Below the pieces are notes generated by a model. It was not told the DNA's origin, did no database searches, and was given only the letters and a program-made list of their open reading frames with translations. From Lepidodermella squamata (taxonomy: Eukaryota; Animalia; Gastrotricha): a stretch of 64,000 nt of DNA. Below are positions 1-64,000 of the stretch, piece after piece (the stretch's first letter is position 1; every line of letters starts with the position of its first letter). The stretch lies in NCBI GenBank assembly GCA_047495785.1, contig JBLDXI010000013.1:4216001-4280000 (forward strand), written 5' to 3'. The position numbers and the translations under genes are program-made.

Positions 1-529
1 AGCATGGCTTTATTTATAAACCTTACTAGTGTCACTAACGGTTTTCCGTTCTGAAGGAGGGACATTTTATTTCCCTAAGCTGACGTATACGTATTCATAT
101 GCACAAACAGGCTGTGCATCTCTGGGTCCGGGGCACCATTTTTACAAGATGATAGACTTTAAAACTGCGAACTTCTCCTGAAATTAGGGCACACGTGCTT
201 GAAAGGGTCGCGAGCCTTAATTTTGTCTGTGACTTCTGGAAATGTGCATTGCATATAATATTTCCCTCATAATTGCATTATCTCGCTACAAAAAATATTC
301 TATCAAATTATGCTCCAGTTTCTGAAGTCGAGAATTTCATTCCTATTATAGCTCCAGGTTTTGAATTAATATATTTTGAAAGATGAAAGCTATTTATGGA
401 GCTATTAGTTAGGCTCTGAGTCAATAGTCATGTAAATTTCAAAGTTGTTCAATTTTTAACTTGAAACTGCCAGCGGTTTTTACGCTAATTTTCTGGCATT
501 ACGATTCAAACGAATACGGAATATCTTTT

Positions 530-852
530 AGCGGAAGCAAATTTACGGTGAGCGGAACCTAATTTGCTGTAGCGGAACCAAATATGCTTTAGCTGAACCA
601 AATTTGCTTTTTGCGGAACCAAATTCAAAATAGGCCAAGAGTCATTTTTTGAATATTTCTACGAAATGTAGACTAAACATGAATTCTGAACTGAACACTC
701 TGTCTTATAGAGAAAATTGCGCTGAACTCACTGGTGAATTTTCTAGAATTTTTGTGGCCAATCTTGACCTGCAATAAATATCCGAAAAGCGATTTCAGGC
801 CACTAGAAAAGTCTAAAATTTGGTTCCGCTACCAGCAAATTTGGTTCCGCTA
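530..852. repeat. ~20-bp tandem repeat (AGCGGAACCAAATTTGC-like, ~5 copies at 530-626) with inverted copies at 817-852; foldback/MITE-like element in a CBL intron
   Basis: Direct copies gcggaagcaaattt, gcggaacctaattt, gcggaaccaaatat, gctgaaccaaattt and gcggaaccaaatt; reverse-complement copies aaatttggttccgcta x2 lie ~200 bp downstream. Confidence 0.7.
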
Positions 853-1275
853 ACAGGAGGACCCTAGCAAATATATTTAGGCGGGCTGCTGAAGAAGCTG
901 AATATTTGTTGCACTGCAGACGATTTTTACATGTTGAGTATTGAAATTTCAACAAAGATTAATGATTATTTGTGTTACTAAGAATAACTGAATTTTCATT
1001 GAATTCCTTGGATTTTCCAGCTCGGCATCGAGGAAATATTCAGCATTATTTATTCCATTCTAAAATAAGTTGGTCAAAATTACGGATTCAGTCGGTGATT
1101 CAACATATGGGTTCGTAATAAAATAGAGCTCTGTCGATTTATCCAGTAGTTGGCGCGCTTACTTATTCCTCTTAGTGATTATTACTCATAGAAAAACTCC
1201 CTTGATAAATGACTACAAAATTTCCTTGATTTATTCACTCTTGATATTTGACTATACTACTTTTATTTTTTTCAG

Positions 1276-2883
1276 TTATAAATACCCGAATGGCCAAGAC
1301 GTAGATGGGCCCGACATAACAGTTTTGCTGTCTAGCGACGTTCCCGAGGACCAAGTCGTTGTTTCACAGGAGATGTTTGAGGTGTACGTGGAGATGGGCA
1401 CTACATTTCAAGCGTGCAAGATTTGCACTGACCGCGACAAAGACACTCGCATCGAGCCGTGTGGCCATCTGATTTGCTCAGTGTGTGTAAACAAGTGGAT
1501 GGTAAATATTGTTATATCGCCGAATAATTTTGTCTTGTTAAATCAATATAATTTCTTTTCAACACAGAATCACGATAGAAATCACTCTTGCCCGTTTTGT
1601 AGAAGAGAAATAAAAGGAACTGGGCCGATTCGAGTGGAAGTGAACGCCGCGTCATCGACTGTCGAACGGCATAAATCGGCGAAAACCGCTCAGCCTGTTA
1701 ATGGTTCGCCGAGATTAGCACAGAAAGGCACGTCAAGTACCCGAACTTCGGCCCAGGGTGTTGTAGAAAATGGTATTCAACGATCCGGTTCGTCTCCTGA
1801 TCTTCCGACCAGCTCGAATGCTGAAGTCCCTCCGTCTTCCGACGTACCGCCACCGGCCGCTCCACCCCCGCTGCCGCCTCTTATCGCGCCGATTGCTTTG
1901 CCAGCTCGACCGAAACAGGCGAAAAACAATGACATTCCAGAAATAGCGTTAACTGAGTCTCGTGACAATCTTGAAAGCGCCGTGCGATTACCGCCTCCTC
2001 CGCCTCCACCTGATATGTCTCCGACAACTTCAACTTCTTCCTCGACTTTGCCGCTCCCACCTCTTCCAAGGTTTGAAAAGTTACATATTGTTTTTCACCA
2101 ATCTTGAGACTCGAGTTGAAATTTCCCGAGTTTGAAAAATTGTGATAAATTCATGGATTATCTGATATAAGGCTGGATAAGTGAAACAGTACATTTTCAT
2201 TGAAAAATTACAATTGTTGACCTGAACAAATTTTGTCCGATTGAGCAAAAAATATTTCGTGTCAAAGGGTCAAAGGGTGCCCCTGTGTGCACATAATCGT
2301 GTTATACGTTTTTCATATTTGTAAATTAGTTTTTTTGAAACTAACAATTATCCTAACCCTAACCAGGAAAACCCCAAAAACTTGGTGAAATTTTAAAGAC
2401 GATTATGTTCTATAATCACTCCGTTTTTCTTGGCGAGACTTCGAATTCGTTTAACCTATGTTGAGACATTCTGATGTTTAGCTTTTCCTCCCACACGCGA
2501 TGAGATGTGTGGAATGTTTACTCTCAATTAAAAAACTGATACATTCTGCATTCTGTGCCCTTTTTATTGATTTCTATTTTTTTCGTTGAAATCGCTTTGA
2601 GAATCTATTTCGCATACTCGAAATAACGAGTGATTTCCCTTCAAAAAATGAAAATTCCTTATATTGATTTTTCAGTATTCCGAGAGTGCGATCAAGCATA
2701 GAAGATGCATTTATGGCCGAAATGATATCAGCCGGTTACGAAATTCCCGACATAGCGAAGGCGATAGAAGTAGCTGATGGCAACGAATACATCGCGAGAC
2801 GAATTCTGACCACCTACTGCGTGTCACCCGGCTCACTCCTCGGACATTCGTCGAGTTCAAGCCGCGAGAACGGATTCAATTGA
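1276..2883 (+). CDS. CBL: E3 ubiquitin ligase CBL, 3' part (end of TKB, linker, RING, Pro-rich region, UBA). Exons ~1276-1501, 1568-2070, 2676-2883; 5' exons lie outside the window
   Basis: YKYPNGQDVDGPD, linker EVYVEMGTTFQACKIC, C3HC4 RING (DKDTRIEPCGHLIC..CPFCRREIKG), Pro-rich tract and UBA-like end (AGYEIPDIAKAIEVADGN); GT-AG junctions keep the frame. Confidence 0.92.
2291..2408. mobile_element. Short non-autonomous element with 10-bp inverted repeats around a CTAACCCTAACC tract (Helentron/HINE-like)
   Basis: ACATAATCGT (2291-2300) and ACGATTATGT (2399-2408) flank CTAACCCTAACC (2353-2364) inside a CBL intron. Confidence 0.4.
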
Positions 2884-4255
2884 GAAAACTATAATATGCC
2901 CGTTATCAACCGGGTTGTTGTTACCTATTTTTCAAGGACTTTTGGTGGGTTGAGGAGTAGGGAAAGATAAGAAGCCGCCGATTTTTGTCTTATCTCTGAC
3001 GCAAAATGCAAGACGCTTGCTGTGTAGTAAGTATTGTGAATGCGACGAGTTGTGCCTTATTACAGTATAGGTTATTATTACTGATGATGATGAATGCTAT
3101 TAACCAAGCTTTCTACGGTATATATAGGTTGTTGATGGAAGAGCCGAGGTGTTATTACATTACACGATGTTCATGTTCTTAAAATAACGGATAATGATGG
3201 CTTCCGTGTGCAATGATGCTTGCCCGTTGTCTTTCTTACATTGCTATCATCATACTATATATTTCTTTATTATTACTAATATTACTGAGTATTTGATGGT
3301 ACCGCCGATCAATATTATGTAAAACGAAGTGTTATGCTTGTAATTGAATCGATCCACCAAAAAAATGGTGTTTGTCTTATCGCGGTTTTTTGTTCACCTT
3401 TCCATGGTTTGATTGAGTACTCGTGCAATGGTCCTGCTCACAGGGCAAAAACTGCGTAGTGCCTAGTGGGAAAAAACTGCTTGTAACTGTAACAAATGGT
3501 TATATACTATACGTAATCACGGTGGCAAAACTTTCAACTTTAATTATTAACAACGATATTCTTCACGCCTCACGAAGTATGCGCATGTATAGTTTTCTAT
3601 CTATCTCGCTTTATAGTGTCCGAGAGTAGGCGGTATTTCATGAAAATAACAACAACAACAACAAACTAATTTTATGCTATTTGGCCTAATTATATAGTGT
3701 TGATATACCCAGTGCTCGTTTTTAAATATAACCCAGCTTATAAAAAATAATCAACGATTTGTTTTGCTATAAAATTCGACGTCTTCTTTTGTACGCGACG
3801 ATATGATAAAATGATGATAAATTATCTATATCGTAATAATTATTTCTGATTATTATTTTCTGTTACCGGTTTCCACTTTATATTCATGAATGCACTTCAA
3901 GAAAATTGCCAAGTTTGCCAAGCTGAAACTGCACGCGGTTGTTTGGCTCAAATTTGTGTTCTAACAGCTGAAACCTGCGTCGCAAGCGATCTGGCGTGTT
4001 GTATAGAGTTGCGCACCGCTTATTTTTGTTGAGCGATCAAGTTTTTTGGTGAAAAAAGGCCGGCATCAATTAAATTATTTCATGAAACTATTCCATTTTG
4101 TTTTTTATTTAGGTGGATTTTTATTAATATTTTTGTGTGTCTGTGGTCGTGGCGCCGTTGTATGTTCCTCTTCTTCGGTGGTTTAACCCGAGTCAGACAA
4201 GATAACGAAGCCAGCGCCGGAAAAATTAAGGGGGGTTCAGAGTGTCGGCGATGAA

Positions 4256-7200
4256 ATGGGCGCCGCCTCTTCCCACCGCAACCCGCAGCCGGACTCACTC
4301 AGCGATCGAGTTCGATCCGACCACGACAAATCGCCCTCGCCGATTTCGACGCCGTCGAATGGCGAGGAGAGTTCAACGTCGCGCAATCAAATGCGGTCGC
4401 AGCACTCCGGTTTGTCGGTGATTTCGCAGACGCAGAGCGCCGGCGGCCGGCCGATTGTTGTCGCCCATCGCTACCAGCGAAGCTGGAAATCGAGATTAGC
4501 GGCGTCCATGCGCCAAGCCCGTGATTTTCTCTCCAGACCCCGTGTCATCGGCCGGACCTACTCAACCCGCCGGCCTAACCCGGCGCAGGCTCGGGAGGAG
4601 CTACTCAAAAATGAAGTTAAAATCGACATAAATACGGCGATTAAACAAGATTTAATGCGGCTGCCTGGCGTTGATAGCTCGCTAGCTTCGGCAATCATTG
4701 AACATCGCAAATTGCTCGTCGAAGGTCGGTTCAAACGTATCGACGATCTAGTCAACGTGCCAGGCCTTGACGTTGAGAAACTGAACAAATTTCGCGATTT
4801 TGTCGTGATAACTAAATGCGTGAAACCATCTCCATCAGGCGATTCTATCGAAACGAAACCGAGTAAAACTCTTATCCAGGTTAACGGATCGCCGTCTGTA
4901 GATAATACTGATAGTAGTGCAAAGCCGGCATCGGTGGTTTCGCCGATTTTTAGCACGCCGGCTCGCGTCGACGGCGCGGCTAATCTCACCCCGTTGCTGT
5001 CGACCGCCTTGCTGAATATTAACAAAGCGACCGAGCAAGACTTGGTCAATATTGGCGGAATACCGGAATCTGTGGCGAAGAAAATCGTTATGGCGAGGCA
5101 GAATACTGGTCCGTTTGTTGACATCGCCGACTTGCGGAAAGTAAAAGGTACGGTTTCACAATTTAAATGGCATTTTGGGCTGTTCCGCCTCAATTCGATA
5201 GAATATTTTCACATAATTCTTTACATGCAGAGCAAAAATGAAGGGGTTTTGCTAAGCTTCTTGTGATAAATCAGATGGTACCAAATTCGATGGATAAATC
5301 ACGGTTTTTTAACCAATTTTTTTCATTTTATGACGTTGGTGAAAAAATTCAGCCAATATCAGAAGTCGCCGCTTCTGTCGCTATTCTATCGATGTAAAAG
5401 TATCCTGTTGGTGATAGCTAGCAACTTGGATGCCGTTGCTATGATATAGCGTCATTTTCATTTTTTTAATTTCACTGCGCCACATAAAAGTCACTGCAGC
5501 CTAATTTTTTTGGTTCTATTCATAAAAATCGTGTCAAGCTATTATTGCGCGGTCGCCAGTCGAATTGGAGAGAAATGACCTAGTTTTTTTATTCACGCTG
5601 GACTGCTTTGAAAATTTTGTGAATGCTCATTCTGTCGTCATTGACAGTGAGGAAATTGGTGAGATTTCTGCATTTTTCATGGAAATCGTCAATTTAATTA
5701 TAGGAAAAATGATGAAATGGCAAAATAAGCGTTAAGTACCGTAAGCTATTTTTCTGATAAGGATGAATTATCGAAAATAGCCCTATAGCTTTTGTAAATT
5801 TGCGTCGCAACGAGCTTGGAAAAAAATAATTTTTCAATTTTTTTAATTTACAGGTGTGTCAAAAAGCTTATTCGTCCGTGTGAGAGCCCGGCTAACGGTT
5901 GAAGATACTCAACTACCAAAGGTGAAAACAGCCCCGGTGTTAACAACATCCGCCTCATCAGCAAATTTCCGCCCATCGGCCGAGACCGATAGCGGAGTAG
6001 CGACCACAATTTCAATCGCCGCGTGTAGCAGTAGCGGCGGCTCGAACGGCGGCGGCCCGCCTAGCAACGGCGGGCTAACCACAGCCTCGGCAAGCACCTC
6101 GAAACAAGTCAGCCCTGACTCGACTGTCCGTGATATGGATATCAACAACCTGCCCGAAGTCATCATCCGCTATACAAAGCCAAGCGATTTGGAGTTGATT
6201 CAAAAACTTCAGATGAATAACAGAGGCGCGGCTGCGGGCAGGGGTCGCGGGCTTCAAGCTCGCGGCCATTCTCGGAACGTGTCAGATTTCGGAGTAGTCG
6301 CGGATTACACCGAAATTATATCGCCTATTTACCCGTCTGATATGCATGGCATCAGGCCTATCGTCGAGCCGTTCGATTTCCGAGCGGCGACCGGGGCTCG
6401 TGAACCTGTGGTTCGCTTCGCGTTTTGGGACATTGAAGAGTGTAGCATGGATAAAATATCCAACCCGGGCGTGCTCGAGACAATATGCATGACTATCCTC
6501 GAAAATGGCGTGAGTATCGTTGCGTTTACGGATCTACTCGACCCGGGGGTTGCGGATCGGATAGCCGACCAGTTGACCTGGCCGTCGCTGCATTGCGTCC
6601 GAGAATGGCGTGGCGGCCGGGGATCTTGGCGCTCGGCTGTTGTCAAAACCGGCTACAAAAATGGCTTTTTGTCGGACTCCGATGCGAGGTCGAGGACATC
6701 GTCAGGTAGCAGTAACGGCGGCGATAATGACACCGGCGAAAGAGTAAGTTTTTTCTTGATAATGACCTCAAATCCGACATTTTTTCAATTTTTCACAATT
6801 TTTGGGAATTTTTAAGGTAGATTTTATTTATTATTTATTGTTATTTTTTATTTTGTCAGCAACCTGTATATTGCGGATTTGTATATGACACGTCGAGATC
6901 GATCGAAATGGTCAGTCGGTGCCACTTTTCTTCGCCATTGCAGCAGAAAACACCTAGTGGTGCTGCGCATACGGACGAATCGCATGACCTTATCGCCCCT
7001 GCAAAATCGCCACATCCCGAGTGCCTCAACGTCGCCCTGCCAAAAACCGCGCTGCACCGCCTAGCTTTTAAACCCGCTGCAGCTAAATTCAGTGTAAGTA
7101 TTTCAAAGCCATAAATGACAACTAGATCTAACATTTTTTCAATTTTTACGAGTAAAAAATTGAAAATAGAAAACCAGGCTTCAAGCATTTTTAATGACCT

Positions 7201-8256
7201 ATTTGGTAATTTTCAATTTTTCGAATTTCACAATATGATAGCAAGTAGCTAATCACCGTAACGCGGGGTAAGCCTGAGCACTTGTAGATTCGCTATTTCA
7301 CAATTGAACTTTATAAACTTGAAAACGGCCAACAAGTTTTTTATCACCTGGAAAATCAGGTAAAAATGGAAAATTTCAGGAAATCAGAAGCCCTTTCAAA
7401 GTTCAGATTTTATTGAGCAAAAGTTGATTTTTTAACCGAAAAACTTCAATCCAAACGTACCCCGCGTTACTTTAGCGTACACCCATTTTAACGAAATTAT
7501 AATCTATCATTAATCAATAGCAATTGTTAGTTCTTAACTCTTATTATAATGTCATGAAGCAAACTATTAAGATTTGTTTTTAACGAAATTAAACGATTGT
7601 TTTTCTTTTCGAAAAATTTGTTTAACTTCTTTTTTTCTTTATTAACTTTCTTTATTATACATTTACTTCGATTTTTTCAGCTTTCCACATCCCCGTCATC
7701 AGAAAACGGCCACGCCACAGGCACTTCGCATTTAGCAGTCGTCTGTTTGAAATTATCGCCCGACGATTCTGCGTTTTTCCGGCGTCGGGACATTGCCCTG
7801 TCAACCGCGCCCCTCCTAACCGCCGTTCTCGAAGCCGTCACCTCTTTCGGCGACGTTTCCGCCACCGGCAACCCTCAGCAGACGATGCCAATAATTCTAG
7901 CCGGGTCGTTTGGGGTCGATGCAAACGAGCGGTGTTTCGATTTGTTGCGCGTAGCCGGCTACCAGCTGGTTACGAACGAGAAAACCAATATCAACCGAAA
8001 ACAGCCGAACGGAACGGTCTGCGGCGACCAGGTCTGGGTGACTGATGTCGGCGCCGCGTCGTCTGCCTACCGCCAATTCACCGGCCGGTCGGGTGTCGTG
8101 CGAAAAGCCCTCACCCACCCGCAAATTCCGGACGGCTGGGCGTGGGGCGGTCTCGTGTCATCGCATTGCCCGGTTTGGGCCGAGTTCTTCACCGCACCCC
8201 AGCCGTATTCGGGCAACGGTGCAGCGGAGCACGTGAATGGCAGTGATAAAAAATGA
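4256..8256 (+). CDS. EEPD1: Endonuclease/exonuclease/phosphatase family domain-containing protein 1 (two HhH/ComEA-like repeats + EEP domain). Exons ~4256-5147, 5854-6743, 6860-7092, 7681-8256
   Basis: MGAASS N-terminus; IDINTA..DLMRLPGV and LNINKA..DLVNIGGI HhH repeats; NPGVLETICMTILENG; C-terminal ALTHPQIPDGWAWGGLVSSHCPVWAEF typical of EEPD1. Confidence 0.92.
7258..7470. mobile_element. MITE-like element with perfect 13-bp terminal inverted repeats in an EEPD1 intron
   Basis: GTAACGCGGGGTA (7258-7270) and TACCCCGCGTTAC (7458-7470) flank an AT-rich non-coding interior. Confidence 0.6.
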
Positions 8257-10930
8257 ACTAGTTTTTAATTGTCAAGAAAATTCATAGAAATTGAAGCGAA
8301 GTTTTGGCTCGCTTCTAAATTTCTATGAAATATTAACCTGCTTTGTTTGTTTTAAATGTTTCACGCGTGCGCGGCATTTGCAGGTGCTCTCTGGGTGGTT
8401 AAATTCGGTGCGTATTAACCTTAATGAGTGGTAGGTCATACCTATAATGACGATTTGACGGCGGTTGTTTTGTGGACAATTTTTTGACTTGAAACCTGTA
8501 ATTGCTATGATTTGAAATTTCAACCGTTATTATGCTATCATTTTTTCTTTCATTCATCCAATCTATCAATTATAGACACCTTTTGCTTCGTCTTTTTTCC
8601 GTCCTCGCTTAAGTCATTGCCGGCAACTTATTACGTTTTATACTCTGAAGACAGGAAAAAATAATCAAATGATTTTGAAATGGCGCAACACCTTGTTCTT
8701 TCTTTCTCTGTTTCGGAGTTGATTCTTTTTTCTCACTCCTTCCGTCTACTCTCTTGATGAGATGGCTAGTGCATGCACTGTATAAATTATTTGTAGTCGA
8801 AAAGGTGCAATTTATCGTGAAATATTAGCTGCCCACTTGACATGTACGTATATAGATATATACGCAACGAGAAAATCGAAGAACTCGCGTTTTTCTACCT
8901 GCTACTATGTAAGTGCTGTTTATGAACAATGATCCTACTTAAAATATTCACCTATGATGTATCAATTTGATGCGGCCACTTGATAACAAATTTATTTGGA
9001 AAAATGATTATTTGATGGAGATCTTCAAAATACGCGAGAGAACAACGATTTTTTTTATTACGGCCGTTGAATTCGGTGATATTTAAGCAGTTGTTGCTTG
9101 TATTTGAACACCTTTTAACCTATGCTGCTGCTTTTCCTCTGAATGAAACACAACATTTGTAAGAAAGGTGCAAAAATGTATGGTCGGAAAAAATGAGCAT
9201 ATTTTGTGCCATATTTTTAGCGCGCGCTTATAACAATCTTGAAGTGGAAGTGTACCGATTATAATGCAACTAATCACCAGCTCTCATGATGATATGTGAC
9301 CCTCTTATCAGCATCATTTTTAGTTCCTATGCAGTTTTTTTTTGAAAAAAAATGTTCGCAATCGACAGAATAATTACCTGTGTTGTAGGTCAGCTGTATA
9401 CTTAACTCGCTTTTTTGTGAAAAACTTGGTGCCCCACCAGCAATTATCGTGCTATCAATTAGTGCTTCACTCTTCGTAAATTGACAGTAATATATACTAT
9501 ACCTGTGTATATCTCGCGTTGAGTCTATGTGTAATTATTCATTGTGTATAAATGTGTACAGCTGTGAATGATACGATGATATTATTATTATACATGTTTC
9601 ATGTTTGTGTACCTTTCCTGGGCGTACAAACGAAAAAGAATGACGGATATAAAATATATGATAAGAAACAATAAAAATCAAAATAATCACATGGTGGCGA
9701 TCGATTTTTGACTCGAGTGTGTGACTTTGGTTGGCGGCGAGGCGTATACGTGAGTGATACAGGCGGCGGTCAAGCTGTTGAATATTGACCGCGGCTGGGT
9801 GATGAATGATTAATCACCCACCTACAGGCGGAACGCATCGACTTGCGTAGTGGTAGTATCTTCATGTAAATAACACCAATTTAATCAGACTCCACTTATC
9901 ACCTGGGCGCAATAACATTTAGCCATCCACCTCATAATAAAACGACAGACTCATTATAAAAATATTTGGCAAGTCAGCCCGTTCCGTATCAGTGCAGCAG
10001 CATAGCTCTAGTTTTTTAATCATTTCCGCATTACAATGAGTCGTCTCAATAGTGTTGGTAATTTGAGAGAAGATAGCCTCTATTAGTGCGTGCCGGCAAT
10101 ATTAGTTTTACATTTGATACGAATAGCTGGGGGTGAGAGCCAACAAAAAAACGTGATGCGCCCGAACGCGCCCTCTCAATGTATCGTATTTTTTTGAGCC
10201 AGAACTCGGCCGATGATTTAATAATATTTTGCCCATTTTTCTCCATTCTTGTATCTGCCACCAGTACACGTAAACCCTATCATTATTTCCTGATTTTTTC
10301 CAGGGCAATTTACCGATTTTGTTGCGCACCCACCCGACAGATGTGAAGTTGCGCCGGGTATAATTTGTTTCTGGTGCGAAGCCAAGACATCACAGTAATT
10401 ACAATGCGCTTCTTCTTCACTCCATCGAATCTTGAACAATCAAGATTATTAAGGTGAGGCGAACAAAAAATCCGTTCATGAATTTATTATTTTTCAACCA
10501 TGCAGGTATTATTACCGTTTCTAGATTATTTTTGTTAGCGTTTACCATCCGGTCATATAGCAGCGCGTATAAATTATGAGCGCAGTTGTTTGCGTGACCA
10601 ATGCGCTTTTTTGCGCGCGTCTTCAAACGTTGCGTAACGCGTATTAGCATTACCTATATATATCAGCAAAACAGTTTTTTCGACGCTTCTGGAATAGATA
10701 GGATGGTTTTTGTACCTGCCGACTATAGCTTGTTAATAATCCCAGCTCATGTTTGTTGTTTCTAGGCGCTAAGAAAAAACAATATCGGCCTTTTATGCCG
10801 ATTGCGAACCCAGTTGACCTTGCGTATTGCGCGTTAGGTAAAAAACGCACAATAAAAAAATAATAATAACAATAATTTTTCTGGCTGCAACAGGCATGAT
10901 AACTCACCTTTCTTCCTGTAACAGCAAAAA

Positions 10931-12501
10931 ATGACGCTGCACCGATTCAGCTTTGATTTGTCAATAATATTGCTGTTTATATCAGCAACAGGTAAAAACT
11001 TAATGTCTCAATTTTTTAAGTTTTAATTCGCGTCTTTCTTTTAGCCGCGCAAAAGCCCGGTGATATCGCAGATCAGTACGATAATATTGTGGCCTATGAC
11101 GCGCCTGATGGCCAGGTGTTGTACCTGTACGAAACTCGCCGGAAAGACTCGTGTAAACCAGTGCCTGATTTCGGAAGCGGGGCCCGGCCGTTCGGGCATG
11201 GTTACAACTACTTTTACGACGCCCCTGTCAGTTGGTCCAAGACAGTCGCTGGCTCTTACGAATGTGCGGATGAGTGCTACCGAAGCGATTGTAAGGAGTT
11301 CAAAATTATTCGGCCCTACTACTCCGGCCGGGGTAAACGACCTCCTATGCAGTGCTTCATGCTCTGGAAGGGCTGCTTTGGCACCCTTGAAGCACCCATC
11401 GTAGCCTCGGATGGCTCAATGGGTGAAGTTATGAAGTTTGACAAGCAGCGAATTTACAAACCGAACCCTCTGCATACGTATTTTACGAAAAATACGGCGA
11501 CTTACTGCGATGGCTCGTACTCGGGTGATCTTTTTATTGCCGGGTTGCCGAGCCCATCAGCCGAAGCCTGCGCTGCGTCCTGCATGTTTTATTCCACGAA
11601 AATTTGCGCAGCTTTCAGCTTTGATGACAAGGCGAAACGGTGCTTCCTGAAAACTGTGAACTGCTCCAAGTTTTCAGGCTCGACCCAGGGGCTGTCGAAG
11701 ATTGAAATCGAAGAAATGTCCCGAACCCAAAAGCCAGACGCTCCTAGGAAGGAATTTTACGTCCGCAAACCCTGGTTATCTGAACGCTGTGAGTTTCATT
11801 TATATCAGAAAATTTGATGTTTTTCTGGAATTTTTCGGTTTAGATGAGTATCAGGATTTAATTCGATTTGATCAGACAGAATGCACATCGGCGCTACCTG
11901 GCGGTACGATGAATTTTTCTCGCCCGGATGAGGCTGCTAATTTGTGCAAAAAAGACTCGAATTGCGCCGGTTTTCAGTGCTTTCAATATTGTAGAGAAGG
12001 TTGGCTTTTCATCAGTATTTTTTGTTTATTTCACCGTTTTTTCATCGCTCAGAAAACATGCCGACGCCTTGGGAATGTAGTGAATGGGATCCTGATGTCC
12101 AGCAATACGAATGCACTTTCATCACGACGCAGACACCCTGCCGGCCGGGTATCAACAGCGTACCCACTCGCCGGGCTTTCCTCTTCGTCAGGCATAACTT
12201 CGACTACACGCGGCCATTTATAGCCCCAGAATTCTACCACCGCCTGCGACGGTCAACCACCCCCTCACCCCGGCGATCTGTAGCCGCGGATTTCGATGAT
12301 GAAGATGATTTCATGCTACGGCACATCAAGAGAATTCGGAAAGCCCGCCGCTTGTTTCGGGCGGGTAAAGCGGAGAAGAGGTGGGTGGATGGCCATGCCA
12401 GTCGCCGCCTAGCTCGGCTTGAAAGAGCCTACCGTGAACAGCACAGCAGGCGGTCCAGTACGGACAATCAAGATCTGTTTCAAAAACTGTTATCCCAGTA
12501 A
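10931..12501 (+). CDS. Secreted cysteine-rich protein with ~3 PAN/apple-like domains and a basic C-terminal tail. Exons ~10931-10991, 11045-11788, 11844-11999, 12052-12501
   Basis: Hydrophobic N-terminus MTLHRFSFDLSIILLFISATA; PAN-type motifs ECADECYRSDCKEF..CFM, ACAASC..ICAAFSFDDKAKRCFLK and LCKKDSNCAGFQC..ECTF; three GT-AG introns join the ORF-track fragments in frame. Confidence 0.75.
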
Positions 12502-13252
12502 AAATTGTAGAAATTTGTGCCAGCATGCAACTATTCAGGCTTTTTCTAGTTTTAAATTATGTAAATAATTGCTTTTAAGAGACGTATTAAGGCGGAATGT
12601 CCAGAGCTAAAATTAAGTTTATAGCAATAATCGTCGATTATAATCAAAACTTGAACCTCTATTTTCAAAATATTCTTATACGCTCTGAACGTCATTTGTG
12701 CCTAAAATGAAGACATCTCGACACCGGTTGAAATCGAGCGTTAATGGTATGATTATATGCTATGAATGTCGCGTCTTGTTGTTGCGCTTCCTCACGTTTT
12801 TACCTCATCTTAGAGCACTGCCAAAATGTTACTAGCTCCAATTGTACATTCGTCCAGCCAACCTGCCCTTGCTTGATTGTTAAAGTACAAAGTTATATGA
12901 AATATGAAGGAAAAATAATAAAACTGAAGAGTAAAATTGTCTCTTTGCTTTATTGCAAATAGCGACAGAAAATCTTGCATTAAATGACACAAATGCGTTG
13001 AAAAAATTCAACTCATCAACATCGACACAGCCTTAAAAATTGTGAGCCAAACGAATGTTTTTGTACGTGATATTTTTAACGGCATTTCATGCACAGCGGT
13101 TCGATAAACACATTATTTTATTATATAAGATAAACGCGCAGGAATGAATAAGACTACATGAGAAAGTTTTTCCGCCTGTCAAATTTCACAAAATGAAAAA
13201 CCGGTTGTGGTATTGTGTAAGGAAACGAGAACGAACGAAAGCGATAACACAG

Positions 13253-14544
13253 TTATTTCGACTTTTTGGTCGGACTGTCCTTGCCAGAGTCTTTGCTTGT
13301 CTTGTTCTCCTTATCCGTCGCCTTCTCGCCATCCTTCGCCTCGCCGTTCTTCGCCGCGTCCTTGTCCTTGGCCTTGTCCTTAGCAGTCGTGGCCGAGACC
13401 GCGTTCTCCTGCTCCTTTCGCTCGGTGTCGCGGTTTTGCAGCTGGTTGTTGATCAAATTGTGCAGGGCAATGACGGCGCGGAGAAGGGCAGACATGTAAA
13501 CAGCCAGCATTTCGTCATTCGTCGTCAACTGAAGCGATCGGACCAGCGACGGGAAGGTGACATCAGGCAGCAGATTGAAGATATCTTGCAGCACATAGAT
13601 AATGTTGTGGTCAATCGGCAAAATTCCAGACCGGACCTGCTCCAAATACGTGTAGATTTTAACCAGCTGGTCGCGCAGACCACGAAGGCCGAGTAACTGG
13701 TCGGTGATACGTTGCGACAGCGTTCCGATCGTCGATTCACGGATATCACGCAGGAGATGCTCGACACCGACTTCCTCCGCCTCTTCGGCTCCGATTTCAG
13801 ATGGGACGTGTTCGAAGGTGCGGGTGGTCGGCGTGCCGTCGTCATTCACCTGTTCAACAGCGATGTAGGCCTCGGTCGGCAGACCCATTTGTTTAGGCTG
13901 GACATCGACTACGACCAGCACGCTGTTCGGGCAGTAGTTGCGGACCAATTCGTTGATAGCGACGTCGTTTCCGCGCAGTTTCGGCCCGGTGTGGTACCAA
14001 CCGACGATACGTTCACGAGCTAAACAATTAAGTTGGAATGTATCGACGGGTAAATAATGATACGAGACTTCAAATAAACCCGCAGCACTTTGGATGTGTC
14101 GACAGTTTTGATCTAGCACCTTCTATTGTACAACCAGTCGGTTTACGCGACTGATCATAGGTTTCTGAGGTGCGAGCAAGTTTGAAATTTTGAAGAATTC
14201 CACCTTGAAATTTCTTTTCGCAGTTATGACTTACCATTAACTTTGCGAAACATGGCAAACATGTTTTCGAGGTAGTCGTGGTCGAGGAACCAAACGGTCG
14301 GATCGCGGTCGTCCTCGTCGAACGGAACAGCGAAGGAATTCGAGATATCGAGAACATTGCCGCGGGCCGATCCGAGCAAACACCCAACTACTCGCTTGCC
14401 AATACCGACCTTGTGCATGCGCGAGAAGTGATCGACAACGCTGAGCAGAACTAACGGGTGGACGACGACTTTTTCGACGGTTGACGATGGAAGACCAGCA
14501 GTCGCCGACTCGACATTATTCGCCGTTGCAACCTCAGATGCCAT
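13253..14544 (-). CDS. PSMD7: 26S proteasome lid subunit Rpn8/PSMD7 (MPN domain); 2 exons
   Basis: [64 protein letters not shown]-like tail; intron ~14020-14234. Confidence 0.97.
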
Positions 14545-14709
14545 TATTAATTAAATAATAAAAAATGACTAATTTTGGGAAAAAATAAAATTATTAAGGT
14601 GGGTGATTAAAATTTTTTGATTTTAGCGTTTTTTACTCAATCTTTCTTAGCTTTCTTTACGCAATTTATAGCAGCGGAAAACACTCGACACGTCGCACCA
14701 AACGGCTTC

Positions 14710-15114
14710 TTATTTCTTACCACCAGCAGCGGCGTGCTCGTGGTCGTGCTCGTGGGCATGGGCGTGGGCCTTGCGCATCTGTTGGATGGTGGTCTGCAGC
14801 TCTTCACGCTTCCTCTTGCCGCGCTTGCTGGTGCCGAGGCGCCGCTTCAAGAACTTGAGCGCGCGCTTATCCTTCGACACACGCAGCAATTCCATGGCCC
14901 TCTTTTCGTAGGGCGCCTGGCCGGAGACTTCACGGATGACGTCGCGAACCAGTTTGTTGTGGCGCGAGACGCGGCCCTTCCTCTTGACCGGGCGCGGTGG
15001 CGGCTTAACCTTAGTCACGCTGTGACCCTTGTTCAGACCGAGGGCCATTTCGTACTTGATCTTGGCACCGCCGGTCTTCTTGGCCTTCTCGGCCTTCTTG
15101 GCTGTTGGGGCCAT
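14710..15114 (-). CDS. RPL36: 60S ribosomal protein L36 (eL36)
   Basis: [60 protein letters not shown]; the true ATG is at 15114, just after a TTTCCTCTAG acceptor. Confidence 0.97.
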
Positions 15115-15254
15115 TATCGGTATAAGAAACCCTAGAGGAAATAAGCGAAAAAATTGATTTTTCATAGTACAAACCGATCAATAGTTGTTACGAATTCAAA
15201 CACCTACACATCATCGGCGTGACGAGACTAGGTGATATTTGGTTTTCCCACAGC

Positions 15255-15264
15255 GAGAAAAGAA
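15255..15264 (-). promoter_or_regulatory. Putative TCT/5'TOP pyrimidine initiator of RPL36
   Basis: Minus strand TTCTTTTCTC ~140 nt upstream of the ATG, followed by a likely 5'UTR intron (GTAGGT ... TTTCCTCTAG). TOP starts are typical of ribosomal protein genes. Confidence 0.45.
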
Positions 15265-15455
15265 TCAATTAATCAATGGCTGCACCGAAAAAAGCTTCGG
15301 TACACACCAAGCAAACCGGTGGTAGTAGGAAGAAAGAATAACACAAAAAATTTCAGGGCGCGTAACGTGAAAGCAGTTCTCAGCAGCTGTTATGTTTTTG
15401 ATTTTCAAAATTGTGCGTTCATTTTTGTAAATAATTAATTGAGTCTTGTTCGGTT

Positions 15456-16006
15456 TTAGGCAGCAATGCTGTGAAGAACAAGCCGGAAAATGTGATGCAT
15501 AATGCAGTAGTTTCCGGTGGGCAGTTTCTTGAGCAGGAAGGTGTCGGTGAAGCCTTTCACGGGATCATCGTCAGTCTATAAATAAGCAAGTCTCATCATA
15601 AACCAAAGTAAATTCTGAAGATAGGGAACTCTACCTTGAGTTGACCGAGAACTTGGATGATAATTCCCTCGTTTTCAGTAGGTTGAGCGTCGAATGTGGT
15701 CACGACATGCTTGATTTGTTGGAAGGTCAACGACTATTTAGATGAAATTTTCCAGTAAACAACAATTTTCATTAACCAAAGGAAGCCTACCGTCAATCTT
15801 CGGCCAATCGCTTCTGCTCCTTGCATCAAATCGCCTTCGAATGAGAAAATGGCTTGAGGCTAAAAAAATTCAAATAAAAAATCCTCCTTAATTTGATGAA
15901 ATCGTGAACTTACATGGAAGAAAGGAACAACATTTGCAGGTCCAGTGTCGAAAGCCGCGTAGTAAGCTTGACAGAACGCTTGCGAAACCGCGTTGAAATC
16001 AGCCAT
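15456..16006 (-). CDS. NUTF2: Nuclear transport factor 2; 4 short exons, absent from the ORF track
   Basis: Spliced translation MADFNAVSQAFCQAYYAAFD..IFSFEGDLMQGAEAI..SLTFQQIKHVVTTFDAQPT..IIIQVLGQLKTDDDPVKGFTDTFLLK..HHIFRLVLH; ~50-nt GT-AG introns. Confidence 0.93.
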
Positions 16007-16963
16007 TAAATTACTACAACTAGTCGTAAAAAATCTAATTTTTGGGGAGGGATTGCAGGATTAGAGTTAGATACACACGATAGCTGAACTGCACCCCGCT
16101 TTCTCTACGCCGCAACTTTGTCCTATATGATGATTTTTCAGATGTAAGAAGAATGAAGCCAATTGCTGAAGTTTACGTACGTAAAAACTCGTCCAAATCT
16201 TCCTCAACACCTTATTCATCAATTTTCATCTTCACGCGCGCGGACAATCTTCTTTCTTCACATCTTCTCTGAATGTAGTAGTGTTGGTAGAGGGAGGTAG
16301 GTAGGTAGGAGTAGTAGTTAACTGAGAAAACATAAACACAGTTATTTAATTTCAGTACCAATTTTCTGTACACAGTAACTAGGATAATATGCGTGATTTT
16401 CATAGCTATGAATCGCGTTATGATTATTAGTAGAAATATCGGTAATATTTAACAGATTTGCTTCTAGCTCCCGCGAAAAAAGTCAAAGAAGGCACGAAAG
16501 GTTTAGAACATGACAGAAACGCAACAAGCGGAACATAACAGAGGTGTTGGTTTGCCGTCTTTGCTCTCTAAAACCATGCAACTAACAGCACACCGGTGCT
16601 TGAAAATCAAAAGTACAACTAGATGAAGTGATGATACACATCATGACTCGTTCGCATCACAGAAGAGCGGCGGCGACTGGTAATATAGTTGTATATGTAT
16701 ATGTATAGTAGAAGTAGTAACAAAATATCATCAACTCAAATCATTCGAAAAAAGGCTAGCCTATGTACATGTTAAATGTAATGACTCGATTTCTTTTTCA
16801 CACGCTGACGGAAGATCAGATCGAAATTAGGTGATGAAAATTGAGCAGATGTCAGCCATGGAGAAACAATGATGTTATTGTTATTGTTAGAACGAAGGCA
16901 ATGTATGATTATATGTGCTTCAATTCAGTGTTTTTGCGTAGCAAATACCTAAATGAGATGATC

Positions 16964-17924
16964 TCAGAATTCCCGACGGCGGTGGGGGGACGGTGACCGA
17001 GAACGACCAGCGGGTGAACGGCTTCGGCCATAACGGCGACGCCGGTCAGGCGAGCGACGATCGGGTGAACGACGGTCAGGTGAGCGGCGATCTCCACGGC
17101 GGTACCGATCACGCTCAGAACTGAGAACAAAATTAGAAAATCCACATTGATAACTTGAAAAATTCAACCTACGCGCTAACACGGCCCATGTAAATTCCCG
17201 GGGTTGGCGAATGAGGTCGAGTTGTGGTGCTGAAATCGACGCGAATAGGACGGCCGTCAATCTCGATTCCGGCAAGCTTTTCGCGGGCAGTAGCGGCGTC
17301 TTCCACGTGCCTGTAGTAGATGAAGGCGAAACCACGTGATCGGCCCGACTGCTTATCGTAGACGACTTGCACGTCTTCCAGGGCGCCATAACGAGCAAAA
17401 ATATCACGAAGTTCGCGCTCTCGGGTTCGTAGTGACAAACCAAAAGCAGCTACACAACGACTAGGATTGGAATGGTCCTGAAAATCAGTCGACAATTTTG
17501 AAGAAGACTTTTTCAATGACTCAGGCTTTAATACCGAGGTGCCACCACGACGGCTGCCGCGATCATTAGACCGGCTACGACGGGAATGACGAGGAGGAGA
17601 TCGAGAGTCACGGGACTTGGAGCGGCGACTGCGTTTAGATGATCTGCTGTGACCATTTCGTTCACGTGAGGCACTTCTGCGCTTCCGTTCTTCACGAGCT
17701 GGGCTGCGAGAGTGGTGACGACGGCCGTTGCTTTGTCTGATGGGTGAATGCGAGTTTTTGCTCGACTTTAGCTTGGTCGGTGATTCACTTCCAGAGCGAG
17801 ACCGTGAATGATTGCGGTTGCGAGATCCAGTCGACTTGGATTGAGCTTCGTTCTCGTCATCCTCTGTCTTTTCACGGTAATGAGGACTGCTATTTGCAGC
17901 TGATACAGGACTTTCAGTAGCCAT
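16964..17924 (-). CDS. TRA2: Transformer-2 splicing factor (RS-RRM-RS); 3 coding exons
   Basis: RS domain, [46 protein letters not shown], Tra2 signature [12 protein letters not shown], second RS domain. Confidence 0.95.
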
Positions 17925-18167
17925 TTCTTACAAATATTACACAAAAACCTAAATAAAATAATCATCAAGGTTATGTAACACATTACTTTCAAAATAAATC
18001 ATGATCAAAATACATAAATAGGCTGCTAACATGACAATCGACGTTAAGTATCACAAACGCAACTCAAAAGCAGTTTCGAAAAAGGAATAATATTTGACAA
18101 AAATAGTCCATGTAAAAGCAGTGTTATCAAGATGCAACAAAGTGCATCAAAATTGCATATGCCCGAA

Positions 18168-19055
18168 CTACCAATGCGCGTTATGATGCTTTGCCACGGC
18201 TTCTATAAAATGCTTATGAGAAGCGTACAATTGCAACTCCGAATCAATATCCGTCCAACGAACAGCACCTGCATCGTCGCCAGCTTGGAGAGGGAATTTA
18301 GCAACTGATGTTCCGCTTTCGTCATGAAAATTGACTGCAACTGTCTCCATCCAAGCGTTGTCAGTGTTGCGAGGATCATCGACGTAGCCTTCGTATACGA
18401 GTAAACCAGTGGAGAAAAATTTAGAAATCATCTGCGAGAGTTCGTCTCTTTCTTTGTGTTCAAATCCAGCTAGTGCTTCTTCATTAAATTCTCTCCGCAA
18501 AGTCTGATTAATGTTTTCACCAGCATCAACCATGCCACCTGGGATCGCCCACTGCTTGGTATCTCGTCGATTGATGGAAACAAACTGTAAGATTTTCTTT
18601 CCAGCCTTCTGCTCAATGGAACCTTTGGCGTCACGCTTCCACCTCGTCACAATAGGATCAGCGGCATGGTTAGGTCCCCAGCGGCCCAATTTTCCACGTT
18701 CCATGAGACCAGTTCGCCCGATAGGATTCAACGGTAAACCATTCTCATCGATTTTGTACTTGCCAACAAAGCTAACACGATTAACCTTGCCGTCGACTTG
18801 GTTATACAGGAGCTTAATCGACTTATCCTTCGTAACATCAGGATCTGCCCATTCTTTACCATGAACACCTTTATCTGTAAACGCGATAGGCTTGTATTCT
18901 GGCCACTTGACATCCCATCCCAGTTTTTCATCCGGAACAGGAAATCTCTGGATTGATTTCCCATCAGAGCAACCGTACGGCGAGCGAGCCTTGACATGAG
19001 CAAATCCAACTCCTAAGGAGCATAGCAGTGGCTTTGCTTTCGCCGTCGAGGCCAT
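18168..19055 (-). CDS. NUDT9: ADP-ribose pyrophosphatase NUDT9
   Basis: PLNPIGRTGLMERGKLGRWGPNHAADPIVTRWKR, Nudix box WAIPGGMVDAGE..REFNEEA, GYVDDPRNTDNAWMET, LYASH. The N-terminus may extend further upstream. Confidence 0.96.
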   Translation of the reverse strand: MASTAKAKPLLCSLGVGFAHVKARSPYGCSDGKSIQRFPVPDEKLGWDVKWPEYKPIAFTDKGVHGKEWADPDVTKDKSIKLLYNQVDGKVNRVSFVGKYKIDENGLPLNPIGRTGLMERGKLGRWGPNHAADPIVTRWKRDAKGSIEQKAGKKILQFVSINRRDTKQWAIPGGMVDAGENINQTLRREFNEEALAGFEHKERDELSQMISKFFSTGLLVYEGYVDDPRNTDNAWMETVAVNFHDESGTSVAKFPLQAGDDAGAVRWTDIDSELQLYASHKHFIEAVAKHHNAHW

Positions 19056-20155
19056 ATAGAATGATGGAGTATAAAGAATATAAGATGGCCCCTAGCCTCT
19101 ATGAAATACGTAAAAGTTACGAGTTGCAACAACCAATTCGCTGGAAAAGCGGAGAGACGACAGAAATAAGTAAAAAGGTAAAAGAGAGAGTAACAAGTAC
19201 TCTATGAATAAAGCTATATAAACGCCCTTGGACGCTCGGCAAGAAGCCGAGAAATAGGAGGGCCGCAGGAGAACCCACTCCGAACTTTCGAACTTCAAAG
19301 CACATGGCGCCTTACGAGGGTTTTGAAACCTAAAACACGAACAGCGTGTGTAAAATTTGTCATAATTCAAGGTCTTCCTAAAAATAAAAAAATATTAAAA
19401 GAGTTGTATAAATATACATAAATATGGTTATATGCAATTTTTGGCATTTATGAGAATGCACGGTCGACCGCATGTTAATGGAAGTTGCAGCTCTGAAAGT
19501 TCCAAGTTTCCAGCAGTGTGTCTTTGAGTTCCATCCAAGGATCGCGGACATGCAAACCAAACTCATTTTTTAATGTCCTGCTTTAGCTGTAGAGCCATAT
19601 TAGACTCCATAGAGTTTCACCGCTTCACTTAAACCGAGGAAAGGTGAATGACCTAAGAGTCTAAGCCACCAAAAGTTATGGATACCCCTGACTTCTTTAG
19701 TAACCGTCGTGACGGATGCAGAATTATACGTGTCAATTGCTCACGAATTGATTGATTACTCGCGAGTCAATTGATCACGCAAATACTGATGCAAATACCC
19801 TATCTTTAACGTGCGAACGAACCGGCCAGAATTTAGCCGACCCATACCCAACCTACAACCGGTCAATTTACCGGCCGGTCAACCCGACCTGATCCACCTT
19901 TGTAATTATAATTATGTTCGAATCAAATGTAATCAAATTGTAATTTTCCCACGGCAGTCAGAAAATGTTGGTGCCTCCAGGGCATAAGGCATCCAATGGA
20001 TTTTTTTCTATGAGAGAAATCGCGGTACCCTAAGGCAACTACCTTGTTTGCCTACTTCGTACTTCGTCGGTACTTTTGGAGGCCCAGCACGCTTCTTTGG
20101 CGAAGGAATGGACACCCCTTAACAGCATTAGCTGTCGAGACAGGCGCCTACTGTG

Positions 20156-20520
20156 TTACATCAATGAGGGCATGCAAAAGAGAGGAAGTGATTTGAAAAC
20201 TGGATCGCGATAAGCTAGACTAGTTTGACCCGTTGCGAGACGCAATTTAGGTATCTTTAACGTGTGTTGTGCGCTGCGTGTGCGAGTTGTGTGATTTGGT
20301 GTGAAAATGGTTTTATGGCTTCGGGTGCTTCGTCTACTATGCATCGATACATTGAAGTGGCTAAATGAATACTTCTTTTCCCTTCAAGGTCTAGCCTCTC
20401 CAGCTCAATGCGAAGAGAACTAGCATCGGTATGATCAAGTGCGTTCATAATGAAGCGCGCTGCCTTATCGCATTGCAGATTTTGCTTTCTTTTGAGCGAC
20501 CCGTCGTTTTGCTTCAGCAA
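20156..20520 (-). mobile_element. Degenerate non-LTR retrotransposon (CR1/L2-like) ORF2 C-terminal remnant
   Basis: Frameshifted KAARFIM..LEGKRSIHLATSMYRCI..AP..HNTR / LKIPKLRLATGQTSLAYR..KSLP matches the usual post-RT C-terminus of CR1/L2-group LINEs. Confidence 0.7.
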
Positions 20521-20756
20521 TTATTGTATCACAGTAATGCAGGTGAGAGAATATGAGTACGTTGGCCATAGATTTATTACTAGATAAGATCGGAAAAATG
20601 ATTCAGATATAAATATATTGATTTCATACAAAGAAAATCCTGGTGATTAAATAGAATGATAATGCTTTACTATCATGGTACTTATGCACTCCCTGACAGA
20701 TCAAAGTTTTATTCTAAAAGAGAGAGTTGGAAATCGCTGTTATTTCACCGGATTTG

Positions 20757-23700
20757 TTAGTCAGTTGTATAAACATGGCGAACGCTGCGCTGAAGGGTTT
20801 GCTTGTCGAACATATCCGGGTATTTACGGCATGTTTCGTCGACTTTTTTCTCCAGCTTATCCATCAGTGTCATCATGCGATTCGTGAATCGCTCGATTTC
20901 ATTCTCACGAATGGCTGAAAATCAACGTTGAAGAATGAAAATAACGATAGAAAGGGACATTACCCTGCTCGGTGTACAGGAATCGCTTATCAACGGAAAG
21001 TGCTGGAGGTCGGCGTTCGACCAGGCCAAGTATTTTTTTCAACTTTACGAACATGAACTCGAAAACAGCCTGCTCTTGCTTCAGCAGATGGCTGTCCATG
21101 CTCGCTTCTTCATAAGCGAAAACAATGAATGCAATCAGGAAATTGGTCAGAATGATGGAAACAACAAGGGAAAAAATAGTGAAGAAAATTGGTCCCATAA
21201 GTGGAAAAATCAATCGAAGAGACTTGTAGTCAAAAACACCGAGTTGCGTGGCGAAAAGGGTCTCCAGGGTAGAAACGAATGATGTGTAACCAGTGATATG
21301 ACTGCTGAAAACTAAGAAGCCCCATTGCGCGAAGGCCAAGAATACGACAGCGAAAACTAGAGAGAAGTTGAGTAAAACCTCCTTGGCGTTCTTCAGCGTT
21401 TGCATCATGATCATGATGTGGAGATTGAATCGCAGTAGTCGGATGAAACGAAGCGTTCCAACAGCAACAATAAAAGCGGCAAAGGCTGATACTACGAAGT
21501 CGTAGACTACGATGAGGTCCAGATTCGTGTAAGTTGTTGTTCGCGTCCTGAAACGGCCAGACATCAGCTTGAAGGCGGCATATCGGGCCCCGAACATTCC
21601 AGCCCAGAGAATGCACGAGAGAAGATGGAAAAAGTCAAGAACACACCAGAAATTCGTCCAGTAGGACTTCACGCCTGTTCGCATTTTCAAGCATTCGCGG
21701 ACGAACAGCAGAAATATAACCAAGAGGCACAAAATTTGAATAGCCAAGCTTAGCTTTTCTCCTTGGGTGTCATACGATTGAACCCTAAAGAAAAGTATAA
21801 AATTGTTGACTTTTTTAATGTAGACAACGACTGTTACGAGTTACTTGAGAATATAGCAGTAAGGTCTTGCTAGAATTCCACCGGTCTCCGGAAATTCGAA
21901 GATGTTTTGCGAAACTGAGAACAAGCTTCTGGCAGGGTTGAATAGGTTGAACTCGATGAAGAGAGCTCTGGTTTTATCATCAAGCCACTTGTTGGCGAAC
22001 AGATCATTTAAAACACTTCGAGCCTCGTCGAGGTCCTTGGGGAGATCAACAACGTAGCCGCCGCCATCGTATAGAGCCAGATTTCCAGATGTTGGAGTGG
22101 TACCTGTTTTCAGGGTTGACATGTAGCTCCAACCCAAGGTACCGGTCGCTTTCGAAACTGGGGTTGTTGTCGTAGTAAAAACTCTGGCCCTTGTTGTTGA
22201 ATTCATTTGCGAAGGATTGTTTGTTGTCGAAATGCTACCTGAAGCTTTGGTAGCTGGTGTCCATCCGACGCTGAAGTTCCGCGTCTCTTGATTGAGAAGC
22301 GAGAACGCAGAGGAACATGGGGTGCCAGTCTTCCTGAATGCTCTATGCACCCGACAACCCTCTGTTCCGACTCGAAGTTGCCTCAGACGAACAGTTCCCG
22401 CTAAGTATATTGCCTTATCTTGGGTGAAAGATCCTGGCTGGTCATCATCGGCCCCGTTATACCATTGCCTATCAATCAAGGCTGGCAACAAAGTATTGTT
22501 CAGGTAGACCCATATTTGCTCGTCGCGGATTACATCAGTGATTTTGACTGCTTTTCCCGGGCTATCTGCATAGACCCCAGCGAACAGCAGGAGACGGGAA
22601 GATTGTTGCATCTCCCAAGTCCATGGGTCGACGTTGTTATAAGCCACAAACATGACCATGTAGAGGAAGAAAACGTAAGATCCGATCTCTCGAATTACAC
22701 GCCACAGTGCCTTTTCTTTCATCCGATTTTCCCGGGCAATTTTCAACTCTTCAGGGTCGGGAGGGAGGAAAATGAAGTCTTGGCTTTTCTTTTGGCGGTC
22801 TTCACGTATTTTTTCTACATCCTCAGCCGATCTAGCTACTGGGCGGACGTACTGCTCGTCATCTTTCAATTTCATCATTTCGTCAATATCGTCATCTTTG
22901 GCTGGATTTTTGATAACCAAAGCGTAGAAAAGGACCATAATTACTATTTTGATTGGTTGCATGAATAGGATATCTGTGAATAAGGAAACCACCATAGCCG
23001 CCAACCACTCAGTGGCCTTTTCTGGTCCTAGCGCACCACCATACTCGACAATAGCCCAGAATGCTACCCCACATGTAGCAGCCGCGAGACAGTAAGCAAC
23101 TATCGTACACCACCAAGGAAGTATGAATGGTTTCTTGACTTCTTTTTTGACGGGCTTCTTCCGTGGCAATGTTTTGCTAGACTTTGATGAAATGCTAGAT
23201 ATCCGATTTCTAAAAGCCTCAGTTTCAGCTCTTTCCTTTATAGTTTCGACCTTTTTCTCGCTCTTGGATTTTCGGCGTTCGCTCATCCGGAAAAGCTGAA
23301 CAATCAACAAGTTGACCGGCGTGACAATCAGAGCCGATATTATGCTCATCATTAGTTTGTCAGTAGTCATAGAAATAGGACCTAGACTCAGCCTAGTCGC
23401 ATCGGGTCTATCTCTTGAAATGCCGAAAAACATTATATTGGCCAACATTGTGCAATAAAGGATGGATAGACAGCATGTTAGACGCTGAGTTCTAGTGAAC
23501 TGAGATCTCGGAGGCCGGCTGAAGACTGAAATCCATAGATGGCCATCAGTCAACTTGCGCTGTGACCTTGTAACAAACATGTGTTCGAAACCAGCCAAGA
23601 GCGTTTTATCTGCTACTGTAACGGCCCTCTCAACAAAGCCGTCATCTTCATCGACGGCTAACCATCGGTCGCAAACGAAGTAGAACTGTTGGTTGCGCTG

Positions 23701-26700
23701 AAGGTCGTTAACCATCATTCGGGCGAAAAACCAGCCAGGTGACTTGCCGGAATTGTCGTGCCAGATTCTCAAGGTGGATAGTTTGCCGAGCGATCTCGGA
23801 ACCGTCATCAAAAAGGCATCCATGGCTCCTCGCTCGAAAACTGGTCGCTCAGTGTCGTCGAAAAGGCGAATCCTAGTTTCATCTTCATCCCCAGTCAAAA
23901 CAAAGGAGACATTAGCTGATGTTCCAGAGCCCTTCCTTTGACCGGTCCAAACGGTGATTTCATATGCATACTTGTCTCGCGGGTTATTGTCAAGCAGTGG
24001 AAGGGTTCCCCACTTTCTCTCATCATCCCTATCTTTCTTCCGCGCCCAAATCAGCACAGTGAAGTAGACCGCGAAGAGGCATATTCCAAACGAAAAGCAT
24101 ATGGGATTTTGGTCTAGCTTTGTGAATGCCGAATCACTTGGGTTGAAAGTGTTAATTGGTATGTCGAAGTTGGAGCCGAAAGAAGTCAAGTGATTGCAAA
24201 AGCATTGTGTCAAACTCGGATTCCCGCCGGCAGTTGTCAAGGGGCCAACAGAGCAGCCCGAAGTTGACCAATCGTTCTTTTCTGGATCCCAAAAGATGCA
24301 ACTCGCCGTGTATGAGTATAGCCGAATTAAAGCAGTCGCTGATTTATCAAGTAAGCTTGTCAGGGTTCGGTTAATTATGATGGTTTCCGTAAGTGATGTT
24401 CCGTACTCTGAAAGCCAAATATACAATATACAATTGTACTCCCCTTATTATGTCAATTACAGCTATTACATACCTTGATAAAGCTGTTTTAGCAAAGTCC
24501 GCAACTCCTTCATCGGAAATGCCCTAATCCCAGCAAACAAAGTTGACGAAGAATTCCTGCGACGACGTGTTAGGGGAAATAAGATGAATGAGATGATGAC
24601 TTACGTAATGTTCATTAAGCGATTTCCGAAGAAACACATGTTGGATGGCAAGGCCTGATTCTTTTTACAGCTCTTACTCGAACTTCCAATCGTAGGAGGA
24701 GGTGATGTTGTGGCCAGGTCGACAGCGTCCGGATTTGGCGTCGTAGTCTTGTATCTTACGTTAGTCCGCTTTGTAGGAATGGGTTTGGTAGTCGTGGCAT
24801 TATTATTCACAGCCGCCACAGTAGCCGTCTTTTTAGTTGTTGTGGTCGAAGTTGTAGGAGCAGGGGCGCTTTTTGCAATCGCACTCAACTCCTCTTCAAT
24901 CCTCTGTCGGGGTAGAATGCATCCTAAATTCGTTTCTGATGAGTCCTTTGGGTAGACGCCGTAGCGATTTAGGAACACAAAAATAGCCACTTCGTCTTGA
25001 GTCGGATTGATGTCAACTAGTCTCATCTTGCGACCTCCAACTTGAAGGGTAACGTTCGCAAAAGGATTCTTGCAACTAGGGTCAATCGTGATGTTACACT
25101 CAGCTTGGGAGGCTAGCTCAGTCTGAGAAAGATCATACACTTGTTCTATGTTAATGAAGACAGCTGAATCTTTCGTGGCCATCATCTTGATTGGGCGCAT
25201 AGCCGGGGCCATTTTTCGATCTTGAACGGCTGTAACTAAAACTTCTGGCTGTTTGACGTTCTTTGACTCGACCATCACTTCGATGTCCCGTTTCAGGTTC
25301 TTAACGATAACCTCTGCCCCATTTTCATCGACCATAGTCAAAGATTGGACCCAAGAGTTGAGATTTACGGCGTTCTGTTGCAGTGAAGCGTAAGTGTTTC
25401 CTGAATTCATGGATGCTTTGATGTTGATCTTAATGCTGTTGAACAACTCGGTATTATTGGGGCTTTCTCCCAAGGCAACTAATGAAGGTGTGACTGTGGG
25501 ACCGAAAGTCTCACCAACGTCGCCCAGTGTGAATGAGCCGCAGTCATCATCCGCTCCGCTTGATAGCACCGCTAAATATGAAACAAAATAATTTGTAGGT
25601 ATGAGATTGGGTCGTTTATCACCATTGTTAAGATTGCCGATGAAATTGGACGAAAGCCTCATTTTACTGGTACTCCCGCCGATAACCGATGGCGTCTCTT
25701 GGACGCCTTTCCGCAACAAAACCAGAGTCATTATTCTCTAAAAGCAAAAATATGCTAATAAATATCTTCAATGTTAAAAAGCAACCTCTTGTAGATCAAG
25801 GAATTCGATGATCATTTCTGTGTTTTCTGGGGACTGCTTTGATTTCTCGACCGTTGAGTCCGGAAATGCAGAAGTCGTCGTTCTCAGCGGATTTTCAATC
25901 GGTTCGTATTCAGCCGCGAAATCCATGAGCTCTGAAAACATGCCGAATGCATTCACACAAGCACTAGAAGCTGCGTCCATATCATTAGGGTCGATCGAAT
26001 CGTCTGCGGACAGTCGCTCCAGCACTTTAACAGCAGGTTCGAAAGCGGCAAGTATAGCTTGCTGAAACCAATCGCAAAGTAATGGAAAAGCCGAGTATTT
26101 TAGAAATACTCACTCTGAAAGAAATAGAAACTGCCTGTTCACGAGCACTTTGCAACAATACCAGGAGCGAGCAGTAGCTTTTTGCTGAATTCACGCTCTT
26201 GTTTGAAGCTCCAACTGTTTTAATCCATTCGGCAATTGAGCGGCGCATCTAAAATAAATAAGTGATATGGCATCGAACAGCTCTTTCACATAGAAACCTC
26301 TCGAAGTGCTGAAATTTCGTATTGGTACCGTTGGAAGTCTTTGTCGATGTACTGTTTTTCGTCTTCACGAATGTAATCACTCAAAGACTGGTTATCTGAA
26401 ATACAAATGATGATATGACCAAGTCACGAAGTCTGTCGGCATCTCCGAACTTATCAAATCCCAATCTCCCGTATATGGCTCTTGAAGATCGAAGCCATTT
26501 ATCGACATCACCATCGGAATCAAGTTAGACACAAGCAGGTCTGGGCTCAGATTAGTTGCGTATCCAGCCATTGCCTGGACTTGTGCCTCAAGTACCGGTA
26601 AGTCACGAACCGGCGAGATTTTCACACCGGAAAAATCGATATAGGCAACCGCATCCACAGAATCATAGCAGTAAGCTCGGATGATCAGGGAATAGTTTTG

Positions 26701-29700
26701 TGATTCCAGCCCAGACGGAAGGACAGTTTGATTCAAAAAAGGCGTTGTTTGTGCTACAGGTGTCAGATATATTGGGTCGCATGTCGGACATTGATACGCC
26801 ACAAATGTGAACTTTTTGAGAACCAAGTCTTCTTGATCGCTGAAACCACTGCACCTGATATCGAAATTAGTTGTCAGGGCATAACCTTCCTTTGGAGAAA
26901 CGCGACAAGAGGCTACAGTAGCATTCGGAGGACTGTCGATATACATTACTGCCATTGATCTACCAACCCTAGTGCCGCCTGACATTTTAGCCTCTGATAC
27001 AACAACAAATGCCCGCCGATATTGCTTCGGCCCGAAGGCGTTTGGGTCGAAAGTTATGTCTGGCCCCGATTTTCCGGTCGATGTCAGAAGAGTCCAATTT
27101 GACAATGTTTCAAGCGAAGATGCGTCTCTATCTTCGTCGTAGAAAGATGACGCAATGAACTCGAGATAGAATATCTCGGGCGCACCATCGGGGATGGGAA
27201 TAAACAGCCAATTATAGCGGTATATTCTACCAATAATTTTGTTGTCTATTGTTCGCCGAAACGCCATTCTAGCCGCCGGATTCATCAAACAGCCGACGCG
27301 ATAACTTGTCCCGCAATTCGCCAATGGAATTACTCCACCAGATGGCGGCTCTCCTTTCTCAAGTCGAACGCTTTGAACAGCGTAGCTCATTCTTTTGGTC
27401 GATCGATCGAAAACAACAGCTAGCATGTTGAAGGTTTCGTTTTCAAACATGTATGACGTAGTTAAAGCAACTGTTCCATCTGCTTTTGTATAGTAAGCAG
27501 TTATGTTGTAGGTCTTCGGTTTGCCATCTTCATCCTTGAATATCAACGAGCGAACAAAACGCGGAAGGTTTATAGATGGAGCTAGTTCTTTCGCAGGATA
27601 AGGAAAATTCGGATCTTCCTTTGAATGCCAGCCCTGGTAAAAACAACCAGGTAAGTTTTTGCCCATTTTCTCTTCTTCGGCATCCTTTGCGGGACATGCA
27701 GTTGGTTTCCATTGTTGAGGATTATTCACAAAGCTGTCCGCCTGAGCATAAGTCTGAAATTGCGGCCAATTACCCTCACAGGCCCTCTTGCAGTAGAGAT
27801 GAACCTCGAGCGGTGTACTGAGTTCGTCAGGATCGTAACTGTTCTTGCGAGCATTCACCAAATGAATTTGACCAGACCCGAAAATTCCATCCACATAAGG
27901 CGGTAAAGGATTGAATTTTGCCACCAAAGGTGTTCGGCGGACCTCTGTCACGAATTGGACTATTGTAGCCATGTCCTCTTCTTCCGGCATGTCAAGAGCG
28001 AGAGTGAAACGGTAAAAACCAATAACAAGAGTGCGCTTCTCATACGACAGCGAAAAGTCGCGAACTTGGGACTTGCCTTTTACCTCTGTGAACCGATTGA
28101 ATCTGAGATTTTTTGGTACCATGGCCAGAGTTATGTTGTCCCATGGCCCTTCTTCCGACGCTGAAAACTCAACAGTCCAGTTTTGAGTGAGAATGAGCGT
28201 ATCAGTGCAGTTAAGCTTTCCCGTGGCGAAAATATCCAATGGTTGACTCCGAAATACATATTGTATCTGCGGAACATTAGCTATTGGCTCAGTGCATGGC
28301 CCATTTGTGATTTTCACGCGTTTTTTCAAAACATTTGGATGCGTTTCCCAATCAACATTGTCGACAACATTCCGTATGCTCGCTTGGACTTTGAAGGAGC
28401 CCTTCTTTGTGTAATTAGCGTAAATCGTTACTTTGTTGTTTTTCAGATCTTCGCTCGATATTTGCTTAAGTGTGGCTAAAAGATTACGCTCATAGAACAT
28501 CGTGCAGGTATACTCGGACCCGAAGAGTGCCTGCTGTCCTCCGATAACACGGTCCGAACCATAATCGATAAAGATGCAAGCTGGAAAAAGAGTGTTTATA
28601 TCGAAATTTTAGTCGATATTTTAGGTGTAGGGCACTTACGATCAGTAGCGAGTTGATCGGAAATGATCTCGATTTTTAGCAGATTGTTGCGTATTTCAGG
28701 GCTGTATTCGATTAGCTCAGGGTTGATAGTCCGGTCTTGAACGAAGAATGGAGCTTCCGCAGCGACACTATCGAACGGGCTGCTCAAGTTCATGCTAGCT
28801 GTCATTCCACAGTTTTCGAGGTACTGACCACACCTCGTGACTATTTTGAACTTGTGGGTTGTATTTAGCGCAGTTGGCTCAAAGTCCACGGGACAGTCAG
28901 ATAGCTGCCCGTCGCCAAAAACCCAACATACTTGAAACAAGGCACCGGAGGGGGCATTCGAGTAGAGCATGACCTCGGTATTACTAGGCAAGTAATTCTT
29001 AGATTTTCCCAAGGGCTGATACCAAGGAGATGTCTCATTATCGCGGAACTTGAAATACAAAGCGAGGTCTGCTGGTACCATGTAATAGATCGGCATCAAT
29101 TTTCGAAACGTTTTCCGAGAAATCGAATTGGCCATGTCGATTTTGATTTGGAAAGCATCAGACAAGTAATAAACATGGCTGAACTGCCGGCAAGCCTTGA
29201 GAGACCCTTGTATAATCGATGCAAGGCTGTCATCGCAATCAAAAATCGGAAAATCAGTAACAGAATCATCGCCGAAGTACAGCTGAGCTCGAATATCGCT
29301 TGCTACAGGTTCGGATGTATTTGACCACACAGTCAATACTACAGGATTCGTCGCAAAACTACCACTACCAGACGGTATGAGCTGTCCGTACTTTGGCGAG
29401 GTGGTGAGGGCAAATGCAAAGTCGGTGATGCCATATTCAACCTTGATTTTTTGATCCAACGCGACTGGGCCAGCTTTACTGATGCTATTCTCAGCGTACA
29501 CCAGTGGTTGGTACATCCCTGGCTTACGGAAATTGACAATAGTGCTTACTGTCGTTTGATTAGAAACATTGATAAAACCAGAATCAGTCGCATTATAGAC
29601 GATTCGGTACCGCCAAGGTACGCCATAGTCAATGCTGACGCTGACATTAGTATCGTCTCCAACAGCGAGGTAAATTGGGCCAAGGTTTGTAAACTTCAAG

Positions 29701-32700
29701 CCCTCGAGAATTTCCGCAAACTCGACATAATAAGTTTGTGAAAAATTGTAGATGGTCACGTTGTTAGTGATGGTAAGTACTATCGGGTAGATACCAGCTT
29801 TATTCCACGACTTGGTCAAGGTGGTCAAATTAGCATTAAAGTCTCCTGAATTTGGAACGTTGGCTGAAAATGAATCCTCGATGACATCGCCGTCCCAGAA
29901 AATAACTTGGTACTCTGGATGGGCAGGGTATTTCGGGTAGTCGACTGCTGGCCCGTTATAGTTGAGCACGATCCTAGCTACAGCAGCTGCATTTCTCGGC
30001 AACGGGTTCGGATAGGACACAAATAAGTTGAAATTTTTCGCAGGATTCTCGACACCAACAGATATTGAAGTCGACTTGCTGCTCACGTTATTCGCCATGG
30101 TAAAATCCACTCTGTAAGCCCCGATAAGATCCCACGTGTATTGAAGGTCTGAGTACAAGTCATTGGCTGAGAAGTAACTGAAATACTTCGAGGTCGTAGT
30201 CGACCCTGTGGAAGATTGGAAAGTTACAGTCAACAAGCAGCGGCTGCAATTTGAAGCTGAAACAACAAATTGAACTGGTTGGTTCCTCAGCGTGCCGTAT
30301 TCCTTAGTTTGATTCGAGGTAACAGTCAAACTTGTGATGGCCGTCTCAACGTAAATGTATTGCTCAACAGTTACAGGTTCAGAGACAATGTTGGACACTG
30401 TAATTGCGATCTTGTGATTGCCCTGAGCCCCATCTATCCCAACAAGTGTTCCTGGAACCATGAATGAGGTGTTTTTGGCGACGTTATCATAGCTGATCTG
30501 CAGAGGAATGTCATTAAAAGACGCGTTCATCCAGGCGTAGGAACCGTCCGTGTATTTCGCCATCGCAGAGATGTTTTTGCCATTTGCGATGACAGAAGGT
30601 ACACTCAAAGATAGGCCAGCAACCGGTTTTTGCACAAACGTTGAGACAGAGCTGTAAACTGATGATCGCCATTGAATTTGGGTTGAATACGTCCCCTCAG
30701 CAAGATACCCGTTTAGAGGAGCCTGGCTGACACCTAGAATTGTTTGGCAACCAGAAAACTCAATCTGGTAGGTTGGCTGGGTGACCCATGATTTTGGGAC
30801 GATTCTTATCTTACGAGAGATCAGATATCTTGGGAAACGAACGGTGGCCATACCGTCGACGTCGTAAACTATCGCGAACGATGACAGCCCGGGAAAACAA
30901 TCAGTCAAAGAATCTGTAAGCCCACTCGAGCAATCAAAGGCTACTGAAGTCACGTAACCACTAGATGCAGAATAGTTCATCGATATCGTGAAACTGTGGA
31001 GCGCAAACATGTAGGAAAATTCAATAGTCAAATATTCCGATGGAGAGGACGGCTGGAAACCGCTGCCTTTTCGGTCTAGAATTATGTTTTCCGGCTGGTA
31101 TGTTGTATAATTTCCAGTAAAAAGTGTCTCAGATGCGAATGTCTCCAGAATATTGCTCCAACAACGGGTATCACTCGATCCATCACTGACAAACACGTCA
31201 GCACTCCCGTTTGACGCCATCAGCTCAGCTGAAAATCGGTCAATCACGTCTGAATATAGGGTGCATCGATCTCCATGGTATTCAAATGTGTTGCAGGGTT
31301 TAGGTACTGAGCTCGTCAGACATGCCAAGGCACAATCATCAGGCGTCAACGTTGATGGCTTCTGGCAAATTGTTTGCATCGGCTGTGATGTTGCTGAAAT
31401 TGAGGACCACTGATCAGTAGTTGCAGTTAGCATTACGCGAGCGTTCTGACTGTTTGAAGGCTGACTTGGGTTGTATACTAATCGACCTGCCGCATCTTTC
31501 AAAGGTTGACCGGTTTTAACAAACTGCCCGAGAGCGATTGGAGAAGAGGATGAGACAAGTTGCCGTAGAACGACCGCTTCGGAAGATGAGCTGATCGATA
31601 CCGGGAATCCGCCTAAAAGTTGGCAATAGGATGATGCGACGTCCGGCTGAGAGAGACCCGTCGTCGACGCTTCTATCTCGCTCGATTTGAAACAGGATCC
31701 ACCCCATATAGTCCAGCCAATCGGGCATTTAGATGCGGGCGTTTGGCAAATGTACGGTAAGGTTTGCGAACAGGGCAGAACTTTCAAGCCGCCCTCAGCG
31801 AAAATTGCTAAACATCCTGACCCACTGAGATTCGGAATGTAACCAGGTGCCCAATCGAAATAGGGTGACTTGTTAATCGGTGGTAATCCAGTTGTTAAAT
31901 CGCTCGGAAGAGCCAATTTCCCGCTAGAAATCACGAAACCGGTCCACACCCCAGCAGCTGGCCCGTTCCACTGTAAGCGCGTGAAAAGCATGGACATTGC
32001 AAGTCTCCATTCCTCTCGAGATGATGGGGCTATTAATGAACCACCGAACGTGCTCAAGCAAAGACTAGCTGATTGCTGGTTCGTGGAAGTAACTGTAACA
32101 TTAGGTTGCGAGTAGCAAGTACCATTCCGGTGGATCATGGACGAAACAGGGCAAGATCCAGCGAAAGTTCTTCCATAAACAGTGTCAGCTGGGTTTTTGG
32201 CGCAAATAAACGGCAGCTGGGATGTAGCAGCGGTTACAAGCCAAGAGGCTGAAGCAGAAACTAATTGAGCCCCGCTTATGGCTGGAGCAGCTAGGGGAGT
32301 TGAACCAGAGCCACCCCAGGCCGCAAACGTGGCTAACTTGCCAGAACCATCCAGGTTTAGCCAGCTGTTCGACGATCCACCAGTAGCTAGCCCAAACCAC
32401 GCCCCGTCAATTCCCGCAGATCTATACAATATAAAGTCTCAATTAATAAGGAATAAGGAGTGATAGAACTGCAAGACTAACCGAGTGAGATTCGAGAGAA
32501 GATCGTTAATTTCGACGCTAGTTATCGCAGCCAGAGATCCACCAAAGGAGGAAGTGCAGTACTGACTCGCAGCGTCCAAAGGCATTGATGCATTGATCAC
32601 CCTGTAGCACATTCCGTTGTTTAACGACCAGTCCATGGGGCATGAAAGTGGAATTGCCCCGATTCGATTGAACTTCCGACTAGCAATTCGACTGAAAAAT

Positions 32701-35700
32701 CGTGACGGCTTTGTATCTATAAGGTAGGGTCGTTCGCAAATCGCTGCGAGTTGGGTGGTACATGGTGTGTCGACCAACGCCCCTGATGATGAATTTAATG
32801 CGAAGCAACTCGATGATCCAGCTGCAGCCGATCCGAGACGGTAGACATTGCCAGAAGAATCAGCTGAGATTGAACCATTACCTCGCCATGTTGCAACATG
32901 GTATCGGACTGTAGCGGCGGATTTTGCAAGGTTTGAAATGACGGCCAATGAAGAGGCATCTTTCAGTGACGCAAGAGAAGCTCCGTTTAATTTGCACTGT
33001 TGAACAGCTGAATCGAAGTTGAACGACCAAGTCGGAAAGGCCCGGAAACAACTGCCCCCATACACAGTCCAGTTGCCGCCATCGTTTCCGCATAGTTTAT
33101 AGTCTAAAGTTAAACACAATCGAAAAATTAATACAGAAAATGTTCATGTTTCTCACTTGATGATGGCATCTGGCAGACGTATGGTAGCTTTTTCGAACAC
33201 AAGTTGGCTTGAAGCTTAATTGACGGTGCTAGAAGAGATACGCAATCGTTGTTAGCCGTTGATCCGGTAAGATCGTCAAGCTGCTGAAGAGCAGGGTCTT
33301 CATTTAGCTCAGTAACCCAAAAGTTGCCAGTATTTCTCAGCCGAGACAAGCCAGTCCAGATTTCGGAAACACCTCCGCCGATGTAAGATGAGATGGATTG
33401 CCATGTTGCGGCCTTTGAGGGAAAAGCTAAGGTAGCGCCCAAGGCTGCGCATTGATATTGCGCCTCTCCATACGTCGAGACCTTCGGCATGTAGACAACG
33501 CATAGGCCATTCCCGAGCAACGTCCAGCCAGGCAAGCATGTGCCTCCCTTCAATATTTCATCACCCGTTCGAATCATGAATGCCGTAACATTCGGATCGT
33601 TGTAGTTGATGGTCAAATTCTTCGGAGCAACTACAAAGAGAAAGCTAGTCGGGCAAAAAAAGATAATTGAAACTTGCTATTCGAAGTGGCTGCGGCGTAA
33701 GAGTATACGGTAATTGTCTGGTTCTGACCGGGTACTATAGCGGGCGGATTTTGGAGCTGAAGTTGAACGTTGTTGATCGGATTATAAACCGTGACGGCGA
33801 ACTTGAATATACAAATAAATAATTAGTCTTATTGGACCTTCAAAAAGAAAACTCACGTCAAAAGTGAAATCGCCAAGCTCGTTCCAGACTCGAACTTTGC
33901 CGCTGTAATCACCTGCATCTGGAAAGAAGCGAGTTATCGGGTTGGTATTATTTGCCGGGTCCCAATATAGCGCTTGCAAGGGATCGTTGCCCCATGCGAT
34001 CTCATAGTTACATCCGCAATTGAATTTTCGGGTGAGATAGATAGCAACCGCCGTTTGGGCATAAGCGACCCCACTCGGTGGAACGAATGTAGGTTTCTGA
34101 CAAGGAGCCGTAATTCTGATGATTTGAGAAACAGCCAAAACATTATCGGGGAACGACGCGTCCGCGGCAGTCGCGTAGAAGGGCACATTTCCGCAAGTAC
34201 CTTGCCAATTGATAGCCATCACAAAGTTCACGGAATGTACAGCAAAGGCCCGAATCATCGGAATGAAGTTGTGAGCCTATCAGGCTTACTAGTAATTAGT
34301 AGTTCGAAAATAAACTTTCAACTTACTGTAGTCTGACTGGGCAGGATAATGTCAGCTGAAGTGAAACTTGTTTTTGAGCTGTTTACGCTGAACGAGTTAA
34401 TGTTGCTTTGAACATAATTCAAGACTCCATTTTCGTTCAAGTTTGAAACCCATCGAATGGCCATGATGCTTCCCTCTGGAAACTCTGCTACATCAACTGA
34501 TCGTATGTAGTAAATCTGTGGACCAGTCCCAGGAAAGTTTATCCCGTATTCCGTAACAAATTGGTATTGAATAGGAGTCTGTGGGCCTTTGAAGTAATTT
34601 TTGATTGGGGCTATCCAGACCCTTGGGCTCTGTACCGAACAGCATCCATTTCCAAAATTGCAAACTTTATAGCCGTTTGGACACGTCAAAGCATTGTAAG
34701 GAGCTTGCTTTGCACAGACAGTGGTATTGCTTATGCAGCTGTAACTTTTCATGCAGAAAACAGTGCCAGAAACAGAGCAGAGCGGGGCCCAGAATTGTAC
34801 GAAAATCTTGCCCCCAACAAGCATACTTGGAAAATTTTCGCAATGATAGCATATGAATCTTGTAAAATCCCAACTTACTCTGCCTCTATGGCATAAACGC
34901 TTGCGTATGATTGCAAGGGGAAATTAGACAGAAGGAATATTCTGTTTTTGGCTGTCGTAGTGTTGCTGGTCAAACTAACTGGGCTTCCCGAGCTGTTCGT
35001 ATATGGTTTGATAAGTCCGTACTCTTTTCTCTCCGCTGTAACGAACAGCAGGTCCGAGGTAATTATATTTTTTCTTTAAGTAACATACCAACTAATTTTG
35101 TTTTGTATTGACGCCGCTCTGGTCCGAATGGTCCGTAAGTAGTGTTGACCGTCAAGTTGGAACCTCCAACAAATCGCAGCAGACATTTGACAGTTTGGCC
35201 AGCTGGACTGTAATTCGGGCAGCTTGCGAGAGTAATCGATTTTGTCCTCGTTTCAAGCTGTAAAAATCTCGTAGTTGTCGTCTCACTTCCCTCAGCATCA
35301 GTAGCAACCAAGACCAGCTTCTGACCGCCGATTATCCTTGGAGAGTAGATGAATGAGCTCGACTTCTTGATTACTAAAGGCTCCCCGTACGGTACAGCTA
35401 GTCTTGAAAATCCTACTTTGTAAACATAGAGGCGATAGATGACCCCCATGCCTGTATCTCGGAAAGTGTCGATGAAGTATGGCATAAATTGTCCAGCTCG
35501 GACGTTATCGGGCCAACTTTCAGTTCCGTTGATCAAATCTGCCGATAAGCTGTACTTGAGACACATGGCAGTCACAAAGCTTGTCGGTACGATTCTGATG
35601 TAGCGAGCAACAATTGGAGTTTCAAAATTATGCGTGATATCCGAGGATGGCGCGGTCAAGATGGGCATAACTACTGAAGTTGGCGTTGTTGAGGTTAATT

Positions 35701-38700
35701 GCACGGCGCCAGAACTTCCATTTTGAGCTGTCGTATTCGACCAAGTGTAAGTTGCCCAACTAACGCCATCCGAGCTATACTGGACCTGGTAAGTTCTAAC
35801 GTAAGAACTGGACGAGGAGCACCCAGTTAGACGGACAGATGTGAAGGAAACTTGGTAGCCGTAGTCGACTTGAATAAACTCGGTACCGTTGTTCGTGCTA
35901 CGTCCACACCAGCATGTTCCTGATGTGGTGGCTTGGGCATCGACTGGGCTGGTTACAGGCGCGGAAGAAGTGATATACGCATCGGTGATGGCCCCAGATC
36001 CGGTTTTTAGCGCGTACATCGAGAAATCAGGATCGAACTCGCAGACGAATGACATGAGGTGAAAGCAATGTGTTACCCTCCACTGAAATAGGGACTTGGC
36101 ATCCGAGTAGACGCATGGCGCAGCGAAATCAGGCTTCTGCAAATCAACATCCATTGCAAAGAAACTTGATTGAAATTCTGTAACATTAGTGCCATCGGTA
36201 TTTGACCACATAGGACCGAAATCAGTCATCTTCATTCCAATCCAGAACCCATTATAACTGCGGTGAATGCAATGATCACTCGTGGCTTAAAATTTCAATG
36301 CACTTACTTGAGCGATGTAAGATTTCTTAACAGCTGCAACTGGGCAAAGTTTTCTATCGTTGCCAGGTGGCCATTTTTGCTGCCCGGATATTTGTTACAA
36401 TAAACCTCGGCATCGTCAAAAGTCTTCGGCTCGTCACGGGGCAGGAAACAGCTTTTATATATAAGCTGAGCATAGGGTGGACAAACTGCAGTAAAATAGG
36501 ATTCTTTTAGTTTGTAACGCAAACCAATTGAAGGTACTACCGTCAATAGATGGCGAAAGAATCTTACAGAGGCCAAGAGGGGCGCTAAACCCGGAATCAA
36601 TCGATGTGTTTGTGCTGGACCACAGCTGCCAGTCAGAGCCATCTCCTCGTTTCAACATTCCCACAGCTCCAGCAGCATAACTTGCTGTATTCATAGCGCC
36701 ACCGAAAAATCCCACAGACAGCTGTCCATCATGTCTATCACATGTCGGGTCAGTGAAAGTTCCAGCTAAGCAGCCGATCCAGTAGCGTGAGGAAATTCTA
36801 ATATTTGTAAATGATTTAGTCGTCAGTCGCACTATATTGAATACTTTTAGCACTCACCCCATGATCTCAGGAATTCGATTTTCTGTTGGCCCGTCAGGGT
36901 AAAAAAGAGCGGCTTGGTTCCCGCTCAGAGTGCATGTTGCCGCCGCGGCACTGTAAGTCGCTGTGCCTTGACTTTTGAAACAGTACTGAAATAAGGGTGG
37001 AAACTGCTCCCATCCAGTGGGACACCCCAAAGGTATTATTCGGGTAATCATGAGCTGATTGACCTGTCTCGTCGCTGCTGAGTTGTAAAAAGACATGAAT
37101 TTTGAACTCGTCGCCCCTCCTTCTTCCGCCTTGTTCTTGACCGCCGGAATAGGGCACATACCAGCCTGGTGAATAATGGCTCCTGGCATCGAATCCAGAC
37201 AACGGCAAAGATAACCACGCTGAATAGCAGCGAATCTTGTGTTTGAAGACGAGCAATATCTCCGACACTTGGTTCCTGACATCGCTTGGCGATCTCCCAT
37301 AGCCTTCAATGTGTGAAGATTCAGATCTTTAGTGGCGAAACAGCCGATGTAATCAGGGTGGCCACACCATTTCATTGCTTGCTGTGTTTCAGCCGGGTTC
37401 AAGCCTCTGTCATATACCTGAAAACATTGCATCATGCCGACAAATGGGTTTTTGGATTTTGCAAAGCCCAAGGGTAGTAAGGGATTTATTCCGATTGTTA
37501 ATGAGCCCGCTGCAAATGCTGCAGTAGGTAAGGGCGCCTCGGTCGATACTGGCAACAGCGGATTGCCGTCGTAAGAAAGGAACAAATTGTCGGCCCAGAC
37601 ATCGTAATGATAACCATGGGTGTGCCATTCGAACGCTTTAGTTGGCGCCTGGTATCTCGAAGAGCCCATTGCTAACCTACTCTCAATCGACGCAGCTGCC
37701 ACAGAGCCATTGGCGTAACCACCGGTCAAAGCTCCCTGCCAATTAGCTGATCGTGCGGATGTGAAGCCGTAATCCATTCCAAATGAGTAATTAGAATGAT
37801 AAGCATTATATAAAATTGTAATGCTTTTAGTGTTTAGACTTGTTCGCAATCGGGAGGTCGCGCCATCAGCCTGTAGCAGTCAATTTTGAAGAAGATTAAT
37901 GGTTAGTTAAAACTTACAATGAAGTATTGGCTATCTCGACCGTAAAACTGGAATGCGGACAGAGGTCGGCCATCTGGACCAGTACCGAAATCAGCATCCA
38001 TAAAAATCGCATGTGGAATTTTCGCTGAATTGTCGCCTTCAGTCATGGCAGACATAGACCATAGAGCTACTGGCTCTCGATGGTGACCTGAGGTAAAATA
38101 ACATTTTAGCAGAAAGTTAAACTTCACAAGGATTAGCAATTTACCAGCTATTAGCGCGTCAACTTTTCCTGAAAGCACCTTGTCACAGTCAGCTTGTAAA
38201 TCATCCAAGTTGAGAAATGGGGTGTTGACTATAACGAGGCCTGAAAAAAGCCAAATTGCGCTGTGAAGCAATTATAAGTCTATTTTGTATCACATACAGG
38301 ACATGCGAACGGTTGATTCATTAGCAGTTGTCATGTCCAGGCCAAGGTACATTCCTCCGAATATACAAGAGGAGTTTAACGTTACGGCACCCGGATTTGC
38401 TGGTTTATCCGAAGGGCCATTATTCTTCGAATCGCAAGCAAGATCTCCGTTGAAATAAATCTGGAGGTTCATTGCATTCAGGCCAGCCGCTCTCACAACG
38501 CTCGAAACAAAAACCCAGCTATTCGGTGCGCTACTGAACAAATTATATCGGATAAAATTACAACTATCGAATGAAAGTTGAGGTTTGGCATGCTACTATG
38601 ATGCCAGATGCCAGAAGCTTATGACGCCATTGCTAGCCATCCAATTATAGGGTAACTTTGCAGTCATGTGACCAAGGGCCAAGTCCACTGGATTTTGGCT

Positions 38701-41700
38701 CATCTTTTTTGGCTCATGATCTTACAGTAAATTTGACAGTAAGTAAAATGACAAGTATTCAAGGTATTTCCGTAGCAACATTTTGATCTTGAATATCATC
38801 AATTATGCTAATTTTTCGTAAAAATGAAGTATCTTTCAAGTTGTTGATCAACCTGTAAGATGTTGTAAGATGTTGTTCTAAGTTAAGAAGTGTTGTAAGA
38901 TCTTCCAACTTCAAATGCAAAGCCTACGAGAAAACCAACCGTCAAACCAGGAGATTCGCATTTCTATTTTTTGAAATTATGCCTCGACTGAAGTTGACTT
39001 ACGGAATATCGCATGACACCGTAACACCGGCTTGGGGCTGTAATCAGGGAATTTGGCTTACATTAAGATATAAGTTAGACAATTAGGAACTAACCGTTGT
39101 ACCAGAAGCCAAGCTGGAGATTGTCGCAATGAAGTTATTTCCTCGCTGGTACAACCCAAATATCGCAGTCGCAGCCTGGGTGGAGATGAACTTCTTATCA
39201 TCAGTGGTAGGTCCTCTAAATATCAAGGTACATATATTATTTTACTAGAATCAATTAGTAGGATCAAACGTGTAATAAAAGTAGAAGGCGATTGTCTGCC
39301 CCATGGATGAGTAGTGTGAGCACAAGTACCCTCGGTCGTAAATAGACTTAGCGGCAAAAACACTCGAGCCAAGTGCGCTATTTCCCTGCGATATGCGATT
39401 TGTAAAAGCATAACATACTTGAAACAGCTTTAAGATTAAGGAAACCCACATCTTTGTTGAGTTCGATGCCGGCCCGAGTTCCGTTTGGTCGGAGTTCGGC
39501 AGCTCCATTAGCTCGATTTTTAGGCCCATTCACGTAATTCCACCGTTGGTATTGCGGATTGGTTGGTGTTCCGACGTTAATCGGTGAACCGTGAAATTCG
39601 TGGCCCGAAATGTCGTAGGTAAGAAAACGTGCATTTAATGGCCAGAACAGTACTAAATCTTTGGGTGTGCTGAACAGCGATGAATCTACAGCGATTATTT
39701 GTTCAGGAGCATTATTTAGTAAGCAGTTCATGATAGCAATCTTACATTTCCCGTAATAGAAGTTCAATGTATCGCGGCACATTTTATGGACAGGGGAGTT
39801 CTCACTGCTGAACTCTGGAGCTTTAAGCGCGATGTCATACATTGCAAAACAAGCTAATTTCCCAGTGAAAGTCTGAAAACATTCAAATTACTACCAATGT
39901 ATTTGCTACAAATTGATGCCGTTACGTAATTGCCAGCTAAGCCAAATCTTATACCCGATGAGGCAACGATTGGGTAAGGGGCGGCCACTTGACTCACCAA
40001 TTTAGTACCCTTCTCACTGCTGTAGTACAAGCCCCATGTGTTTCCCAAGCGATTGTACTGTATAGCAGCGTTGACCCAGGTATTGCAGAGCATACCAGGT
40101 GCTTCAATGGTCAGTCCTGTGTAAAATGAGCCGGCTGGACTCATAACGTAGAAGACCAATCTGTCACAGTTTTCGACATAGGCTCGGGTGCTCGACTGAA
40201 AATGAAATATGCCAAAAATTATAACAATTATTAGATTCTGTACCGTATTTACCGTATTTTACCGTATTTTTCGAAATTCTAGCATTTTTGCAAAAAAAAA
40301 CAAAAATAGCCCGGGCTTCAATTCAGGCCCCGGGCTTATACAGAAGTACTTTTTATTTCAAGCAGAAAGACAGAGAAATTTGGCTCTGTAATTAACATAA
40401 TTCACGAATTATTCAATTATTGCATATTTACACGTCATCCTTTGTTGAACTATCTCCCAAGGGATACTAGAGTCTCGACATCGAGGAAGATACCCAAGCC
40501 AAGCTATAATAGACTAGAGTCTCTAGAGCTAGAGTATGCCAAGCGGAGCTCGTCTCGGAGAGTCTAGGTGACCAATCCTGGCTCCAGCTCTAGCCGACAT
40601 CATTTCCTCATCATCAATGTCCAGCGAAATATGAGTAGAATTTATAATGAAAGTATTAATAACGATGTAATTCGATGCATTGATTCTATAAGATCCCTAG
40701 GCGCTCCAGTTGTTAATATTATTAACATATGTTATCTATTTTTTTCTATTATTCGGGAATTATTATTTTATTTTTCTATAATTGGAATAATCCGGGCCTA
40801 AATTCGGGTAAATACGGTAATATTGGTGAAGATTTTAGATTCTGTTTGAGTTTCATTACCCAAATCTTGTAAATAAGATATGAACTTACATCAGATCCAG
40901 TTTGGAGATCGTAATGTGAAAATAAGCCATGGTACTCGTTGCCACTGCCTGTTTTTTGTGACGTAGTATTATAGCTTGCTTTAGCATAAAACCAGAAAAC
41001 ATATGTGAATGAACTATTTGATCCAAGAGTATTGTAATATTCTCCAGAAGAAATGGGCGCAGTATTCGAAAGCCCATCAACTGAAAGAAATAATGACGCT
41101 GAATATGGCAAACCCGTTGGCCCTGTACCCGAGGCGACCCGCGTTGGAGTGAAGCGAGTATGACCCCGGCCTGAAATATCTCGGAACATCAAATCTCGAC
41201 CCATCGGCCAAAATCCGCGCAGGTTGGCTGGACTGTATAACATATTATTCGGGCCGCCATAACTAGGGGTAGCGTCAGAAAGTTGCTTGCAGAACGATGT
41301 CAACAATTCGAGATCTGACATGTTCGTTAGTAAGTTAGTCGCGTAGATATATAGGCAAAAGAAGTTGCCTCTCAGTTGCGCTATTGTAGGTTTTACCAAA
41401 GCATCTTTTTTCGATGAGAATGGGCTTGAGATATTTGCTCGCCCAATTTCGAAACCATTCATCATTGCTATGTCGTAATTTGCTCCAAGCATCTGACTTC
41501 CACAGGTAGAGTCACCAGCCATCACCGTCAAATTTCCACTTGGATAATCAAAAAATATTCCCATGCGGAAAGTTGATGGACGTCGAGCACCACTCGGATA
41601 GCAGTTTTGATAAGAAACCCTCGTGTCATTTTGTACGAAATTAACAACCACGGTTGCGTTATCAGTATACCAGACGATCATTCCTTGGTAACTATCCCAG

Positions 41701-44700
41701 CCGTAGAATACTATCAATGGTCCGACAGTATCAGTTGAGCTAGGTTTTGGATAACTGCGATAAACAAAGAAAACCACCGAGAATGATGAGCGGTACAGGC
41801 TTGTCGACAGGCGATCGCGTACGTCGTCATATATAAAACCGTTGCCACTCATTACAGTTCGCTTCAACCAAGAGTTCGCATTCCAAGCTACTCCGGCAGG
41901 TCTCGAGAATTTAATCACCTTCCCTGTCCCTTCAGCGCCATTGTAGTAGTCGAACAACGGCCAGAATCCGACAAGGTCATACGGCTTCGGCAGTTTTGTC
42001 GGTAGTCCTTGAAAAGAGTTCGCTCTGCTATCTTATCCTAATAAAATTGCAATGAAATTTACGTTGTGCAATGGTCTCGTCTAAATATGTTTCCATCGCT
42101 GTCGCGTTGTAAAAGCCGTCGGCCTCGTGAAACCATTGGCCAGTTACTGTAGGTGGAACAGCCGTAATAAGCATGAATCTGAAAATTCCATGTCTCAGTT
42201 TCTCGGGCTGTATTAAGGCTTTAACTACTCACCCTGCAATCGCTCCATCCCATGTAACACCTGTCGTGGGGTTTTGGCCGAAAACAATCCCGTAAGCTGA
42301 GGTTTGGAAATCCCCCGCACTTGGGGTAACTGGTGATCCGCAAGGTTTGAAGCCGACATTAATGTAGTAGGTACCATAAAGGTCTACAGCAACGCCTGAA
42401 AATCATGTCTTTGTCAGTTATAAACATTCAGCAAGCAATTTTTCATGTGAGAGCATCAACCAAAAACTCAGGAGAAAGGGATTGGCAATATATAGAATAC
42501 ATCTAGACTCGAGCAATTTTTCGAATGACTAGTTTCCTGAAATAAAATTCTCATTATAATCGAACTAAATTTTGAAGTGTTCTTTTTGAAAATTGAACCA
42601 GCAGAATAATTCCCCAACTTGGGGCTATATGCTAAATAGGCTAGTTAATGTGTTTAATGTGAGCCGATTTTCGTGCAATTTTCTTTCGTGATAAATCCTT
42701 GGAGTATCTAAAGGACAATTGGGACATAAAGGAAATCTTGCCAAATATTCGAAAAGAATTAGAGCCTTTGTTACCCGCACGAGTGTACTACACGCTATAT
42801 ACATATCGTTTAGGCATCTGTCAGATTATCAAATCGCTCGCCCGCCTATGTCTAAGTCTATGACGAGTTCAATAAATTTACCTATTCGATTCCAAGCATT
42901 CGGTTTGATGCATTTTGCAGCGATGATAAATGTACCACTCGACCGCACGTATATATTTAAGGTTGTATATCCATCGTATTCATAGGTAGTACCACGGAGA
43001 TCCGGCGCAAGTGAGTAAGGCTGGATGAAGCTGAATACTACGCCAGACTTGTTCAGTTGTGCGTACATCCAAAAGCGAAACGCCCAAGTTGCCTTGCCTC
43101 GAAGGTTGTTAACCCACTTCGACGCAGTGTCGTTAATCAAAATTCTTGAGTTCATAAGATGCGGATGAAACTTAACAGCCGTTCCAGGTACCCCTGTCGG
43201 TCCCGCTATCAGTGATACATTCGCTACTGATGTGAACGCATCGGCTGTCAGTAGTGACAAGATCTTTGTTCCGCTGGTTTCACGCGAGACGTCTCGCAAA
43301 CCGTACAGCCGATTAGTAGCCCACGCGAATCCAGTCGACTGCAACATTGAGTCGCTGTTGTCAGATGGGTAAATGACTGTTTTTTTGGGAAAATATAAAA
43401 AATGAGCAGTAAAAGCGTTTAACGACGCGCTATAAAATTGCTTCACTGTCCACCTTTCTAAGAGTGATTATTGCAACATGGACCTATTTGACGAGGTGAG
43501 CCGTAATTATTCTCAAAAATGATGCCCAAATATTGCATTTTCTTGATAAAATACATCTCTAATCTAGTTCGTGGTACTGGCCCGCTAAAATTTGGTCCAC
43601 TGGGCGCTGGGACGCATACAAAAAATATTAAAAAATTGTTATTTTTGAAGAGTTTGGATTCAACGTTGGAAAAGAAATCCCAGCTGCGAATTTTCGTGTT
43701 TTTCTGATTTCTGCTAACTTTCTCCCTGAATGAAAACTCAATTAATCCTACTAAACTTTTCCGGCGGCTCAGTAAAGCTGCTAATGGCCCCTTTTACAAT
43801 AAATCATTCGAATGGTAAATGCGATGGTAATTTCGCATGATTACGCAAGTAGTAATGAGTGGGTTACAAAGGAAAATGCTTAATTTGGTGCTGCTTACGA
43901 CTTCAGACGGATTCTAGCTAATCGGGGATTAAAAGTCATGTAGACAAGCCATTGCAGTGTCACAGAATACTGTAGATTTTGAGGAAAATGAAACTGAACC
44001 AAAAATCCTACAACGGGAGAATTCATTTCTTAGCCTACATTATAACGCGGAATAAAAACCGAAGTGTCAATTTGGGGTATCACTTGCAGCAGTTGAATTA
44101 CTTATTATAACGGAGCGGAATTCGAACTAACTTTTTCAATTAAGGATTAAGCTTCGAATAAGGTTCGGTCCAAGCAATATCGCCTCAATTTTTATCTCTT
44201 TGTCGAAGAAGCTTTTAACATACCGTATCTGCAGTAGCTCGGATACTGAGTTGTGCAATTATTATAGCCGTAAGCGGATGTGCTAGTATCCCAAAACACG
44301 CATCTTCCTGGGTATGTACCAGATGATGGTAAAGCGGTAACTGATAAAATATACACATCAATTTCAAGTTTAACCATTTCGACCTTGAAACATTGTGACG
44401 AAAACGTACTAGCATTTATCAGATCCCTCACGTCCTGCGAATCGTCAAAATAGTCCCAACCAGGCCGAGCTGTGCTGTAGTATATTCCCACCCATCTCGG
44501 GCCGGGGCTTGTCGATCTACAATAATTAAATTATGCTCTCATCGTAACGCTTATGATTGAAGTTTTTATACTTACTCTGAGTTCATATTCGGAAACGGTG
44601 CGCCACGATATGTTGCCAACGTGCCACCTGGTGCCAGGTTTTTACAAGCTTCTAGGGCGTCTGCCCAACTCAAGGGCTTTGGATTGATTTTGAAGCAAGA

Positions 44701-44853
44701 ATTCCAGCTGAAAAGCCAGCCGACCGGGCAATGACCTGCAATTAACTGATGATCGATATGTCGAGTTTTTCCTTCACAATTCTTACGGTGTGCATCGGCT
44801 TCTTGAATCAAGAAGATCCAAACAAAGCTCAAAGCGATAATCATCGGCCGCAT
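20757..44853 (-). CDS. Giant polycystin-1-like receptor (PKD1/REJ family), >30 exons, roughly 6,500 aa: signal peptide, CTL, ~5 LamG-like, WSC, CTLs, FA58C, PKD-like, CTLs, PAN, FA58C, PKD repeats, REJ, GAIN/GPS, TM1, PLAT, polycystin channel domain
   Basis: GPS CIFWD..WSTSGC..TQCFCNHLTSFG; PLAT YEITVWTGQRKGSGTSANV..FERGAMDAF..LRIWHDNSG..CDRWL; HLWISVFSRPPRSQFTRTQRLTCC; LRQLRV, YDGGGYV, WLDDKTRALFIEF; channel TMs; REJ CRVSPKEGYALTTNFDIRCSGFSD. The junctions checked (most of them) keep the frame, from ATG 44853 to TAA 20757; AATAAA follows the stop. Confidence 0.9.
40241..40819. mobile_element. MITE-like element (Tc1/pogo-type ends) in a polycystin intron
   Basis: TACCGTATTTACC at 40241 (locally repeated) and GGTAAATACGGTA at 40807-40819, with TA at the termini and related subterminal CCCGGG/CCGGGC motifs. 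Confidence 0.65.
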
Positions 44854-45320
44854 AACTTTCGAGTTATCGGCTGGCTCTGTACAGTTTCGATAAAATTTAT
44901 GGCAAATTCTATTTAAATAAAGTAGGAGGCAAATGTTTTCTGCATGAGCTTGGTCTGGTTTCGACTGATTTGTGATCGATTGGCTACCGCTGATTTGAAT
45001 GACATGTCGCTAGGAAATCACACCAACTAAAACTCACGCTTGGAAACAGCGAAAATTGAGGGAGCTCAACGTGAAAATAGTAGTTCGTATTACTTTCGAG
45101 TTATCGGCTGGCTCTGTATAGGTTCTATAACATTTTTGGCAAATTATTTAAAAGAAAGTAGGAGGCAAATGTTTTCCGTATGTGCTTGGTTTGGTTTCGG
45201 CTGCTCTGTTATCGATTGGCTACCGTCGATTCGAAAGGCATGTTGCTGTAAACTAAATTTGTTGTGAACGCCAACTAAAATTCACGCTTGGAAACAGCAG
45301 ACAATTGAGGAGATCAATAG
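44854..45320. repeat. Diverged ~240-bp tandem duplication of the region immediately upstream of the polycystin ATG
   Basis: ACTTTCGAGTTATCGGCTGGCTCTGTA..AAGTAGGAGGCAAATGTTTTC..ATCGATTGGCTACCG..CCAACTAAAA..CACGCTTGGAAACAGC occurs at ~44855-45070 and again at ~45092-45320. Confidence 0.9.
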
Positions 45321-45334
45321 TTGTGGAAAATTAT

Positions 45335-45570
45335 TGTCATGGCTCCGATCTTATTTCTCTGATAGGTACTTTCGTGTAAGGATTCGGTCAAGTTTTTCTA
45401 GCTGCTGTCCTCTGCCATCTGATGTCCCACAGGGATCAGTTTTGGGTCCTTTGTTATTTTTTATTTTTTAATCTTTCTTGTTGATGAATGTCTTACTAAT
45501 TTTCTGGCCAATTACTTTGCCGTCGACACGAAATTATTTAAAATTATTGATTCTCAAGATGATACTTTTA
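45335..45570 (+). mobile_element. Degenerate LINE reverse transcriptase fragment
   Basis: SYFSDRYFRVRI ... SDVPQGSVLGPLLFFIF ... YFAVDTKLFKIIDS (decayed FADDTKL motif), with frameshifts. Confidence 0.8.
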
Positions 45571-45753
45571 TAGTAAAAAACTCGAACATTTTTTCATATC
45601 CTTGAAGAGTAAAAATCGCTGAAAATCATTACGGTTAATCAGGCAAGAAATTAAAAACAACGCGAATTCTTGTAATCACTTCAAATTCATTTCAGTGATA
45701 AACATGAAGAGACAACCGTTATATCGATTCATAGAGCTGAGTAAGTATAGAAA

Positions 45754-48716
45754 TCATTTTTTTGATGTTCGTGTAATAAGCTTGGAACTTTGTTCATTGT
45801 TATTGTTAAAAGCATCTGGCAATTTGAAAAATATAGTGACTACTTCGGCCATGGTGCTATGCTTGTGGCGAGCGTTCGGCATTGGCTGATTATCGGCTTC
45901 ATCCATGCTTTTAGATTCGCCATCGATAGCTATAATTTCGTTAGGACCCGCATTCATACCAGATATAAAGCCTGACGACGCTGTACTGGTGCCAGATGGA
46001 GCTGCCTTCTTGTCATCCACTTCGATAGGCCTTGTTTCACTTCCGCCTTCTCTCGGCTTCGTAATAGCCTGCAAGTTGACGGCAGAAAACAAAGCGGCAA
46101 TGCCAAGGCTAGCTGAGTAATCAGCCTCAGTAACAGCCTCAGAATCCTTATACAACGAAAGCGCTTTAGATCCCGCCGACGGTCGAACAAAACGCATTGC
46201 TGGCCGCTGTTTGGTATTCACTGTTCCGTTGAAATGCAGATGCCCAGTTTTTATTGCCTTCACAATGTGATACATCTGCAAAAAGTTATTGGTAAAATTT
46301 ACATCGTACTAATACCTATGACAATTTCGAACCTTTGAAGCAAACAGAAAAGCTGTAGTTCCGGTTACAGTGAGTTGAATATGAAGAAACAGCAAGATGT
46401 AGAATAAGTCTGGATCAGCATTATTTTGCAAGAAGAACATGCTGACGTTGAAAAATATCGCCATGATTGTTTCATTGTAAATAGCCCAGCTAATGAATCT
46501 GCTTTCATTGAATGCGCTCGGAGTTTTGCGAACCGAAATCGTGAGATAAATTCCCCATATGAGCAAAATGACTTTGCACGCTGCGATGCCGTAGTCCCAA
46601 AAGTCGAAGCTACAAGAGAACGTTTTCATTCCATTCGAATGTTTCGCTGTAAAAATAAATAAATATATGAAGGTCTCGAAGCATTAGCAAAACAAACAAG
46701 TTTCAACTTCTGGTCGACCTATCACCGTCCTTAACGCGCAGAATGTCACGAAAATCCCAACTACACCGCCTATTCGCCTGAGCAGCATCATATCAGTAAT
46801 TTTGACATTACGGTGCTTTGTGGGACGGAACACTATGGAAATCCTGTAACCACGATATATCATCGAAAAATATCCATCATTTAAGAATTCAAACCTCCAA
46901 GTTTTGAACAAGATCGCGGAGTAAATGGTCGCAAATCCTATGTCACGAAGCCAAAATTGCAGTGAACACAAAATTTCGATAGGTTCGAAGTAATGGACGA
47001 TCATCGGCATATACGACAGCAAGGCCCCGACCAAAATTATATGCAGAAGGACCGGGCTGGCAGCTAGAATTGGCTGCAATAAAACTGTTAGCAAAATCAA
47101 ATCATACCCAAAAATATGTACCTTAGCATTTCTGAACATGTGAACGAACCCAAACCAAATGCAAGCTATGAGCATGAATAGTGAGTTGACGGATAACAGG
47201 ATAGTGCGTAGAATCCAATTTATCGGATAAAGACATGGGCTATGCAAGAAATGAAGCCGAGGCACACCCTTTTTTATAGCAATTTTACCTATCGTCAAAG
47301 CAAGTATCACAACCCGGCGCGCATTTGATGCAATCGAAAGTTGAGTCGTATTCATTGATTTCGCCCTGGTCATATCAACATTTTTCAAGGAAACTGCACG
47401 ATTTATCAGCGAAAAATTACGTCTTTTTTCTTGTCGTACTCCTGTTCGACATCACTACCGTTGTAGAAAAAGAACTCCGGCTCGTCATGTACTGCGTGGC
47501 GAAGATGAAGCGGAAAGTAGTAACCGTCGCGGCAAACACAATTGTAAGACCCGCGTTTAAAGCCTTTTCCAGCCAGTGGAACACACTGAAACATATATCG
47601 GAAAGTTTAATTCAATCAATTTTGCCAGGCCCCTTATTACCGTAGTTGTCGGTCTACATTTGTGGCTATCGGCAAAAACGTTATTTTCCGAGCCGGTTCT
47701 TCCGTCATCGGCACATTGATTAATGTCAACCTAGAAAATACGGCCAAAATTAATGTCTGAAAACTAGGAAAAATTTAGATAATTTACCCTCATCAAATCG
47801 ATGTCAATGCCGCTGGTCCCCCTGATAGCAAAAAAATCGAACTTATGAATGATATGAATATAACACAGCTTACTTGAAAACGTATCTTTCCGAAAGCCTA
47901 TCGTAGCCGAAAAAAGGTACTAAAAACATAAAATATATTGCAAAATACAGCAGGGAAATGGTTGGTTTTACCGGTATACGTGATCATCCAAATATTTCCA
48001 CCGCCGCAGTCGTAGTACGGTAACGACCAATGGCCATCTTCGTACTTGACCAGGAGAGTTTGAAAAAATTTCGGCGAATCCTCATCAGGTAGATGGAAAA
48101 TGAAGGAATTCATTTGCCTGGTATGGATGTTGTTTACAATGTTAATGCCCATTTGCCTAATTTCATGAAACCATTCGTGCTCCGTGTTATTTTCGTCATC
48201 ATAGCTATGCGTTTTCGCCAGGTCTTTGACGACAATCGAACCGTCGTTGCTTCGATAGCCGTAAGGGCAGAAAATTCCTGACTCATTGAATTGCCCGAGA
48301 TCATAGCAATTCCCGGCGCCGAAAATTTGCTCATCGCTCTCGACGAGATTTGTGACTAACATGTAGAGAACTGCTTCGTTATTAAGAGATTCTGGGTGGT
48401 TTTTCCACATGTAAGTTAGGAGATTAGCCCGAGACACCGCTGTCATGGCTTGCTGTTTGAACCGCTCGCGAGCTAGGCCTTGCACAACACCCGGGCCCAG
48501 ATTTTCGAGACTGCAGTTGTTAGGCCTCGTTTTTTCCATTCGCCGCAAGAAATCGTCGATAATCGACACGTTGCTGTTAACCTGCTCGATTTCAAGCAGA
48601 ATAGCCTCACCTGAATCGTTGCCCGATGAGAGCGCGACATTTTCTAGCCGGCTAGCAGTGAAAATGGAAGCTAAAATTGTGGTAACAATCGGAAAAACGG
48701 CGCCGTTGTTAAGCAT
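45754..48716 (-). CDS. GPR158: GPR158/GPR179-like class C GPCR (Cache-like ectodomain, EGF-like/Cys-rich region, 7TM); multi-exon
   Basis: AVSRANLLT, FCPYGYR, DGHWSLPYYDCGGGNIWMITYT, DINQC, GKGFKRGSYNCVCRDGYYFP, CIKCAPGCDTCFDDSPCL, GFATIYSAILFKTWRIS, PSAFNESRFISWAIYNE. Confidence 0.88.
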
Positions 48717-49583
48717 GTCTAAAACTGGCGCTGATGAACTCGTTTAATATTTGTGTCGTTTGATGACAATTTGCGTCGATCATCTAGGATTGAGAAAATG
48801 TACTTGATTGATAATGGCAAACAGCGGGGGCCGGGAACAAGATTGCCTCAAGGTGTAGGTCGCCCTATCAAGTGGCCGTTAAAAATCGCTAAATTGCGAT
48901 AATTGACTATTATTTCGCGAAAATTCGAGCGCGCATCAATTATCCCTTGATGAAAAGCAAGCTGGAAATTAAGGCTGCCCAATGCAGCTACGTCATCTTC
49001 TGTTCTGATTTCTTTAATCTAATAACCATAAAAAGCGGCCATCATTGCTCATCTATTGCAAATCGCCACAGGTCGCAGGGTTGGAATTATTTTATGCTTT
49101 TAAACGATATCATCGATCATGGGCTGTTTCGACGCAAATTCACTTAGGATTTCATCGTTTTTTGCGCCGACTCCGTTGGGACACAGTTATATTAAATAAG
49201 TACCGCAAAATTGACCAAGTCAAACACGCGGGTTAAAAAACATGTTATATCTGCCTCGTGCAACTGGGCATGTCAATTGTGATTCGATAATTGCGCTAAC
49301 ATGGCTGAAAATCTAACGAAGCACTTCTAACGCCCTTCAGCATTGAAAAATATGCGTCAAAGTTCATCAAATCATTATCTTATGCCCGGAAGCCAAGTTT
49401 CGAGACAATAAATACTAGAACATCCTATTTTTATTCGGCAGCTCAAAATTGCAAAAAAATCATCGCTGATAATAACTTTACGACAACAAGTGAATCAGAT
49501 AATTTTTTACAACAACTCAGTAATCAAGTTAAAGCGGAGCGGGATTTTTCCTTGAATAAAACAAACATCGATCTGCCAGGCTG

Positions 49584-50411
49584 CTACATTGCAATAATAC
49601 GATAGAACGCCAGGCAAATGGTGAGGCACGAAAAGATAGCACCTATGATTGAGTAATTGAAGCACATGTAAGTATAATAAATCAATGAACTAGAACATAT
49701 GTAGATCTTACCAGCGCTGAATTTCATAATATCGTTCCGGTATTTCTCGAACGTTGTATTTAGGTTGGCCACATGCTTATCGATGGAACCTTCAGTTTGT
49801 AAAATTTGAGTCCTCAAATTTTGGACCTGAAAAAAATTATTAAAATAAAATATAATTAATCAATATTAATTACCTCGCTTTGAGCTCGGCCTTTCTCGAG
49901 ATTGATATCCAGGGTCATGTGGCTCTGAAGCTTGGACAACGAGTCTTTGACCGAATTTTGAAGATTGTTCAATTCGATTTTCATCTTTTCACTTTCAGAC
50001 CGAAGTGCACCGAATTCTGATTTCTCGAGAATAACCATGTCTTTTTTCAACGCGGCAACGTGCGCCAAGACTTGTTGCGAAAAGATTTCCTACAAATTTT
50101 CGAAAAATTGTAATAAATTCAGAAATAAATTGAATTAAAATTACCTGCTGGGCTTTTGTTACAGTAGCTCTTTGAATCGCCTCCATCTGAGCCTGAATTA
50201 TGTTATGCAAAACAGTGCACAGTGCCTCAGATTGTTGAAGCGTGAAACCGGAGGCTTGCAAATTTTTAACCAGCGCGTGCGTGTCAAACGGAACGCTAGT
50301 TTTCGGCGAGGTCAGATCAACATGGCGAACATCCATTCCATCCGATAGAAACCGTCTGGCCAACAGGGGGCGCGAAAATTTCGCAACATTGAATATCGGC
50401 CTCAAACTCAT
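49584..50411 (-). CDS. CCDC90B: Mitochondrial CCDC90/MCUR1 family coiled-coil protein; ~4 exons
   Basis: Mitochondrial presequence, FDTHALVKNLQASGFTLQQSE, KKDMVILEKSEFGALRSE, LDINLEKGR, FEKYRNDIMKFSAG, C-terminal TM CLTICLAFYRI. Confidence 0.9.
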
Positions 50412-50529
50412 TTCTTTGCTAAATTATTCTAAATAAATTCGAACAAATGGTATTTTTTTTACTGCAATAAGACATTCGGCAGTGAAAATTGCGGTATAAA
50501 TAATAGATCAAATAATCAACAAAAATTAA

Positions 50530-53485
50530 TCAAGAAGTGTGACGGTCGAGAACTCGTTGCGTAAATAAAATCTGTTGAGCCCACCCGGCATATGGGCCCC
50601 ATAAATCGCGGAAAAACTGTGAGATTTCCTGGTACATAGCCGGGGTTACCGTGACCTTTTGATTCGATTTCCCTCCCTTTTTCGCTGATGTTAAACACGG
50701 TATTGAGTAGAGTTTGTTCGCAACTTGAAAAACGTGAGTATCGATCGGGACGGCTTCAAATTTGGCTAGGCCAACTAGACTGACGCAATCGGCTACTTTT
50801 CGACCAACGCCTTGAAGTTCTTGAAGCTTCGAGAATGCGACAGAGTACGGGACGTTTCGGTCTTTCAGTTCTTCGAGCCATTTTTCACCGCCTAGGTCTT
50901 CGAGTTGTTGCGCGGTTTTAACGATAAAGCCAGCTCGGTAGCCAAAGCCATGGGCCCTCAATGCTTTTTCCACTCCTAAAAAAACAGTCACAAATAATAT
51001 ATATGAATTTTGTTTTACAATAATATCGATATTGATAGCTAGAGCCTGAGCAATATTATCTCTATCTGCTTTTTTTAAACAGAGACTATCCAAGGCCAGC
51101 TTTCGCTAATTCTTCAAGACGCTGCCACGCCATTTAGGCGGATGTGCAGAAATTAATGGACTTGAAAACATTGGCATTAGCGGGATCATCTATGTTCATC
51201 TATGTAACGGCCAATTATTCCCGAATATGATATGGCAGATGCCAGGAAGTAATTACAAGATTCGCATAGTCTCTCGCTACTTTTATAAGCCTTGAAGTTG
51301 CAATTTATGTTCTTCTTTTGAAGTAGCTGATAACAAAACTTTTTAAAATCACTCTGACGAACTTATCTTATACCTAAGATGAATCAAGAATACATTTTTA
51401 TCAATTTAATCGTTCGGGTTCGGCTGAAATGATTCCGCTGATCTTTTTTAATATATTTCTGCGAGAAGCTCAAACTTGAGCAAAGCAACACCGAAAGTGT
51501 GGTCCAGCAGCTTGGAGCAACTGTCGAATGGCTGAAGACCCTGGTAGATGGTTATCCACAGCGCGTCGGTATTCTGGAGTATTTGAAATCTATACAATAT
51601 CCCTTCAAAATGCAGCTGCGTGGCTACGACGATGAATGCGACGGCCTGGATGTTTTCGCTGAACAAGATATTCAAAATGAATAATTATCATCGTCTTTTG
51701 CTTTACTTCGACCGTTCGACTGAGTGAAAAGTTGATGTTTTGTTGTAGTACGCCATGAAACCAGCGGTTTGGCCCTTTTTGTACGACATCGTATAAGAAA
51801 AAAGTGATTGGCTATGAAATGTCATTTGAAGATTGATAAAGTCAAGCTCTTTTCCCGTGAAACATGAAATCACAAATTATTGCAGCTCGGCCCAACTAAA
51901 TCCGACTATTTCTAGAGGAGCAAATCTCAGGTTTCGCTACATCCTGCGCCCGTTTTTCATGAAGATTTGGAATTTAAACTTTTTAGATAAAATGAATAAA
52001 ATAAGGGATCAATTATTCTCGCGTTGGAAATTCTTAGTGGGCCTTAGTGGATCTCTTTCGCTTTGTCGAAATTAACGACCAACGATCCATGAGCCACCGT
52101 GACCCGTGACTATAGTTCTACACTTCGGGTTCGGTTAAAATGATTCCACTGGCCTTTTTCCATCTATTTCTTCATCATGCGCCTTTTGATCACTTCACCT
52201 ACTTTAAAAAAATAACTGACGATTCTAAATTTAGCGCCATTGTTTTACATTTTACATTCCACTACACTCTGAACTGTACCAACACCTGGGATGTGGTTAT
52301 ACCGTTCCGAACACATCCTACTTTTACACACTTCTCCGTTAATCAAAAAATTGTGTGGCAACAAAGTCAAAATTTTGTAAACACCATATATGACACTCTC
52401 CAGGACGACGACGGAACTAAAATTCTAGGTCTAGATTGATCTCGAGCGGCTGAGCCGGCGGCGCCCGTGGTGGGATGCCAGGAGCGACACATCGAACGCG
52501 ACGAAGAATGCAAATACGCGATTCTTTGCCCATATTGCGCATAGCAAATCACATCGTACCTTCCACGAAAGCCGAAATCCGCGACAATAGAAAGACAACT
52601 AATGAATCGCAGCACTTGTCCATCAATCCGCAAATTCAGACTAATGATCAAGTACTACAGAGTACCAGTGTAGGCACTTCAAGAGGTAATCGACAAATGT
52701 GGAGCTTGGAGATTCTGTTTTTCTTCTATTTATTTTTCTAATTTATTTACTGTGGACTCAAAATTGCATATTTATTCAAGTATCGGAAACCTCATTATAC
52801 TCTTCAGCACAAACTTTAATGTTGAGGTACCCCTACCATTTCCCAACCCTTCGATATCTATCTCACAGATTAGCCAAAATGAAAAGCAATTCTCACCTTC
52901 ACCGATCAATGCTGACGGTTTCGGAAATGTGAAATAGTCGACGTCTTCGATAGTTCCAATTTTCTCACCATACAACGTCGCAAGACTGTTGACCATTTTG
53001 GAAATCCTCGGTATGTTATTATTCGACGAGCAGATGTAAGAAAACAAAGCTTCAAGAGGCGGTACAGCTAACACTCGGGCGCCATTCGTATTGAGCGATT
53101 CGGCAGCTAAATTCACGTCGTTTTTCGCCCATTCTTTAAGGAGGCTAGCATAATCAACGTGAAGATTGAAATAAGATCGCAGAAATTTGGCTGGGTCGAA
53201 ATTTACAGGGTCTTGAACGAGAGACGACCTGGCTGTTATCAGAATGGAATTGTCAATCTGAACAAGATCGAAAATGAATTTATCGACCACGCCTCGCCAT
53301 ATCGTTGAAGATTCGCGAGAGATTTTATTCCATCGAAACGCTTGACCGGCTGGGAGGACCCTGTCAAGGGATAAAATCGACGGCGGGCAGTCTCTGATTT
53401 CTCCTGTGAAAATGTGTAGCTCAGGCTTTTTCAACAGCTTCGCTTCTATTTTACTGCAAACATTCGCCGCAATTTTTCTCTTCAT
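50530..53485 (-). CDS. OGG1: 8-oxoguanine DNA glycosylase/AP lyase; 2 exons (53485-52897, 50975-50530)
   Basis: LDRVLPAGQAFRW, FSYICSSNNNIPRISKMV, LRAHGFGYRAGFI, HhH-GPD LQGVGRKVADCV (catalytic K), VPIDTHV (catalytic D), WGPYAGWAQQILF; GTGAGA..TTTAG intron keeps the frame. Confidence 0.96.
51430..51690 (+). mobile_element. Possible MULE-like transposase C-terminal remnant in the OGG1 intron
   Basis: IYFCEKLKLEQSNTESVVQQLG..LKTLVDGY..ILEYLKSI resembles the I.F...LK.EQ...LEYL..I tail of MULE-type transposases (recognised from memory). Confidence 0.45.
52400..52720 (+). mobile_element. Possible LINE ORF2 C-terminal Cys-rich remnant in the OGG1 intron
   Basis: GCQERHIERDEECKYAILCPYCA*QITSYLPRKPK..QLMN, interrupted by stops; resembles the IEDE.H.IL.CP.Y motif at LINE C-termini. 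Confidence 0.45.
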
Positions 53486-53754
53486 TTCTCTTATTAGCAA
53501 AGAATACTAGAGTCAAAACAAAACAGCAAATGTGAAAGTAATATCGTTTTTTATTGTTGAATTGATTCCTACGAATTGATGATAAACAATGGAACTGGAT
53601 AATCGGCATACATAGACAACGAGCTCTACAGTCGGTGCGCGAAATAACCGAAACGCCAATTTAGTAGTATTACACTTCTCGGCCTATGGGTGAATTTCAT
53701 CATCAGCATCATCAAAAATCGCAACATTTAGGTAAAAACATCGAGTTCTTGTTT

Positions 53755-56282
53755 CTAGTAACCACCACCCCTCGGAGATAGCAGCTTCGAGCAATGCGCC
53801 GAGTCTGGGAACAGTTCGTGGTAGGTAGGCATTGGAACGTATCCGGCGGTGATGGTTTTGCCGCCGAACCACCGACCGTGGAGGGCATTCACCGCGGCAT
53901 TCGCAGCTGCCACTGACGGACATTTGCAGTAGACGTTGCCCTGCGAGTTCGGGTCGACGAAGATGTGTAACACGCCGCCGTGTTTGTTGCACTCATCGAT
54001 GACATCGTCGCGAATTTCGATATCCCAGCCTGGCTCGGTTTCGCTAAAATAACGGAAAATAAAGTCATTATACTTCAAACTTTCTAGAAAAATTCAATTA
54101 TGAGAGGGGAATATGCTTAGATGATTTATCAAGGACATAATTTAGGTCAGATGACAATTGTGATAAAAACAGGCATAACTTACTTTTGAGGATCGAACAT
54201 ATTAGTTAGCATGAAACAAGGCGTAGCGATAGGAGGCGCAGCAGCTGCTGCAGTTTGTTGAATACCAGGCGGTAACTGATTTAGCACATTTTGGGCAGAT
54301 TTCGGCAACTCCATTCCCGTACCCTCGGCCAATTTAGCCATCAACTGAATTCGACCGCGAGCACCAAGTCCAATACCGGTTCGATCGATTTCGTCGTTGT
54401 CAAGCGACGGTCCCATTGAAATGTCACTGGAACCGACTGGGCCAACCGCTGAGGCAATACCTCGTTCGGTTACGTAAGTCACCTTCAAATTTCGACCAGC
54501 AACTTCGAAACCGTTCATTTGCTGCATAGCTTTTTGCGCAGATTCTCCAGTTCGAAACTAAGAATAAAAAATTATTACATTATGAAGTTCATTTTTCAGA
54601 GACTTACAGTAACAAAGCCGTATCCTCTCGATTTACCCAGATCATCAATGACAATATTGAGGTGTTCAACTGTTCCGAACGGTTCCATAATTGACCGCAG
54701 CATGTTTTCGTTAATATTAGGATGCAGATTGCCAATGTACAGCTTGACGTGTTGGGACAACGCAGTGCCGTAAGTGCTCAAATGGGCGTTTTTAATGGCA
54801 GCTGTCGATGCCGCGTTCATAGCTGCTAAACGATTTTTCTCTGCCATAGAGGGTTGAACGACAATAGGAATGCCTAGTAACTTCTTGCCGGCAAAACTCA
54901 AGGCAGCCGTGGCTTGTTTCGGCTCTTCGAACTCAACATAGGCAAGACCTTTGGACTTTCCGGTTTTGAAGTCTGTGATCAGTTTCACGTCGTGAACTTT
55001 TCCGACTGGGGCGAAGAAATCGATGAGATCCCGCCGCCGGCATCTCGCGGCCAACTGCATGCAGAATACGGTGCGAGCATCGCGCTCTTCAGCGGATAAG
55101 TCTTCACGGGGTGGTTTTGGTGAGGGCGAACGGCCCCCGCCGCCACCGCTGCTCGGTGGCTTGTTCAAGCTGGACTTCGGTGCATACAGACGCCCCATGG
55201 ATGAGATTTTCTCAGAATCAGCACCTCGCCGATCATAGTCGCGGTCAAACCGTTCTTTTTCTCGCCCTTTGTCTCTCGTATCGCGGTCGCGATCTTTATC
55301 CCGGCCATTTTTCGAGCTTCGGTCGGTTGGGGAGCGTGATCGAGATCGGTGTTTTCGAGACCTGAAAAGCAAAACAGCTAAGATTATTGACTAGTCGACA
55401 AACGAAAGCCCGTTTTTCAATAAAGGTCGCGCAAAAAACGTGAGGAAATACTCGCGAATCAGCCTAGGTCACACTAAAAAAGATAAATATCAATCAATTG
55501 AAAATGACTGCAGCAGTCATGTCGGTTCCAGCGTCGTAGAGTGTAAAGCGAATCGACCGGATAGAGCAGCGCTCAATGCAATCTATAATTCTTTCAAAAT
55601 CGACAACAGCCTTGTGGCCGTTGCCTAGGCGAAAGAATACATGCTCTTACCAGATTTAACGAGGTTCATTTGAGTGCGATGATGGTTGCTATGAGGTTTA
55701 AAGATCCTAATAGTCGACACGAAAAGTGAATTTGGGTGATATGTTTAAAAAACTGGGACAAGAAGCATACTGTCAGATTATTCAACGGCAATTTGCGATC
55801 TGAAAAGAAACGGCACAGCGTTTAGGTTCAATCACTGAAACTGAATTCAATATCCGCAGCACCATAGTGCCAACTTTACCATGTGTCGTCGAGCGGTGTC
55901 TTGGTGACAGTCAGGAAGCACGAATTCGACAAAATCGATAGGAATTGATGTTCGCATTCACCCTTACATTTAGCAAAATCAGAATGCATATGCCGGTTCA
56001 AATAATGACCCCCAAAAATTATTGTTTAAAAGAGTTTAAGCGACATTATACGTTTGTCAGAAAAGTATGCAAGGAATGCAAGAATGACCATTTATGATCT
56101 AGTAATAACGTGAAACATACTTTCTATCGCGATCTTTGTCTCCATCTGACGACATTACGGTGATGGGCTGCAATAAAACACGTTCGTTACACACAATTCT
56201 GCATTAAAAGCTCAAATCTCACCATTTTGTCGTTACGGTAAGCAGCTTCCAAAAGAGCGTGAACATCATCGTCGTCCGCCAT
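53755..56282 (-). CDS. RBM39: RNA-binding protein 39 (CAPER; RS, RRM1, RRM2, UHM); multi-exon, ATG at 56282
   Basis: MADDDDVHALLEAAY, EERDARTVFCMQLA, VQPSMAEKNR, LYIGNLHPNI, GRIQLMAKLAEGTG, IATPCFMLTNMFDP, ALHGRWFGGKTITA. Confidence 0.97.
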
Positions 56283-57521
56283 TGTTATTTTGAATTAATC
56301 ACTATGTTAAGTAGAGCAATTCATAATAAGAAAATATTTTCAATTTGCCAGACATGGACTCGTGCCACGAAACAACTTTTCCGGATTATTAACTCCAAAA
56401 TGAGCCTCCTGAACTTCCAGAATCAGTGATCAGTGTTCCGTACAAAAAACAAGGGAGCAAACTTTTGCAACGAACAATCACCGAGCAGGGTTCGCATAAC
56501 GCGATAACAAGTTGCAGCAATATGAAGAGTACTATACGGTCGCATGGGGCACATCCTCTTGTACTATTCCTTACAAGCACATCCTCGGCAAAATATGCAA
56601 CCTCTGACAGCCGATCGCCGCTGGAGATAAAAAGAAACGGCAACAGGCAACATGCCAAAATAACGTCTAGCGAAAAGCGAATCTAATTTTGTTTCTGCAT
56701 TTCGTATTTTTACGTTCTGGGCTAAAAGCAGTGTGAATCTGTTCTACTCCCGGTCTAGGAAGGTCTGATGTCTGATGATAATAATGATGGCGTTTACGTC
56801 ATCCATGAGGGTTTTGCTGGTTTCGAAGTGGAGGCTGGAGGCAACAATTCGCAATTCGGGCAGTTAAAAGTCACCATCCATTGTTATTGCGTATTGCGGT
56901 CGCGTATAGTCGCTAGGCGCTAGATCGTTGATATCGTCTAGATCAGGGATAACGAAAACGAAACCCGAAAAACCAATTTATTCTGAAATCTTTAGGGATA
57001 AGGGACAGGTCTAAAAACGGAGAAGGTAAGGAACCTCTGAAAAAACTCGAGAAAAAACTGACGCAAAAATCCTCTTCATAAATAGTTTTGAACTTTAAAT
57101 ATAATTATAAAATGGAAATAATTTAATAATAAATAGCTAATGCTGTTTTCTCTCCCGGATATTAATTATAACAAAATGCGGGGTATCAAAAGCAATTTTC
57201 AGAAAGCGAAAAGGGGCCTAGTTTCGCAATTTTTCCGGAGTTCGCGGGTCATATCTGTCCACTGCCCTTCCTCTTTCCCCCTCCCACGTAGTTTTAATAC
57301 ATAGGCCTTACTGGTAGCCTACATCACTACATCAAATTTACTAGACCATTTTTCATGGCTCACGGAAAAGGGTGAAGTTTTCACTTAATTTTTAATTTAC
57401 AACCCACGCAGACGTATATTATATTAATCATCACTATGATTGCTGCCGTTTCCCCATGACATGACAATTCATTATTTTCTTTGGCGTTGTCTAATGATAG
57501 GTCTCTGCGTTTCTTGTAATA

Positions 57522-58214
57522 ATGGACGACAAAGATCTGGACGAGCTACTTGATGAGATAAATTCTTTCCCTTCCAAAAGCGCTACTCGGAGACATGGCA
57601 GTACTGATCAAGATCTGGATAATTTTTTGGGCGACTTGTGCGCGGAGATGGACGATTCTTTGAAGAAAACAGCTGAAGTCAAGCTTTCTCTTGGAGTTAC
57701 TCCTTCTCCGCGGATTGTAACTTCTGCGTCTCAGAGGTTAATTTCGTGCTTAGTGCATGTCAGGAATTTTTAATTCATGTGGTTTAGATGCTATCCGGTG
57801 TTTCTGGGCACTCCAAACCATTCTTCTGGTTTAAGCAATTTCAGCGCATCCAGGTATGCTTCATTTTATATTACTGTGCGAAGTTAAATGTTCATTATTG
57901 AACTAGGTGCTGCGATCGGTTGCGCTGTACTGAATGCGATTTTGCTGTGTCCAACTTCGACAATGTTATCTGGGCTGATTCAACCACATATTTATTTTTG
58001 AGAAATAATATGCCAGATATTAAAAAACTTGGTTCTCAATTGATATCAAAAGCAGGTAGGTCTAAAGGCCACAGATGGACAGAATATTCTTATATTGTCT
58101 TCATTCATAGGATCTAGAGCTTACGCTTGCCAATGTAAATTTTATAATGCCTCCGATTTGATCGAAGTTTCATCGCTGCAATCATTCCGATGGGTCTGTG
58201 GTAAACATTGCTAA
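57522..58214 (+). CDS. CFAP418: Cilia- and flagella-associated protein 418 (C8orf37); 4 exons
   Basis: MDDKDLDELLDEI N-terminus; spliced RCYPVFLG..RCCDRLRCTECDF..YLFLRNNMPD..RAYACQC..RWVCGKHC*. Confidence 0.93.
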
Positions 58215-58578
58215 ACCTTGGACTTGCTACTGATCTCTTCTTTTAATAATATTGATACAAAAATTTACATCTTGTGATATTGAAGTCAATTTTCATAGCT
58301 GGTTTTGTTGTGATTTCATGTGCTGCGTTATGCATTATGAATTGCGTAATGTTTAGTTTGCGCCTGTATATTGCTCATTTTTGAATGTAACACGTTAGAT
58401 GTTCACTTGAAGCAGCATGATCTCATCGAGATAATTGAAAATTTACGTTGGATATATTTATTAATTGTTTCAGTTTGATCTCTTTGAATGTGATACTGGC
58501 CGCTTAGCTGTATGTTGTTCATGGATACAACGAGTTTCATAATCCTATTTCTATTTCTATTTATTTTAGATTATAATT

Positions 58579-59010
58579 ATGTCTGGTAAATCAGAAATAC
58601 TTGCACTTGACCCATCGACAGAGCTGAGGTTTAAAGGGCCATTAATCGACGTGGTAACTACCCAGTTGAAGCTGATTAATTTCACCGATCGTCCTGCTTT
58701 ATTTAAAATTAAAACTACCACGCCCAAGTCTTATTTGATCAAACCTAATTTGGGAACAATCGCAGCCGGTCAAAACGCCGTCGTAGCCGTCATTTTTCAG
58801 CCATTCCAAGACAATCCGGAAGACCAACCGAAGGACAAGATCTTGGTGCAGAGTATGTTCGCTCCCGATGGTAATTACGATGAGGAAAAGATTTGGAAAG
58901 ACGCCAAGTCGGACGACATTGTCGCCGTGCGGCTACGATGTACTTTCGACGTGTCGGCGGGAGCATCCGCCGCCTCTGCCCATTCTGCCTCGCAAACTCT
59001 CGGCTCATAG
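58579..59010 (+). CDS. Truncated VAP paralogue: MSP domain only (143 aa), no coiled coil or TM; either a functional gene or a young pseudogene
   Basis: Intact ORF colinear with the downstream VAP without indels; TAG replaces TCG at codon 144. Confidence 0.65.
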   Translation: MSGKSEILALDPSTELRFKGPLIDVVTTQLKLINFTDRPALFKIKTTTPKSYLIKPNLGTIAAGQNAVVAVIFQPFQDNPEDQPKDKILVQSMFAPDGNYDEEKIWKDAKSDDIVAVRLRCTFDVSAGASAASAHSASQTLGS

Positions 59011-59024
59011 TCGGCTGCGGATTT

Positions 59025-59100
59025 GAAGCTTACGCTTGCCAACATAAACTTGATAATGCCACTGATTTTATCATTCCGATGGGTCTGGGATAAACATACC
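59025..59100 (+). pseudogene. Decayed copy of the CFAP418 last exon
   Basis: Aligns to 58117-58214 with deletions and substitutions that destroy ACQC...WVCGKHC. Confidence 0.85.
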
Positions 59101-59366
59101 TTGGAATTGCTACTGATCTCTTCTTTTATGACATTGATACAAACTTGCACCCTGTGATATTGAAGTTAATTTTCTAACTGGCTTTGTTGTGATTTCCTGT
59201 GCTGCGTTATGCAATATGAATTAATTAATGTTTAGTCTACGCCTGTATTTTGCTCATTTTTGAATGTAATACTGGCCGCTGAGCTGTATGGTGTTAATGG
59301 ATACAACGAGTTTCATAATCCTTAATATCTTTATATATTTGCTTTAGACATATTGTGGTTATAATT

Positions 59367-60619
59367 ATGTCTGGTAAATCAGAAATTCTTGCACTTGACC
59401 CAGCGACGGAGCTGAGGTTTAAAGGGCCATTTATCGATGTGGTAACTACCCAGTTGAAGCTGACAAATTCCACCGATCGCCCTGCCCTATTCAAAATTAA
59501 AACCACCGCACCCAAGTCTTACTGTGTTAGACCTAATTCGGGAACAATCGCAGCCGGTCAAAGCGCCGTCGTAGCCGTCATGTTGCAACCATTCGAATAC
59601 AATCCGGAAGACAAGCCGAAGCACAAATTCATGGTGCAGAGCATGTTCGCCCCCGATGGTAATTACGACGCGGAGAAAATCTGGAAAGACGCCAAGTCGG
59701 ACGACATAGTCGACGTGCGGCTACGATGCGCTTTCGACGTGTCAGCGGGCGCCGCCGCTGCCTCTGCCCTGTCCGCCTCGCAACCTCTCGGCTCGTCGTC
59801 GGGTGCGGCGTCAGGCCTGCAATCCGGTTCTCTTTCACAAAGCACTGGCCAATCCACGCTGCAAGGCGCCGCGTCTTGGTACGCCGCAGATAGCAGCGCC
59901 GACTCTCAGGGTCATGTTAAACAGGTTTATTCAACTCAAACCGCAGAATTTCTAGTATGCAACACTTTTTCGTTTCGTTTGCAGGCGATAGCTGCTGATG
60001 GTTCCGATTCGAAAGTTTTCGATGAAAATCGGCGTCTTGTATCAGAAATTAACTCCCTTCGCAAAGAGCTCGAAGCAGCTAAGGTAAGCGTTGTGACAAA
60101 TTTTGGGTTTCCATGCCAAATTTCAGTTGTGATAGTAAATTGTTTAGGGTAATATTCTACTGATTGGCCTTGTTAAAATTTAGGCGCTTATCTTTGATTG
60201 AAATCTTATTTATCAGCTGAATTCTCGAGAAATCGGTATTTACATTATTAGCCGGAATCTTTGATATTTTATTAAGGAGGATTTAAATTTTTCCGATAAA
60301 TTGTATTGAAGATTTCATGATTTTTCTGTCAAATTCAAGTGATGTTTTAGAATAATTTTTAGACGAATTTATATGATGATTTCTGGTTTTCATGAATTGT
60401 TTTCATTTTTAGGAGGAACGTGCTCGTTTGCGTCATGCAACTCTCTTAGATACTGTCCGGCAACCACAAGGCGCGACCATCAAGTCCTCGGTATCCCCTT
60501 TACACCCGGCGAACGGACAGGTTGATACTATTCAAAGTTTGCTGCAGTCGCCTCTCGCCCTGGCTCTCTTCGTATTCGTTTTCGTCGTCGGTGTCGGGGT
60601 CGGGAAGTTGTTCATGTAA
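59367..60619 (+). CDS. VAPA: VAMP-associated protein (MSP, coiled coil, TM). Exons ~59367-59924, 59985-60083, 60413-60619
   Basis: FKIKTTAPKSYCVRPNSG VAP consensus, KHKFMVQSM, coiled coil ENRRLVSEINSLRKELE, C-terminal TM ending GVGVGKLFM. Confidence 0.95.
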
Positions 60620-63600
60620 AAATTATCAACCCGACCTCGCGCTCGCCCGGCCACGCGTTTGAAAAATATAATAATAATATTGTTACATAGCATTCAAAAG
60701 TCACACTTCGGTGGGCACAGTAAATTAATCATCGTTAATTACTACCTTCTAAATTGAAACTACCCTTGTAGCCGCATTTTTTCGTTCAAAATTGGGACTA
60801 TACTTTTAATTTTTAGCTGATGATCCAATTCAGTTGTAAGTCGAGTTGTAAATATGCGCCTGGTTTTTTTTGATATAATTATAAAAAATGGCGCACGGCT
60901 TTGATTCTTTTTTCTCGTCTTCTTTTTACTGATGAATTAATTGAAAAAGGGTGCAAGTCATCGTTGTATTAATTGTATGATAATAATAATAATCAACCTT
61001 CAGAAGTCGAGTTCGTCCTCCGGCTCGATCTTTTACATTCATCCCGGCGTTATCAGGCGGTGTGTGCTTATTCTTAATTTGTTATTTGTACTAATGATAA
61101 TGATGATGATCTATCGAAAAAATCGAACTCCACCTTGAAAATAATAGTTGTAAAAGCCACCTCTAATTTCTGCTTTCCATCGCCTGTTGTAGTCGCTGCG
61201 CATCTTCACTACAAGTGTTTGTTTACTCTCCATAAGCTATCCGCGCCGGTCCGCATCGGCCTCAGTCTTAGGAAAACACCGCTACTACTGCCAGATCTGG
61301 AGAGGTTATGATGATACCAGATAGTTTGTACACACGAGGCAATATCTGTTTGCTATTATAACATTAACGGCTCTATGCAGCATGAAAAAGAGCGTGATAA
61401 TAACCGCAGTTTGTCTAACCTGAATCGAAACTTCCGCCTTGGCGCAGGGGCTTAAGAAATCTATTTTACAGATAACATAATTTATTTTAATTTTTCGCAT
61501 GCGTACTAGGGTAGTTTTTAGATCCATCCTTATTTAAGTTGAATCAAGTTAACGTTTCGCGCTCAAATGAAACTAATGGCACCGATGTTGCAAGAATTTC
61601 CCTCCGAAATTGCACTCTATTGGTGTCATTGCAATTGCTTGTTGTTGTGCTAAATGTCGTGTGGATACTGATTGTTATTATTCTATCTAATATTCGAGTG
61701 ATTTACGAAGATGATGGTACAGATTTTAGGCTATCGTAGACTGAAAATCACATCAAGGCATTGCTTTGTCTTCCTATCCTAGCCTATGATCCTCTCGCGC
61801 GAAAACAATTCACAAGAGTAGCGGCTAAAAAATCACCGTAATTTTGTTCTGTTTTCGTGTAATAATAATTATCAGCTTGATTTTTGTAACATCGCCCCTT
61901 CAAGGCCAAAGACCTTGCGGTTCTAACTTGAAACACTACCGATTCATCAACTACCAAGCAGTCTGTGTTCTATAGCGGCCCATCCTCGACATGTAGTATT
62001 TAAACATCAACATTAAAAACTGTTTTGCTCCTTGATTTTTCACTCAATTACCTTGTAAGCCTTTAGTTGTCTTGAACAGACGCAAAATTGATAAATTATA
62101 TACCGCGGAGCACGCTTATCTTCCTCGTTCCTCGTCATCTATGTTCATCTCATATATTGAATAATTAACACAAAAGAAATATTGTAATATGATATCGACG
62201 GCTTGCTTCGTTTTCTGAAAACCAGCGGAAATAGTGAAAAAATAATCGCGGCTGTTTTCACGCAAAAACACACTTAATTTTTTGTGTCGTTGAAGTACAT
62301 CGCCGAGACGCGCTTGAATGTGCATGGAAGCGATCGCTATTGTAATTTAAATGTCTATGCTGTGGTTTTTCGCTTGATTCATGTCATGAATATTTCTTCT
62401 CTCCTGGTCGTTGACACAACAAATAAAATTGGACATTAGCCTGAGTTGCGGTCGTCTGTTTTTTTTATTATTATTATAAACGAATCAAATCGAGCCGATG
62501 AATAATCTGTTTTGTAGATTTTTCGGGCAAGGAAATCGCCGGCATGAAATAACTTTAATACGCCATTTATTCTTGGCTTTATCTCCCGTGGGCAAGCGAT
62601 TAGGTACACATTTTTTCGCTTGAAATCGATTTTTACCCATTTGTATTATCACGCGAGTCACGCTTGCTGGAGGGCTTTTTCTCTTCTAGTTCAAAATGCC
62701 CTCAACCATTATTTTATCGATCGGCCTGCGTTTACCACAGTTTTTTTCTCCAGTAGGTATCCGAGAGCGCGATTGTCGTATATTAGTGGGTAATATTATA
62801 TGAACTGCGTGAGAATTACAAGGCTAAATATAGGAGCCAAAACACGTGAAGAGCAGCCGCAGCAGGGCGCGCCGCAATAAACCAAGCGAATGAATCGAGT
62901 GACTGAGCCTACTACAACGGCGGCTTGATTTTTTGAACGAGTCTTTTTTTACACACTTGAGTCGGCTCTCGCTTTTAAAGATGCTGCTTACGCCTTGCGC
63001 CGTGCTTGAGTGATCTCTTATACGGCGCTAGTAAAAAGCTTACATTAGAATTCAGAGTGGCAACTCAGTTTCACGGTATCCTGCTTCATTGTCCTCACAC
63101 CTGTGAAAAACAGTACCTAATATTATCGCAGAAAATATTCCAGTAGGTATCAATATTTTTTCCAGATGTCCCTAAATTATTCTGCGGCTCGTTCATACTC
63201 AAGTTAAAAATCATCGGAAATGACGTCATCAATTATTTTTATTTCACAAAAAACCACATTCGGTTAGCATTCTCGTTAAAGGTGTGATTTTCTGAGCTAT
63301 GAGCGTTCAAGGTGAAAGAGAAATGAGATATTTGAAAATTTGATTACACCGTGTTATATAGGCAAGGTAATGTTTTTGAAATGCCACAATGCATCGCTTT
63401 GCCGTAATTCGTTGCGTCATTTTGGGGGTAAATACCGTGGAATTATCTGGTTGCCGGTTTCTTCCGGATGACGTAGGAATGGCAGTATTCAGGTGGCAGA
63501 TGTGTCAACAGAATAGCCGCGCCCACATTGAAAGTTATACAATTTAAATAGCAGCGTAGTAATAACAATTATTATATATTATACGAAAGACAGCAGGAAC

Positions 63601-64000
63601 GGAGTCATCATATCCATGAATACCGCGTAGAGCATTGCGCCCTAAATTCGGGCACTTATTGGATTTTCCCTACTTTGCCACCTAGGTTAATTTTTAGAAA
63701 AAATGGCAAAACTAAATTTATAGAAGAATTCTCGGGCTATCTATCGAATGCAAGTTCCCGCATATCCGGGCGATTTCACCTTGATTTATGGCTAATTTAG
63801 AAGTAAGCTGGACTCCTGAAGTGTGCTAGAGTTAGTAGTAGATAGCAGTAGATACTAGTAGATAATTTAGTATTAGAGGTAGTATTAGATTTTAGTAGTG
63901 AACTAGAATTAGGTTACGCCAATACCTTAAGTTTGATACCGTTAAATTCGTGGACTATCAACAATTTCAGTCAATAATTGCACCAGGAGACGTTTTTTAG

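Follow-up and report, generated by a model that had tools for sequence, protein, structure and literature searches.

The VAP locus in the window, a stretch of 64,000 nucleotides from the gastrotrich Lepidodermella squamata, is a tandem segmental duplication whose units lie head to tail. Its upstream unit carries a truncated VAP copy (copy A), which is a new instance of an already known class, the young partial gene duplicates, and we give a probability of about one half to the reading of copy A as a young proto-gene that is dispensable and on which selection is weak or has lapsed. The direct repeats form two units in tandem, A and B, which are ~87-88% identical and have a start-to-start spacing of 776-909 nt, bearing out the ~0.9 kb tandem duplication proposed in an earlier note on this DNA. 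Outside VAP the 335 aligned positions include 39 mismatches, and the units further differ by 8 indel events; the indels which that note had reported for the co-duplicated non-VAP DNA are thus present, against none across the 143 codons of copy A. The duplicated elements and the upstream neighbour CFAP418 are located as follows:

57522-57736, 57788-57853, 57907-58055 and 58111-58214, + strand: CFAP418 (C8orf37/RMP), four exons with three GT..AG cDNA joints; PF14996; orthologue in L003
58110-59018 (909 nt), + strand: duplication unit A, with the functional CFAP418 last exon, spacer 1 and the truncated VAP copy; direct-repeat families D1-D4
58390-58492, + strand: segment of ~90-103 nt found in spacer 1 only, with TTTGAATGT repeats on both flanks
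59019-59806 (788 nt), + strand: duplication unit B, with a relic CFAP418 exon copy, spacer 2 and the first ~147 codons of the full VAP
59020-59097, + strand: duplicate of the CFAP418 last exon, decayed by deletions of 20 nt and 6 nt, now within the transcribed region 3' of copy A

At the junction of the units VAP codon ~147 is joined to the CFAP418 splice site. The junction is crossed without mismatch by a k-mer contig from the raw reads of DNA run X1 (58585-59417) and by a cDNA contig from run X2 (58632-59254), which belongs to a different study and year, so the A/B arrangement is real and not an assembly artefact. The genome to which the window belongs contains only these two VAP copies. In three metagenome contigs of a relative there is a single VAP with CFAP418 147 nt upstream, and because the related species has one VAP beside CFAP418 the duplication is lineage-specific. 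Searches of other genomes and metagenomes turned up no orthologue of copy A: a metagenome scan with copy A gave no relative, the first protein search returned two hits only, and the exact-protein look-up of copy A and of the unspliced VAP ORF found nothing on record.

The full VAP gene (copy B) consists of three exons, the first of which begins inside unit B, and the last exon of CFAP418 matches the Pfam family RMP (PF14996, E 5.8e-10). The VAP exons and the cDNA contig over copy A are:

58632-59254, + strand: X2 cDNA contig of 623 bases, exact; it runs from copy A codon 18 through codon 143 and the stop, on across the junction, and for 244 nt more
59367-59924, + strand: VAP exon 1, MSP domain and linker, 186 codons; spliced cDNA joint 59924/59985
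59985-60083, + strand: VAP exon 2, start of the coiled coil; GT..AG joints in cDNA
60413-60619, + strand: VAP exon 3, coiled coil, C-terminal membrane anchor and stop; Kyte-Doolittle value of 2.49 at exon residues 48-66

Run X2 is recognised as cDNA by five GT..AG joints in its contigs at the predicted introns, by zero depth across the 329-nt VAP intron and upstream of CFAP418, and by a SMART cDNA oligo at one contig end. A 24-nt loose end before 57499 in X2 was considered as a trans-spliced leader and dropped, having no match in the genome; we take it to be the reverse complement of the SMART IIA cDNA oligo. The copy A region is transcribed, as the exact contig listed above documents (depth 40.7, contig depth being unsuited to ranking expression). 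The earlier note had called for copy-specific reads and had treated a missing transcript as the mark of a pseudogene; the transcript exists. The zero X2 depth on 59255-59358 indicates that the copy A RNA is separate from the VAP mRNA. The idea that copy A is a mutually exclusive alternative first exon of VAP was rejected, since none of the joints departs from copy A and the cDNA passes unspliced through stop and junction. No X2 contig lies on 58540-58631, and X2 does not show where the copy A transcript begins.

The reading frame of copy A has these elements:

58579-59010, + strand: copy A ORF of 143 codons and TAG, encoding the MSP domain and an 18-residue Ala/Ser tail; matches to PF00635 and to MSP structures
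59008-59010, + strand: TAG stop of copy A, a C-to-A change where copy B keeps TCG, 8 nt 5' of the junction

With the stop at codon 144 and the end of the duplication at codon ~147, both the ORF and the duplicated segment finish upstream of VAP exons 2 and 3, and copy A has no coiled coil. A scan with 19-residue hydropathy windows found no hydrophobic segment and no C-terminal transmembrane tail anchor, the top Kyte-Doolittle value being 1.29 as compared to 2.49 in VAP exon 3. The domain itself is well preserved: Pfam Motile_Sperm (PF00635) matches with 94 bits over profile positions 2-106 of 109, VAPA/VAPB MSP structures match residues 5-127 (E ~1e-36), and copy A aligns position for position with human VAPB. 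With 143 residues and a single MSP domain it fits the size of a stand-alone MSP fold (~125-145 residues). ORF and hydropathy thus agree with the earlier description of an upstream VAP copy of 143 aa which ends after the MSP domain and is devoid of coiled coil and TM segment. Compared to copy B, the 143 codons show 55 nucleotide differences, 24 amino-acid differences and 0 indels, which leaves copy A 83% identical to the VAP protein across 143 residues; the retained coding part has no frameshift and no premature stop, and the previous manual estimate of ~24 differences without indels or internal stops was accurate.

The protein changes are strongly asymmetric, with 17 polarisable amino-acid changes unique to copy A and 0 unique to copy B/VAP (P 1.5e-5). 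The two motif changes quoted in the earlier note are exact: TTAPKSYCVRPNSG of VAP has become TTTPKSYLIKPNLG in copy A, and KPKHKFMVQ has become QPKDKILVQ. Its statement that the changes concentrate in the most conserved VAP motifs also holds, as 14 of the 21 changes within the domain fall on sites that are 98-100% invariant in 121 VAP homologues, and the copy A residue is never seen there. Changes at sites invariant in animal VAPs indicate that copy A has been released from VAP-type constraint. Sites that are at least 90% conserved make up 16 of 21 changed and 55 of 104 unchanged positions (P 0.056). Replaced hydrophobic residues remain hydrophobic (F22L, C53L, V54I, M72I, L73F, F88I, M89L), charge-changing replacements include Y78D, K83Q, H86D and D116A, and the net charge of the domain shifts from +1 to -1.

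The remodelling of the FFAT-binding face is not borne out in the form proposed. Four FFAT contacts are changed in copy A (V54I, S58L, F88I, M89L), but PMC7705450 lists 14 contact positions, and 10 of these are the same as in VAP; K43, K45, T46, T47, N57, K87 and R118 are kept, including every basic contact residue. The M89L replacement occurs naturally in MOSPD2, and the changes in copy A are not enriched in the FFAT-contact set (Fisher P 0.19). As far as the sequence can tell, the word 'remodelled' is overstated.

The sequenced animal appears to be heterozygous for a deletion of copy A. In X1 the DNA depth passes from 89.5 to 58.5 and back to 91.6, with 58615-59387 at ~2/3 of the flanks, so that ~1/3 of the depth bypasses this segment. 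Breaks in the X1 graph lie at 58614/58615 and 59387/59388, a pair of A/B diagnostic sites homologous to each other; the X1 contigs end at 58614/58585 and 59417/59388. The putative crossover site is short:

58600-58614, + strand: 15-nt stretch identical to 59388-59402, probable crossover site of a second haplotype without copy A; flanking diagnostic sites checked

The putative deletion haplotype is deduced from graph structure and depth. The published genome, if it is the same assembly, comes from one highly heterozygous animal (~3% heterozygosity) with structurally different haplotypes. A haplotype without copy A would make copy A dispensable, and the apparent heterozygous deletion speaks against the birth of a gene, which the earlier note had said segregating loss-of-function alleles would do.

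Tests of selection on copy A gave borderline results. The pairwise omega between copies A and B is 0.29, corresponding to an omega of ~0.57 for copy A, with branch dS assumed equal and synonymous changes not polarisable. Polarising the latter was attempted and abandoned, with third positions of the outgroup saturated (85 of 120 differ) and a split of 8 to 8 with 9 ambiguous. A null model in which copy A evolves neutrally and copy B is frozen is not rejected (LRT 3.3-3.7, P 0.054-0.069), and in this respect the earlier phrase 'birth of a gene' goes too far. The neutral yardstick is itself uncertain, as third codon positions differ by 23% and the spacer by only 10.5%. The substitution spectrum is strongly GC-to-AT (34 vs 12), the pattern that decay would give as the sequence approaches the base composition around it. 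Gene conversion that would hold the ORF open was discarded, the coding divergence of 12.8% not being below that of the spacer (10.5-11.6%), and the uniform X1 depth over 59388-60090 excludes a converted extra copy.

The intactness of the ORF could point to a stronger claim, which follows the earlier note, namely a new, independently born gene for a selectively maintained, soluble MSP-only protein that was adaptively remodelled toward an altered motif specificity or new ligand preference, or toward a role as regulatory decoy or ligand. Copy A has 0 indels where ~1.8-3.7 are expected (P 0.03-0.16), the lack of an internal stop has P ~0.27, and under strict neutrality the joint probability of an intact ORF is ~0.7-4% despite ~38 substitutions; this would imply more selection than 'weak or lapsed'. 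Four weak tests combined give P 0.012-0.049, with the tests partly correlated and the locus chosen because it is intact. The tendency of changes toward conserved sites, the conservative hydrophobic replacements, the charge changes and the transcription of copy A also fit a maintained gene. Neutrality nevertheless stands in the omega test, the replacements do not significantly exceed random ones in conservativeness (P ~0.1-0.19), FFAT contacts are not enriched, the spectrum is that of decay, and copy A is missing from the putative second haplotype and from the other genomes and metagenomes searched. A selectively maintained gene therefore seems unlikely to us, but it deserves serious consideration.

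Slightly less credence goes to the opposite view, according to which copy A is a non-coding relic whose ORF is intact by luck and whose RNA is read-through, a long CFAP418 3' UTR isoform or promoter leakage, never translated. An omega compatible with 1, changes at universally invariant VAP residues, the GC-to-AT decay and the apparent haplotype without copy A are what a relic would show. In X2, moreover, the CFAP418 3' region is covered beyond 58408 and no contig lies over the copy A start codon region. The coverage then has a gap before the copy A contig, whereas read-through would give continuous cover, and the intact ORF is improbable by chance. Spacer 1 represents the sequence that originally lay upstream of VAP and, since it must drive VAP on the putative single-copy haplotype, would be a working promoter in front of the unchanged ATG context of copy A. 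That two haplotypes of one locus were set in tandem by the assembly is very improbable, because the heterozygosity and structural haplotype differences of the published genome and the reduced DNA depth, which would suit such an error, are outweighed by the mismatch-free X1 and X2 contigs across the junction, by the 12% divergence and 8 indels between the units, and by a junction at which VAP codon 147 meets a CFAP418 splice site.

The preferred reading, a dispensable proto-gene, can be put into a sequence of events. A tandem duplication of 0.9 kb, which began at the 3' splice site of the CFAP418 last exon and reached as far as VAP codon ~147, by construction yielded a self-contained upstream unit in which the original VAP 5' region (spacer 1) precedes an MSP-encoding exon fragment, with a second CFAP418 terminal exon and 3' region placed behind that fragment. 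The point mutation to TAG, three codons before the junction, closes the transcribed ORF, whose product, if translated, would be a soluble MSP domain of 143 residues with neither coiled coil nor membrane anchor. Since the duplication the VAP protein has stayed unchanged, every polarisable change having fallen on copy A. We infer that copy A may be translated and may bind FFAT motifs; low-level soluble competition for FFAT-motif ligands would be its most plausible activity, if it has any, because K43, K45, T46, T47, N57, K87 and R118 are kept.

Among known proteins, copy A derives from its own VAP and resembles the ER tethers VAPA/VAPB (VAP33, Scs2) in most FFAT contacts, but 14 invariant residues are replaced and, lacking the coiled coil and tail anchor, it cannot tether to the ER. 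VAPC, a splice variant of VAPB, acts as a competitor, and the cleaved, secreted MSP domain of VAP is a reported ligand (PMC9213790). Like copy A, both are VAP-derived and without coiled coil and membrane anchor, but they arise by splicing or proteolysis from one VAP gene whereas copy A is a separate DNA copy; VAPC is moreover described as unstructured, while copy A retains the whole MSP domain. The MSP domain of MOSPD2 has Leu at the position of VAP M96 (here M89), as in copy A, and still binds FFAT; its N57/S58 pair is swapped (PMC7705450), and copy A too differs from VAP at this pair. Unlike copy A, a recent truncated VAP copy, MOSPD2 is a paralogue of old standing that is anchored in the membrane and carries a CRAL-TRIO domain. 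Plant VAP27 was dropped as an anchor-less clade for comparison, as the VAP27 paper makes no such statement. Nematode major sperm proteins share the stand-alone MSP fold and similar size (PDB 1GRW vs copy A, E 1.4e-6), but are distant in sequence and form large, sperm-expressed, polymerising families. This genome has seven PF00635 matches only and no MSP family expansion, and we found no evidence for the MSP-like cytoskeletal role suggested earlier.

If copy A were translated and selected, it would represent a clean, datable origin of a stand-alone MSP protein from VAP, caught within a fraction of one synonymous substitution per site of its origin, with promoter, coding domain and 3' end all supplied by one small duplication; the adjacent parent VAP would serve as internal control, and a natural deletion allele would allow comparison of phenotypes. 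At present it is an ordinary young partial duplicate and a worked case in which an intact ORF and RNA are not yet proof of a gene. Young partial and chimeric duplicates in Caenorhabditis elegans are short and tandem, end inside genes, borrow flanking sequence and are mostly short-lived. Copy A shares the short tandem duplication, the ends inside genes and the borrowed flanks, but differs in having borrowed its 3' region from a duplicated part of the upstream neighbour and in being still intact at ~12% divergence.

Within the window lies a head-to-tail duplication in which unit A (58110-59018) is followed directly by unit B (59019-59806). The duplicated segment starts at the 3' splice site of the terminal CFAP418 exon and ends at about codon 147 of VAP. 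In unit A the CFAP418 exon is functional and the VAP fragment (copy A) redundant; in unit B the start of VAP (copy B) is functional and the copy of the CFAP418 exon redundant. The features are as follows.

CFAP418 (C8orf37), the gene upstream of the duplicated VAP; its last exon matches Pfam RMP (PF14996, E 5.8e-10)
58579-59010, copy A, an open frame of 143 codons with 55 substitutions and 0 indels relative to copy B
59367-59924, VAP exon 1, encoding the MSP domain (PF00635, 107 bits)
59985-60083, VAP exon 2, encoding with exon 3 the coiled coil and hydrophobic tail anchor
60413-60619, VAP exon 3, encoding with exon 2 the coiled coil and hydrophobic tail anchor

The spliced VAP model was searched one exon at a time. 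Both VAP introns are confirmed by spliced contigs and the three CFAP418 introns by a cDNA contig; the downstream gene is a normal VAP. The redundant CFAP418 exon copy of unit B has decayed (20-nt and 6-nt deletions, 15% mismatch) and the spacers of the two units differ by six further indels. Copy A terminates at a TAG in place of a TCG codon, 8 nt before the duplication junction. The duplication and the truncated, transcribed and fast-evolving MSP-only ORF are real, and their description in the earlier note was accurate in every detail checked. By its extent, the duplication supplied copy A with an upstream region that works and with a 3' region already in place. A segment of ca. 90-103 nt of the spacer upstream of copy A (58390-58492), flanked by direct repeats of TTTGAATGT, is absent from the spacer upstream of VAP; the length difference reflects either an insertion into unit A or the loss of this segment from unit B by microhomology deletion. 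The CFAP418 cDNA contigs of two runs end within this segment, at 58408 and 58416.

Parts of the stretch were found in four public runs, the k-mer contigs of which were placed on 56800-62000. The DNA run X1, probably the source of the assembly, yielded a contig (58585-59417) that leads from the copy A coding region across the junction into VAP. A second run, X2, differs from X1 in study, year and organism label. It is cDNA, since all five predicted introns are spliced out of its contigs at GT..AG, its depth is zero both in the 329-nt intron of VAP and in the region before CFAP418, and one contig end carries, before 57499, 24 unaligned letters which we take to be the reverse complement of the SMART IIA cDNA oligo. 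A spliced leader was considered for these letters and rejected, because they have no match in the genome and were recognised as the oligo; what they mark is a cDNA end, 23 nt before the ATG of CFAP418. A single 623-base X2 contig (58632-59254, 0 mismatches) spans codons 18-143 of copy A, the stop codon, the junction, the relic exon and part of the spacer before VAP, which shows that the MSP-only ORF is transcribed. No X2 contig covers 59255-59358, and the copy A RNA is therefore not the 5' part of an extended VAP mRNA. There is also no X2 contig on 58540-58631, so the 5' end and start codon region of the copy A transcript are unseen in this run; the gap lies at sequence common to both units and may stem from the assembly graph. 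Contigs of copy A (depth 40.7), CFAP418 (99) and VAP (183-430) indicate presence only, not level.

A protein search with copy A returned two proteins only, one of them a 185-residue product encoded on three ENA metagenome contigs. These contigs carry CCDC90, OGG1, RBM39, a CFAP418 orthologue and VAP in the same order as the window (640-6890 of contig L003 versus 49584-60619), and the exons of the CFAP418 orthologue are 49-84% identical to those of the window. In this relative a single VAP lies 147 nt downstream of CFAP418, versus a spacer of 364 nt in the window, and no second MSP copy was found on its metagenome contigs. The genome from which the window derives (121.2 Mb, 151 contigs searched) contains these two VAP copies only and seven MSP-domain matches overall. 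The duplication is therefore lineage-specific, and with only seven such matches there is no nematode-type MSP expansion; nothing was found in favour of the cytoskeletal role that the earlier note had suggested. The relative's VAP has a 51-nt GT..AG intron between codons 120 and 121 (L003:6361-6411) that is missing from both copies in the window; the lineages thus differ by one intron gain or loss.

When the metagenome relative is used as outgroup (120 codons), 17 amino acid differences can be assigned to copy A alone and 0 to VAP alone, with 3 left ambiguous (P 1.5e-5); saturation of third positions with respect to the outgroup prevents any polarisation of synonymous changes. A codon-model fit gave a pairwise omega of 0.29, which corresponds to ca. 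0.57 for copy A if VAP has an omega near 0 and the branches are equal. A neutral copy A beside a frozen VAP would give a pairwise omega of 0.5. Tested against this null, neutrality is not rejected (LRT 3.3-3.7, P 0.054-0.069). The substitution spectrum from copy B to copy A is strongly GC-to-AT (34 versus 12), which fits decay toward the AT-rich local composition. In neutral simulations the chance of zero stop codons after 38 substitutions was ca. 27%, and the excess of conservative replacements in copy A was not significant. Scaling from the 8 indels in co-duplicated non-coding DNA, 1.8-3.7 indels are expected in copy A (P(0) 0.03-0.16), and the joint chance of an intact frame is ca. 0.7-4%. 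The four weak tests combined give P 0.012-0.049, to be read with the tests being partly correlated and the locus having been noticed for its intactness. In our reading this is modest evidence for some constraint on the copy A frame during at least part of its history. At the synonymous positions 59465 and 59480 the X2 VAP has T, the state of copy A, where the assembly has A and C; either the assembly VAP allele is derived there or short conversion tracts are involved.

Copy A aligns with human VAPB position for position. Among the 121 best-scoring VAP homologues, mostly vertebrate where named, 14 of the 21 domain changes in copy A fall on sites that are 98-100% invariant (F22L, A48T, C53L, V54I, R55K, S58L, M72I, L73F, Y78D, K83Q, H86D, F88I, M89L and D116A), and the copy A residues at these sites never occur in that set. 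Conservation at the changed sites is not lower than at the unchanged ones and, if anything, higher (P 0.04-0.06), and hence copy A has been freed from the constraints on VAP. Contact side chains named from the VAPA-FFAT structures are, in VAPB numbering, K43, I44, K45, T46, T47, P49, Y52, V54, N57, S58, K87, F88, M89 and R118 (PMC7705450). The earlier note had called this face remodelled. It is altered in that four of the 14 contacts have changed (V54I, S58L, F88I, M89L), but the word is too strong, since the other ten are kept, including every basic one and K87 of the classical K87/M89 pair, and changes are not enriched in the contact set (4/14 versus 17/111, P 0.19). In MOSPD2, which binds FFAT, leucine is natural at the M89 position (PMC7705450). 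Charge-changing replacements lie outside the contacts (Y78D, K83Q, H86D, D116A, A102E, E77Q) and shift the net charge of the domain from +1 in VAP to -1 in copy A, a shift that could make the electrostatic first step of FFAT capture weaker. The FFAT face may thus be weakened around a core that appears intact.

The X1 contigs suggest that the sequenced animal also carries a haplotype without copy A. In the 31-mer graph (contig overlaps of 30 letters), the upstream contig ends at 58614 (depth 89.5), the copy A contig has a depth of 58.5 and the VAP contig begins at 59388 (depth 91.6). The first break lies directly before 58615 (T in copy A, G in copy B) and the second directly after 59387, where copy B has T and the corresponding base of copy A, 58599, is A; a run of 15 letters between the diagnostic sites is identical in both units. 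Breaks at these homologous sites are exactly what is expected from a haplotype that is A-type up to 58614 and B-type from 59403. Such a haplotype would have lost copy A, the junction and the spacer before VAP through unequal crossover and would still encode a normal VAP. About one third of the X1 depth bypasses copy A, and adjacent heterozygous intron alleles have depths of 62 versus 46. The VAP contig has a uniform depth, which excludes a converted extra copy in place of a deletion. Because both flanks are identical between the haplotypes, the single-copy form would be a recent derivative and not the ancestral state. We infer the deletion haplotype with its short junction contig unseen; if it exists, the animal has copy A on one chromosome only, and one dose or none is evidently tolerated on that chromosome. 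The X2 VAP contig starts at 59357-59359, exactly 30 letters (k-1) before the first diagnostic site at 59387, with two unaligned letters, and looks as a graph branch would if that sample also contained a haplotype with an A-type upstream region and a B-type coding region.

That the frame is intact speaks for copy A being a gene in evolutionary terms. On the side of a dispensable proto-gene or relic stand the omega test, the decay from GC to AT, the changes at invariant sites, the absence from any relative and the inferred deletion allele. Should a protein be made, its most economical mechanism would be weak competition for FFAT-type ligands by the soluble MSP domain. Both truncated VAP products (VAPC, the cleaved MSP domain) and stand-alone MSP proteins (nematode MSPs) have been described before and partial tandem duplicates are common, and we therefore rank copy A as one more case of a known type.

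For Lepidodermella squamata, an assembly of 122 Mb in 157 contigs, with ca. 3% heterozygosity, has been published from one animal of a commercial culture. In X1, VAP intron 2 (60061-60435) is present as two alleles (depths ca. 62 and 46); over 150-190 nt these are separated by 5-9 substitutions and several short indels, and local heterozygosity in a single animal is therefore ca. 5-7%. Another X1 contig matches from 58545 on and is preceded by 51 unrelated letters ending in ...CTTCTCTATTTT; it may be another allele of the spacer upstream of copy A or a low-complexity match from elsewhere. Finally, X2 covers 60620-62000 without a gap, at a depth like that of VAP (336 for the contig that spans 60810-62000 and continues further), which suggests a VAP 3' UTR of >1.4 kb or a different transcript there.
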